A stretch of 44,583 bases of DNA from Promethearchaeia archaeon. GTDB taxonomy: Archaea > Asgardarchaeota > Lokiarchaeia > Sigyniarchaeales > SOKP01. The stretch covers positions 1-44,583 of the forward strand of contig JAWOCD010000072.1 in assembly GCA_046483985.1 (NCBI GenBank). Reading direction: 5' to 3'. A program made the position numbers and the translations under genes. A model generated the notes under the pieces. It was not told the origin of the DNA, searched no databases, and worked only from the letters and a program-made list of their open reading frames with translations. This document shows positions 1 to 44,583 of this stretch, piece after piece; positions within the stretch are counted from its first letter, which is position 1, and each line of letters opens with the position of its first letter.

Positions 1-774
1 CCGGGCATCAGGTATCGCTTTAACCGTATGACGGTGGATGCTCCGACACATGAATTTTACCCGGATGTGCTGGACTGGGCGGTGAAACATCGCATAAACA
101 TTGGGGCGGGCTTCCCGGAGATTATAATCGGTATAATCCAATTCCACATTATCTATATCCCCTTCCTTATTGAGAACTTCCACGGTTAAATCAAAATCAG
201 TTCCCCGATAAGTGGAATAGATTCCCTTCTCATAGATGGGGGTTAATTCCTGATTAAAATTGCTATCTTTTCCCCAGACATTTACTATCCGAGGAGATGG
301 GTTATTAATATCAAGATTAAAGTTAAAATTTGTCACTTCTTCGTTATTCCTATAAGTTAAGTAAGCCACACATTTATCAGTTGCTACATCGAACTTATGA
401 GTTGCGTTCCACTCCTTATTATCTGAACTGTCGAGGTCTATTATGATATCTTCGCTTTCATGTTCTACAGTAATATTCACGTCATAGTCCTCAATTCCAG
501 AGAGATCAGGATCTGTCAAGGAGAAAAAGAGGGTATCGTTTTGAAAAAGGTAAAACGTTCCATTCCTGTATATTTTTGTATCATTTATCTTGAATGTACT
601 TACGTTTACGTTAGTACTCGACCTCGGAGAGTCGTACTTTGAGGTGTCATCTTCATCTTTACTCGCTGTTGTTTTTTCTAAGTTATTTGGAATATCTAAA
701 AACATTGCATGCATCGGCGCCAAAAATAGTAGTAGTAAAAATATTCCGCATAACTGTCTAATACGTTTTTGCAT
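1..774 (-). CDS. Partial secreted/cell-surface Ig-like-repeat protein (3' end runs off the window or into foreign sequence)
   Basis: ATG at 774 (minus strand) begins MQKRIRQLCGIFLLLLFLAPMHA (signal-like). Frame is open to position 1. Acidic with many N-x-T/S sequons. Segment NNPSPRIVNVW..YRGTDFDLTVEV resembles ENAAPVIHSL..YRTEKCEVEVNV of the 567-aa protein. Not in the ORF track because it has no stop. Confidence 0.8.
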   Translation of the reverse strand, partial: MQKRIRQLCGIFLLLLFLAPMHAMFLDIPNNLEKTTASKDEDDTSKYDSPRSSTNVNVSTFKINDTKIYRNGTFYLFQNDTLFFSLTDPDLSGIEDYDVNITVEHESEDIIIDLDSSDNKEWNATHKFDVATDKCVAYLTYRNNEEVTNFNFNLDINNPSPRIVNVWGKDSNFNQELTPIYEKGIYSTYRGTDFDLTVEVLNKEGDIDNVELDYTDYNLREARPNVYAMFHRPVQHIRVKFMCRSIHRHTVKAIPDAR

Positions 775-1083
775 ATTACATCTTTTTTTTAAATAATTTG
801 ATTCTATATTTTATAATATATAGATAATTGAATTTTTAAATTTTTAAAAATTATAGTGTTCATTTAAGAAATTATGATATTACGTGATATTTCTACTAAT
901 TTTCTGAAGAAAGGAAAAAAGATTTAAAGATTCTTATTAAATATCAAATCACTTCAAAAAATCATAACAAAAAAACCAAATTAATTCAATATTTATAAAG
1001 AATAAAAAAAATATCTTGAATTAGATTATGTTATTTTTATACAAAATTGAAAGTTACAAGAATATAAAACGTGATTTAATTTT

Positions 1084-4000
1084 ATGTTGAAAAAACGAAT
1101 AACATTGATAGTTATGTTTGCATTAGTATCCACATCTACTCCGTTTCTATATCAATATGTAATCGAACCGAGAGTTGATGGTGCTAATGTATCGCTTGAA
1201 ATAAATTCGATGCTTTATAACGGCGATGAAAGCGGTGACGAAGCCACTGGGTTTTCAGTGTATTTAACCTTAAAGAACGATGAGGATAACGAGGTAGTAT
1301 TAAGCCCAATTGAATGCGATGTCTATTATAGATCTGGAGAGAATTACCGGTTGATCGGGGAATTGACTACAGATACCGACTATGTGATTCCCGCAAACTC
1401 CGAGGTTTCTAGTGAGGCATCCGGAACGAATGCAGAACGAACCGATGAGAATAAGAGAACTCACAATATAAACCAAAATATTAAAGGACTGCTCAAAATA
1501 TCTAAGAAGTCCGGATTTGTCGATGGGGCAAACGATGCTTTTGTTTCATTAATTAATGATGGAACCATCGATCTCAAAATAAAGGGCAGTTCTCAATACG
1601 GACCTATCTCGATTCCTTTTGAACATGAAGAAGATGTCAAATTAAATTTAGAAATTTGGGATAGGGATTTGGAACTAAAGGATGTGTTTCTTTACCAAGG
1701 TGAAACCGGGAATGTTGATGAAAAAACCTTCATCATGCATACAAAAATGCAAAATCCCAGTAACCTTCCCTTGATAATAAGGGATTTTCAATTGGATTTC
1801 TACAATGACACGGACACCATAGTTGATCCGTTAACCCCAGAGGAACAAGTTGGATGGGGGCTTGATAGTGAGGATATCGCACAATCAATTGATCCTACTA
1901 ATACGAGTTCTCAGTTGAATGAAATCTATTTGGATGGCTATGATTACTACAGAATGGATCCGTTTGAAGAGACGGACCTATTTTTCGCGTTTAATTACAC
2001 TAATCCAGAAAAACCAGATTTTAACGGAAACATTAAGTGGTTTTTAACCAAATTATTGGATGAGAAAATAATTAAAGGAGTAACCATTAAAGGAGCTGCC
2101 GGATTGATCATAGGGCAAGAAGATAAAGGGTTTCCTGTGGATATGCACGATGAAGAAGACCATCTCAACATCGACGATATCGATATATATCAACAAAGTA
2201 TAAATACTCCGAAGGCGATGTTTGAAAACTTTTCTGTTGGAGATATTTCTATGAACGGTCTAAAAGTCAATACAAAAACCAAAGAGACTACCGTTGACAT
2301 GCAAGCCAATTTAACTCTTCGCAATCCCTATCGGTTTTCCTACGATGTTAGTGATTTTGCAGCGCTATACAAACATGAAGATGGGGGGGAGTTTGGCGAA
2401 ACTATAAATGAAACCTCAGCTGTCGTGGAGAAAGCTAAAAGAGTTTGGTCAGAATCTGAACAAGAATATCTTATTTCTCCGTCAAAAGCTCAATTACCCC
2501 TAAGTCTAACCACCACCTTCGACACCAGTGAAGATACGGCGGGAATTTTAAAAGTGGTGGAAGATTTGGGCGGCGATCCGGACTTATTGAATTTATCGAA
2601 CCCGTTTTGGATAGATAAAAATTCTCCTGAATATGAGCAGTGTCCGCTGCAAACGATTGAATATTTAATCTCACCTTCGGAAGGCGATTCGGTCAATCCG
2701 ATGACTTTAATGAACGAGGTGTCCCTGTTAGCACATGATAAGGTTTATCAACCGCTGGAAGGAGGGCATTTCGGACAAAAGGATAGAGATCCAACCAAGG
2801 TACAAAGCCAAGACGAGGAGGAAACGGCAATGCCGTATATTGGCGGCTCTTCCTTTCCTTATTCCGCTGAGGATTATTTGGCAGAGCCAGTAGATGTTGA
2901 AGAATGGGAAACTGACTTCTACAATACGGATATTAGGTCGCCAAACCAGTACGAAATTATTAAGAATACCTTAGATGATAATGGGGATTATTTCCCCCAC
3001 GATGATGATATAATAATGGGAGGAAGCTTAGAAGGAGCGATCTATGAATGGACGGATGCGGTAAAAACCGGAAATCCAAAGGATAGTACAGAAGGCCTAA
3101 CGTGGAGAGTTTATGAATCTGGTGGGCCTACCTGGGGTCACAGTTACGATTGGGTAGGATCTGCTTATGGAGATAGAGGTTATACCTTTGGTATGAGCCT
3201 AGATGAAGGAAATAATGTGATGGCATCGCAGAATTTTACCCTTGATGAGACGCTCTTTACAGATTCCGTTAAAACATCGGATTATGGGTTTGGTGAGAAC
3301 ATTGAAGAGGTCACCTTAAGCGCTTCCTATAAATATCTGGAAGAAAGTTATACAGAGGATGATGCGGCACTTCTCTTCAGCTGGTTTGATCCTGCTTCGG
3401 AAGAATATAGTTATGATAGATCCCTAGAGGTTGATGATGAAGAGCCCATGACAAGTGATGTGGGATTTGGAAGAGCCGGGTGGGAACTTCCCACCACAGA
3501 TGAATCAGAGTGGAATCAATTTTCCGTTGACCTTACAGAAGATTTTACGGATCGATTAGATAAATATTTGGATAACGAAAATGACACTGACTATTTGAAA
3601 GGAGAGATAAGTATAGGAGGAAGCCCTTCCGGAAGTGAGTCCTTAAAAGCTCATTTCGACGATATTGCCCTTCAAATTAAATACAAAGACCATGATCCAG
3701 AAAATTCTACGGGGGCGCTTGAATTACAAGAATTGTTTGATTATCTACAATCCGTGGATTCTGAAAAGGGTGACATGTTTAATCTCTTTGATGACTTGTC
3801 CTATGAAGGAGATATCGACGCAGTGGATTTCTGGAACTATACATCGGGAGACTCAAACGAGCTGGAAGAGGGTATGAATTTCTTTAGGTTTCTTGAATTT
3901 TTAGACGTACCGATTACTTCCCTCACCGATATATTACAGAATCAATATAAGGATCTTGAGATAGGGGAGCCTGCCAACTTTCTGGAGGCGCTCACTCAAA

Positions 4001-6090
4001 CTAGGTATCGGATTCAAACCCCGGAAGTTAAAAAAGAAGATAATACCGACACTTCGTATGGACCTCGTGAGGAAACAGATGACTATTGGGTCTTAGAAGA
4101 TCCGTATATGTTTTCTCAATCTTTTATGGATACGCTTTATCGAAATATTTTTAATGATAAATTATTTTCGGGAAATGAACTATGGTACTTATTAGAGAAT
4201 TTTGATGTTTCCATGAGTTGGGTGGTAATGTATTTATTAACCCATGGCTGGTCAAAGGATGACATTTTTGACGTGTTAGAAGCCTTGGGTTTTGGAAAAG
4301 AAACGAAAGAAGACTTTATAAGCGGTAGAGAAACAGGTACGCTTGAATTTCAAGTTGAACTCCATGTGGAAGTGTACGGGGACGAAGATCTTAGATATCC
4401 TACATTCACCTATGATATGGGAGATGTGATTATGGACGGCCAAGAGCAAATATTTGAATACCTAATTGCGGACTATACGGATGGAACAAACTTAGTTTAC
4501 AGCCATGGTGAGTTCGATGACGCGGATTCCGAAACTGTTTCGGGATCGGTCTATTGGGGAATTGTAAGCTACACGGCCACTGTGACTCCGGAAGAGTTCA
4601 CGCTAAAAATTAATATGGATCCTGGCGAGGCTGGCGGGACAATCGCCTCTCCTGATTCTGATTCCGATGATTATGACGAAGATTTTAAGGACGACTATTT
4701 CGATTTTAATAGGGATGGTTTGACCAGGGCGGGTGCAAAGCAACTCGCGCAAATGCTTAGGCTGGATTATAAATTTGAAGGCGAAACGTTTATACGACAA
4801 GGAGGGGATATTGTATCCTTATTTCAATTTTTAGATCAATATTGGTTCGGACATAGAGGTGGAGATGATGGGGTAGATTATAATTCTATGACCCTATTGA
4901 ATGCGTTTAACGTGTCAAGCCGTGATTTTGTTGATGTTATTACAGGATATAACAGAACGGCGGATGAATGGGATACAAATGAAAATGGAAGAGCGGACGA
5001 ATGGAGAGCTCCTAACTATTATGCCTCAGAAGATGAGCGAGACGCTTGGGGAGGATGGGGAACTAACTTTCGAGATAATCGGCTGTTTTATAACCCTGAT
5101 GGGAGTGATTATCCTAGTATTGGTCAAGAGGAAGGTGCAATTATTTGGTCAGATTCTCCTGATTTCGCTGACGATGACTATGAAGGTCATAGAGAGGGTG
5201 AGATTGACGTGGGTACGGATGAGATCAATATGGGAGCACCTCCGATTGTTGACGTTATGGATATGCTCTTTTGGTTAAGTGAAACGTATGGAAGACCCAC
5301 GCCAAATGAACTATTTGAATGGTTAGTTGGAGAGCTTGACGACGAGTATTACGATGCCATTGATCCGTTTGCCGAGAGTAAGCCTGGAAAAGTAGGAGAA
5401 GACTCATATAAAGGGGAGGGTAGTTTTGACGGTCTGACCAATTCGAAGGTCTGGCATCTATTCAGAAATGGCTCTTTAAATCCTACGGGCTTTTTTGAGT
5501 GGATGGAAAAAGAAAAATCCATTAGCAGTTTTAAATTTTTATCCAAATTGGAGGATACCACGGGATTATTTACTCCCGTAGATCTGCTCTTTTTCGCAAC
5601 AAGCCCTAATTTAGTTCGATATATTGACGATTCATTGTCATTCATGTATCATGATGCATTAAACTCGGGGACAGATGATCCAAATGATGATTTATGGGAC
5701 TATTTTGATCAAGAGAATTTCAACGAAGAAGAATTCTTTACTCTTTTGGATTCTGCGGGTTTTAATATATTCGATATTTTTACGGAATTACATATAGACC
5801 CTGCAAGCTGGTTGACCGTTTTGGATGAAGTGTATGGTTTACTGCCGATTGAAGTTATAAAACGAATGAAAAAGTTAGATCCAACAGCAGCGCAATATAT
5901 TGAACTGGATGAGGCTAATGGAAAAACGGTACTAGATATTTCTGCAAGTCTAACTATTACCTATAGTGGAATTGAATTAAAGGATATTGATGCGACAATA
6001 GCTCCTGATAAAGTCTTAACAGCCAAAGAGCACTTTGAGAACTTTATCCCACCGGAAGTCCTTCGTGGAGACAATTTCGAAATCATATAA
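1084..6090 (+). CDS. Giant acidic N-terminally anchored extracellular protein with tandem LEA_2/WHy-like domains, a jelly-roll-like insert and short helical repeats
   Basis: N-terminal hydrophobic helix. Three LEA_2-like starts: SVYLTLKNDEDNEVVLSPIECDVYY, MHTKMQNPSNLPLIIRDFQLDFY, QANLTLRNPYRFSYDVSDF. D/E-rich, 1668 aa. Confidence 0.75.
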   Translation: MLKKRITLIVMFALVSTSTPFLYQYVIEPRVDGANVSLEINSMLYNGDESGDEATGFSVYLTLKNDEDNEVVLSPIECDVYYRSGENYRLIGELTTDTDYVIPANSEVSSEASGTNAERTDENKRTHNINQNIKGLLKISKKSGFVDGANDAFVSLINDGTIDLKIKGSSQYGPISIPFEHEEDVKLNLEIWDRDLELKDVFLYQGETGNVDEKTFIMHTKMQNPSNLPLIIRDFQLDFYNDTDTIVDPLTPEEQVGWGLDSEDIAQSIDPTNTSSQLNEIYLDGYDYYRMDPFEETDLFFAFNYTNPEKPDFNGNIKWFLTKLLDEKIIKGVTIKGAAGLIIGQEDKGFPVDMHDEEDHLNIDDIDIYQQSINTPKAMFENFSVGDISMNGLKVNTKTKETTVDMQANLTLRNPYRFSYDVSDFAALYKHEDGGEFGETINETSAVVEKAKRVWSESEQEYLISPSKAQLPLSLTTTFDTSEDTAGILKVVEDLGGDPDLLNLSNPFWIDKNSPEYEQCPLQTIEYLISPSEGDSVNPMTLMNEVSLLAHDKVYQPLEGGHFGQKDRDPTKVQSQDEEETAMPYIGGSSFPYSAEDYLAEPVDVEEWETDFYNTDIRSPNQYEIIKNTLDDNGDYFPHDDDIIMGGSLEGAIYEWTDAVKTGNPKDSTEGLTWRVYESGGPTWGHSYDWVGSAYGDRGYTFGMSLDEGNNVMASQNFTLDETLFTDSVKTSDYGFGENIEEVTLSASYKYLEESYTEDDAALLFSWFDPASEEYSYDRSLEVDDEEPMTSDVGFGRAGWELPTTDESEWNQFSVDLTEDFTDRLDKYLDNENDTDYLKGEISIGGSPSGSESLKAHFDDIALQIKYKDHDPENSTGALELQELFDYLQSVDSEKGDMFNLFDDLSYEGDIDAVDFWNYTSGDSNELEEGMNFFRFLEFLDVPITSLTDILQNQYKDLEIGEPANFLEALTQTRYRIQTPEVKKEDNTDTSYGPREETDDYWVLEDPYMFSQSFMDTLYRNIFNDKLFSGNELWYLLENFDVSMSWVVMYLLTHGWSKDDIFDVLEALGFGKETKEDFISGRETGTLEFQVELHVEVYGDEDLRYPTFTYDMGDVIMDGQEQIFEYLIADYTDGTNLVYSHGEFDDADSETVSGSVYWGIVSYTATVTPEEFTLKINMDPGEAGGTIASPDSDSDDYDEDFKDDYFDFNRDGLTRAGAKQLAQMLRLDYKFEGETFIRQGGDIVSLFQFLDQYWFGHRGGDDGVDYNSMTLLNAFNVSSRDFVDVITGYNRTADEWDTNENGRADEWRAPNYYASEDERDAWGGWGTNFRDNRLFYNPDGSDYPSIGQEEGAIIWSDSPDFADDDYEGHREGEIDVGTDEINMGAPPIVDVMDMLFWLSETYGRPTPNELFEWLVGELDDEYYDAIDPFAESKPGKVGEDSYKGEGSFDGLTNSKVWHLFRNGSLNPTGFFEWMEKEKSISSFKFLSKLEDTTGLFTPVDLLFFATSPNLVRYIDDSLSFMYHDALNSGTDDPNDDLWDYFDQENFNEEEFFTLLDSAGFNIFDIFTELHIDPASWLTVLDEVYGLLPIEVIKRMKKLDPTAAQYIELDEANGKTVLDISASLTITYSGIELKDIDATIAPDKVLTAKEHFENFIPPEVLRGDNFEII

Positions 6091-6105
6091 ATCTTAATCA
6101 TAAAA

Positions 6106-6118
6106 TTTTTTTTTTTTT
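6106..6118 (+). terminator. Oligo-T archaeal-type terminator
   Basis: Run of 13 T starting 16 nt after the stop of the 1668-aa gene. Confidence 0.5.
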
Positions 6119-6627
6119 CTAATTTTTTGCTGTGTTGTTAATAATCCAAAAAGTTTAGTCTATAATTTTTAGATTTCTGATATTATATTATAATTATATT
6201 ATTAACTGACATTTTTGGATTACTGATGATAACTATCAGTAAAAGAACTAATGACATTTTTTAATTATTGTTTACAAACTTGAAATTTAAACACGGCTAT
6301 TTGCACCATTATTATAACAAGAAGTTTAAGGAACCCCTTTGAATCCTGAATTAATTTCCTTAAGAAGGAGATTCTACTTGGTCAGTTGGAGAAACAATTT
6401 TCGGGGGAAGATCGAAGGGATTTTAGATGAAGAAGTTACAGTTTGATCATACAAAAAATACAGCAATTAGTCGAGAAATTTTTGGAAAATTGATAACTTT
6501 TGAATATTCAGAATTTTTTTAATATCCTAACAATAAATTCTGATTAAAAAAAATTTTAAAGAGAAGAAAATTTTTTAAAGGTAAGTTTTTTAGTGCAAAG
6601 AGATTTTTAAGAAAATATACACATTAG

Positions 6628-9600
6628 ATGATGAATATTAAAGTTATTAACTCACACAAAAATAAAAGAAAGGGAAAAAAGTCCTTAAGAACCCTTTTTT
6701 GTCTGTTTTTTATAATGATTTTTGTTCTTAGTTCATTAAATTTAAATTATCCTCTTCACGATAATAATATCCAGGGAGAAAATCATTCTCCTGATAAATT
6801 AAATAAAGAAAGCCCTAAATCCGCTTTAAATTACTCCGATATAAAAGATCCGTTCACTGAGAACTTCGATCTGATGGAAGAGTTTTTTTCCGGGTATAAG
6901 TCCGATCTAAATTTTCGATTTAGACAAGGGAACGAATCGGGAAATATTATAGACGACACCATTTATTCGCTCGATAATCTGTTTCTCTATGATTCGTTGT
7001 TAGGGGAAAGAAGTTGCTGGGATATTCTGTATTCATATGCTTATGCAAGAGATTCTGCATTATATTTTGAAAAAAATATGACGAATCACAAATACGGATT
7101 TATAAAAAGTATAAACGGCACTGATGCTAATGGTGAAATAATAGACGGAAATAGATATTTATTAGATAATTTAATGCCAATCTTCTTATTTATAAATAAC
7201 TTTGATGATAGTACCATAGGAACGGAAGTTGACGGAAACAGTGCACTGGATTTTCTTGAGGAAGCTTTTGAACTTCTTAACTCTACTCAATTTTGGGATG
7301 AAACAAATAAAGGATTCCATGAATATAATTCATCTTCCGGAAACAAATATGCAATGGAAAATCTTTATGCTGTTCGAGCAATGCTCAAGCTTCAAGAAAC
7401 ATCTAAACTAAGCCACGAAATTAAAGAAAGAGCCGCATCTTTGGCGAATCAAACAATATCCAAGATAATGGAGGAGTTATGGGATACTGAGAATAAAGGT
7501 TTTAAACACTTCCGCGATGAATCTTGGGGAGATGGGGGAGCAGATAGTACTGATAAGTATTTAGAAGAAAACGCATTGGGGCTCATTACTTTGGTTGAGT
7601 ATTGGAAATATTCAAATAATAAAACTTACCTTCAGGATGCAGTTTCATTATATGAGAAGATCGTTGATGAATTATGGAATGAAACTTATAACGCCTTTGA
7701 ATATTACCGAGAGAATGATTGGGATGTGGACACTAGTGATATTGAGTCTGCCCGGAAAATTGACCTTAAAGCTAATGCTCTGATGATGAGAGCGTGTTCA
7801 GAACTTTTCGAAGTGACCGCAAATGACACCTATCATAACAAATCCTTAGAACTATATAATACCTTTGAAAGCTCATTTTTTGATACCTCTGTAAATGCAT
7901 ATAATAAATCGCTAGGAACGGTGGAGGACGGAAATAAAAATCTGTTATATAATCTTGAACTCTGCTCTGCCTATTTAGACGCTAAATCAATTTATAATAG
8001 ATCTTCATTAAATGCTGCTTTTAATAAATCAACGCCTGAATTTATCGTTAATGAGGAGGACCTCAAAGTGACTTCAAATTATACGTTAGATCTCTTCGAA
8101 TCAACCCAATATAATATCACGGGAGCAGATATTACCTATATTTTCAGATATCCCAATGGGACCATTTTTAACGAAACAGAAGAGCAAATTAAGGCTAAAT
8201 CTGTGGGGTCTATATCCGAAAAAATAAAAATAACTTGTGAGAATGATACCAACGGCGATCTTAATAATACCTATTTTAACCTCACTACTCCATCCCAAAA
8301 ATATCTTGTTTGGTTTAATCTTAGCGAATCAGGAGGTTCTGCACCTGAACCCGATAGCGATAGAGAACCGATTTCTATCGACACAATTGATGAAAATGCA
8401 ACAAAAGAACAAGTGGCGGCAAATTTAACCCAAATCCTTGATGAATACGAATACGAGAATGAAAATATTTTCGATGTGGAGCGAAATGATGAAAATATTA
8501 ACATTACAAATGTTGAACCGGGAATTGTGAAGGACACCTCATATGGTGATGTAACTACAAATTTTATATTTACAACCCTACAGCAAGGAGAAAATAAAAC
8601 AATCACTAGTCATGAATTAATTTATCCAATTACGGAAGATTTGCCCTTAAGTAGTAGCCCAAATCTCTATTCTATAACGATTATTGCCAATAAAAGTTTC
8701 TTCAAATTCGCGACCGAAACGCTTCATTTTGGTGTGGATTCGGGATTAGAAGCTGACACAATGGAGGGAATGGAGGGAACGGACCTATACCAAGGACAAA
8801 CCTTGAATATAACCCTTCCTATTAACAGTGACCGAGCTTCGAATATTACATTAAATGCATCATTGGAATCCCAGAATATGAAGAACCAGAGTGAAGAGGT
8901 AGAGGTGATTGCCGGCGATACGACAAATATTGAATTTAATTTGACAGCGTTATATGATGCAGATAGTGGGACCCAACCGTTTACCATTACGTTAAGACAC
9001 GGAGGTTATTTCTACTTGGAAGTTGAAGAATCTGTTGAGATTATAAGCGCTCTCGAGTATTCTAACTTAGTTTATCAAAAACAAGCCGTTTCTGGAGAGA
9101 CTTCCAAATTATCATTTAATCTAAAAAATCTCTTGCCCGATAATCAACAAAAAGTTAATTTGAGTATGGAAGGCGAATTCATCAAAAAAACCGAAAAAAA
9201 TATTAGTTTAGATGAAGAGGAAACAAAATATCTCTCATATACCTTAGAATTAAAGGATAATCTAAATGAAAGCTCTATTTCTGTAGGTTTGGAATTTAGA
9301 AAAGGCGAGAAAGTTATGATTTCAGAAATGTTACATATAGAAATTGTACGTGGCATAGAAATCAGTGATACCTCTTTTCCCGAAAAATGTGCTCAAGGTC
9401 GAGGGATTGTATTTACTATCTCCATTAAAAATAACCTTGAAGAGACTCAACCTTTCAAATTATTTATAAATGGTGAGGAAACGGAGGCGAGGATTACTCA
9501 ATTAACTCCTGGATCAAATACATTGGAAAAGGAGATTACTCCTACAATAAATCCCTACGAATTTGGAGAAAGGGGGTATATGATTGAAATAAAAGATGCT

Positions 9601-9756
9601 GATGGCAATACCTTATATAAGGTTTATAAAGATTTAGAAATAACTTTATCAACTGTTAACTTAGTGCTTTTTTACCTCATTCCAATTATTGCTCCAATTG
9701 GAATCTTTCTATATTATAAAAACAAGGATATTAAAACTCAACTATTAAGGAGATAA
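6628..9756 (+). CDS. Membrane-anchored extracellular protein: six-hairpin glycosidase-like (alpha/alpha)6 barrel, Ig-like domains and C-terminal TM
   Basis: N-terminal hydrophobic helix. Six recurring helix starts (IYSLDN, RYLLDN, KYAMEN, KYLEEN, IDLKAN, KNLLYN) and repeated W(D/N)E..KGF motifs. Beta-rich C-terminal half and TM LVLFYLIPIIAPIGIFLYY. Confidence 0.7.
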   Translation: MMNIKVINSHKNKRKGKKSLRTLFCLFFIMIFVLSSLNLNYPLHDNNIQGENHSPDKLNKESPKSALNYSDIKDPFTENFDLMEEFFSGYKSDLNFRFRQGNESGNIIDDTIYSLDNLFLYDSLLGERSCWDILYSYAYARDSALYFEKNMTNHKYGFIKSINGTDANGEIIDGNRYLLDNLMPIFLFINNFDDSTIGTEVDGNSALDFLEEAFELLNSTQFWDETNKGFHEYNSSSGNKYAMENLYAVRAMLKLQETSKLSHEIKERAASLANQTISKIMEELWDTENKGFKHFRDESWGDGGADSTDKYLEENALGLITLVEYWKYSNNKTYLQDAVSLYEKIVDELWNETYNAFEYYRENDWDVDTSDIESARKIDLKANALMMRACSELFEVTANDTYHNKSLELYNTFESSFFDTSVNAYNKSLGTVEDGNKNLLYNLELCSAYLDAKSIYNRSSLNAAFNKSTPEFIVNEEDLKVTSNYTLDLFESTQYNITGADITYIFRYPNGTIFNETEEQIKAKSVGSISEKIKITCENDTNGDLNNTYFNLTTPSQKYLVWFNLSESGGSAPEPDSDREPISIDTIDENATKEQVAANLTQILDEYEYENENIFDVERNDENINITNVEPGIVKDTSYGDVTTNFIFTTLQQGENKTITSHELIYPITEDLPLSSSPNLYSITIIANKSFFKFATETLHFGVDSGLEADTMEGMEGTDLYQGQTLNITLPINSDRASNITLNASLESQNMKNQSEEVEVIAGDTTNIEFNLTALYDADSGTQPFTITLRHGGYFYLEVEESVEIISALEYSNLVYQKQAVSGETSKLSFNLKNLLPDNQQKVNLSMEGEFIKKTEKNISLDEEETKYLSYTLELKDNLNESSISVGLEFRKGEKVMISEMLHIEIVRGIEISDTSFPEKCAQGRGIVFTISIKNNLEETQPFKLFINGEETEARITQLTPGSNTLEKEITPTINPYEFGERGYMIEIKDADGNTLYKVYKDLEITLSTVNLVLFYLIPIIAPIGIFLYYKNKDIKTQLLRR

Positions 9757-9762
9757 TTGTAA

Positions 9763-11466
9763 ATGGAAAAAAAGAAAATATTCATAGGACTCATATTATT
9801 ATTGTTTTTTGGGCAGATCTACCTCAGTTCATTATATAATTTTGATACAACCACTTATTCCGAGGAGAAATCCCCTTTAGAAGAATTTAAAGAAAGTCCC
9901 GAAAAAGATCTGCCGAAAGTTTCCACTTCAAACCCGACTAAAGCACTGAATTACAGTTCTATTTCAAGGAACCGGTCCGAAGTTAGACGTAGATTCCAAT
10001 CAGTGAACATCACGGTAAATGTATCTGCATATGAAGGGGCGAATCATACTGAAATGTCTATTCATTTTTTTGATGGAACTATTACACGGCTGGAAATGAA
10101 TGAGACGGCAGAAGGAGAAGAGAGATTTTACAAAACTTATACACCTAATGATGATGATCCATTGGGGCTTGCAGAGGTCAACTTTACTATTTACAATGCA
10201 ACGGGTGCAGAATCCGAATGGATTGTACTAAATAACGGCACTACCTACACTAACTTTACGATAAAATCAAGTAGTCTGGCATCTTTAGATAGTTCCGTTT
10301 ATGATCGAGGAGAGGATTTACATGCTTCTCTTATCGTTCAAGAACCGTCTGAATTTACTTGGGATGTCTCCGTGGTTGATGAAAAGCATGAGGATCTCTT
10401 CTTCTTAGGTCATAATTTGAACGATACTTATTTCGAAATCAATGAAAGTTTTACAGACCCTGGCGATTATTACTTAGCAATTAACGTGACCCAAGAGTCG
10501 ACCGGGAACTGGGAAGAAAGTTATTTTCGCTTCCAGATAGAAAATGCAGCCCCGGTAATTCATTCATTAAAGTTTAATCCTTCCAGCGTATATCGCACAG
10601 AAAAATGTGAGGTCGAGGTGAATGTAACTGACCAAGAGACGGATAGTGGTAACTTAAGTGTTACTTTATATTTAGAAGATCCTAATGGGGACATTGACAC
10701 TGAAAGCTTTACCCATGCAGACCAGTTTTTCACGACTGATTTCACCATTGAGGCCGACAAGCCAGCAGGCTATTATAATGTAGAAATAGAGGTAAATGAC
10801 GGAGATTCGGGAACAGATACCTATGAAGATTCGATAATCATAAAAAATAATCCTCCGAAAATTAATTCGTATCAAGTAAATAATCACACTATGGAAGAAC
10901 AGATGAATATTAATTATGGAGAGGATTTAATTTTTGAGTTTAACGTGACCGATGAGGAAGGTCTTGCCTATGTAAAAGTCGCCTTACTGAACGAAGATGA
11001 CGAATGGTTCAACATTACTCGTAAGTATAAGGATAATATGAAGATTACCATCCGCACAGAGGATCTCCTTTCGGGAGATTGGTATGTGTATGTATATGTT
11101 ACTGATACCGACGGAAAGACGGTGGGACTTGACTTTAATTATGATGTCGCCCCGCAGCAGATAAGCCTTATACCGGATTTAATGACTACGATCTTACCAT
11201 GGGTTGCTCTAATTATTGGATTGGGACTTGGTCTTATTATTGGAATTGCCGCGGGAGTACGATTGGGAAAAAAACCAGCAAGGGAAAAAGACACTACACC
11301 AAAAAAACCAGCTGAAACGAAATCTGAGAAGAAATTAAAAAGTTCATTGACAAAAGAAAAGAAGGAAAAAGCCGAGGAAAAACCAGAGCCTTCAGAAATG
11401 GAAGAGGAAACAAAAGAAGAAACGAAAGAGAAAAAACCAGAGAGAAAAATTAAGAGAAAATTATAA
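9763..11466 (+). CDS. Single-pass cell-surface protein with Ig-like repeats and a highly charged cytoplasmic tail
   Basis: Signal-like N-terminus. Repeats N..P.I...V.D.D/E (ENAAPVI, NNPPKI). TM ILPWVALIIGLGLGLIIGIAAGV. K/E-rich tail ending RKIKRKL. Starts 6 bp after the previous gene. Confidence 0.75.
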   Translation: MEKKKIFIGLILLLFFGQIYLSSLYNFDTTTYSEEKSPLEEFKESPEKDLPKVSTSNPTKALNYSSISRNRSEVRRRFQSVNITVNVSAYEGANHTEMSIHFFDGTITRLEMNETAEGEERFYKTYTPNDDDPLGLAEVNFTIYNATGAESEWIVLNNGTTYTNFTIKSSSLASLDSSVYDRGEDLHASLIVQEPSEFTWDVSVVDEKHEDLFFLGHNLNDTYFEINESFTDPGDYYLAINVTQESTGNWEESYFRFQIENAAPVIHSLKFNPSSVYRTEKCEVEVNVTDQETDSGNLSVTLYLEDPNGDIDTESFTHADQFFTTDFTIEADKPAGYYNVEIEVNDGDSGTDTYEDSIIIKNNPPKINSYQVNNHTMEEQMNINYGEDLIFEFNVTDEEGLAYVKVALLNEDDEWFNITRKYKDNMKITIRTEDLLSGDWYVYVYVTDTDGKTVGLDFNYDVAPQQISLIPDLMTTILPWVALIIGLGLGLIIGIAAGVRLGKKPAREKDTTPKKPAETKSEKKLKSSLTKEKKEKAEEKPEPSEMEEETKEETKEKKPERKIKRKL

Positions 11467-11577
11467 TTGTAAAATACCGATTTTTTGTTATCTTTTCTTT
11501 TCCTTTTTATTTTATATGGATTTTTTAGTATTGCTTATAAAAAAATTAAAAATATTGATTATATTATAGAGTGTTTT

Positions 11578-12495
11578 TTATTCCATTGAGAGGACATCCA
11601 GCAAGTTGTATTGATATTTTCCTAATTCTCCCCCATAATTTCCAGCAGTAATTCTCGTTACCCCGGGAACTTCGACGCACGCCTCAATTCCAACTTTAAT
11701 TGCTTGTTTTACTGCTATTTCCGTTGCGCCATCAATGATTATTTCATAGACGCATTCTTCATTGTCTTCTAATTGGGTGTTCTCAATTTTATCCTTCAGA
11801 GTGGGACAGAGGGGGTCATTCGTGCTTGCGTTGAGGAATTCATATTTGGAGCCAACTTTTGATCCCGACCTTACAATGCCTCCTGGGAAGGGAGTGATCA
11901 CATATTCTACCTCGTCAATGGCTTCAATTGCTTTTTCTGCAGCTTGTAAACCTGATTCTTGATCTTCGGCAACAATCAAGAAATTACCGCCGGCTACTCC
12001 TTTTCCGCCTTTGAAAACGCTTTGGATGATGAATTCACCGTCCATAACCGGTATTTTCCACGCATCGAAGGGATAAGCATCTGTTTCCTCTTCATGTCCA
12101 TCTCCGAAAAATTTGAGGTTATATCCGGCTTTTAGTTCGAACTCTTTTTCTGGTTTCACGGACTCATCAAATGCATCAAAACATGCAGTTGTGGGACAAG
12201 TCAATACGCATTGTCCTAATCTGTTCATTAGGGTGTTATTTACCTCTTTTTGATCTCCAGACATAAAAAACATTAACACCACTCCAGGGCGATTATCTGG
12301 TGTTTCTTCCGCTTCTACAAAACTATCTATCCCTGCTTCTGCATCGCAATGAATTGTGGAGGTTCCATACCCTGTGGCAATTTGAGCACAAGTCTCTAAC
12401 CATTGCTGGTTTGTCGCAGTTACTAAAACTCTTGTAAATTTGTTTCCAAAAGCTTCACAAAAAGTATCCTCTATTTTTACACCATTTAGTTCCAT
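11578..12495 (-). CDS. ftr: Formylmethanofuran--tetrahydromethanopterin N-formyltransferase
   Basis: MELNGVKIEDTFCEAF, CDAEAGID, TPDNRPG, RLGQCVLTCPTT, GVAGGNF, PFPGGIVRSGSKVGSKY, ITAGNYGG are hallmark Ftr motifs. Confidence 0.97.
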   Translation of the reverse strand: MELNGVKIEDTFCEAFGNKFTRVLVTATNQQWLETCAQIATGYGTSTIHCDAEAGIDSFVEAEETPDNRPGVVLMFFMSGDQKEVNNTLMNRLGQCVLTCPTTACFDAFDESVKPEKEFELKAGYNLKFFGDGHEEETDAYPFDAWKIPVMDGEFIIQSVFKGGKGVAGGNFLIVAEDQESGLQAAEKAIEAIDEVEYVITPFPGGIVRSGSKVGSKYEFLNASTNDPLCPTLKDKIENTQLEDNEECVYEIIIDGATEIAVKQAIKVGIEACVEVPGVTRITAGNYGGELGKYQYNLLDVLSME

Positions 12496-12635
12496 TTTTT
12501 TTCACTTTTGAAATATTTATTTATTTTATCACATTATCTGATATACATTTTAATAAAAGAGCATTTTATATAAAATTTTAAAATTCAAAAAAGATTCATA
12601 GTAAATATAAATTCAAATAGAAAACATTTAAAAAG

Positions 12636-13484
12636 TTGAAAAATATGAGTGAAGATAAAATATTAAAGATTGGGGTCCTTAAAAATGGTACCATCGGGTC
12701 TTCTCTTCTACTTTCGTTCTTGCTCGATGAACGTGCAGAGGGAGAGCGGGTAGAATTCAGAGAAGTAACAAGTGGTCCTAAAATGCATCCTGCAGAAGAA
12801 TGTACTGAGACAATGGAAAAGTTATTAGAATTCGAACCTGAATTGCTATTAATGTCCAGCCCAAATGCTGCACTTGAGGGTCCAGAAGCAGCACGTGAAA
12901 TGGTAGGCGATATTCCTACAATTGTGGTGTCTGATGCCCCTGCTAAAAAAGCCGTTGATGAATTTGAAGAGAAAGGCATGGGCTATATCATTGTGATGTG
13001 CGATTCAATGATCGGTGCCCGCCGACCCTTCTTAGACCCGATTGAAATGAGTTTATACAATTCCAATTTGCTCAAGGTTCTTGCAATAACGGGAGTTTTT
13101 AACCTCATGGTTAAAGAATTAAATAAAGTTATCATGGATATGCTTGAGGGGAAAACACCACCCTTACCGCAACTTGTCATCAAAGCGGATAATGCAGTAG
13201 AAGCAGCGAGCTTTGCAAATCCCTATGCAAAAGCAAAAGCTATTGCAGCCTTCGAAATCGCATCAGCAGTTTCGGGACAAACTGGTTATGCTTGTTTTAG
13301 AATGAAAGAGCGAGAGAATTATATGCCTGTCTTAGCTGCTGCACATGAGATGATGAAAACAGCCGCGAATTTATGCGATACTGCTCGGGAAATTGAGAAA
13401 TCGAATGATACTGTCCTACGAGAGCCACATCGCAGAACGCAAGAACTCCTTGCAAAAAGAAAATTGCTTAAAAAAGCAAAATAA
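12636..13484 (+). CDS. mtd: F420-dependent methylenetetrahydromethanopterin dehydrogenase
   Basis: LLDERA, SGPKM.P, SPNAALEGP, DSMIGARR.FLDP.EM, FANPYAKAKA, AAHEM, D.VLR.PH. The true start may be ATG 12645 rather than TTG 12636. Confidence 0.96.
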   Translation: MKNMSEDKILKIGVLKNGTIGSSLLLSFLLDERAEGERVEFREVTSGPKMHPAEECTETMEKLLEFEPELLLMSSPNAALEGPEAAREMVGDIPTIVVSDAPAKKAVDEFEEKGMGYIIVMCDSMIGARRPFLDPIEMSLYNSNLLKVLAITGVFNLMVKELNKVIMDMLEGKTPPLPQLVIKADNAVEAASFANPYAKAKAIAAFEIASAVSGQTGYACFRMKERENYMPVLAAAHEMMKTAANLCDTAREIEKSNDTVLREPHRRTQELLAKRKLLKKAK

Positions 13485-13614
13485 AGAATAACCAGTTTTC
13501 TTCTAATTCTTATTAATCCATTTTTTTTCAATTTTTTCCTTATCCTCTTATTTTCGTAATAAGACTATTTCTAAATAGAAAGCCAAAAAATTAATCTTTC
13601 AAGTATGTGCTTAT

Positions 13615-14619
13615 TCAAAGGCTTTCTAACTCGGAAGGAATATATTCATAAGTGTCAAAAAACCGCTTTCTAATGTCATTTATTTGAAACTGCTGAGTTT
13701 GCGCCCCTTGGGTTTCTACTACAAATGACCCTATAATTGATCCTAATCGACAAGCATCGAGTAATGTCATGTTTAGAATAAGTCCTGATAAGATTCCCGC
13801 CCTATATCCGTCACCAGCTCCGGTTGTGTCTTGTATCGTGTCTGGCTTGCAGATGGGAATGGTAATTTCATATTTTTTTTCTTTCCCGTCTTTATAAATC
13901 AACTCTGAGCCCTCTTCTCCCTTCGTCATGATCACCGCTCTGACATGGTTTAGTAATTCATCTATGTTATAATCTGTTTTTTCCAAGATTTGGTTAATCT
14001 CATATTTATTCCCAATAACTATTTCCGATTTTTTAATTATATCCTTCAGAATCTCTTTTTTAAATACTGGAGTGACTTGCCCCGGATCAAAAATCATTGG
14101 AATTCCAAGTTCATACAACTGATTTGCAAAAATCTCCATTGCATCCGCTCCTTGAGAGGAATTGATCGCATAGATATAATTCTCCGGATTCTTTATTTTT
14201 GTGGAGAGATCAATATCCTTGCATTTTTCTAATGCCCCGCCGTGGAAAATAATCATTTGGTTTTTCTTCACATCGTTCACAATATAGCAAGCGGCGGTAA
14301 AATCATCTTTATAGATATCAACGTCTAAGTCTATATTATCGAATTTTTCGATATGCTTTTTATATCCAAGAGTATTGAAATCTTCTCCAACCGCACCTAA
14401 TACTGTTACATGACCCATTTGAAGTAATCCAAGATTATAGGCAATATTTCCGGCAGTCCCCCCGAAATGCTTGATTCGGCTGTTCGCAGTAATTGTACTT
14501 TGGTAATCCCCTTTATGAAAATCAATCGATACTGCATTTGTAAAATTTTCCTCAAATCCCATAATATAGTCGAAGGCCAAAGAACCTAGTATTAAGACTT
14601 TATCTCTATTTTGAATCAT
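13615..14619 (-). CDS. PfkB-family nucleoside (adenosine-type) kinase
   Basis: GSLAFD, FGGTAGNIAY, FDPGQ, N.YE, TKGEEGS, DTTGAGDGYRAG PfkB signatures. Neighbours are purine salvage genes. Confidence 0.88.
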   Translation of the reverse strand: MIQNRDKVLILGSLAFDYIMGFEENFTNAVSIDFHKGDYQSTITANSRIKHFGGTAGNIAYNLGLLQMGHVTVLGAVGEDFNTLGYKKHIEKFDNIDLDVDIYKDDFTAACYIVNDVKKNQMIIFHGGALEKCKDIDLSTKIKNPENYIYAINSSQGADAMEIFANQLYELGIPMIFDPGQVTPVFKKEILKDIIKKSEIVIGNKYEINQILEKTDYNIDELLNHVRAVIMTKGEEGSELIYKDGKEKKYEITIPICKPDTIQDTTGAGDGYRAGILSGLILNMTLLDACRLGSIIGSFVVETQGAQTQQFQINDIRKRFFDTYEYIPSELESL

Positions 14620-14760
14620 GGTAAAAGTAATTGTTTTAATTTATGTATTGCATGATAACTGATATATATCTAGACAAACTTGGACATTATTTAAATCTAT
14701 TTATTATCTGCATAACTTAGTGCGTTAAATTTCTCCGATTCTACATTTTTTTCATGTATT

Positions 14761-15001
14761 GCACAGGGATCGCAGCCCAAAGGCTCGGAAGCTGTTGGAA
14801 ATCCCTCTGATGATGGGATAAAACCAATAAGATCCGATGTTTGCGTTTTTTGCCAAGTTCAATCGGCTTGATGCCGATTTAAATATCCCCCGTAATGTTC
14901 CTGGAGCGTAACTGTGGACTTCTCATCCATAAATCATCGGTGCGTGCCAAGTACTGGTTACCACGTTCGTCAGGTAGTGATCTTCTGAGTATCTGTCGTG
15001 C
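14761..15001 (+). ncRNA. Candidate structured non-coding RNA of unknown family (strand tentative)
   Basis: About 47% GC versus about 24% in the upstream flank. Terminal, long-range and local stems (see findings). No convincing ORF. Followed by palindrome TCTATA-TG-TATAGA and T5. Confidence 0.5.
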
Positions 15002-15084
15002 TTGTCTCTATATGTATAGACTTTTTCTGACTCTTGGAAAGGAAATAATTATTGTTAAAATTATTAAATTCAGGTAGGAAAAAG

Positions 15085-16401
15085 TTAGATTTTATAACTT
15101 TCTCCGATTTCTGGAGCAACCGCCGTATACCTAAGATCTTCGGTTAGATCTTTAGCCAAGGTCGTCGCAGCTTTTGGATCTCCATGAATACAAAATACTT
15201 TTCTACTTTGATTTTGAAAAGAAAGATCCTCGATGAAAGTATGGAGTTTTGTTCCAGATGTATGACCGGAAAAATCATAATATTCTGTATCGCATTTCGC
15301 TTTAATCCTTACCGATGGAGCTCTTTTCTTTTTTTTTCCGTGTTGATAATATTCAAAAACCCCTTCATCCAGAAGTTTTCTGCCTGGTGTTCCTTCTACT
15401 TGGTAGCCCACTACATAAATTGCGGCGTTGGGATCTTTTACAAAAGACTTCACGAAATTAATTGATGGTCCTCCCTTAAGCATTCCACTGGGAGCAACAA
15501 TAACACCGTTAGTATTTTTAATCTTAGAGCGAGATCTCTTTGATACAAATTTGGCTCTTTTTACTGCTTGTTTAAGCTTTTTTCTGTCACGTAAATAATC
15601 CGGATTCCGTAGATAAATCTCTGAAACTTTCCTTGCGAGCCCATCCAAGTATAATTTTCCGCGATATCCATATTTTTGAAGAATCATCAAAACCTCTTGG
15701 GAACGAGCTACAGCGAAAGCGGGCACGAGTACTTTTCCCCCATTCTCTATTGTTTTGATAATATTTCCCACAAACTCTTTTTCTAATTGTTCCCGAGGAG
15801 GATGCTCTCGCAATGCATAGGTTGATTCTGTTATTACGGCATCTACCTCTGGAATTATATCTGAGTTGGCAGAACTAATTAAGTTTGTTTCATGAATGTT
15901 ATAATCGCCCGTGTACAAAATACGCTTACCGTCGACTTCAACCAAAATCATTACGCTCCCGGGAATATGCCCCGCATTATAAAGCGTAATATAGAAGTTT
16001 TGCCCGATTTTTTTTCTTATTTTATTATCCAAGAAATAACCGTTCCCCATCATTTTATTTACCTCTCCATAACCGAAAGGATAATAATAATCAGAGATTC
16101 GTATAGAATCCTTTATTAAAATCTTACTAATATCGAAGGTGATAGGATTGGTAAGTATAGGAACATCGTAGTTCATAGTAATGTATGGTAACGCTCCCGA
16201 ATGATCCACATGGCAATGACTCACCGCAACGGCCTTTAGTCCGCTGAGGTTTGTTTTAAGGGGTAATCTTTCTTCTCCATGAAATCGAATTCCATAATCT
16301 AATAAACATTTTTCTCCATTATTAGATTCAACAAGAACAGCAGAACGTCCGATTTCCCGACATGCTCCAAGAAATGTAATTTTAGTCATAAATAATTTCA
16401 A
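15085..16401 (-). CDS. Beta-CASP metallo-beta-lactamase ribonuclease (aCPSF2-like, no KH domains)
   Basis: FLGACREIGRS, LLDYG, SHCHVDHSG, AGHIPGS, YTGD, ESTY, PAFAVARSQE, GML.GG, GYQVEGTPGR, FSGH, IHGD. Probable start ATG 16389. Confidence 0.9.
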   Translation of the reverse strand: MKLFMTKITFLGACREIGRSAVLVESNNGEKCLLDYGIRFHGEERLPLKTNLSGLKAVAVSHCHVDHSGALPYITMNYDVPILTNPITFDISKILIKDSIRISDYYYPFGYGEVNKMMGNGYFLDNKIRKKIGQNFYITLYNAGHIPGSVMILVEVDGKRILYTGDYNIHETNLISSANSDIIPEVDAVITESTYALREHPPREQLEKEFVGNIIKTIENGGKVLVPAFAVARSQEVLMILQKYGYRGKLYLDGLARKVSEIYLRNPDYLRDRKKLKQAVKRAKFVSKRSRSKIKNTNGVIVAPSGMLKGGPSINFVKSFVKDPNAAIYVVGYQVEGTPGRKLLDEGVFEYYQHGKKKKRAPSVRIKAKCDTEYYDFSGHTSGTKLHTFIEDLSFQNQSRKVFCIHGDPKAATTLAKDLTEDLRYTAVAPEIGESYKI

Positions 16402-16511
16402 ATTCTCAAACTATTAAAAATATAATAAATCTTATATTATATTTAAAATAAACAAAAAATATCAACTTTTTCATTATAAATTAATGGAAAACAATATAAA
16501 AGTGGATATAA

Positions 16512-17375
16512 ATGAAGTACGAAGATCAAGCAAAAATTGGAATCATTGGAGGAACGGGAGCCGATATAGATTTAGAAGATGTGGAAGAAGTAAAAGTTTA
16601 TACCCCATACGGAAAACCTTCTGATGTCTTTCAAGTGGGATCCTTTAAAGGCCAAAAAGTAGCATTTTTATCGCGTCACGGACACGGTCATACAATTCCC
16701 CCTCATAAACTTAACTTTCGGGCTAATATTTGGGCAATGAAAGAATTGGGGGTAGAATGTATTATATCTCCCTCTGCAGTGGGGTCCCTTCGAAAAGAAT
16801 TAGATAAAGGTGAATTTGTCTTGGTAGATCAATACATTGATCGCACAAAAAAGCGATTAGATACCTTTTATGAAGGAGGACAAGTCTGTCATATCTCACA
16901 AGCGGAACCCTTCTGTGATTATCTAAATGATTTGTTCTATAAAAATGGAAAAGAGATTGAGGGTTTAACAATTAATAAAGGTGGTACATACGTATGCATC
17001 GAAGGTCCTCGATTTTCTACAATCGCAGAATCCCGCATGTTCCGAAGTTGGGGCGGGGATATTATCGGAATGACTTGCTATCCCGAAGTAGTTCTTGCCG
17101 CAGAGCAAGAGATATGTTATTGTACCGTTGCAACAATTACAGACTTAGATGTATGGGCAGGAAAATGCCCAAATTGTGGAATTGTCGAGCGAGGAGATAA
17201 GTGTCCTTCGTGTGGTGAACCAGTCAAGGAATTATCGGTGGGGGTCGAAGAAATCTTAGAGACAATGGAGCAAAATGCCAGAAACCTGCAAGCTTTACTT
17301 GAGAGAGTGATTCCTAAAATCGATGTGGAAAGAGATTGTTCTTGTAAGCACAATCTCGAGGGAGCAATTCTATAA
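16512..17375 (+). CDS. mtnP: S-methyl-5'-thioadenosine phosphorylase with Zn-ribbon insertion
   Basis: IGIIGGTG, TPYGKPS, RHG.GH..PPH.LNFRANIWA, DQYIDRT, IEGPRFST.AES, DIIGMT, TDLDVW. Confidence 0.92.
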   Translation: MKYEDQAKIGIIGGTGADIDLEDVEEVKVYTPYGKPSDVFQVGSFKGQKVAFLSRHGHGHTIPPHKLNFRANIWAMKELGVECIISPSAVGSLRKELDKGEFVLVDQYIDRTKKRLDTFYEGGQVCHISQAEPFCDYLNDLFYKNGKEIEGLTINKGGTYVCIEGPRFSTIAESRMFRSWGGDIIGMTCYPEVVLAAEQEICYCTVATITDLDVWAGKCPNCGIVERGDKCPSCGEPVKELSVGVEEILETMEQNARNLQALLERVIPKIDVERDCSCKHNLEGAIL

Positions 17376-17446
17376 TTCTTAAACTGAAAAAAGAGATAAT
17401 ATTAAAAAAATATTTTTTTATTCTTTTAACAAAATGGTTTATTTTT

Positions 17447-17974
17447 TTATTCATCTACGGGAATCTTAAGAAGTGAAATGACTTCATATCTGTCAAGCCG
17501 TTCTCTTCCTTTTAATCCTCCAGTTAACTCTACAACACAGCCGATTCCTTCAACTATCCCTCCTGCTTTCTCGACTAATTCGCATGCTGCTTCTGCAGTT
17601 CCTCCCGTTGCTAATAAATCATCAACAACTAAAACGTTTTCCCCTTCTTCAATGGCGTCCACATGCATTTCGATGGTATCTTGTCCATATTCAAGATCGT
17701 AAGTAACTTCTAATGAATCATAGGGCAATTTACCAGGTTTTCTCATTAATATAAATCCTGCATCGATTAAATATGCAATGACGCTTCCAAAAACGTATCC
17801 TCTGGCTTCAATGGCAGCTACTTTAGAAATTTCTTTGTCCTTGAACTTATTTGCTAATAAATCACACGCTTCCTTGAAAGGGGCAGATACTTGACATAAG
17901 GTTGTTATGTCTTTAAATTGAATACCGGGTTTTGGCCAATCCGGAACATTCCGAATATATTTTGATAAATCCAT
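17447..17974 (-). CDS. apt: Adenine phosphoribosyltransferase
   Basis: IRNVPDWPKPGIQFKDITT, IEARG, RKPGKLP, YDLEYG, VVDDLLATGGT. Confidence 0.96.
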   Translation of the reverse strand: MDLSKYIRNVPDWPKPGIQFKDITTLCQVSAPFKEACDLLANKFKDKEISKVAAIEARGYVFGSVIAYLIDAGFILMRKPGKLPYDSLEVTYDLEYGQDTIEMHVDAIEEGENVLVVDDLLATGGTAEAACELVEKAGGIVEGIGCVVELTGGLKGRERLDRYEVISLLKIPVDE

Positions 17975-18244
17975 ATTTTTTTCAACTTCTTATTTCCTTT
18001 AAGTTAAGTTGAATAAAACGCATAAATTAATTAATTTTTTGTCATATTATAGTGAGAAAATAAGAAGAAGATTTTTATATTTTCATATCTACTAAAAAGG
18101 TAAATAAATAAATAAAGAACGAGAATTTATTTATACTTAGAAAAAGTTAAATAAAATGATTAAAGGTATAAAAATATACATTAATAATGATTTTATCCAT
18201 AACAAATTTAAATAATTAAGAGAATGACATAAAGGGAAATTATC

Positions 18245-19210
18245 ATGAAAGTGATTTTATTTGGACCAGCAAATGCGGGAAAAACATCTTTAATGCGCAC
18301 GACTTGCTTGGGTTATAATTTTATGAAAGTGGCAAATTTGAAACCCACTCGAGGTGTCTCTCGAGAAAACTTTTTATTTCGTGGTATAACTGAGCTTAAC
18401 GTGTGGGATATGGGAGGACAAGAAAAATATATGAATCGTTACTTTTCAGAGACTCAGCGAGAATTCATTTTTTCCGAGGTAACTACGGCAATATTTATGG
18501 TAGATTCTACGGTCGTTGACGAGAAGATTCGAGAGTTATTTGATAGGTTCTTGAAACAGCTATTTGAGTTTTCGCCTCATGTGGATAAAGTGTATGTACT
18601 TATTAATAAAATTGACTTAGACAATTCAAAAGAGGACGAATTGTTTACCTTACTTTCGGAAGATATAAATCCGGAGACCCGAGAAAAGTTGGCATTTACC
18701 CCTGTTTCCGTAAAAGAGGGCTCAGCCCAACATCGTCTCATTGAAATTTTGGATTTTGAAATCCAAAGGAGTACTTTATCCATTCAGAGAATTGGAAAAA
18801 TTAGACATCTCTTAGATGAATTAAAGGCTAGTACTTTATCGGATTATCTTTTATTTAACCAACCCGACGGGCTTTTAATCTCTTCTACTTTTGGTAAATT
18901 TGAAAGTGAACCTTTAGAATTTATGAAGTTTGAGATAGGAACGTTAGATTCCAACATATATCAAATTTACAATAAGATTATGGAGTTAATGCATTACCCT
19001 AAGTCTAAAATGACCCCAATTTCTCTATCGATTATCATTTACGAGTCAGATAATTCCTATGTGTTAGTAAAAGATATAGTAGACAGTTCTGCAGTTTTAA
19101 TGGCAGTTACCAAAAATAAAAAGCATGAAGTCTTTTCTGCCGTAATTCAAGCTCTTAACGGGGAATTGTTTGATAGTTTAAAGAAGTTCTTGCGCACGGC
19201 TGAATTCTAA
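18245..19210 (+). CDS. Rag/Gtr1-like small GTPase with C-terminal roadblock-like domain
   Basis: G1 GPANAGKTS, G2 PTRGV, G3 WDMGGQ followed by Rag-like YMNRYF..QREFIFSEV..IFMVD, G4 NKID. C-terminal LLFNQPDGLLISS ... VLMAVT roadblock pattern. Confidence 0.82.
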   Translation: MKVILFGPANAGKTSLMRTTCLGYNFMKVANLKPTRGVSRENFLFRGITELNVWDMGGQEKYMNRYFSETQREFIFSEVTTAIFMVDSTVVDEKIRELFDRFLKQLFEFSPHVDKVYVLINKIDLDNSKEDELFTLLSEDINPETREKLAFTPVSVKEGSAQHRLIEILDFEIQRSTLSIQRIGKIRHLLDELKASTLSDYLLFNQPDGLLISSTFGKFESEPLEFMKFEIGTLDSNIYQIYNKIMELMHYPKSKMTPISLSIIIYESDNSYVLVKDIVDSSAVLMAVTKNKKHEVFSAVIQALNGELFDSLKKFLRTAEF

Positions 19211-20760
19211 CGGACCATTTCCGTTTCCTTCTTAATTTCCTTATTCCGATCCATTAATTGTTTTTTTACTACTAAATTGCATTTTTTTAAAAATAAGTCA
19301 GCGGTATCTGTGGGAATTTTCGTGCCCGCAGCAGGAGGGTGTCCGCCACCCAGAACATCAATTTCTGATAGTTTGCAAGCTTCTCTTAAGACTTCAGAAA
19401 GATTTACGCCTTTCTCCACAAGAGATCTGTTTGCTCTTGCTGAAATTTTAAACACATTTTCCTCTACCCTTTCTGCCAGTCCAATGATGGGTTTATTCTT
19501 ATCGATTATTTCGCTATCACTAAATATTAACATAGAAGCGACAGTTCCAACAATATTTTCAGTAATTACTTCTTCTCCGAAAAAATATTGGATAAATTCT
19601 TTTTGTTTTATTATCTCATTTTTCTTTAACCAATTCAACGCTTTCATTATTGATTTTTTATATTCCTTTTGATTTTGCTTGGCTTTTTTATACGCATTTG
19701 TTCTATCTCCCATAGCGATCGCTATACCAAGAGAAGCACTATTAGTTCTTCCGCATGCATTTAAAACATTGGCAAATTCCTTGCAATCATAAAGATCACT
19801 ATAATTTTTTTCTTTTCTCAGAAGATACCGATTAATAATTAGATCTTCAATAATTTCTTGTGGTTCTATATCTAATTTTAAAGTAGCATATTCAATGATG
19901 GCGCTAGATATCTTTTGCTTTTCATCTTTCGTTAGATCGCTTAATGTTCTAATCTTCCCATCAGCATTTTCCATCAATATACCTAATTGTTGGAGGAATT
20001 TGAGTGATTTATTTGCATTATTAGTAAGACCTGGCAAATTTATCTCAGAAGAATAGGCGATTGCTTCATTAAGAGGTTTTATCGATGAGAAATTTAGGTC
20101 ATCAGAAATTTCGATAAGGTTCAAATCTTTTGCGTCCTTCAAAATTATTTCATTTAGACCGGTGAATGATTTATTTTCTCCTTTCGTTTGGATATCCCCA
20201 GTTGCTCCAATAAGGGCAACGGAAGAGAGATCCTTGTTTTCTTCATTCAATATTTTTACAAAAAAATATGCCATGCCCGATCCAGACACTTCAAGACTCC
20301 CGTTGAATCCAAAAAAATAAGGATTCAAATGCCATGGTCGTGTTTTTTTAAATATTTTTTGAATCTTTTTAGTCTGTGTGTTATCCTCGACATCTTGAGG
20401 TAAATGATGGTCTAATACCAAAAAAGGAATTTCCTTTAAATATTTGAGAAGAACTTTATATTGTCCGCTTCCAAAGTCAGAAAAAATGAGAAAATTATGA
20501 CTTTTCTTTACTCTTTTGGAGAGTTTTATAATTTCCTCTCGTTCAAGTTGTTTTAAAACCGTGATTTGGAACGAAATATTAGCCCGAAACAGGGCTTTTC
20601 CTAAAATTGCCCCAGCAGTTAATCCATCCGCATCCAAATGGGTATAAATATGCACCGATGCGTCCGAAGTGGGTCCTTTAGAAAGATGCTGAATGAGATA
20701 ATCTTTTGCCTCCTCCAGATGCTGTTTAAATGATTCCGTTTTTTTCTTTATATCGTTCAT
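19207..20760 (-). CDS. Archaeal RecJ/Cdc45-like DHH/DHHA1 phosphoesterase
   Basis: HLDADG, SDFGSG, LDHH, HLNP, GATGD, LNACGR, ISAR, GGGHPPAAG. Confidence 0.9.
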   Translation of the reverse strand: MNDIKKKTESFKQHLEEAKDYLIQHLSKGPTSDASVHIYTHLDADGLTAGAILGKALFRANISFQITVLKQLEREEIIKLSKRVKKSHNFLIFSDFGSGQYKVLLKYLKEIPFLVLDHHLPQDVEDNTQTKKIQKIFKKTRPWHLNPYFFGFNGSLEVSGSGMAYFFVKILNEENKDLSSVALIGATGDIQTKGENKSFTGLNEIILKDAKDLNLIEISDDLNFSSIKPLNEAIAYSSEINLPGLTNNANKSLKFLQQLGILMENADGKIRTLSDLTKDEKQKISSAIIEYATLKLDIEPQEIIEDLIINRYLLRKEKNYSDLYDCKEFANVLNACGRTNSASLGIAIAMGDRTNAYKKAKQNQKEYKKSIMKALNWLKKNEIIKQKEFIQYFFGEEVITENIVGTVASMLIFSDSEIIDKNKPIIGLAERVEENVFKISARANRSLVEKGVNLSEVLREACKLSEIDVLGGGHPPAAGTKIPTDTADLFLKKCNLVVKKQLMDRNKEIKKETEMVR

Positions 20761-20876
20761 TTTTTTTAAGAGGAAGTCAAAAAATGTTTTATGATATTAA
20801 TATATTTAAAATATGAAAATAATAATTTATATTACAATAATAATAAAAAAATGGCTCAATAAGTGAATTATGAAAA

Positions 20877-21875
20877 ATGCATCATTTAAAAATAAATAAT
20901 TTGGCAAAAAAAATTGTAGAACAAATAATTAACAAAAAGGAAATCTATTCCGCTCAAGTTCAATCGTTAGAAAATGGTGCGACTGTAATTGATATGACAG
21001 AGGCTACTTGGGAAGGCGGAAAATTAGTGGGGGAAATATGTATGGGTGGCTTGGGCACCGTTGAGTTTTCTACTTACGACTTAGATGGGCATTATCTCCC
21101 GAGTGTTAATGTTTACACTTCAGAACCGATTATTTCTTGCATGGCTTCTCAACTTGCAGGGTGGAGCGTGAAATTAAAAAAAGAAGTTGAAGAAGATGGA
21201 GAAGTTAAGAAGAAAACAGTCTTTGATTCTTTAGGATCGGGACCTGCCCGGGCAAAGAGTAAAGCGGAGAAAAAATTATTCGCAGAATTAAATTATGAAG
21301 ACGAATCAGACTGTGCCGTGATCGTTTTTGAAACTTCAAAACGTCCTAATGAAGAAATAATGGAGATTGTAGCAAAAAAATGTCATGTTAATGTTGAAAA
21401 TACATATGCACTCTACGCTCCTACAGCGTGCTTAACGGGGTCGATTCAAGTTGCAGCCCGTATAGTAGAGACAGGAGTACATAAATTGCATGAGATTGAT
21501 TTTCCCTTAGATGTTTTACAAGATGGTTTTGGAACGACAACCGTTGCACCTATTGCTAAAGATGATTTTAGCGCAATGGGAAGGACGAATGATTCTTTAA
21601 TTGCTGGAGGACTAACTTTTTATAATATTAAAGTGGATAAAGATAAAGAAAAAGAGATATTTGAAATGCTTAAGGAGGCTCCGGCAAACACTTCGCCAAG
21701 CTATGGAAAACCTTTCCTCGATATCTTCAAAGAAGTGGATTATCAGTTTTATGAGATTGATCCTGGCTTATTTGCGCCAGCAAAATATACAGTAACAAAT
21801 GTGAAAACGGGGCATTCTCTTACCGTTGGGGAAGTGAATTTAGATCTCTTAAAAGAGTCATACGGTTTAGATTAG
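20877..21875 (+). CDS. mch: Methenyltetrahydromethanopterin cyclohydrolase
   Basis: ENGATVID, EICMGGLG, CMASQLAGW, GSGPARA, APTACLTGSIQVAARIVETGVHK, AMGRTND, YGKPF, FYEIDPGLFAPA. Confidence 0.97.
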   Translation: MHHLKINNLAKKIVEQIINKKEIYSAQVQSLENGATVIDMTEATWEGGKLVGEICMGGLGTVEFSTYDLDGHYLPSVNVYTSEPIISCMASQLAGWSVKLKKEVEEDGEVKKKTVFDSLGSGPARAKSKAEKKLFAELNYEDESDCAVIVFETSKRPNEEIMEIVAKKCHVNVENTYALYAPTACLTGSIQVAARIVETGVHKLHEIDFPLDVLQDGFGTTTVAPIAKDDFSAMGRTNDSLIAGGLTFYNIKVDKDKEKEIFEMLKEAPANTSPSYGKPFLDIFKEVDYQFYEIDPGLFAPAKYTVTNVKTGHSLTVGEVNLDLLKESYGLD

Positions 21876-21957
21876 AACATAAAACCTTTTTCTTAAACTA
21901 AAAAACTTATAACTCTTTTTTTCAATTTAATTTATAACAGAAGAAGAGATTTTTGGA

Positions 21958-23091
21958 TTAAATATTTGTCAATTCTTCTTGGTATTTCAGTATTTCAGTC
22001 GTCTTGATATCGCTGTCGAATTTGATTTTCTTTTCAATTCCTAAATAAGCACACGCTAATTGGGCCGCTGCAGCAATCTCTGCTTTCTTTAAAGTGACAG
22101 AGTAGACATCTTCTTGATATTCTTGGTTGCTGCCAAAGGGTATATGCCCTTCTTTTTCCTTAAATTCAGAAGAGCGTTCACCCTTCATTCGATATAAAAG
22201 TGAGGCCATTTTGTTAGCTACATTAAATGCTAACTGGTTTTTCACAACCAACCGAGTAATATTATTAATATCAAAATAATTTAAATTTTCGTATTTTGCT
22301 CTTAAATAAGCTTTTAAATTCTCTGAATCCTTTTCGCATTCAATCTCTGTCCAATCGTCGATGGCTAATTGTCTCCTAAAAAAGATTAATTCCCAATCAA
22401 TTTCCAGTTCCTTTAACAGTTTAAAAATATTGGAATCTTCTGCTTCTTTCGCATCAATAATAAGATACAACTGGAGACCGTAATATTTATGATCTTCCTG
22501 GAGAAAGTATCCTCTTTGCTGCATTGAGGCCAAAATTTTAAGTTTTATGGAACGAATATTATCGGAAGGATTCTTTTTTCCGCAACTTAAATAGATAACG
22601 TTGCCTTCTTCAGAAATGTATTTCCTATCAAGAAAACCCAAGATACTTTCTTGATTTTCTTTAATAAATTCCATCAATCCGGTAAGTGTTGGTTCGACAT
22701 CGTATTTTTTTAGATCTCTATCATCCACGGTAACATAGTTATTCTTATTTGCACCTATACTTAATTTAATCTGGTATAATTCTAAATCATTTCTGTTACC
22801 AAAAACAGATTTAATTGCTTCATTTACGGGAAAGACTTCCTCCTCTAAAATCTGAATATCGCCCAAGGAACTTTCATAAGGTTCTGGACTATCTAAGCTT
22901 TTATTTAGGAGAGGGGCCTCAGAAGCACTTACCTCGATATCATAATTTGCAAGATTCTTTCGGATGATAAATAAGGATTTCCCTTTTTTATTGTACACTG
23001 AAATAGCGCTTGTATCATCTATCACAGCTCTAAATTTTTTTTTTAACTTACTTTCGGTATTACTGGATGATTTTAATCTTCGTCGGCGCAT
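21958..23091 (-). CDS. Hypothetical cytoplasmic protein (377 aa)
   Basis: Long ORF with protein-like composition. No motif recognised. Confidence 0.7.
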   Translation of the reverse strand: MRRRRLKSSSNTESKLKKKFRAVIDDTSAISVYNKKGKSLFIIRKNLANYDIEVSASEAPLLNKSLDSPEPYESSLGDIQILEEEVFPVNEAIKSVFGNRNDLELYQIKLSIGANKNNYVTVDDRDLKKYDVEPTLTGLMEFIKENQESILGFLDRKYISEEGNVIYLSCGKKNPSDNIRSIKLKILASMQQRGYFLQEDHKYYGLQLYLIIDAKEAEDSNIFKLLKELEIDWELIFFRRQLAIDDWTEIECEKDSENLKAYLRAKYENLNYFDINNITRLVVKNQLAFNVANKMASLLYRMKGERSSEFKEKEGHIPFGSNQEYQEDVYSVTLKKAEIAAAAQLACAYLGIEKKIKFDSDIKTTEILKYQEELTNI

Positions 23092-23206
23092 ATTTTCTCA
23101 CAAAGTGTTTTTTATTAATTTGAATAATCTTATTAAATTAAAGAAAATTTAGTCTTAAAACCTTATCTACTATATAAAATAAAAATAATAATATTTATGC
23201 TCATCA

Positions 23207-23467
23207 TTATTTTTCATGATGAACCCTAATGTCCATTTTATTTCCCTGCATTTGACCTGAAAGGACGAAGGGTTCACTTACATCCATAATTACCCCCTTT
23301 GACGAAATATTCATTTTGGTAACTCCGGGTCGAGGCTTGGCGGGGAAAATTGTAGAGATATCCACATTATCGGCATAATACACTTCTTCATCACCAAAAT
23401 AAGTTGTCACCTTAACACCGAACTTTCCTCGGTCTTGAACCCATTTAATCCATACTTCCTTGCCCAT
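23207..23467 (-). CDS. Small hypothetical beta-rich protein (86 aa)
   Basis: ATG-started ORF, GC-richer than its AT-rich flanks, protein-like composition. Confidence 0.7.
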   Translation of the reverse strand: MGKEVWIKWVQDRGKFGVKVTTYFGDEEVYYADNVDISTIFPAKPRPGVTKMNISSKGVIMDVSEPFVLSGQMQGNKMDIRVHHEK

Positions 23468-23587
23468 CTCAAATCGTTGTTCAGAAATAATAAATCAACT
23501 AATATCTTTTCTATAGTATATTAAATATTGAGTTATAACTCTATAAATAGTTTTAATTTTAATTACTGGATTAATTTCCTTTACATG

Positions 23588-23764
23588 CTATAATTCATCT
23601 TCCAAGTAATAGTCCCCGTCCTTTTTGATATATACTATTGTAGAACCAAAATTATTCCGAACCGTATATTTGTCTCCTTGTACATCTAATAATTCAACCG
23701 AGTAAGGCAAGTGCCTGTCTTCCAATATTTCTTCAATTATTTCCTTTTCTTCTTGCGCATCCAT
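23588..23764 (-). CDS. Small acidic hypothetical protein (58 aa), below the ORF-track cutoff
   Basis: Manual translation MDAQEEKEIIEEILEDRHLPYSVELLDVQGDKYTVRNNFGSTIVYIKKDGDYYLEDEL*. GAGGT SD-like motif about 8 nt upstream on the minus strand. Confidence 0.75.
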   Translation of the reverse strand: MDAQEEKEIIEEILEDRHLPYSVELLDVQGDKYTVRNNFGSTIVYIKKDGDYYLEDEL

Positions 23765-24226
23765 GTTATATTACCTCTTAAATTAAATTTACTTAACAAT
23801 TAGAATTATTGATTAAAAAAAAATTTTATTGTTTATGAGATAAGTTGTCTCTTTAAATTCATTAAAATATTTCAATTTGGATTGCTATGAAGATATCATT
23901 TTTAAATCTTAACATAGAGATTAGAAGTCCTTTTTCTCTATTCGGAGTAAAAAAAGGTCACACTTTTCCGTCGTCTAGACATTTCTAAGACGGATCAAGA
24001 TAAGTTTTTGGACTCGCTCGAGCAAATAGGAACCTAATGTTGATGGTGAAATCTTAATGAAGATTTTGGGCTGGAAAAATAATTTTGGATTGAAATGTTA
24101 TTAAGATTTCCTTTTTTTTTTATTAAATCATTTCAATTTAAAAGTTAAATATCCTTTTAGTAAATCAAACATTCTTTTCAATAAATAAAAAAAACTTATT
24201 AAGGCATCCTTTTTAGGGATATTAAG

Positions 24227-25474
24227 ATGGCTAAACAGAAACTAGATATTGGCCTATTTACAGCAATGTATTCCCAAACAAACGGGACTGCACATGCTGC
24301 GAGGGCTTTATCTGAAGCAATTGCAGAATTAGGACATAATGTTCATGTATTCGCCCCTCGAATTCAAAATGGATATGATAAGCCCAAAACTTTACACTTT
24401 CATGATTTCGGCGGAGCGCGTATATCTAGCAAAACAGATTTTGTCTTGAGTTTACCTCTTCATAAATACTTTTTCTGTGATGAAGATTATCTTGATATCA
24501 CTCATATTCATACACACGCTACTTTTGGCACCATGGCAATTAATTGGGCTAAATATTTGGGAATCCCCATGGTTGCGACTCATGCTTCACCGATGCAATT
24601 TTATGCCGCCCAATATGTTCCCATTATAGGGAAGATCTTAACTAAGTTTGATTTAATCTGGCGGTATGAGCGACACGTCCTCGAAAAATATGACCTTGTT
24701 CATGTCCCGACTCCGTCCAAGAAAAGTCTTCTCAGGGACTATAATTTTAAAGAACCTATTTTTTCCTTGACAAACGGTATTCCTGAAAAATTTTACCAAG
24801 ATCTCAGAAAAAATGGAATTTTAGAGAAATATGGGGTTAAGGATAAAAAAGTCTTATTATATGCATCCCGTTTATCACCAGAAAAACATCCAATAAGCGT
24901 AATTAAAGCATTTAAAAAGATTCATAGAGAAGTGCCGGACGCGCATCTTCTCTTAGTGGGAAGTGACGGACCATCGACTAAACCCGTCAAAAAGCTATTG
25001 AATAGTAATTCTTATTCAGAATTTGTAACCTATGCCGGCCATGTTCCCTTTGAAGACTTATTGAAACTCTATGATGCGGCAGATTTAACATGTTTATGGT
25101 CCTTTGTGGAGGCAGAAGGTCTAGTTTTACTCGAAGCGATGGCGCAAGGCACACCTAACGTTGGTGCGAATGCATGCGGCATAAAAAATGTGATTCGGCA
25201 CGGAAAAACTGGATATTTAGCGGATAACCTCGACGAGTTTCAAAAATATGTGATTAAACTGCTGAAGGACGATGTTTTAAGGGCAAAATTTGGCAAAAAC
25301 GCAGAGAAAATTATACAAAAGTACCGAGTAAGCGAAATAGCCAAAACGTGGGTAAAAATTTATAAATTTACAATAAATGAATTATATCCCCTACGTTATT
25401 ATCGAAAAGAAAGAAAAACACGGGTTAAATTGGTGAAAGAATTCATTAGACAACTACCTCAAGCACAATTTTAG
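24227..25474 (+). CDS. GT4-family glycosyltransferase (glycolipid synthase-like)
   Basis: NG...., GHNVHVFAP, HIHTHA, TNGI, SRLSPEK, EAEGLVLLEAMAQGTP (EX7E motif). Confidence 0.9.
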   Translation: MAKQKLDIGLFTAMYSQTNGTAHAARALSEAIAELGHNVHVFAPRIQNGYDKPKTLHFHDFGGARISSKTDFVLSLPLHKYFFCDEDYLDITHIHTHATFGTMAINWAKYLGIPMVATHASPMQFYAAQYVPIIGKILTKFDLIWRYERHVLEKYDLVHVPTPSKKSLLRDYNFKEPIFSLTNGIPEKFYQDLRKNGILEKYGVKDKKVLLYASRLSPEKHPISVIKAFKKIHREVPDAHLLLVGSDGPSTKPVKKLLNSNSYSEFVTYAGHVPFEDLLKLYDAADLTCLWSFVEAEGLVLLEAMAQGTPNVGANACGIKNVIRHGKTGYLADNLDEFQKYVIKLLKDDVLRAKFGKNAEKIIQKYRVSEIAKTWVKIYKFTINELYPLRYYRKERKTRVKLVKEFIRQLPQAQF

Positions 25475-25632
25475 ACCATATTTCTCTTTGTTTAATTTCT
25501 GTTTCTTAAATCCATAATTTCATATTTATTGATTTTAAATTATTACCAATGCAATTAAATGATTAATCATTTTTATGTTATTAAATATTATCGAATTAAA
25601 ACAGTAAGAAATACATATATTAAGATAAAATT

Positions 25633-26721
25633 ATGTCTGCTCATAAAGAAATTAAAAACGAGGATAACAGTGGACCCTCAGAACAGAAATCATCTTCTAT
25701 TGAAAAACAGGACGATGTACCCAAGAAGAAAATAAAAAAAGAAGATGTTCCGCATTTCTTCCCTACTTATAGGATAAAAGGGAGCCTCTATTCAGTTCCC
25801 ATTATTATTGTGGTGGTGTGTGCGGGAATTCTTGCTTATCTAACGTATGTCGAAGCGGGGGTCCGAGTTGATGGGACCTATATCTCTGAAGAGCAATATG
25901 GAGCTGCTGGGGGCATTTTAAATGGACTAATTTTCACTGCACTGGCTGCCGTCTCGGCATTTGTTATGATTTTTCTAATAAAGAAATTTGGCATTAATCT
26001 TCTTAAATATTTATTTGGGCTAAGTTTTGGATTCATTGGTTTTTTTCTCTCCTTGTTTTTTTCGCAGATATTTACATACCTTATTTTTATAAATTTTCCT
26101 GAAACAGAGTTTATCGTTTCTACGTATTATCTTATCGTGGAATGGATTTTACCCATCTCAATAGGATTGTTTACTATTGTATTGATCTACAATTACTTCA
26201 CTACAAAATCAATTAAAATAAAGAATTTTATTGTTCTTTACATCGGCTTATTGATTGGAGCGATGATGGGGATCATTATGCCCTTATGGACTACATTAGC
26301 AATATTAATTGGCGTTTCTTTATGGGATATTTTTGCAGTGAAATCTAAGCGTGGACCTATTAAACAGATGATCGATATTGCGGGTTCTTCCTTTCAGCAT
26401 GAGGATCGTGAGGATGTTTCGGGGCTGAACCAAGAGGAAATTCAAGACAAAATTGAAAGTGGGGAATTAATGTATGATACTTCCCATTTAGAAATCGGCA
26501 TTGGGGATTTAGCATTTTATAGCATGCTCACCACCGCAGCATTGCTCCGAACGTCCTCCATAATTGTTATGATTTTTACGGCGACTGCTATAATTATCGG
26601 CACTGGAATTACCATCTCTGGGCTTAAAAGGAATAAAATCCTCCCGGGACTCCCCATCTCCATTTTTCTCGGCATTACCGCAATGCTTATATCATGGGGA
26701 ATCATCATGTTTTTTTCCTGA
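25633..26721 (+). CDS. Presenilin-like GxGD intramembrane aspartyl protease
   Basis: Multiple TM helices. WTT....SLWDIFAV...GPIKQM (YD-equivalent), IGIGDLAFYSML (GxGD), LPGLPISI (PAL-equivalent). Confidence 0.9.
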   Translation: MSAHKEIKNEDNSGPSEQKSSSIEKQDDVPKKKIKKEDVPHFFPTYRIKGSLYSVPIIIVVVCAGILAYLTYVEAGVRVDGTYISEEQYGAAGGILNGLIFTALAAVSAFVMIFLIKKFGINLLKYLFGLSFGFIGFFLSLFFSQIFTYLIFINFPETEFIVSTYYLIVEWILPISIGLFTIVLIYNYFTTKSIKIKNFIVLYIGLLIGAMMGIIMPLWTTLAILIGVSLWDIFAVKSKRGPIKQMIDIAGSSFQHEDREDVSGLNQEEIQDKIESGELMYDTSHLEIGIGDLAFYSMLTTAALLRTSSIIVMIFTATAIIIGTGITISGLKRNKILPGLPISIFLGITAMLISWGIIMFFS

Positions 26722-26879
26722 GTTTTCTCACATCTCGCATTAGAGATGAATTAAGCCTAATTTACCTTTCTGAAGCCCATAATAAGAAGATTATAAAGGA
26801 TATATTGATAACCAAGATTCAAAAATTATGGATGTTTTTTAATTATTAGAATACTTATTCATTTTAATGGTGAATAGAA

Positions 26880-27167
26880 ATTAACTCAAATTCCGATACT
26901 CAACCAAAAACAGGATTCGAGAAGATTATCGAATTTTTCAATACCCAAATTGAGAAAAATAACCCTGTTGGGATTACAGAGATTGTGGATTACACGGATC
27001 TCTCTTGGACCTATGTGAAACGTGTCTTGACAAAAGAGCTGAACGATAACTATGTTGGGTTTCATATGAAAAAATCTGGAAATACGTGGATGACGTGGAA
27101 AGATAGAGATAAGATCGTAAGAGAACTTGACCATACTTGCCGTGAATTACTTGAGGATACTGACTAA
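26880..27167 (+). CDS. Small winged-helix DNA-binding protein (probable non-AUG start)
   Basis: Frame is open from 26874: ..KTGFEKIIEFF..PVGITEIVDYTDLSWTYVKRVL..FHMKKSGNTWMTW, a helix-HTH-wing pattern. GGTGA at 26869-26873 precedes ATT 26880. The track's GTG 26985 falls inside the HTH. Confidence 0.6.
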   Translation: MNSNSDTQPKTGFEKIIEFFNTQIEKNNPVGITEIVDYTDLSWTYVKRVLTKELNDNYVGFHMKKSGNTWMTWKDRDKIVRELDHTCRELLEDTD

Positions 27168-27448
27168 TACTTGATATAGAATAAATTTTTCCTAGTTCAT
27201 GGCTCACTTCTATTGGAAACTCAAAATAGGAGACTTTCAATAGGTTATTTAAGGGGAAATCAGCAAGTTTATATTATTCCTAACTTTTTACAGACAATTT
27301 AAGAAAATCGTTAAAATTTCACTAGAATTTACCAATCTGTAACCATTATAATAATGAAATAACCAAAATTAACAAGTAAATTCTTACTCCCCCTCCAAAC
27401 TTCCGCATTTTAAGATTTCATTTTGTTGGAAATTTCACACAAACCTAT

Positions 27449-27483
27449 TTTAACTATTCATTATTACACAATTTAACTATTCA
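27449..27483. promoter_or_regulatory. 12-bp direct repeat TTTAACTATTCA x2 upstream of FrhB-like gene (possible operator)
   Basis: Exact copies at 27449-27460 and 27472-27483, period 23 bp, ending 20 bp before the CDS. Confidence 0.4.
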
Positions 27484-27503
27484 CAATTAGAAAAAATAAT
27501 TCT

Positions 27504-28457
27504 GTGAAAAAAATGAAAGTCGAAAAATCAAGCCAAGATCTTGAAAATGAAGTAATATATGCTGATCTCTGTATTCATTGTGGAAGTTGTAATGCGTTTT
27601 GTCCGCATATGGACTTTGATGAAGAAACGGGAGAACCGTATGTAGTTGATGAGTGTGCAGAAACTATAGGATTATGTTATAACTCATGCCCTCGCTCATT
27701 TTTAGCTGTGAGCGAGATTGAAGAAAAATTATTCGGAGAGACCCGAGTTGATTTAACTGTAGGCGTGTATAAAGATATCGTTCAAGTAGAATCAGAAAAT
27801 GAGGAAGATATTTTAACGAATATGGTCACGGCAGCATTTAAAGCGGGTATTGTCAAACATATGGTCTTAAGTGAGAAGAAAAGCAAGAAACCCCCCCTCT
27901 CCTTTCCGAAAATTGTGGATACCGCTGAAGATGCAAAAGAATATATTCCAGATAAAACGATGGATAATGCTGGCCCACTAGTTACGGGAATTGGTAAAGC
28001 GTATTTGGATCGGAAAAAAGAGGTAGGAATCTTGGGAAATCCATGTCATCTACAAGGATTAGCAAAAATATTGACTAGTGATTTCAATACGGGTGCAAGA
28101 GATACCGTCTCCTTAAGAATTGGTTTTGCTTGCTCTTCTGGAGGTATGGCTGGATGCCGGTATTGTACCGATTATTCTGCAGAGTTTTCTGATATCTCAT
28201 ATTCCCCATGGGGTGCCCCAAAGGGTGAAGCCCTTTTAATAATACGAAGCGAAGTCGGTCAAGAATTATTAGATACAGCCATTGATGAGGGACTCTTAAA
28301 GATTACGGATAAGAGTCCAGATTTAAGTGAGATGAAGGAATTTATAAACAGAAAGAGACGGAAAAATTTCGAATCTCTAATTGGTTCAGGATTAATCTCT
28401 GCCGGCTACTTGAAGTTAAATCTTAACGAAGTACAAGAGTTACTTAGAGAAGAATAA
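27504..28457 (+). CDS. Coenzyme F420 hydrogenase/dehydrogenase beta-subunit (FrhB/FdhB) family protein with N-terminal ferredoxin domain
   Basis: CIHCGSCNAFCP, GLCYNSCPR, G.PCH..G, IG.AC, GCRYCTDYSAEFSDIS, IIRSEVG.EL. Confidence 0.85.
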   Translation: MKKMKVEKSSQDLENEVIYADLCIHCGSCNAFCPHMDFDEETGEPYVVDECAETIGLCYNSCPRSFLAVSEIEEKLFGETRVDLTVGVYKDIVQVESENEEDILTNMVTAAFKAGIVKHMVLSEKKSKKPPLSFPKIVDTAEDAKEYIPDKTMDNAGPLVTGIGKAYLDRKKEVGILGNPCHLQGLAKILTSDFNTGARDTVSLRIGFACSSGGMAGCRYCTDYSAEFSDISYSPWGAPKGEALLIIRSEVGQELLDTAIDEGLLKITDKSPDLSEMKEFINRKRRKNFESLIGSGLISAGYLKLNLNEVQELLREE

Positions 28458-28541
28458 TTTTGTCATATTTCTTTTTTCTTTTCTTTTTAATTACTGATCA
28501 CAAATTTTATCATTAAAAAATATAAAAGTAGTTTAACTCAT

Positions 28542-29759
28542 TTAGTTTTCTTTTTCCCGTTGAGAAGGCGATAAAAACGAAGAGTTAAGTGTTATAACCA
28601 AGTCTTGCGAAAATTCATTGAAATTTTTCATCATATTGGGATGAAGATGATCGGGGTTATCTTCCTCTGAATGAATCCTGCCATTCGAGCCAAATATGAT
28701 AAACTCATACCCGTAGAATTTTAATGGGGTATGATCCGTGCTATAGGCAATTAAAGGGGGGATATATACTTCATTTAGTGTTTTTTGATATTTTTCATTT
28801 TGTGTAAGGATCATTTCAGTCTTTTTCTTTAAATGGGGAGAAAATATCTGTTTTGGATAACCTTGTCCATAAAAATAGAGATTTTCCTTTTCGTTGAGAG
28901 CAACTGTATCAACGATAATAAAATAGGTATGTTTCACATCGAATTGACTGTGAAACTCCTTAATGAAATTATATGCTCCAAGATCGCCTGCCTCTTCTGC
29001 GCCAGTAAAGACAAAGGTTAAATTTGTATGGGATAAAGGATTTTGATGAAAATGTTCTAATAAATAAAAGACATTTGACACTCCGGTGGCATTGTCACCA
29101 GTACCGGGCGACTTATTGTCCCGGGTATTGAATATTTGCAAAGAAATAACCAGTGCAATGACAAAACCATAACTGAAAAAAAGGTATGGAATCGAAGAAA
29201 TCACTGAAAAATGATACAACATTATGGTAATGAAAAGATGGAGCGAGAAAAGACTCCCTCCGACTAATCCGAGAAAATATAGGGCTCCAGAGAAGATCGG
29301 ATGTAATTTATGACTAATTGAATCGTAATGAGCAAAAAATACAACATTGGCCCTCGAAACCTCCGAGTGTTGCGCTGAGATCTTTGCGATATAATTTTTG
29401 CTTTTATAGTCTTTTCCCAGATGCAAGACTTTAAAGTGAAGATACTCTCGAATCTGTCTACTATAGAAGGAATAGACAAATAAAATAATTCCTAAAATTA
29501 AGCTCAGATAATATCGGTCGAGAATGATTAGAAAGAAGGTGCTAATGATAAGTAGAGCGGTGATCACATCATAAATGCGCAGTAATGTATTCATATAAAA
29601 CCAAGAATATTTGAATTCTTGCGTTCTATATTCTTCCACCCCCATTCTCTTAAATTCGCTCTCGATAAGTTCTTGTGCCTTCTTTTCGCCTTCTGTTCCC
29701 GCCATACGGGGAAATGATAAGGCTCGAATGAAATCCTCTGAGTATCGGTTATTACTCAT
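28542..29759 (-). CDS. Membrane-embedded M28-family metallopeptidase
   Basis: PRMAGTEGE, AHYDS, GTGDNATG, GAEE.G..GA, VDTV, STDH, IHSEED, with two inserted TM hairpins. Confidence 0.85.
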   Translation of the reverse strand: MSNNRYSEDFIRALSFPRMAGTEGEKKAQELIESEFKRMGVEEYRTQEFKYSWFYMNTLLRIYDVITALLIISTFFLIILDRYYLSLILGIILFVYSFYSRQIREYLHFKVLHLGKDYKSKNYIAKISAQHSEVSRANVVFFAHYDSISHKLHPIFSGALYFLGLVGGSLFSLHLFITIMLYHFSVISSIPYLFFSYGFVIALVISLQIFNTRDNKSPGTGDNATGVSNVFYLLEHFHQNPLSHTNLTFVFTGAEEAGDLGAYNFIKEFHSQFDVKHTYFIIVDTVALNEKENLYFYGQGYPKQIFSPHLKKKTEMILTQNEKYQKTLNEVYIPPLIAYSTDHTPLKFYGYEFIIFGSNGRIHSEEDNPDHLHPNMMKNFNEFSQDLVITLNSSFLSPSQREKEN

Positions 29760-30291
29760 TCTTTTGGTCCTTTTTTTTCAAAATCTCTTTTGCTAGGGTC
29801 CTGAAAATCATTTTATTATTATGCCCCGATTTTGAGGAGGTCTCGAAGAAACCATCTAAGTTATGTTCTTCTTTAAAGTCCTCTCCGTCTTGGTAACTTA
29901 CTGCGCGCTTCAGATCGGCTAAATCCCGTTTTTCTCCTACTAATATAATTACTGGGTCTGACGCGTTTTCTCTAACAATCCCTAACCATTCTGTTAGATT
30001 TTCATAACTTTTATATTGGGTAATATCGTAGCAGAGTAAACAACCAACCGCCCCGCGGGCGTAATTGGGTAAGAAGAATCTGAATCTTTTTTCTCCCGCA
30101 AAGTCCCAAATTTGAAGTTTAACCACCTTTTCATCGAAGTTGATATCATATGTAGCCAAATCTGTACCGATGGTTATTTTTTGGGGGATAAAATTACCCG
30201 TTACAAGTCTCTGAACCATAGTTGATTTGCCCACGCCACCATCGCCGCAGAGAATGGATTTATAAAAATAACTTTCTTTTGACATCGTCAA
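29752..30291 (-). CDS. Rab-like small GTPase
   Basis: GDGGVGKST, TIGTD, KLQIWDFAGEKRF, YARGAVG..L.YDIT, GEKRD, ETSSK. No C-terminal prenylation cysteines. Confidence 0.9.
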   Translation of the reverse strand: MTMSKESYFYKSILCGDGGVGKSTMVQRLVTGNFIPQKITIGTDLATYDINFDEKVVKLQIWDFAGEKRFRFFLPNYARGAVGCLLCYDITQYKSYENLTEWLGIVRENASDPVIILVGEKRDLADLKRAVSYQDGEDFKEEHNLDGFFETSSKSGHNNKMIFRTLAKEILKKKDQKNE

Positions 30292-30458
30292 TCATTTTCT
30301 TGAACTATATGATATAATAATATTAAACTGCAAATTTATTAATCTTTATTTTCAGTTTGTGCTTCTTAAAATCCTTTTAAATGAAGAATGCCCTCATACC
30401 GAATGGCTCCCAAAATTTAAAATTTTGGAGTTGAGGCTTCAAATTCCTTTCCATCTAG

Positions 30459-31349
30459 TTATTCAAAATCATTTTGGCGGTCAATATTTTTTTGAAGCAA
30501 CCTGAGGTTTTCAATGATTTTGAATTGAACATTTTTTGGTAGGGGTGCTAGCAACTCATTTAATCTTTCTGGCTTTAATGCGTTAATCGTTTGATATGAT
30601 TTGCGAAATAATACTAACGCGAATACTGGAGGAAGAATAAGAATAAGAATCAAAAAATAGGAAAGGGATATGGGAGCAGAATTTTCCAAGCCGGTGCCAG
30701 GAAGGTTATATGCAAATCCCTCTAAGATATTAAAGTGAACGAAAAAGGAAAAGAGTAAATTTCCGAGGTTACATGTTAAAAAGATCACGAAGCTCCAAGT
30801 AGAAATGGACCTAAATTCATCGAGCTTAAGATATGATAAAAGATAATCTAACTTTTCTGCCATCTCATCCGAATCCCATTCTCGTCCTGAGAAGTCTATA
30901 TCATGTAATACTATTTCAATTTTGCTATATTTCCAAAGGTCGATAAAGATCCAATAAAATCCAAGGGTATAGAGGAATATAAAGAGGATCATAAAGTAAA
31001 GATAATAATTGTCCACTAATTGAGGATGATACAAGCTTTCAGCTCCATACCAAAATAGAACGATAAGCTGAAAAAGTGCGCAAAAATTGAGGCGATCCGC
31101 GTGCTTGCTTTCAGCCCCTAATGGATTATAGTTTACATAAGATTTTGTAAATTCTGTGAGATATTTATTCGTTCCGATTATGGAAAAGGTCAGAGAAAAC
31201 CCAAATGAAATTAGGGGAAAGAGGAGTAGAAGGATATTCAGATATCCTTGTGCAATAGTCAAAAGGAAAAGAAAACTAAATAAAACCAGATTTCGTATGA
31301 TTTTTTCCGAGAAAAAACTTCGCAAACTGATATATTCTTCGTTTTCCAT
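30459..31349 (-). CDS. Hypothetical multi-pass membrane protein
   Basis: About 6 hydrophobic helices, 296 aa. Confidence 0.75.
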   Translation of the reverse strand: MENEEYISLRSFFSEKIIRNLVLFSFLFLLTIAQGYLNILLLLFPLISFGFSLTFSIIGTNKYLTEFTKSYVNYNPLGAESKHADRLNFCALFQLIVLFWYGAESLYHPQLVDNYYLYFMILFIFLYTLGFYWIFIDLWKYSKIEIVLHDIDFSGREWDSDEMAEKLDYLLSYLKLDEFRSISTWSFVIFLTCNLGNLLFSFFVHFNILEGFAYNLPGTGLENSAPISLSYFLILILILPPVFALVLFRKSYQTINALKPERLNELLAPLPKNVQFKIIENLRLLQKNIDRQNDFE

Positions 31350-31443
31350 TTCTTTAAGAAATTTTTTTTAACATTAAAATTTGTGGTTTTAATAATTATG
31401 TGATATTAATATATATATTGTATTAAGAGGTTTAATTTTTGAA

Positions 31444-33120
31444 TTGACTACTCCAGTTTCTAAAAATAATGGGCTTTTTACAACCAATACACTTGCCAGT
31501 AAGAAATTCTTGCTGATATATGTATTTATAATTTGGTTTAGCCTCTGTACCTTATTAGTTCAAGTTTACTACTTCTGGTGGCTGTTCAGAAATAGTTTCT
31601 TTTTGTTTATCTTAACTCTTCCCGTAGAAATTACTGTTGCTTATTTTATTCTCATTATATCTTCTGGATTTATCGCAAAAATCTTCTTATTTCTTGTAAA
31701 TCATATTCATCCTCCGAGGGAAGGAATTTTTCGGAGAGAAAAAAAGAATAAAGATTATTATTATTGGAGTTTAAGAAGTATAATAAAAAAATGGCCAGTT
31801 TGGCTTACAAACTTTATTCCCTCTTCGTTTCTTGATAATTGGCTGCTTGGGCTATTTGGGGTAGCAATTCGGGAAACTACGAACTTGAATGGGGTGACAA
31901 TTGATACAGATTTTATTTCACTAGGCAAAAATGTATCGATTGGAGCGGGGTCATATATTAGGTCTTGTATGGTGGTTAGTGAGTTTTTAATTATCCAAGA
32001 AGTTGTAATCAAAGATAATGTAATAATTGGTCCTCAGAGTTATATTTCTCCAGGAACTCAAATAGAACAAAAAGTTGTTCTTAAAGCTTCTTCGTTAACC
32101 AGAGTAAATCAATACCTCAAGAGAAATACTATTTATAGCGGGGTTCCCGCGGAAAAAGTTGGTTCTGCGAAGCCATATTTTAAAAATGAATTGAATATAA
32201 AAGAGAAAGTGAGAGCAAATCAAGCAGTTGGCTCAGATTTGGAAAAATCTAAACAGAAAACACTAAAAAAAAAATTTAAAGGAAGGTTTACAACTAATAT
32301 TCCCCAATATTTATTGATATTTTTTGTAATTTACATATTTTCTTATGGCTTACCTTTATACTCCTTAAGTTCCTTCATCATACTGATTTTTAACCCTTAT
32401 TATCTGACCAATTCTGGACTTTTATCTATCTTTACGAATCCTAATGCTTTATATGTTCTACTTTTCTCACCCCTCCTTTTTATTGGCTTATATGTCTTTA
32501 ATCTCTCGTTGGTTGCGATTATTACCAAAATTATCTATGTATATATTAAAAGAAATTGTCCTTTTCAAGAGGGAGTATACGATTGGCAAGAGAAAACTCA
32601 AGAATATAACTATTACTTTATCCGATCTTTTCTCATTCGATACATTAAATGGAGGAGCCTGAAAAGTCCTTTTCCGTGGTTATTAAAAAACTTTTTTAAC
32701 TTTATCGGTAACTGCTACGTCGGAAAGGATTCCGTCATAGAGGATTTATATATGGCTAAGGAATATGTTTGGATAGGAGATAACGTGTATTTGGGAAATT
32801 GCCTTTTAGCAAACCATTATTGGGATAAAAAACTAACAGTAAAAGGCATAAAAATCGAAGATAATGCTGTAATCAGTGATGGTTGTTGTATAGGTCCCGG
32901 CACTTATATTCAAAAACAAGTAACGGTGCTCCCCTTGTCCACTACTACAAAATCAAATATGATGGAAGCAAATCAACTTTATCATCAAGTTCCAATCAAG
33001 AAAATGAAAAAGGCCGAAATTATCGAATTCTTTGCTCTAAATTCTCAAAAATTTGAACATGATTCGGAATTTAAAGATACATTGATTAAAAATCCAATTG
33101 AGGTGTCAAATTCGAAATGA
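31444..33120 (+). CDS. Membrane protein with two tandem (TM hairpin + left-handed beta-helix) acyltransferase-like units
   Basis: Hexapeptide repeats (ISLGKNVSIG, VIKDNVIIG, WIGDNVYLG, KIEDNAVIS), each preceded by a TM pair and P.EG.[FY]. Unit 1 ends Y.GVPA. Confidence 0.8.
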   Translation: MTTPVSKNNGLFTTNTLASKKFLLIYVFIIWFSLCTLLVQVYYFWWLFRNSFFLFILTLPVEITVAYFILIISSGFIAKIFLFLVNHIHPPREGIFRREKKNKDYYYWSLRSIIKKWPVWLTNFIPSSFLDNWLLGLFGVAIRETTNLNGVTIDTDFISLGKNVSIGAGSYIRSCMVVSEFLIIQEVVIKDNVIIGPQSYISPGTQIEQKVVLKASSLTRVNQYLKRNTIYSGVPAEKVGSAKPYFKNELNIKEKVRANQAVGSDLEKSKQKTLKKKFKGRFTTNIPQYLLIFFVIYIFSYGLPLYSLSSFIILIFNPYYLTNSGLLSIFTNPNALYVLLFSPLLFIGLYVFNLSLVAIITKIIYVYIKRNCPFQEGVYDWQEKTQEYNYYFIRSFLIRYIKWRSLKSPFPWLLKNFFNFIGNCYVGKDSVIEDLYMAKEYVWIGDNVYLGNCLLANHYWDKKLTVKGIKIEDNAVISDGCCIGPGTYIQKQVTVLPLSTTTKSNMMEANQLYHQVPIKKMKKAEIIEFFALNSQKFEHDSEFKDTLIKNPIEVSNSK

Positions 33121-33848
33121 ACATTGAAAATTTACCAATAACCAGTAATACTATAAAATATCACAAATTCTGGATATTATATCCCTTTATCCTTATGTTT
33201 TCTGTAGCCCCCTCAATTTTTATAGCATCCAATTTTTTCCAGTATTTTTATCCCGTTTTTAACAATATTAGCCTTATCGTGATTCTTCCTCTTTTACTCT
33301 TGGGTTATTATCTACTCTTTGATCTAACGTTACTCTTGATTGTTAAACTATTTCTAATCTTGCTAAAGTTAATTCATCAGCCCAAGGAAGGACTATTTAA
33401 TATAGATTTACAGGACAAGGATTATCTTTTCTTTTGTTTAAGAAAATCACTAAAAAATTTACTTTTTAAGTTATATAACTATTTTCCTTTACCATGGATT
33501 CGTATATTCGCGTTAAAACTGTGCAATATAAAAACTCCGAATAGTGTTGGATTATTAGACAGTTATATTGATACGGATTTTATAGAGTTTGGTGAGGATT
33601 CAATATTGGGAGAGGGAACAATGGTAATGAGTTCAATAATTATTGGAGATCAATTATTAATTAAAAAAGTAAAACTTGAAGTAGGTTGTACGGTAGGGGC
33701 TTATTCGCTTATTGCTCCAGGAACTACGGTTGGGAAGGGCTCAATATTGGGAGGAAGAAGTTATACCTCAATCGGCCAACATCTTGAATCCGGATGGGTA
33801 TATGTAGGGAGACCAGCAAAAAAACTGGAGCAATTGCAAATCGAATAG
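33117..33848 (+). CDS. Membrane protein with one TM hairpin + left-handed beta-helix unit
   Basis: HQPKEGLF..KDY, IDTDFIEFGEDSILG, VGCTVGAYSLIAPGTTVGKGSILG, VYVGRPA. ATGA overlap with the upstream paralogue. Confidence 0.82.
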   Translation: MNIENLPITSNTIKYHKFWILYPFILMFSVAPSIFIASNFFQYFYPVFNNISLIVILPLLLLGYYLLFDLTLLLIVKLFLILLKLIHQPKEGLFNIDLQDKDYLFFCLRKSLKNLLFKLYNYFPLPWIRIFALKLCNIKTPNSVGLLDSYIDTDFIEFGEDSILGEGTMVMSSIIIGDQLLIKKVKLEVGCTVGAYSLIAPGTTVGKGSILGGRSYTSIGQHLESGWVYVGRPAKKLEQLQIE

Positions 33849-34008
33849 ATTTTATTAAAGTGTAAATAACGAAGAATTTTAAATTTTTCAACTTTTAAGG
33901 TAAATAGAGTATTTTTATTGAGCTTAGTAAATTTTAAGAAATTACTTTTAGCAATTTACTCTGGATTCTTATAAACAAACAAAAGTTCTAAATAGTATTA
34001 ATCTTCAT

Positions 34009-35997
34009 TTGGTGTTTAAAATCGATTACCGAGATTTCTTTCCTTATACCAAATTCAGAAAAAATCAAGAGAATATTATTCAGCAGATTCAAAAATCGGG
34101 GAGATCAAAAAAAAATATTTTAATTTCCGCACCAAATGGGACTGGTAAAACCATAATAGCGCTAAGTGCTTTATTGCCTATTGCTATTGAAAAAGATCTG
34201 AAAATAATCTATATGTGTAGAACGCATAGTCAAAACGCGAGAGTAATCAAAGAATTACATAAGATTTCCCGATATGTAAAAAAAGGAAATTCGGATTCAC
34301 ATGATTTAAAAGTTAATGGGCTTTCTATCCGTGGAAGGACTGAAATGTGTCTTAATGACACATTGTTGTCGTTAAATGCTGACCCAAAAGAATCAATGTC
34401 GGTTTGTAAGGATTTAAGAAAGAATAGAAATTGTCTACATTTCTTAAATCTGCTTAAAAAGAAACGGGATGTAGATAAACCTACTCTGATTTCTCCTGAG
34501 CTTTTTGAAAGACCGGTGGAGGCTGATGATTTAATTGCATTTTGCCAAGAAAAGAAATTATGTCCTTATTTTCTAAGCAAGTTCTTACTATCAGAAATGA
34601 GGATTATAATTTGCAATTATCAATGGATTTTTAACCCTTTCATTCGAGAATCTTTTCTTAAATTTATTGGAAAGGAATTGCCCAATTGTATTTTTGTTAT
34701 TGATGAATGCCATAATGTCATCAACGTGGCTACGAATGTTAATTCAAAACGAATAAGTCCCTATTCTCTTAAATTATGTCTAAAAGATTTGGAGATGTAT
34801 AAATCTCCTCCCAAGATGCAAAGTTTTGTAAACCTTCTTTTAAATCATTTAGAAAAAAGAAAAAAGTCCCTCAGTTTTGGAGAGCAAAAGATCAATGCTT
34901 CTAATTTTCTTAAAAATCTTTTGCGAAAATTAGGTTATTCGGATTTAACTCAATTCAAAAATTTTTTAAAAGATATATTAGATCTCAGTCTTCTGATTCA
35001 CGAGGAAAAATTAGCAAACGGACAAATTTCACGGGATTATATAGGAACCTTTGCCAATTTTTGGTTAAAATGGATTGAAACCCATACACTTGATAAATAT
35101 TATTTTTGTTATAATGTTAGAAATGTAAATGATAAAAAATCAATTTCTTTAGAAATTGTTGCCTTAGATCCAAGAGAGATTGTCGTTCCTCTTCTTAGAA
35201 ATTGTTACACTTCATTAAGTATGTCAGGGACCGTTAATCCTTATGTTTTTACTAATTTAATGGGATTAAATGAAAGTGGAAAGAGTTATAAGGGGATAGT
35301 TGCAAAATCACCTTTTAAAAAGAAACATATTAAAGCCTTAATAACGGAAGGTGTAAATACAAGAAAAGAAAATAGAAAACCATTTATGTTTAAAAAGATA
35401 TTATCCAAAATAGACGAAATCATCCACTGTACCCCCGCAAATGTGGGAATTTTTTGTGCTTCGTATAAAATCTTACATGCGCTATTAAACCATGGAATTG
35501 AAAAAATTGCTGAAAACAATAATAAAAAAATATTTGTAGAAAAACCGGGAACTTCAGCTTCTGAAAATGCTTTTTTAGTAGAAAATTTTAAATCCATGGC
35601 AGGCGATGGCGGGGCAGTCTTATTAGGGGTATGTGGTGGGAGGAATTCGGAAGGGGAAGATTATCCGGGGGATTATATGAATACTGTTATTGTTGCTGGA
35701 TTTCCTTATCATTTACCTACTCCCCGTGTAGAAGCGAAAATAGAATATTATGATAAAGTATTCAATAATCAAGGGTGGAATTTTGCTTATTTATATCCCG
35801 CAATTCAGAGGGCGAATCAAGCCTCTGGCAGACCGATAAGAAAAGTTGAAGATAAAGGAGCAATCATTTTTTTGGATTCCCGTTTTAAACAAAAATACAA
35901 ATGGATTTCTAGTTGGGTAAAGAATCAAATAGAGATAGTCCCAGATAAGAAGAATGCATTGATTCAACAGCTTTATCCGTTTTGGAACCACAACTAG
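34009..35997 (+). CDS. XPD/Rad3-family FeS DNA helicase
   Basis: FPY..R..Q, APNGTGKT, RTHSQ, four FeS Cys (GRTEMC, VC, NC, CPY), IDECHN, MSGT, SEG.D, QASGRPIR...DKG. Confidence 0.93.
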   Translation: MVFKIDYRDFFPYTKFRKNQENIIQQIQKSGRSKKNILISAPNGTGKTIIALSALLPIAIEKDLKIIYMCRTHSQNARVIKELHKISRYVKKGNSDSHDLKVNGLSIRGRTEMCLNDTLLSLNADPKESMSVCKDLRKNRNCLHFLNLLKKKRDVDKPTLISPELFERPVEADDLIAFCQEKKLCPYFLSKFLLSEMRIIICNYQWIFNPFIRESFLKFIGKELPNCIFVIDECHNVINVATNVNSKRISPYSLKLCLKDLEMYKSPPKMQSFVNLLLNHLEKRKKSLSFGEQKINASNFLKNLLRKLGYSDLTQFKNFLKDILDLSLLIHEEKLANGQISRDYIGTFANFWLKWIETHTLDKYYFCYNVRNVNDKKSISLEIVALDPREIVVPLLRNCYTSLSMSGTVNPYVFTNLMGLNESGKSYKGIVAKSPFKKKHIKALITEGVNTRKENRKPFMFKKILSKIDEIIHCTPANVGIFCASYKILHALLNHGIEKIAENNNKKIFVEKPGTSASENAFLVENFKSMAGDGGAVLLGVCGGRNSEGEDYPGDYMNTVIVAGFPYHLPTPRVEAKIEYYDKVFNNQGWNFAYLYPAIQRANQASGRPIRKVEDKGAIIFLDSRFKQKYKWISSWVKNQIEIVPDKKNALIQQLYPFWNHN

Positions 35998-36166
35998 AAC
36001 GAATCCTTGTTTGCTGTTTTTATTTTGAATATCAAAAATAGAAGTAAGTATTAAATCTAGTCAACACTCCCTAATAAAGAGGAAAAAGATTCATCTAGTT
36101 AAGAGGAAATTTGTTGCAATTAAGAGATTTTTCGATAGATTAACGACAAAAAGTTAAAAGAGGCCC

Positions 36167-37960
36167 TTAGTTGATACTTTTTCTAAAATCAATGATATTA
36201 TTATAGAGTGTAACCAATTTTTTAGAGACTTTTTTCCATCGAAACCTTGTTTCAACCCGATTAATGCAATTCTCACGAATTTTGTTAAAATAATTCGTAT
36301 CCAATATCGCTTTTGACTGGATAACCTCATCGGGAATTGAATTAACTAAATTAACTGTGCCAGTTTGATAAATGGAAGGAGTATCTCCAGAAGACTCTGA
36401 GATTTGCGCCAACCGTAAAAATGTAATTAATGCTTTTACGGTTTGGTTCACACTATTTTTCTCGATTAGCATGCCCGTACCATTTTCTGGATCTTCCCTA
36501 ATATCAATAATTGATTCTTTCAGTCCACCAACTTTTGTTGCAATTATTGGTAATTTCATTGCCATTGCTTCTAACGCAATAATTCCAAAAGGTTCCCATC
36601 TTGATAAAGCACAATATATGTCTGCAGCAAGATGGGCCAAATGAAAAATCTCTGTGGCCAGCCCAAAAATAATTCTAAGATTCTCAGGATATTTTTTCAC
36701 ATATTCTGCATATTTTTTTATTTCTGTTATGCTATAATCTGTTGGTAAAAGTAGAAATAAAAATTTTGCTTTTGGAATTTTTTCACTTACCTCTGGGATT
36801 GCCTTCAGTAAGGTATCATAACCTTTTTGCCGAGAGATCCTCCCAGTTGTTATTATAAGCGGTCCTGAATTCGTAAATGATTTTATTTTTCCATTTTTGA
36901 CAAATGCATTTCCATTTGATATTTCATTTATGACATCTAATATCCGTCTGGATTTAATTAGCGGGCTCTCTGCTAAATTCCCAATTTTATATTCTAATAA
37001 ATACTTTTTAAGGGCTACGTGAGAAATTTTCTCCTCTTGATCAAGGTCTAATACGCTTCTAATCTCATCACTTAATTTAGTTATCACATTTTCTTTAATT
37101 TCTTGGTAATCCCAATCACATCCATTCCACACAAAATCAGTCTTAAATTCGATTCTTTTGTCCCCTAATGTAGGGATTATATCCGATTTTAAATATGATT
37201 CGCTTACTGTGATAACTAAGTCTGAGACAAAGGCTCCCACCATTTCTACGGTGGGGGGTTCATTTTTTTTCTTGAATTGTTTGCATTGCTCAAAAATTTC
37301 TTCAATATTTAGCAACTTTGTACTTTTTTCTCCGGTTCGAACTGAGATGGGAGTTTCATCAATTCCGCATGCAAAATAAAAGTCTAATTTAAATTTAGGA
37401 TGAGTAAGAAGATGGGTTGTTATGATTGAACCCACATCCAGTCCTTGTTTTTCTAATATCTGTTTTAAGCTTATAAAGGGAATAACTACGTGATAATCAT
37501 GAAGATGAATTATCTCTGGTAATTGAGGTCTAAGATGATCAGTTATATAAGTAATATAACAACGGATTGCAATACTATATAAACACATTTTAAGTTTAAA
37601 TGTGTCTGGATTATACACAATAGGATCATCTAAATATTTCTCTGAGAATTCGTTTTCTCCTGCAATAATAATAACGTTTACTCCGTCCATCTGTAATTTA
37701 TAAAAGCAAATGTAGTAACTACTTTCTGGCTCATTAAATCCGAGTTTAAAGGGATTTATTTGTCCCACGCAATTGAATGGAAGTTTTTCAACATCATACT
37801 GCTTTTGCAATCTCTCCAATTGTCCATGAGAAGGAATAAATACCGTAAAATCAAAAGTATCGGTAAGATTTCTGGACTGATTTGCTGGAACTTCTCCCAA
37901 ACCGCCAACTTTTGCCACACCCGCATATTCAAAACTGAAGATCCAAATTTTCTCCTTCAT
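36167..37960 (-). CDS. glgA: Glycogen synthase (GT5 family)
   Basis: FEYAGVAKVGGLGE (KxGGL), HLHDYH, TVS..Y, WNG.D, GRISRQKG.D, SRWEPFGIIALEAMA, VGGL.E. Confidence 0.85.
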   Translation of the reverse strand: MKEKIWIFSFEYAGVAKVGGLGEVPANQSRNLTDTFDFTVFIPSHGQLERLQKQYDVEKLPFNCVGQINPFKLGFNEPESSYYICFYKLQMDGVNVIIIAGENEFSEKYLDDPIVYNPDTFKLKMCLYSIAIRCYITYITDHLRPQLPEIIHLHDYHVVIPFISLKQILEKQGLDVGSIITTHLLTHPKFKLDFYFACGIDETPISVRTGEKSTKLLNIEEIFEQCKQFKKKNEPPTVEMVGAFVSDLVITVSESYLKSDIIPTLGDKRIEFKTDFVWNGCDWDYQEIKENVITKLSDEIRSVLDLDQEEKISHVALKKYLLEYKIGNLAESPLIKSRRILDVINEISNGNAFVKNGKIKSFTNSGPLIITTGRISRQKGYDTLLKAIPEVSEKIPKAKFLFLLLPTDYSITEIKKYAEYVKKYPENLRIIFGLATEIFHLAHLAADIYCALSRWEPFGIIALEAMAMKLPIIATKVGGLKESIIDIREDPENGTGMLIEKNSVNQTVKALITFLRLAQISESSGDTPSIYQTGTVNLVNSIPDEVIQSKAILDTNYFNKIRENCINRVETRFRWKKVSKKLVTLYNNIIDFRKSIN

Positions 37961-38253
37961 CTTAGATCCTTCGTGACTAGTTCAAGTATTCTCACATGGA
38001 AGAATTGTCCATTTCATTTAATATTACTTTATTCAAGACTATTTAAAATGTATTTAAACCACTTTTTAAGAAACTTCCGAAAAACCGAATACGTGTAATA
38101 GACAAAAAATGTGCATGGAGAGATTATAGCGAATAGGATATTATGGCGCTCAGAAAGAATTATTAACAAGATCTTTCATTATTTTTACCTAAATTGAAAA
38201 ATTTTTGTTATATCTCTTCTTAATTACAATAAAATTAAACAAATTGATGAATA

Positions 38254-38631
38254 ATGGTTGATAAAGAAGAAATTATTGTTGAAGGACAACCAAAAGCAGG
38301 TCCCTATTCATTAGCGATTAAAACGAGTGACCTTTTATTTGTTTCTGGGCAAGTCCCCTCACCAGACTCTGATGGTATTAAAGAACAAACATTAAGTGCT
38401 TTTGAAAATGTAAAGAATATCTTAGAAGCAGCTGGAGTGGGCGTGGAAAATATAGTAAAGGTCACTGTGTATCTTAGCGATAAAGGGGATTTCAGAAAGA
38501 TGAATCGTATGTATAAGAAATTTTTCGAAGATAATGGGGTAACAGAGAGTTTTCCCGCTAGGACTACAATAGAGGGTGATCCCCCAATCGCACGTTTCTT
38601 AATCGAGATAGATGTGATAGCTGCTCTCTAA
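38254..38631 (+). CDS. RidA/YjgF family enamine/imine deaminase
   Basis: GPYS, FVSGQVP, N...IL..AG, VKVTVYL.D..DF..MN..Y, PARTT, IEID.IA. Confidence 0.93.
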   Translation: MVDKEEIIVEGQPKAGPYSLAIKTSDLLFVSGQVPSPDSDGIKEQTLSAFENVKNILEAAGVGVENIVKVTVYLSDKGDFRKMNRMYKKFFEDNGVTESFPARTTIEGDPPIARFLIEIDVIAAL

Positions 38632-38797
38632 AGGGAAAGGCTTAATTAATTTTAATTTTTTTTATTTTTTATCATTCAACTCTTCTAACTCATTTGTATC
38701 GATATTCATTGGTTCTTTCTTTCCTCACCAATTCTTAGATATATATTATAAGGTTTCTTATGAAGATATAATAGAAAAATTTTAGATTAAGAATAAC

Positions 38798-40165
38798 ATG
38801 TGCGATACTATCGTTGCGCTCCCTAACGTTACAGAAGATAATTCTGTGATATTTGGTAAGAATTCAGACCGAGAGCCAAATGAGCCTCAAAATTTAATAT
38901 ATATTCCGGCCAAGAAGCATGACCCCGATTCGATGGTTAAATGCACCTATATTTCCGTTCCTCAGGTAGAAAAAACTTTTGCGGTTTTATTGAGTAAACC
39001 ATTTTGGATGTTTGGTTGCGAGATGGGTGCAAATTCTCAAGGGGTTACCATTGGGAACGAGGCAGTTTGGACAAAAGAAAATTATAGAAAAAAGGGTTTA
39101 TTAGGCATGGATTTGATGCGTTTAGCTTTAGAAAGAGCCCCATCAGCTCGGAAGGCTTTAGATATAATCATTGACTTGATCGATCGCTATGGACAAGGAG
39201 GAGCTTGTGGATACACCGATAAAAATCTATTTTATCATAATTCTTTTCTTATTGCAGATCCTACTGAAGCATGGGTACTGGAAACAGCAGATAAATATTG
39301 GATTGCAGAAAGGGTGAAAGATTTTCGGGCAATCTCGAATACGCTTACGATTGGAAAAGATTACGATTTAATTCATCCGGAGCTGATTAACCATACTATA
39401 GAAGAAGGATATTGTGATTCTGAGGATGACTTTCATTTTGCGAATTGTTTTATTCCAAAGTTTAGCATAAAACAAATTGGAGCTAAGGGTAAATCACGAA
39501 TTGACTGTACCACTCAGCAGTTGCAGAAAAAAATAGGAAAACTTACACCAAGAGATTTTATCTCGATACTTCGTAGCCACAATACGAAACCTTCTGAGGC
39601 AAACCAATGGACACCTGATAACGGTTCAATGAAAGATCCGTGCATGCATTATAAATCCTTTATTACCCCTTCTCAATCAACTGCTTCTCTGGTCAGTCAT
39701 TTAAAAAAAAATATGCAAGTGCATTGGGCAACGGGGACCTCTGCTCCTTGTACAAGTCTTTATAAACCTATCTTTTTACCGGTACTTGATTTAAATTTTA
39801 AACTAAAAAAAGCTAAAGAACATTATGATCCTCAAGCATTATGGTGGCGACATGAAAAGTTACATCGTTTAATTTTAATGGACTATCAGAAAAGGATAAA
39901 TGCCTATCGTCTCGAAAGAAATCAAATCGAATCAAGCTTTTTTCGAAAAGTTTATGGTCTTCTTTTGCATATTCCCCATTCTCCTTCTGGAGAAGATATT
40001 TCAGAGTTCAAGAAAATCACTACTGAGGCATTCCAAATATGTGAAAACAAAATAGATGAATGGATTAATGTAGTTCAAAATCTATCCATTGAATCTAAAC
40101 CGGGATATTTTTATCGAAGACGTTGGAAAAAGTTAAATGACGATGATAACCTTAACCTAAATTAA
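38798..40165 (+). CDS. C69 family (secernin-like) Ntn hydrolase
   Basis: MCDTIVAL, GKNSDR.PNE, P.WM.G.EMG.N..GV.IGNEA, LLGMDL.RLALER, YHNSFLIAD..EAWVLET. Confidence 0.92.
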   Translation: MCDTIVALPNVTEDNSVIFGKNSDREPNEPQNLIYIPAKKHDPDSMVKCTYISVPQVEKTFAVLLSKPFWMFGCEMGANSQGVTIGNEAVWTKENYRKKGLLGMDLMRLALERAPSARKALDIIIDLIDRYGQGGACGYTDKNLFYHNSFLIADPTEAWVLETADKYWIAERVKDFRAISNTLTIGKDYDLIHPELINHTIEEGYCDSEDDFHFANCFIPKFSIKQIGAKGKSRIDCTTQQLQKKIGKLTPRDFISILRSHNTKPSEANQWTPDNGSMKDPCMHYKSFITPSQSTASLVSHLKKNMQVHWATGTSAPCTSLYKPIFLPVLDLNFKLKKAKEHYDPQALWWRHEKLHRLILMDYQKRINAYRLERNQIESSFFRKVYGLLLHIPHSPSGEDISEFKKITTEAFQICENKIDEWINVVQNLSIESKPGYFYRRRWKKLNDDDNLNLN

Positions 40166-40221
40166 AAAGATTTCCTTTTTTATATAATACAAAGAAATTA
40201 AACTATATTTTTCTCAAAAGT

Positions 40222-41397
40222 ATGTGTGATACTCTTGTCGCATTGGGAAATTCTACTGAAGATGGTTCAGTTATCTTTGGAAAAAATAGTGATAGACCGA
40301 ATTCTGAGGCTCAATTAATTACCTATATTCCGCGAAAAAGGCACAAAGAAACAGAAGTAAAAACCACCTATATTTCAATCCCGCAAGTGAAAGAAACCGC
40401 AGCAGTCATCCTTTCTCAGCCATGGTGGATGTGGGGGGCAGAGATGGGGTGTTCAGATAATGGGGTGGTAATTGGGAACGAAGCTGTTTCCTCCTATGAA
40501 TCTGTAAGGTCTGAGGGGCTATTAGGGATGGATTTGTTAAGATTAGGTCTGGAACGAGCTAAGAATGCAAGACATGCGGTGGAAGTTATCTCGGAGTTAT
40601 TAGAGAAATATCATCAAGGGGGAGCCTGCGCTTATCAAGATGCCTCGTGGAAATATCATAATTCTTTCCTTATTGCAGATGCAAAAGAGGCTTGGGTCCT
40701 TGAAACAGCAGATGATTGGTGGGTTGCAGAACAAGTTAAAGATATACGTTCTATATCCAATGGACTTACCATCCGAGGAAAAGGGGAAATTCGCCGTGAG
40801 GGAATAATTCAATATGCAATCGAAGAAGGCTATTGTAAAGATGATGACGATTTTGATTTTGCCGTAACATTTTCCGGGGCTATTCCTTCAACCTCTCCTT
40901 ATACTCGGGGTGGTAAATCCAAGAGATTACTGAAAAAAAACAAAGGTGAAATTACTCCTAGAAAGATGATGAAGTTTCTCCAAGAACATGAAGCGGGAAT
41001 ATGTATGCATGGTAGTTTTGAATCCGTTGGGTCACAAGTGTCACACTTAATGGATGATATGTTCCAAATTAATTGGTTCACTGGGACAACGCTCCCTTGC
41101 CAGAGCATTTATAAACCCTACACATTTTCAATTGATGATCAGTATTATCTTGAACCAGGACCTTATGATGAAATAAATAAAGACTGGATTTGGGTTAAAC
41201 ATGCTCTTAAAGCTCGAAATGGGAACTTAGATACTACTAACAAAAACTCAAGTTTCCAAGATCAACTTTTAAACAAGATAAATAAGTTCATAGAGAAGAG
41301 AGAAACTTTATCGAATAAAGAATTCCGTGAAAAAGTTTGGACGTACAATAAAAAAGCATGGAAACACTCACGAGCTAGGATATTTGATGGGGATTAA
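40222..41397 (+). CDS. C69 family (secernin-like) Ntn hydrolase, tandem paralogue
   Basis: MCDTLVAL, GKNSDRP, WMWGAEMG, IGNEAV, LLGMDLLRLGLER, ICMH, PC.S.YKP. Confidence 0.92.
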   Translation: MCDTLVALGNSTEDGSVIFGKNSDRPNSEAQLITYIPRKRHKETEVKTTYISIPQVKETAAVILSQPWWMWGAEMGCSDNGVVIGNEAVSSYESVRSEGLLGMDLLRLGLERAKNARHAVEVISELLEKYHQGGACAYQDASWKYHNSFLIADAKEAWVLETADDWWVAEQVKDIRSISNGLTIRGKGEIRREGIIQYAIEEGYCKDDDDFDFAVTFSGAIPSTSPYTRGGKSKRLLKKNKGEITPRKMMKFLQEHEAGICMHGSFESVGSQVSHLMDDMFQINWFTGTTLPCQSIYKPYTFSIDDQYYLEPGPYDEINKDWIWVKHALKARNGNLDTTNKNSSFQDQLLNKINKFIEKRETLSNKEFREKVWTYNKKAWKHSRARIFDGD

Positions 41398-43121
41398 TGC
41401 TCTTTAGCGTCCCATTTTCCCTCAGCACGAGCTTTTTCAACATAGTCCGACACTTTTTCATTTAAAATTTTGTAATCTGTTTTATCGACCCTATTTAGAG
41501 GAATTTGCTCTAAAAAGATAATTAAGGAAGGACGTTTGTAACCCGCTAATTTTTTACAGTGTTGGTTAATTTCCTCTTTTGAGAGATTTTTATTTTTCCT
41601 TAATTCTACAAATGCAACAACTCCTTCCGAATAAACTTCATGTTTTGCTCCTACAACCGCTGCTGAGGAAACTTTGGGAATCTCCTCAATATGATTCTCT
41701 ACCTCCGGGGGATAAACCTGGTATCCCTTCGGTTTTATAACGAATTTTGCCCGACCAGCAAGATGTAATCCCTTTTCATTTTTATATCCCAAATCGCCGG
41801 TATAACAAATTCCCTCCTTTGATATTGTTTCTTGGGTTGCTTGTTCCTTACCGTAATATCCTTTAAATACTTGAGGACCGCTATAGCAAATCTCCCCGAT
41901 TTCTCCATCCGGTAATTCGTCTCCTGCTCTTCTATCCTCCTTCATAGGTTCCCTAATGGTAAGTGGGGTGATCGGGAAGTCATAACCCAAACTTGCCAAT
42001 ATATCCTCTGGGGGTCCTCCAAACGGAGTATAGGATACAAAACCGCTCATTTCTGTTAGTCCGAGCCCGCTTCCGATGTGGGGGGCCATGGTGGACAGGT
42101 TATCTAAGAATCTCCTGGAAACCCCTTGCCCCCCATATAATGCAAATCTTAAACTACTTAAATCATATGTATCATAATCTGGCAAACGCCATTCCATTAC
42201 AAATAAGCTGGGGATTTGCCCAAATGTTGTGACCTTATATTGTTCTATCGCTTTAAGTGTTTTATCTGCTTTAAAAGCGTGAAGTACCACGGATATCCCT
42301 CCAGCAAAAATTGTGGTCATTAACTGTTCGGTCTGACAACCAACGTGACTTGGTGGTAAATTCACCAACATTCGGTCATCAGAGGAGATTTTAAACCCTT
42401 TAGCCATACAGAAGTTTTGACAGACTATTCCCACGTTGGTAAGCATTGCGGGCTTCGGAAAACCGGTTGTCCCGGTGGTATAAATAATTAATATAGGGTC
42501 ATCTTCTTTTACATTCCGTGCATAATCTCTAATTATTTCCCTCTTCTTTTTAAATAATTGAGGATTCTGGGAATAAATATACCAATTTTCTTTTGCTTTT
42601 TTGAGAAAATTCATAAAACCTATGGTTCCTTTTTCTGCATCTTCTTGTAGACTAAATTGGATAAAATTTTCTATAGAGGGGCAATTCTCTTTTACGGCAT
42701 GAGCGATTTGCTTGAAATCATATCTTTTTTTTCTTCCCCATTTATCCTCAGAATCAGTATCATCTGGATGTAAATACATTTTAACATCCGGTTCTAAAAG
42801 CTTTACACAGCGAACGGTCTCCATTTCTTTAAGCCGGACATCCAAGGGACACCACATAATCCCTAATTTAAAACATGCAAATTCAAAAAATATATGTTCT
42901 AATAAGAGAGGAAGCATACTGACAATGATATCCCCCTTTTGAAAACCCATTTCAATTAGTCTCAACGCAATAATATCGATTGCATTATCAAATTCCTTCC
43001 AAGAGACATATTTTCCGGTATCTGCATCAATAATTGCAATATCATCTGGTCGTTCTTGAGCATATTTGGAAACATAATCGCAGATGTAATGGGGAAATTT
43101 ATTAAATTGTTCAATTGACAT
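41394..43121 (-). CDS. Class I adenylate-forming enzyme (acyl-CoA ligase-like)
   Basis: YTTGTTGFPK, GLGLTE, GEI...GPQVFKGYY, TGDLG, GR.K..I..KG..VYP.EVE. Confidence 0.9.
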   Translation of the reverse strand: MSIEQFNKFPHYICDYVSKYAQERPDDIAIIDADTGKYVSWKEFDNAIDIIALRLIEMGFQKGDIIVSMLPLLLEHIFFEFACFKLGIMWCPLDVRLKEMETVRCVKLLEPDVKMYLHPDDTDSEDKWGRKKRYDFKQIAHAVKENCPSIENFIQFSLQEDAEKGTIGFMNFLKKAKENWYIYSQNPQLFKKKREIIRDYARNVKEDDPILIIYTTGTTGFPKPAMLTNVGIVCQNFCMAKGFKISSDDRMLVNLPPSHVGCQTEQLMTTIFAGGISVVLHAFKADKTLKAIEQYKVTTFGQIPSLFVMEWRLPDYDTYDLSSLRFALYGGQGVSRRFLDNLSTMAPHIGSGLGLTEMSGFVSYTPFGGPPEDILASLGYDFPITPLTIREPMKEDRRAGDELPDGEIGEICYSGPQVFKGYYGKEQATQETISKEGICYTGDLGYKNEKGLHLAGRAKFVIKPKGYQVYPPEVENHIEEIPKVSSAAVVGAKHEVYSEGVVAFVELRKNKNLSKEEINQHCKKLAGYKRPSLIIFLEQIPLNRVDKTDYKILNEKVSDYVEKARAEGKWDAKEH

Positions 43122-43136
43122 TTTTCTTACCTTGAC

Positions 43137-44558
43137 CTAATAGTGACCTAACGTTAGTTTATTGTTAATTTCTTTAAAAAGCAGAAGCATTTCTTTCTTT
43201 ACATACTCTCCGCAAAGAGGTCCAAATGAAGCAATTGGCTCATATCCGCCTTGGTTAATATATTCGTCTTTGGGAAATAAATATGCAATCCAATCATTAC
43301 TATTTTGAAAGATAAAGGTATTTTTTTTGTGCGTTGGAGAGGATTTTAGAAAGAGATCTCCGATTTCCTCAAATAATTCCCCGGGAACAGCTATAATACT
43401 TAAATCTTTTATCTTGTCCTGACTTTTTGCTGTAATCTGAATACATTGAAGGACGGTATAACCGTTTATTTGACTTCCGCTTCCTTTAATTGCAAGAGCG
43501 GGGAAATTGGGATCTTTTTCATGGCACATCGCAGCGGGAAGGACTAAATATTTTTTCAACAAGAAAATAAGCTTATTAACGAACCACGTGCTCGAAAAAT
43601 ATTCGACATCATCCATAGGAATCCATATTGTTTTAAGATATGATTGAAATTCGAGTTGTTCATAATATTCGGAATCTTCAATAGATTTAGCGAGTGAGAA
43701 TGCCTTTTTCGCGATTGTGTATCCGATTTTTTTGGTATGCTTATAGGTTCCGAATTGTTGATATATGGGTGTTCTTTCCTTATCTAATTTTTCGTAATTT
43801 GTTCCGCAAGTTGTAATTGGGTTGAGATCTCCCGCCGGACCATTAAAAAATACTGACTTCACTTTTCCCCCCGATATCTCATCAATTTTTGCTATAATCC
43901 TTCCTGGATAATCTGCGGAGATTTTATTATTAATATAAGATAGAGTTGTAGGATGGCAAGCGTAATTTATAATGAATCCGAGTAATTTATTGTTATTTAT
44001 ACTTTTAAAACAAATGACTCCTAAATTGGTTTTTACATCTCGAAGTGGATGCCGTCGGTTAATGACTATATCGGGATTAAATTCTTCTTTTTTCCATGCG
44101 ATTTTACACGGATGGAGATTTTGAAAGAGTATTCCCACCAATTTCAAGACTTGCTTGGTCACCCACACGATATATTTATCATTCCTATTTGCACCAAACA
44201 TTATCCCCCGTACCACATTCAGTGCAGACCCGGGCCAATGGAACTCCCCCGTGATATCGGGTGCAGAATGGGTATGGGTTGCATGTATTAATATATGGCC
44301 GGGACCAAGCGAAAAGAAATGGTCTTTAATTTTTTCTTTGATATAGTCCGCCACCATTATCGGAATTTTCAATAGATCCAAGGAGATTAATAATAAATGT
44401 TTTTTCACATTTTTTAACGTAATATTTTCTATTAAAACTCCGTATGCATGAATATCATCTAACTTACCCAAACATGGATCTGGTCTGGAGTAGCCTGCCA
44501 AGGGTTGGTCGATAAACTCGTTAGGGGTTATTTTTATTTTTCCGAAAGCAACTTTCAT
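43137..44558 (-). CDS. Neutral/alkaline ceramidase-family amidohydrolase
   Basis: KITP...PLAGY, HATHTHSAP, NRR, NYACHPT, ISADYPG, NGPAGD.NP, PGELF, GGYE. Confidence 0.85.
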   Translation of the reverse strand: MKVAFGKIKITPNEFIDQPLAGYSRPDPCLGKLDDIHAYGVLIENITLKNVKKHLLLISLDLLKIPIMVADYIKEKIKDHFFSLGPGHILIHATHTHSAPDITGEFHWPGSALNVVRGIMFGANRNDKYIVWVTKQVLKLVGILFQNLHPCKIAWKKEEFNPDIVINRRHPLRDVKTNLGVICFKSINNNKLLGFIINYACHPTTLSYINNKISADYPGRIIAKIDEISGGKVKSVFFNGPAGDLNPITTCGTNYEKLDKERTPIYQQFGTYKHTKKIGYTIAKKAFSLAKSIEDSEYYEQLEFQSYLKTIWIPMDDVEYFSSTWFVNKLIFLLKKYLVLPAAMCHEKDPNFPALAIKGSGSQINGYTVLQCIQITAKSQDKIKDLSIIAVPGELFEEIGDLFLKSSPTHKKNTFIFQNSNDWIAYLFPKDEYINQGGYEPIASFGPLCGEYVKKEMLLLFKEINNKLTLGHY

Positions 44559-44583
44559 TATTTAACTATTTCCTCGTAACTAT

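Follow-up and report, generated by a model that had tools for sequence, protein, structure and literature searches.

LEA_2 domains are defined by a layout in which a helix comes before the last hairpin, and lipid transfer by them is a prediction (10.1101/2021.03.12.435176). Yeast Tag1 and the fungal DUF3712 (PF12505) concatemers consist of an N-terminal membrane anchor followed by LEA_2-type repeats without gaps. Tag1 has three such domains, and nothing resembling a split third domain is described for Tag1 or DUF3712 (Levine 2021). TMEM106B and Vac7 are type II membrane proteins with a single LEA_2 domain. Tandem LEA_2 proteins are also found in archaea: 3BUT and T. litoralis WP_148290494.1 are N-terminally anchored, and proteins of this kind have about 300 amino acids (aa), two domains and a predicted lipid anchor on a cysteine. 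In bacterial RTX adhesins, Ig-like domains are split, in some cases with one split nested in another, to project carbohydrate-binding modules (CBMs) and further ligand domains (PMC12077191).

We compared these systems with a locus from a Promethearchaeia archaeon. The window, by which we mean the whole stretch of 44,583 nucleotides analysed, contains an ORF that the preliminary description had read as a giant multi-LEA_2 protein with a long insert in its third domain. The ORF is real, and the motifs quoted from its product (P0001) lie at aa 161, 333, 410 and 1614. The locus contains the following features:

121-774, minus strand: start (5' end) of the divergent partner gene, which continues on contig C18:1-4869 and encodes ~1650 aa with a signal peptide, Ig-like domains and a C-terminal transmembrane segment (TM)
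1084-6090, plus strand: whole gene for P0001, 1668 aa (ORF with homologs)
1084-1179, plus strand: basic N-terminus and short hydrophobic stretch, aa 1-32, a probable uncleaved signal-anchor (from conservation)
1180-1653, plus strand: D1, LEA_2/DUF3712-type domain, aa 33-190 (AlphaFold2, Atlas, HHalign)
1654-2199, plus strand: D2, LEA_2/DUF3712-type domain with loop insertions, aa 191-372 (AlphaFold2, Atlas, HHalign)
2215-2571, plus strand: N-terminal half of D3, strands 1-5 and helix, aa 378-496 (AlphaFold2, HHalign)
2572-5901, plus strand: nested insert or head, aa 497-1606, 1110 aa (model, mean pLDDT about 80, pTM 0.76)
2734-3693, plus strand: CBM-type (galactose-binding-like) jelly roll, aa ~551-870, interrupted by a loop insert of its own (~560-645)
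3715-4317, plus strand: first block of the helical body, aa 878-1078, with aa 976-1078 among the most conserved stretches (model)
4330-4617, plus strand: beta-hairpin domain (two hairpins) that interrupts the helical body at aa 1083-1178 (model)
4972-5001, plus strand: aa 1297-1306, loop of the form Dx[DN]x[DN]G with two conserved Asp after it (motif)
5233-5901, plus strand: second block of the helical body, aa 1384-1606 (model and complex model)
5902-6087, plus strand: C-terminal half of D3, comprising strands 6-7 at aa 1614-1646 and, packed on strand 1, the C-terminal tail at 1647-1668 (complex model, HHalign)
6628-9756, plus strand: conserved downstream neighbour with a weak (alpha/alpha)6-type match (AGE/GH76-like) and a C-terminal TM

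A word and profile search of 1.84 billion proteins returned 21 near-full-length homologs of P0001 (1656-2451 aa, 26-57% identity). Every homolog whose source carries a name came from Promethearchaeota, an assignment consistent with other genes in the window (Ftr, Mtd and small GTPases). The domain order was the same in 22/22 members: anchor, D1, D2, N-terminal half of D3, insert and final two strands. P0001 matched no Pfam or NCBIfam model at its cut-off, and a PDB sequence search likewise gave no significant match. The gathering cut-offs of PF03168 and PF12505 were reached neither by P0001 and seven homologs nor by anything in its own genome. Near-identical short pieces of the gene occur in salt-lake RNA-library contigs from two studies, but their runs were picked via this gene, so they do not count as evidence of transcription.

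A single N-terminal TM had been proposed for P0001. The stretch is indeed conserved, with P20, Y23, Q24, P29 and R30 retained, but it is short and its hydropathy is weak (Kyte-Doolittle 1.47, against 1.46-2.26 across homologs with a complete start), so the TM label follows from conservation. The first 34 aa are 49% identical between homologs, compared with 33% over the entire protein, whereas the signal peptides of neighbouring genes are 21-24% identical, not above the conservation of their own proteins. P0001 has no further candidate TM. Its N-terminus is probably an uncleaved signal-anchor giving a type II topology, with cleavage as the other possibility.

In an AlphaFold2 model of aa 25-880, beta-sandwiches are formed by D1, by D2 and by D3 as far as its fifth strand, with most 10-residue blocks at pLDDT 80-94. 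A helix precedes the closing hairpin in both D1 and D2 (DSSP). In an Atlas structure search, the top five rows were DUF3712, LEA_2 and Tag1_C clusters (TM-score by match 0.59-0.62, in the D1-D2 region), in line with the proposal of an extracellular Asgard protein structurally closest to Tag1/DUF3712. The top feature-based Atlas matches, a lead only, were proteins of the 3BUT/T. litoralis type (0.86). When the PDB was searched with the 856-aa model for solved LEA_2 domains (3BUT, 1XO8, TMEM106B), the lists were taken up by matches to tandem Ig-like chains and to the jelly roll. We then compared the domains by HHalign with a profile of 115 Asgard DUF3712/LEA repeats, taken from PF12505-positive proteins and two weak PF03168 matches; most of the source proteins exceed the PF12505 cut-off. 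The match was strong for D1 (95.8%, E 7e-9) and moderate for D2 (68%, E 5e-5), while insert segments used as controls gave nothing. Direct HHalign comparisons among D1, D2 and D3, or with a five-repeat reference, were weak, and only the 115-repeat profile was informative. An Asn turn motif (N-p-N-like) after strand 2 is found at N65, N224-P225 and N414-P415 in at least 90% of the 22 sequences, with the second Asn lost. [quoted passage not shown]

We next considered D3, whose closing hairpin was thought to appear only at the far C-terminus. N414, P415, Y416 and R417 are conserved in its N-terminal half. Separately, the N-terminal half matched the front of the repeat profile at 26.5% and the C-terminus matched the profile's last two strands at 28.5%; joined in silico, the two halves reached a moderate 73.5% (E 3e-5, 111 columns). 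When aa 372-570 and aa 1530-1668 were predicted as a complex, the ipSAE was 0.77, a mark attained by 58/80 solved complexes and 2/110 mismatched pairs, while the best of three controls scored 0.00. Contact agreement between runs was at least 69% and partner pLDDT at least 72. Residues 425-431 pair antiparallel with 1617-1622, as strands 3 and 6 of the LEA_2 fold do; in the other best-defined contacts, helix 491-496 meets 1608-1616 and strand 1 is touched by the tail (1650, 1665). Since the halves of split domains resemble solved folds and tend to score well through that likeness, the score backs the D3 topology and is silent on affinity. As expected, the C-terminal hairpin was less confident (about 65-67) in a model without most of the N-terminal half. 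The split is kept in 22/22 near-full-length members. These results, from profiles and models, support a D3 that is opened by a 1110-aa insert and completed by C-terminal strands. The preliminary description thus holds for two complete LEA_2-like units and a third one completed from the C-terminus, and for the existence of the insert; its bounds, given as ~2540-5920 at the helix position, shift to about 2572-5901, with the start after helix 488-494. Word searches among proteins of 30-426 aa found no shorter relatives lacking the insert, and 24 relative loci held no shorter LEA_2 gene at the same site.

The groove had been suggested to feed a hydrophobic helical compartment, but the insert is not a single compartment of that kind. 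Its jelly roll takes up about 320 aa and its beta-hairpin domain about 100 aa, and only 281 residues are helical. Besides these two domains, the head contains 31 short helices that make up a conserved body, together with a probable Ca2+ loop; the inserts of homologs range from 1096 to 1854 aa. In structure searches the jelly roll showed the galactose-binding-like fold of beta-sandwich CBMs, although MAM and Eph ligand domains matched it almost as well. Its identity to CBM35, CBM4, CBM16 and CBM61 is 10-17%, and unlike them it carries several long loop inserts; the conserved aromatics are W674, Y688, Y749 and W810. Further modules occur in homologs: P0016 has a LamG domain above the Pfam cut-off in its head, and P0019 and P0021 have about 520 extra aa there with strands that look jelly-roll-like by eye. 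A jelly roll of the P0001 type is also found at aa ~711-1032 of P0027, a NosD/beta-helix surface protein of 1540 aa with a C-terminal TM, where it lies inside the beta-helix run. Its presence in this unrelated protein suggests that the jelly roll is a mobile surface module.

The helical body is more conserved than the CBM. Columns conserved in at least 90% of sequences make up 15-21% of its best blocks, compared with 5-9% in the LEA domains and jelly roll. D3 is topped by helices 490-510, on which aa 1561-1598 pack in the complex model. The Dx[DN]x[DN]G loop stands at the same column in 19/22 sequences (27 matches in the family versus 6.6 expected from shuffles) and is probably a Ca2+ site, judging from the motif. 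An EF-hand reading of the helical body was rejected, as the PROSITE-type pattern gave a single stray match in 22 sequences. Nor did we define a formal repeat unit, the best pair of internal helical repeats reaching a probability of 47%. PDB and BFVD searches gave no clear match to the fold of the helical body, their lists being dominated by the jelly roll, and an Atlas feature search gave no usable match. The body is therefore well modelled without a clear fold match, which is insufficient to call the fold new. On the models, P0001 is a clear case of Russian-doll domain nesting.

P0001 shares its probable anchor and gapless LEA_2-type domains with the fungal proteins and its domain number with Tag1, and Tag1/DUF3712 proteins are its top structural matches. 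It differs from them in lying under the Pfam cut-off and in having its third domain split by an 1100-aa multi-domain head, and it would face the outside of an archaeal cell, Tag1 the vacuole lumen. Compared with TMEM106B and Vac7, it has three domains and no cytoplasmic domain, and its insert is about 30 times longer and folded. Unlike the archaeal tandem LEA_2 proteins, P0001 lacks the anchoring cysteine and carries a giant head. With RTX adhesins (e.g. AhLap, PMC12077191) it shares nested splits, a CBM-type domain held out by a beta-sandwich whose last part follows only after the insert, and Ca2+ sites, which are predicted in P0001. However, the extenders in P0001 are LEA_2 rather than Ig, and a large helical body lies between the split domain and the CBM. 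RTX repeats and a type I secretion signal are absent from its sequence and Pfam scans. We take the likeness to RTX adhesins as an analogy of architecture, not homology.

The P0001 gene was found in 5/400 genomes of the phylum. Its divergent partner encodes 1590-2003 aa across loci, with Ig-like matches and a C-terminal TM. The partner adjoins the P0001 homolog in ten loci and lies a few genes away in G049; one query did not find it in G051 and G185 (80% and 69% complete). Neither gene was matched in most relatives, including the single-contig genomes G044 and G055. The downstream neighbour at 6628-9756 was present in 58/61 genomes searched and is therefore a core gene outside the cassette. In 24 relatives without the gene pair, a glycyl-tRNA-synthetase-like gene directly abuts this core gene. 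We rejected the view of four genes as a single unit, since only two of them are accessory and the other two belong to the core. The same main groups appeared in the trees of the core neighbour and of each cassette gene (10 loci, FastTree, unrooted), a congruence that disfavours recent horizontal transfer and speaks for vertical inheritance accompanied by loss. Most simply, the two genes are an old cassette at one site that was repeatedly lost.

Several further observations concern the surroundings. The 6628-9756 protein carries about 135 aa (525-660) absent from most relatives, and its barrel region is matched repeatedly within single class-level relatives of ~2000-2500 aa. It is followed at 9763-11466 by a second surface protein with a C-terminal TM. 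Window positions 1-120 match neither the partner continuation on C18 nor anything else in the genome and are probably a contig-end artefact; an RNA-library contig passes at 121 into C18 sequence, and C18 and C114 overlap at 97.5% identity. Contigs C4 and C182 of G053 (L011, L010) hold two divergent gene copies; this genome has 6% contamination and possibly represents two strains. The regions 11578-13484 and 20877-21875 encode Ftr (Pfam match), an Mtd homolog (assigned by its synteny with L019) and, as read from the sequence, a probable methenyl-H4MPT cyclohydrolase. A Gtr/Rag-like GTPase (18245-19210), a Rab-like small GTPase (29752-30291) and a presenilin-like GxGD protease (25633-26721) were assigned from sequence, and all three are usual eukaryote-like genes of Asgard archaea.

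What might P0001 do? By analogy with split-domain adhesins, we tentatively favour a capture protein that is anchored in the membrane and displays a ligand-binding head at the surface, a reading to which we give almost an even chance. In the models and profiles, the stalk consists of the probable signal-anchor, the intact LEA_2-type domains D1 and D2, and the split D3, and the compact head buds from the strand 5-6 loop of D3. In an Fn3-like strand order this loop lies at the end remote from the N-terminus. The loop would thus point away from the membrane, with the head at the tip. In TMEM106B, the helix 'crowns' the domain (PMC10409496). The CBM-type jelly roll, and the extra lectin-type modules of some homologs, may attach the head to glycans on particles, on matrix or on other cells. 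As a platform for these modules, the conserved helical body would probably be stabilised by Ca2+ and would probably hold a second binding site, and P0001 would most likely work with its co-inherited Ig-rich partner. Lipid handling would be possible but not required. The split D3, the CBM-type fold, the insertion of more such modules in homolog heads and the nature of the partner, a C-terminally anchored Ig-rich stalk, all argue for capture, and patchy retention in the phylum fits an accessory surface function. Against it, glycan docking leaves the higher conservation of the helical body relative to the CBM unexplained, a jelly-roll fold by itself shows no function, and a three-domain stalk is short for an adhesin, with units that are LEA_2-type and not ordinary Ig extenders.

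A lipid-capture conduit, close to what the preliminary description envisaged, is a more doubtful reading. Here the CBM and hydrophobic hairpin tips would dock the head on a foreign membrane or lipid particle, a lipid or fatty acid would enter the aromatic-rich helical body, and from there it would travel to the cell's own membrane through the grooves that strands 1 and 7 form in each of the three LEA_2 domains. This would suit the multi-domain DUF3712/Tag1 proteins as nearest predicted structures, the seating of the head on D3 with helices 490-510 bridging both, helices that are 49% hydrophobic and 18.5% aromatic, and the unusually conserved anchor. The tips of the beta-hairpin domain are also often hydrophobic, but their run count was below that of shuffles (42 vs 53), so membrane fingers are without statistical support and are a lead only. 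The groove itself is a difficulty: the TMEM106B crystal structure has no lipid-binding groove and its function is unverified (PMC10409496), plant LEA_2 NMR structures have no open groove, and the C-terminal tail on D3 strand 1 in the complex model may close the groove edge. Moreover, the cassette has no lipid-metabolism gene. Two loci have a gene of the SCP2 sterol-carrier family at a distance of a few genes from the cassette (L072:228-653, L073:1143-1556) and the others do not, and it was not counted for lipid handling because it was seen in two loci only. The full joint claim is unlikely: an extracellular Asgard lipid scavenger with a glycan-targeted, aromatic-lined helical chamber of new fold on a Tag1/DUF3712-type rod, pulling lipid from foreign membranes and passing it along LEA_2 grooves to the cell membrane. 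If true, it would be an archaeal counterpart of the LEA_2 proteins of the lysosome lumen.

We consider a tethered ecto-enzyme decidedly improbable. As in modular glycan- or lipid-degrading enzymes, the helical body would be a catalytic domain of unrecognised fold, the CBM would target the substrate and the LEA_2 domains would be a spacer. A CBM adjoining a conserved domain, as seen here, is the usual layout of a modular enzyme. The helical body has 29 polar columns conserved in at least 90% of sequences, several of them clustered (E1005/D1006/S1011, E1032, D1060/D1063/E1066, D1251/D1265/S1268/D1281 and H1523). Yet their density (4.8%) is barely above that of the LEA domains and CBM (3.4-3.5%), many of the conserved Asp, Ser and Thr could be helix caps, and no catalytic motif was recognised in the body. 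Finally, a structural role in which P0001 and its partner form a surface lattice or spacer, with the head making self or partner contacts and binding no outside ligand, is the least probable: tight co-inheritance with a second giant surface protein beside two core surface genes, the acidic composition and the probable Ca2+ loop would fit it, but most relatives have no match to either gene and the variable lectin-type inserts suggest outward binding.

LEA-type proteins are also found elsewhere in the Asgard phylum. PF12505, a nearly all-fungal family, was above cut-off in 13/301 genomes (L090-L104, L067). In the positive proteins, an N-terminal stretch precedes a plain concatemer of 2-7 LEA-type repeats, as in a 918-aa, seven-repeat protein (L092:609-3362) in the 4.36-Mb single-contig genome G044, and ~3000-aa Asgard proteins with 17-20 LEA-type repeats also occur (L098-L100). 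Our literature search found no paper on Asgard DUF3712 concatemers, which are possibly an unreported counterpart of Tag1/DUF3712, and none linking Asgard archaea with LEA_2, DUF3712 or TMEM106, among literature that included few subscription papers. The genome of P0001 itself encodes a second giant multi-LEA protein of about 2170 aa (C4:573-7142, minus strand), with a charged N-terminal tail of ~115 aa, one TM and several divergent LEA-type repeats. It is 27% identical to a 1929-aa frame in G049 (L066:3-5792) and has no BLAST match to the P0001 family.

The P0001 family is a Tag1/DUF3712-like rod with a giant nested head, an architecture that is surprising for a specialist, encoded by an accessory gene. 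Because most relatives lack the cassette, it informs Asgard surface diversity more than a core ancestral machine. TMEM106B, Vac7 and Tag1 carry their LEA_2 domains in lumenal parts, and the molecular job of these domains is unproven. The Asgard cell exterior is topologically equal to the lysosome lumen, and the P0001 family and the plainer DUF3712 concatemers provide archaeal test cases from the lineage closest to eukaryotes.

Follow-up and report, generated by a model that had tools for sequence, protein, structure and literature searches.

Gene neighborhood and layout of the locus

The window, by which we mean the whole stretch of 44,583 nt analyzed here, contains a gap of 465 nt between a gene encoding a PfkB kinase (13615-14619, minus strand) and a gene encoding a beta-CASP/RMMBL nuclease (15085-16401, minus strand), for which a sequence-only reading had proposed a structured RNA at 14761-15026. 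Regarding base composition, the recount agrees with that reading (114/240, about 47%, against about 24% in the flank): the GC content is 47.5% (114/240) at 14761-15000, compared with 24.1% at 14620-14760, 25.9% at 15027-15084 and 35% across the window. The motifs listed earlier, including the CCGATG/CATCGG pairing and TGCCAAGT in two copies, were all detected at or near their reported positions, and the boundaries proved too narrow, the unit extending from approximately 14653 to 15034. The features of this unit, named for the parts of a transposable element to which they are assigned below, are as follows:

14653-14753, plus strand: left end (LE), with a motif that recurs at about ten places in the genome and aligns with the LE of the intact elements of genomes G018 and G015
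14690-14696, plus strand: first TATA-like box, in the LE
14726-14731, plus strand: second TATA-like box, in the LE, its center 26 nt before the tnpA ATG
14754-14846, plus strand: putative tnpA 5' stub of 31 codons, reading MYCTGIAAQRLGSCWKSL, two stops, WDKTNKIRCLR
14774-14785, plus strand: hairpin AGCC-CAAA-GGCT, within the tnpA stub codons
14793-14829, plus strand: two-tier stem, within the tnpA stub codons
about 14847-14863, plus strand: internal deletion junction, with most of tnpA and nearly all of tnpB gone
14861-14879, plus strand: perfect 7-bp hairpin AATCGGC-TTGAT-GCCGATT, within the tnpB codons for RLDADL
14864-14911, plus strand: putative tnpB 3' stub, the last 15 codons, reading RLDADLNIPRNVPGA and then a TAA stop, with the RuvC-III motif
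14900-15034, plus strand: right-end module of about 120 nt, from the last tnpB codons to the transposon right end
14905-14946, plus strand: proximal three-tier stem, starting in the last tnpB codons
14905-14910/14941-14946, plus strand: helix S1, 5 of 6 pairs kept in the window
14914-14917/14934-14937, plus strand: helix S2, 4 of 4 pairs kept
14922-14925/14930-14933, plus strand: helix H0, 2 of 4 pairs kept
14965-14982, plus strand: hairpin H1, GTTCG-TCAGGTAG-TGATC, with one mismatch and one G-U pair
14989-15017, plus strand: hairpin H2, arms 14989-15000 and 15006-15017, loop CTTGT, 9 of 11 pairs kept
15007-15026, plus strand: palindrome followed by T5, part of the right-end hairpin and terminus
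15018-15034, plus strand: right-end terminus AGACTTTTTCTGACTCT, where all similarity between copies halts

The LE contains the outer motif ATAACTGATAT and a doubled GACA motif, CTAGACAAACTTGGACAT (14670-14687), which mirrors the right end, the left-end motif being an imperfect inverted copy of it. The T-run and CTGAC of the right end, which first looked like a terminator, are better explained by this comparison as the probable inverted counterpart of the A-rich LE motif (GACAAAC...) than as a dedicated terminator.

On the kinase side, the LE begins 34 nt upstream of the start codon of the kinase gene (ATG at 14619), and its outer part, with the minus-strand reading ATATATATCAGTTATC, occupies the stretch 37-52 nt ahead of this ATG; the kinase promoter may now be located partly within the element. 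Orthologues of the kinase were found in 22 of the 25 relatives searched, and an empty-site comparison made through them found that the kinase/beta-CASP adjacency is not conserved in the relatives. In two of these (L096 and L098, in G001 and G010) the kinase gene and a beta-CASP homologue are about 1.1 kb apart and divergently oriented, unlike the tandem order of the window, and in nine others no beta-CASP homologue was detected within about 1.5 kb of the kinase gene, so that the kinase neighborhood has been rearranged. A metagenome scan with the kinase-side flank gave no match.

Folding potential and comparison with RNA families

The minimum free energy (MFE) fold of the plus strand uses most of the pairings listed in the sequence-only reading and reaches -75 kcal/mol, compared with a mean of -69.4 for shuffled sequences (z = -1.14), with 33 of 200 shuffles folding equally well; the corresponding z values are -1.05 for the minus strand and 0.0 for the terminal 67 nt. 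The proposed structured RNA thus folds no better than shuffled sequence on either strand (z about -1.1). The Rfam search suggested with that proposal was carried out on the whole window with Rfam 15 at gathering thresholds and returned no matches, the models searched including RNase P, SRP, RAGATH-18, HEARO, purine and other riboswitches and C/D RNAs, while permissive filters applied to 14600-15120 gave noise only (E > 1.7). The GC rise and the many hairpins are inherited from coding sequence and from a putative RNA scaffold with repeated GTCC end motifs, the latter presumably being binding sites for TnpA.

A family of truncated copies in the genome

Comparison of positions 14740-15040 with the genome of origin (G000) gave many partial matches, and the copy number, which had been proposed as a check on the RNA, amounts to approximately 22 related pieces. 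These are relics of one IS607-family element, the number recovered being 16 by blastn together with nhmmer and 22 with a profile built on the 3' part. All 22 right ends share one sharp 3' boundary, ...ATGTCCAGATTTTTTCTGAC, with similarity between copies stopping at CTGAC(TG) and none beyond it, and the copies extend to variable distances on the 5' side (about 40, 80 or 170 nt). They adjoin unrelated genes in either orientation.

The LE motif, TAGACAAACTTGGACAT(T/A)ATTTAAAT (14671-14696 of the window), recurs about ten times in the genome and is paired with a right end at six loci, spanning approximately 80, 100, 320, 320, 357 and 382 bp. The 5' half of the window copy (14749-14852) is common only to the copies on contigs C71 and C60; similarity to these stops near 14852, and from about 14856-14862 onward the sequence resembles the 3' module found in the other copies. 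At this junction (14847-14863) about 2.9 kb, as found in the intact relatives described below, is missing. Internal breakpoints vary among the paired-end copies, which look like the products of independent deletions and not of the amplification of one miniature element. Inspection by eye of five paired-end copies revealed no target-site duplication.

Outside this genome, blastn of the region against 40 relatives gave chance-level matches only, a covariance model (R1) run on 100 genomes belonging to the same family detected one further relic, at an unrelated locus (G003:C65), and a metagenome scan with the 19-mer of H1 returned four chance matches on unrelated, mostly high-GC contigs.

Regarding the sequences beyond the right end, in 9 of 16 copies (those on C37, C119, C51, C101, C98, C60, C32, C115 and C53) the right end faces a co-oriented ORF, the stop-to-stop frames of these nine ORFs opening within about 16-280 nt and five of them within 35 nt. 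This could reflect chance, as half would be expected to be co-oriented, or else insertion that favors gene starts, or transcription directed outward from the element.

Gene remnants and intact relatives

Regarding the 5' half of the relic, the tnpA stub contains two in-frame TGA stops (14808-14813). In a tblastn search of the whole genome with the TnpA of the intact G018 element, which has MerR/HTH_17 and Resolvase (PF00239) domains, the stub on C71 was matched with 63% identity over 54 aa (E 9.5e-16) and the window stub with 58% identity over 31 aa, the latter being marginal when taken alone (E 0.001) and leaning for its identity on the longer sister copies. Intact TnpAs open with MYSIGIAAAILGVCVKTLRRWDKNKKIMCFR. 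On this homology, the window stub is best read as the head of an IS607-type serine recombinase with an N-terminal MerR-like HTH.

Regarding tnpB, the family consensus of the 170-nt module translates to RLDADLNAARNIARA followed by a stop, and the consensus reading is RLDADLNAARNI. A Pfam search with the stubs of the window gave no match, as they are too short, and the identity of the tnpB stub likewise leans on longer sister copies. The copy on C16 has a tnpB pseudogene of about 140 aa upstream, with IKFEDL (RuvC-II) and a zinc ribbon and ending in the RuvC-III motif, which matches PF07282 with E 1.3e-6 when read through one stop (0.001 for its last 45 aa) and intact TnpBs with E 2e-18 (tblastn). 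The stop-free 80 aa of this fragment had counterparts of 38-47% identity within open frames 730-870 aa long, from 13 further genomes of the order.

A palindrome of 6-7 bp in the RLDADL codons, (A)ATCGGC-TTGAY-GCCGAT(T), is kept in the window, C16, C37 and C119 copies. The LDSDLNA codons at the same place in intact relatives lack this palindrome, which may represent a 5' stem of the RNA module peculiar to the subfamily or have arisen by coincidence.

Loci with an intact tnpB, all in metagenome-assembled genomes (MAGs) of Promethearchaeota (Asgard) that belong to sister genera, are:

L084:2467-4824 (G018)
L083:438-2831 (G015)
L086:2221-4446 (G045)
L085:1615-4113 (G113)

The intact TnpBs have 742-832 aa (overall about 740-830), with the RuvC D/E/D motifs (GIDLGLKH, IKVEDL and LDSDLNA(A/S)RNI) and PF07282 at the C-terminus. 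By sequence, the last ~130 residues alone match PF07282 or solved TnpB/Cas12f structures, and the ~640 N-terminal residues are without a sequence match in Pfam or among solved structures. Directly upstream of tnpB, G015 and G018 have a co-oriented gene encoding a protein of 195-202 aa with MerR/HTH_17 and Resolvase domains, which by this architecture is an IS607-type serine-recombinase TnpA. Full-length matches to the TnpB in the genome collection searched were restricted to Promethearchaeota and a few Heimdallarchaeota MAGs.

The ends of the intact elements agree with those of the relics. The sequence ...ATGTCCAGATTTT(T/A)(A/G)GTAAC(T/G)G is located about 110-120 nt after the tnpB stop in intact relatives and ends the relic repeats too; the LE and right-end (RE) motifs are common to the relics and the intact elements of G015, G018, G045 and G003, and the layout from the last tnpB codons to the right end is the same in intact relatives. 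The distance from the LE motif to the tnpA ATG is also the same in the relics and in the intact elements of G015 and G018, all of which keep a TATA-like box about 26-33 nt before this ATG, and the LE is presumed to contain the tnpA promoter.

In G009 (contig C143; L088:1512-6398), a frame of 1628 aa ends in a TnpB-like module (PF07282, E 1.5e-8, with a weak match to PF01385) and is followed by a similar right end, a hairpin and then GTTTGTCCGGATTTTTAGGTACTG. By this resemblance, it would be a still larger fusion or read-through form of this TnpB family.

Regarding the nuclease and recombinase of the relics themselves, when three intact TnpBs and two TnpAs were compared by tblastn with the assembly (4.06 Mb, 97% complete, in 128 contigs), only stubs were detected, on C114, C71 and C16; an intact copy could have been left unassembled given the 128 contigs. 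Two other TnpB-like candidates of the genome were considered as the cognate nuclease and dropped: an abundant family of 409-aa TnpBs and a 751-aa TnpB-like ORF (G000:C33:17123-19378, minus strand), ending ...CKVCGEYVNRHANVARV. Neither has meaningful similarity to the TnpB of the relic family, BLAST similarity being absent for the 751-aa ORF, and the 3' ends of both are different. The family of 409-aa TnpBs, a second and unrelated one, is represented by at least 15 copies or fragments, most of them truncated, on C97, C96, C74, C116, C68, C4, C76, C41, C26, C27 and other contigs, the intact 409-aa frame being located on C97 (C-terminus ...CECGHKMDRDLNSAVNIMVKFLT...).

The right-end module

A structure of five helices (S1, S2, H0, H1 and H2) was written for the last 132 nt. 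The family consensus of H1 is GATCG-TCAGTCAG-CGATC, and both GTCC motifs of the right end, decayed in the window copy, lie in the 3' arm of H2. What the sequence-only reading had described as a 3' closing strand and a palindrome are the right-end hairpin H2 and the terminus.

Among 13 copies within G000, 85% of cells pair, compared with 23-46% with slid partners, while within-column shuffles match this pairing in 99 of 500 cases, and covariation is not above that of shuffles. The progenitor module was self-complementary, and the copies in G000 have not been kept so by selection. A cross-genome test, in which 11 right ends from other genomes were aligned to a second covariance model (R2), gave a different result: 86% of cells pair, compared with 71.5% in shuffles and 30-47% in slid controls, and 18 pairs have changes on both sides, a number reached by none of 500 shuffles, these covariation figures being optimistic since the alignment was fitted to the structure of the model and helices 1-3 are gappy. 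In the same alignment, 98% of the cells of H1 pair and 3 of its 5 pairs have changed on both sides. Between genomes the stem of H1 occurs as GATCG/CGATC, GACCT/AGGTC, GACTG/CAGTC and GACCG/CGGTC around a conserved loop of 8 nt, and these compensatory variants are seen independently of the model-fitted alignment; the inner stem of H2 also differs yet still pairs (TTTGTG/CACAAA in G045, ATGG/CCAT in G003). The covariation check proposed for the supposed RNA is therefore positive across the elements of other genera (the 18 pairs) and negative among the copies within G000.

IS607 elements are moved by a serine recombinase that acts on double-stranded DNA, so that an RNA is the best explanation for selection on base pairing in the right-end module. 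By analogy with known elements, the right-end module is probably the scaffold of a TnpB guide RNA (omegaRNA, also termed reRNA). At 77% identity to the family consensus, the window copy is the second most diverged of eight long copies, and it keeps 24 of 30 scaffold pairs (80%), where a rough neutral expectation at that divergence is about 21. With 80% of the scaffold pairs kept, a residual fold may persist in this copy. Its decay includes the mismatch in H1, the half-broken H0 and mutations in both GTCC motifs of the right end.

Origin of the relic and alternative explanations

Taken together, we assign a probability of roughly 0.93 to the reading that 14653-15034 (plus strand) is a relic of about 380 bp of an IS607-family insertion sequence, internally deleted and decayed by mutation. 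Against this reading stands that neither an empty site nor a target-site duplication turned up to prove insertion. An assignment to IS200/IS605 (Y1 TnpA, IS1341-like) was dropped in favor of IS607 after the serine-recombinase gene and its stub had been found. An IS607-type element, consisting of tnpA for the serine recombinase followed by tnpB for the RNA-guided nuclease, would have lost its internal genes, and the relic would retain the LE with the presumed tnpA promoter, 31 tnpA codons, 15 tnpB codons and the right-end module. In active elements of this kind, transcription of the module yields the TnpB guide-RNA scaffold, with the guide read from the DNA past the right end. Transcription of the relic from the tnpA promoter may persist, giving a functionless by-product of about 280 nt, and such a transcript would come near the boundaries of the RNA proposed earlier. 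The window copy is probably inert now; no cognate TnpA or TnpB is found in the assembly and it can therefore neither move nor arm a nuclease. Among the possibilities raised by the sequence-only reading, a non-autonomous element RNA was essentially right, the locus being best described as a gene-less IS607 deletion derivative with the segment for the probable TnpB guide-RNA scaffold still in place, and a decayed coding sequence, which the same reading had named as speaking against a new RNA, is what the tnpA and tnpB homology uncovered.

The nearest alternative, which we regard as unlikely, is that the relic gives rise to an RNA of about 280 nt, an orphan resembling an omegaRNA, either exapted as a regulator or used in trans by another TnpB, its guide being the adjoining flank, which enters the 3' end of the beta-CASP gene in antisense orientation. 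The TATA-like box, 26 nt ahead of the tnpA ATG and at a position kept in intact relatives, and the 24 of 30 retained scaffold pairs are compatible with such an RNA, and the genome offers many other TnpB genes and fragments; however, these TnpBs are unrelated and have different 3' ends, and the TnpB of the element's own family is absent from the assembly. Moreover, the copies in G000 lack compensatory evolution, the fold is no better than shuffled, and the differing breakpoints of the paired-end copies point to independent decay and not to selection. A free-standing, multi-branched housekeeping-type RNA of about 240 nt, comparable to RNase P or SRP RNA, would account for the local GC rise in an AT-rich genome and for the multi-branched MFE fold, but is far less probable still: half of the region is decayed tnpA/tnpB coding sequence, the sequence is multi-copy with variable truncations, one further relic only was detected among 100 genomes of the same family, and there is no Rfam match and a z of -1.1. 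The unannotated multi-branch RNA that had been proposed for this region thus dissolves into a 5' half of decayed tnpA and a perfect hairpin located in tnpB codons.

Two further readings have next to no weight in our assessment. The position of the element upstream of the kinase start (14619), with the LE 34 nt away, would suit a minus-strand cis-regulatory leader or riboswitch of the PfkB kinase, which had earlier been suggested to be purine-responsive, yet the other copies flank unrelated genes in either orientation, orthologues of the kinase occur in 22 of 25 relatives whereas the element was detected once in 100 genomes and elsewhere, no riboswitch family matches and the minus-strand z is -1.05. 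Just as negligible is a small protein gene, to which the ATG-initiated open frame of 60 codons at 14895-15077 (plus strand) might be assigned, as this 60-aa ORF crosses the right boundary of the element into unrelated flank and is not preserved in other copies.

Comparison with known mobile elements

The IS607-family relic in the window belongs to a known kind of element that has decayed in an ordinary way, and does not constitute a new class of RNA. Its intact relatives share with the IS607 family the gene order, with a TnpA of MerR-type HTH and resolvase domains followed by a co-oriented tnpB for a RuvC/zinc-ribbon protein; further likenesses are that the ends are imperfectly similar, that target duplication was not seen and that in the window stubs of both genes stand between the ends. 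Unlike IS607 elements proper, the window copy is gene-less and probably dead. The MITE-like IS200/IS605/IS607 elements and PATEs are gene-less miniature derivatives of TnpB transposons, which we take the window relic to resemble: like them, it has lost the protein genes while preserving the two ends and the RNA region at the right end. It differs from these in that the six paired-end copies in G000 have different breakpoints and that the window copy keeps stubs of both genes.

Regarding the nuclease, serine-recombinase-associated TnpB branches have been catalogued, some of them nearly exclusive to archaea (Altae-Tran et al., 2023; PMC10691335). The TnpBs of IS607 elements average 390 aa and have reRNAs derived from RAGATH-18, as in ISFba1 (PMC11061315), whereas the TnpB of the present family, at 742-832 aa, is about twice the usual size of ~390-400 aa. 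Regarding the RNA, the omegaRNA of ISDra2 is the guide RNA from the right end of its TnpB element (PMC8612924). The present module, a putative scaffold, shares with the guide RNAs of ISDra2 and ISFba1 its position, from the last tnpB codons to the right end, its multi-helix structure and its covariation among active elements, but it matches no Rfam model, RAGATH-18 included; the module in the window is moreover an orphan, its cognate nuclease not having been found in the assembly.

Thus, the supposed novel non-coding RNA is most probably transposon debris, for which annotation as an IS607-family relic is fitting, and a false lead is removed. From the relics and their intact counterparts, both ends and the right-end RNA module can be defined for an IS607 lineage apparently restricted to Asgard archaea, and any interest with regard to RNA-guided nucleases would lie in that lineage, with a TnpB of twice the usual size, and not in the locus of the window.
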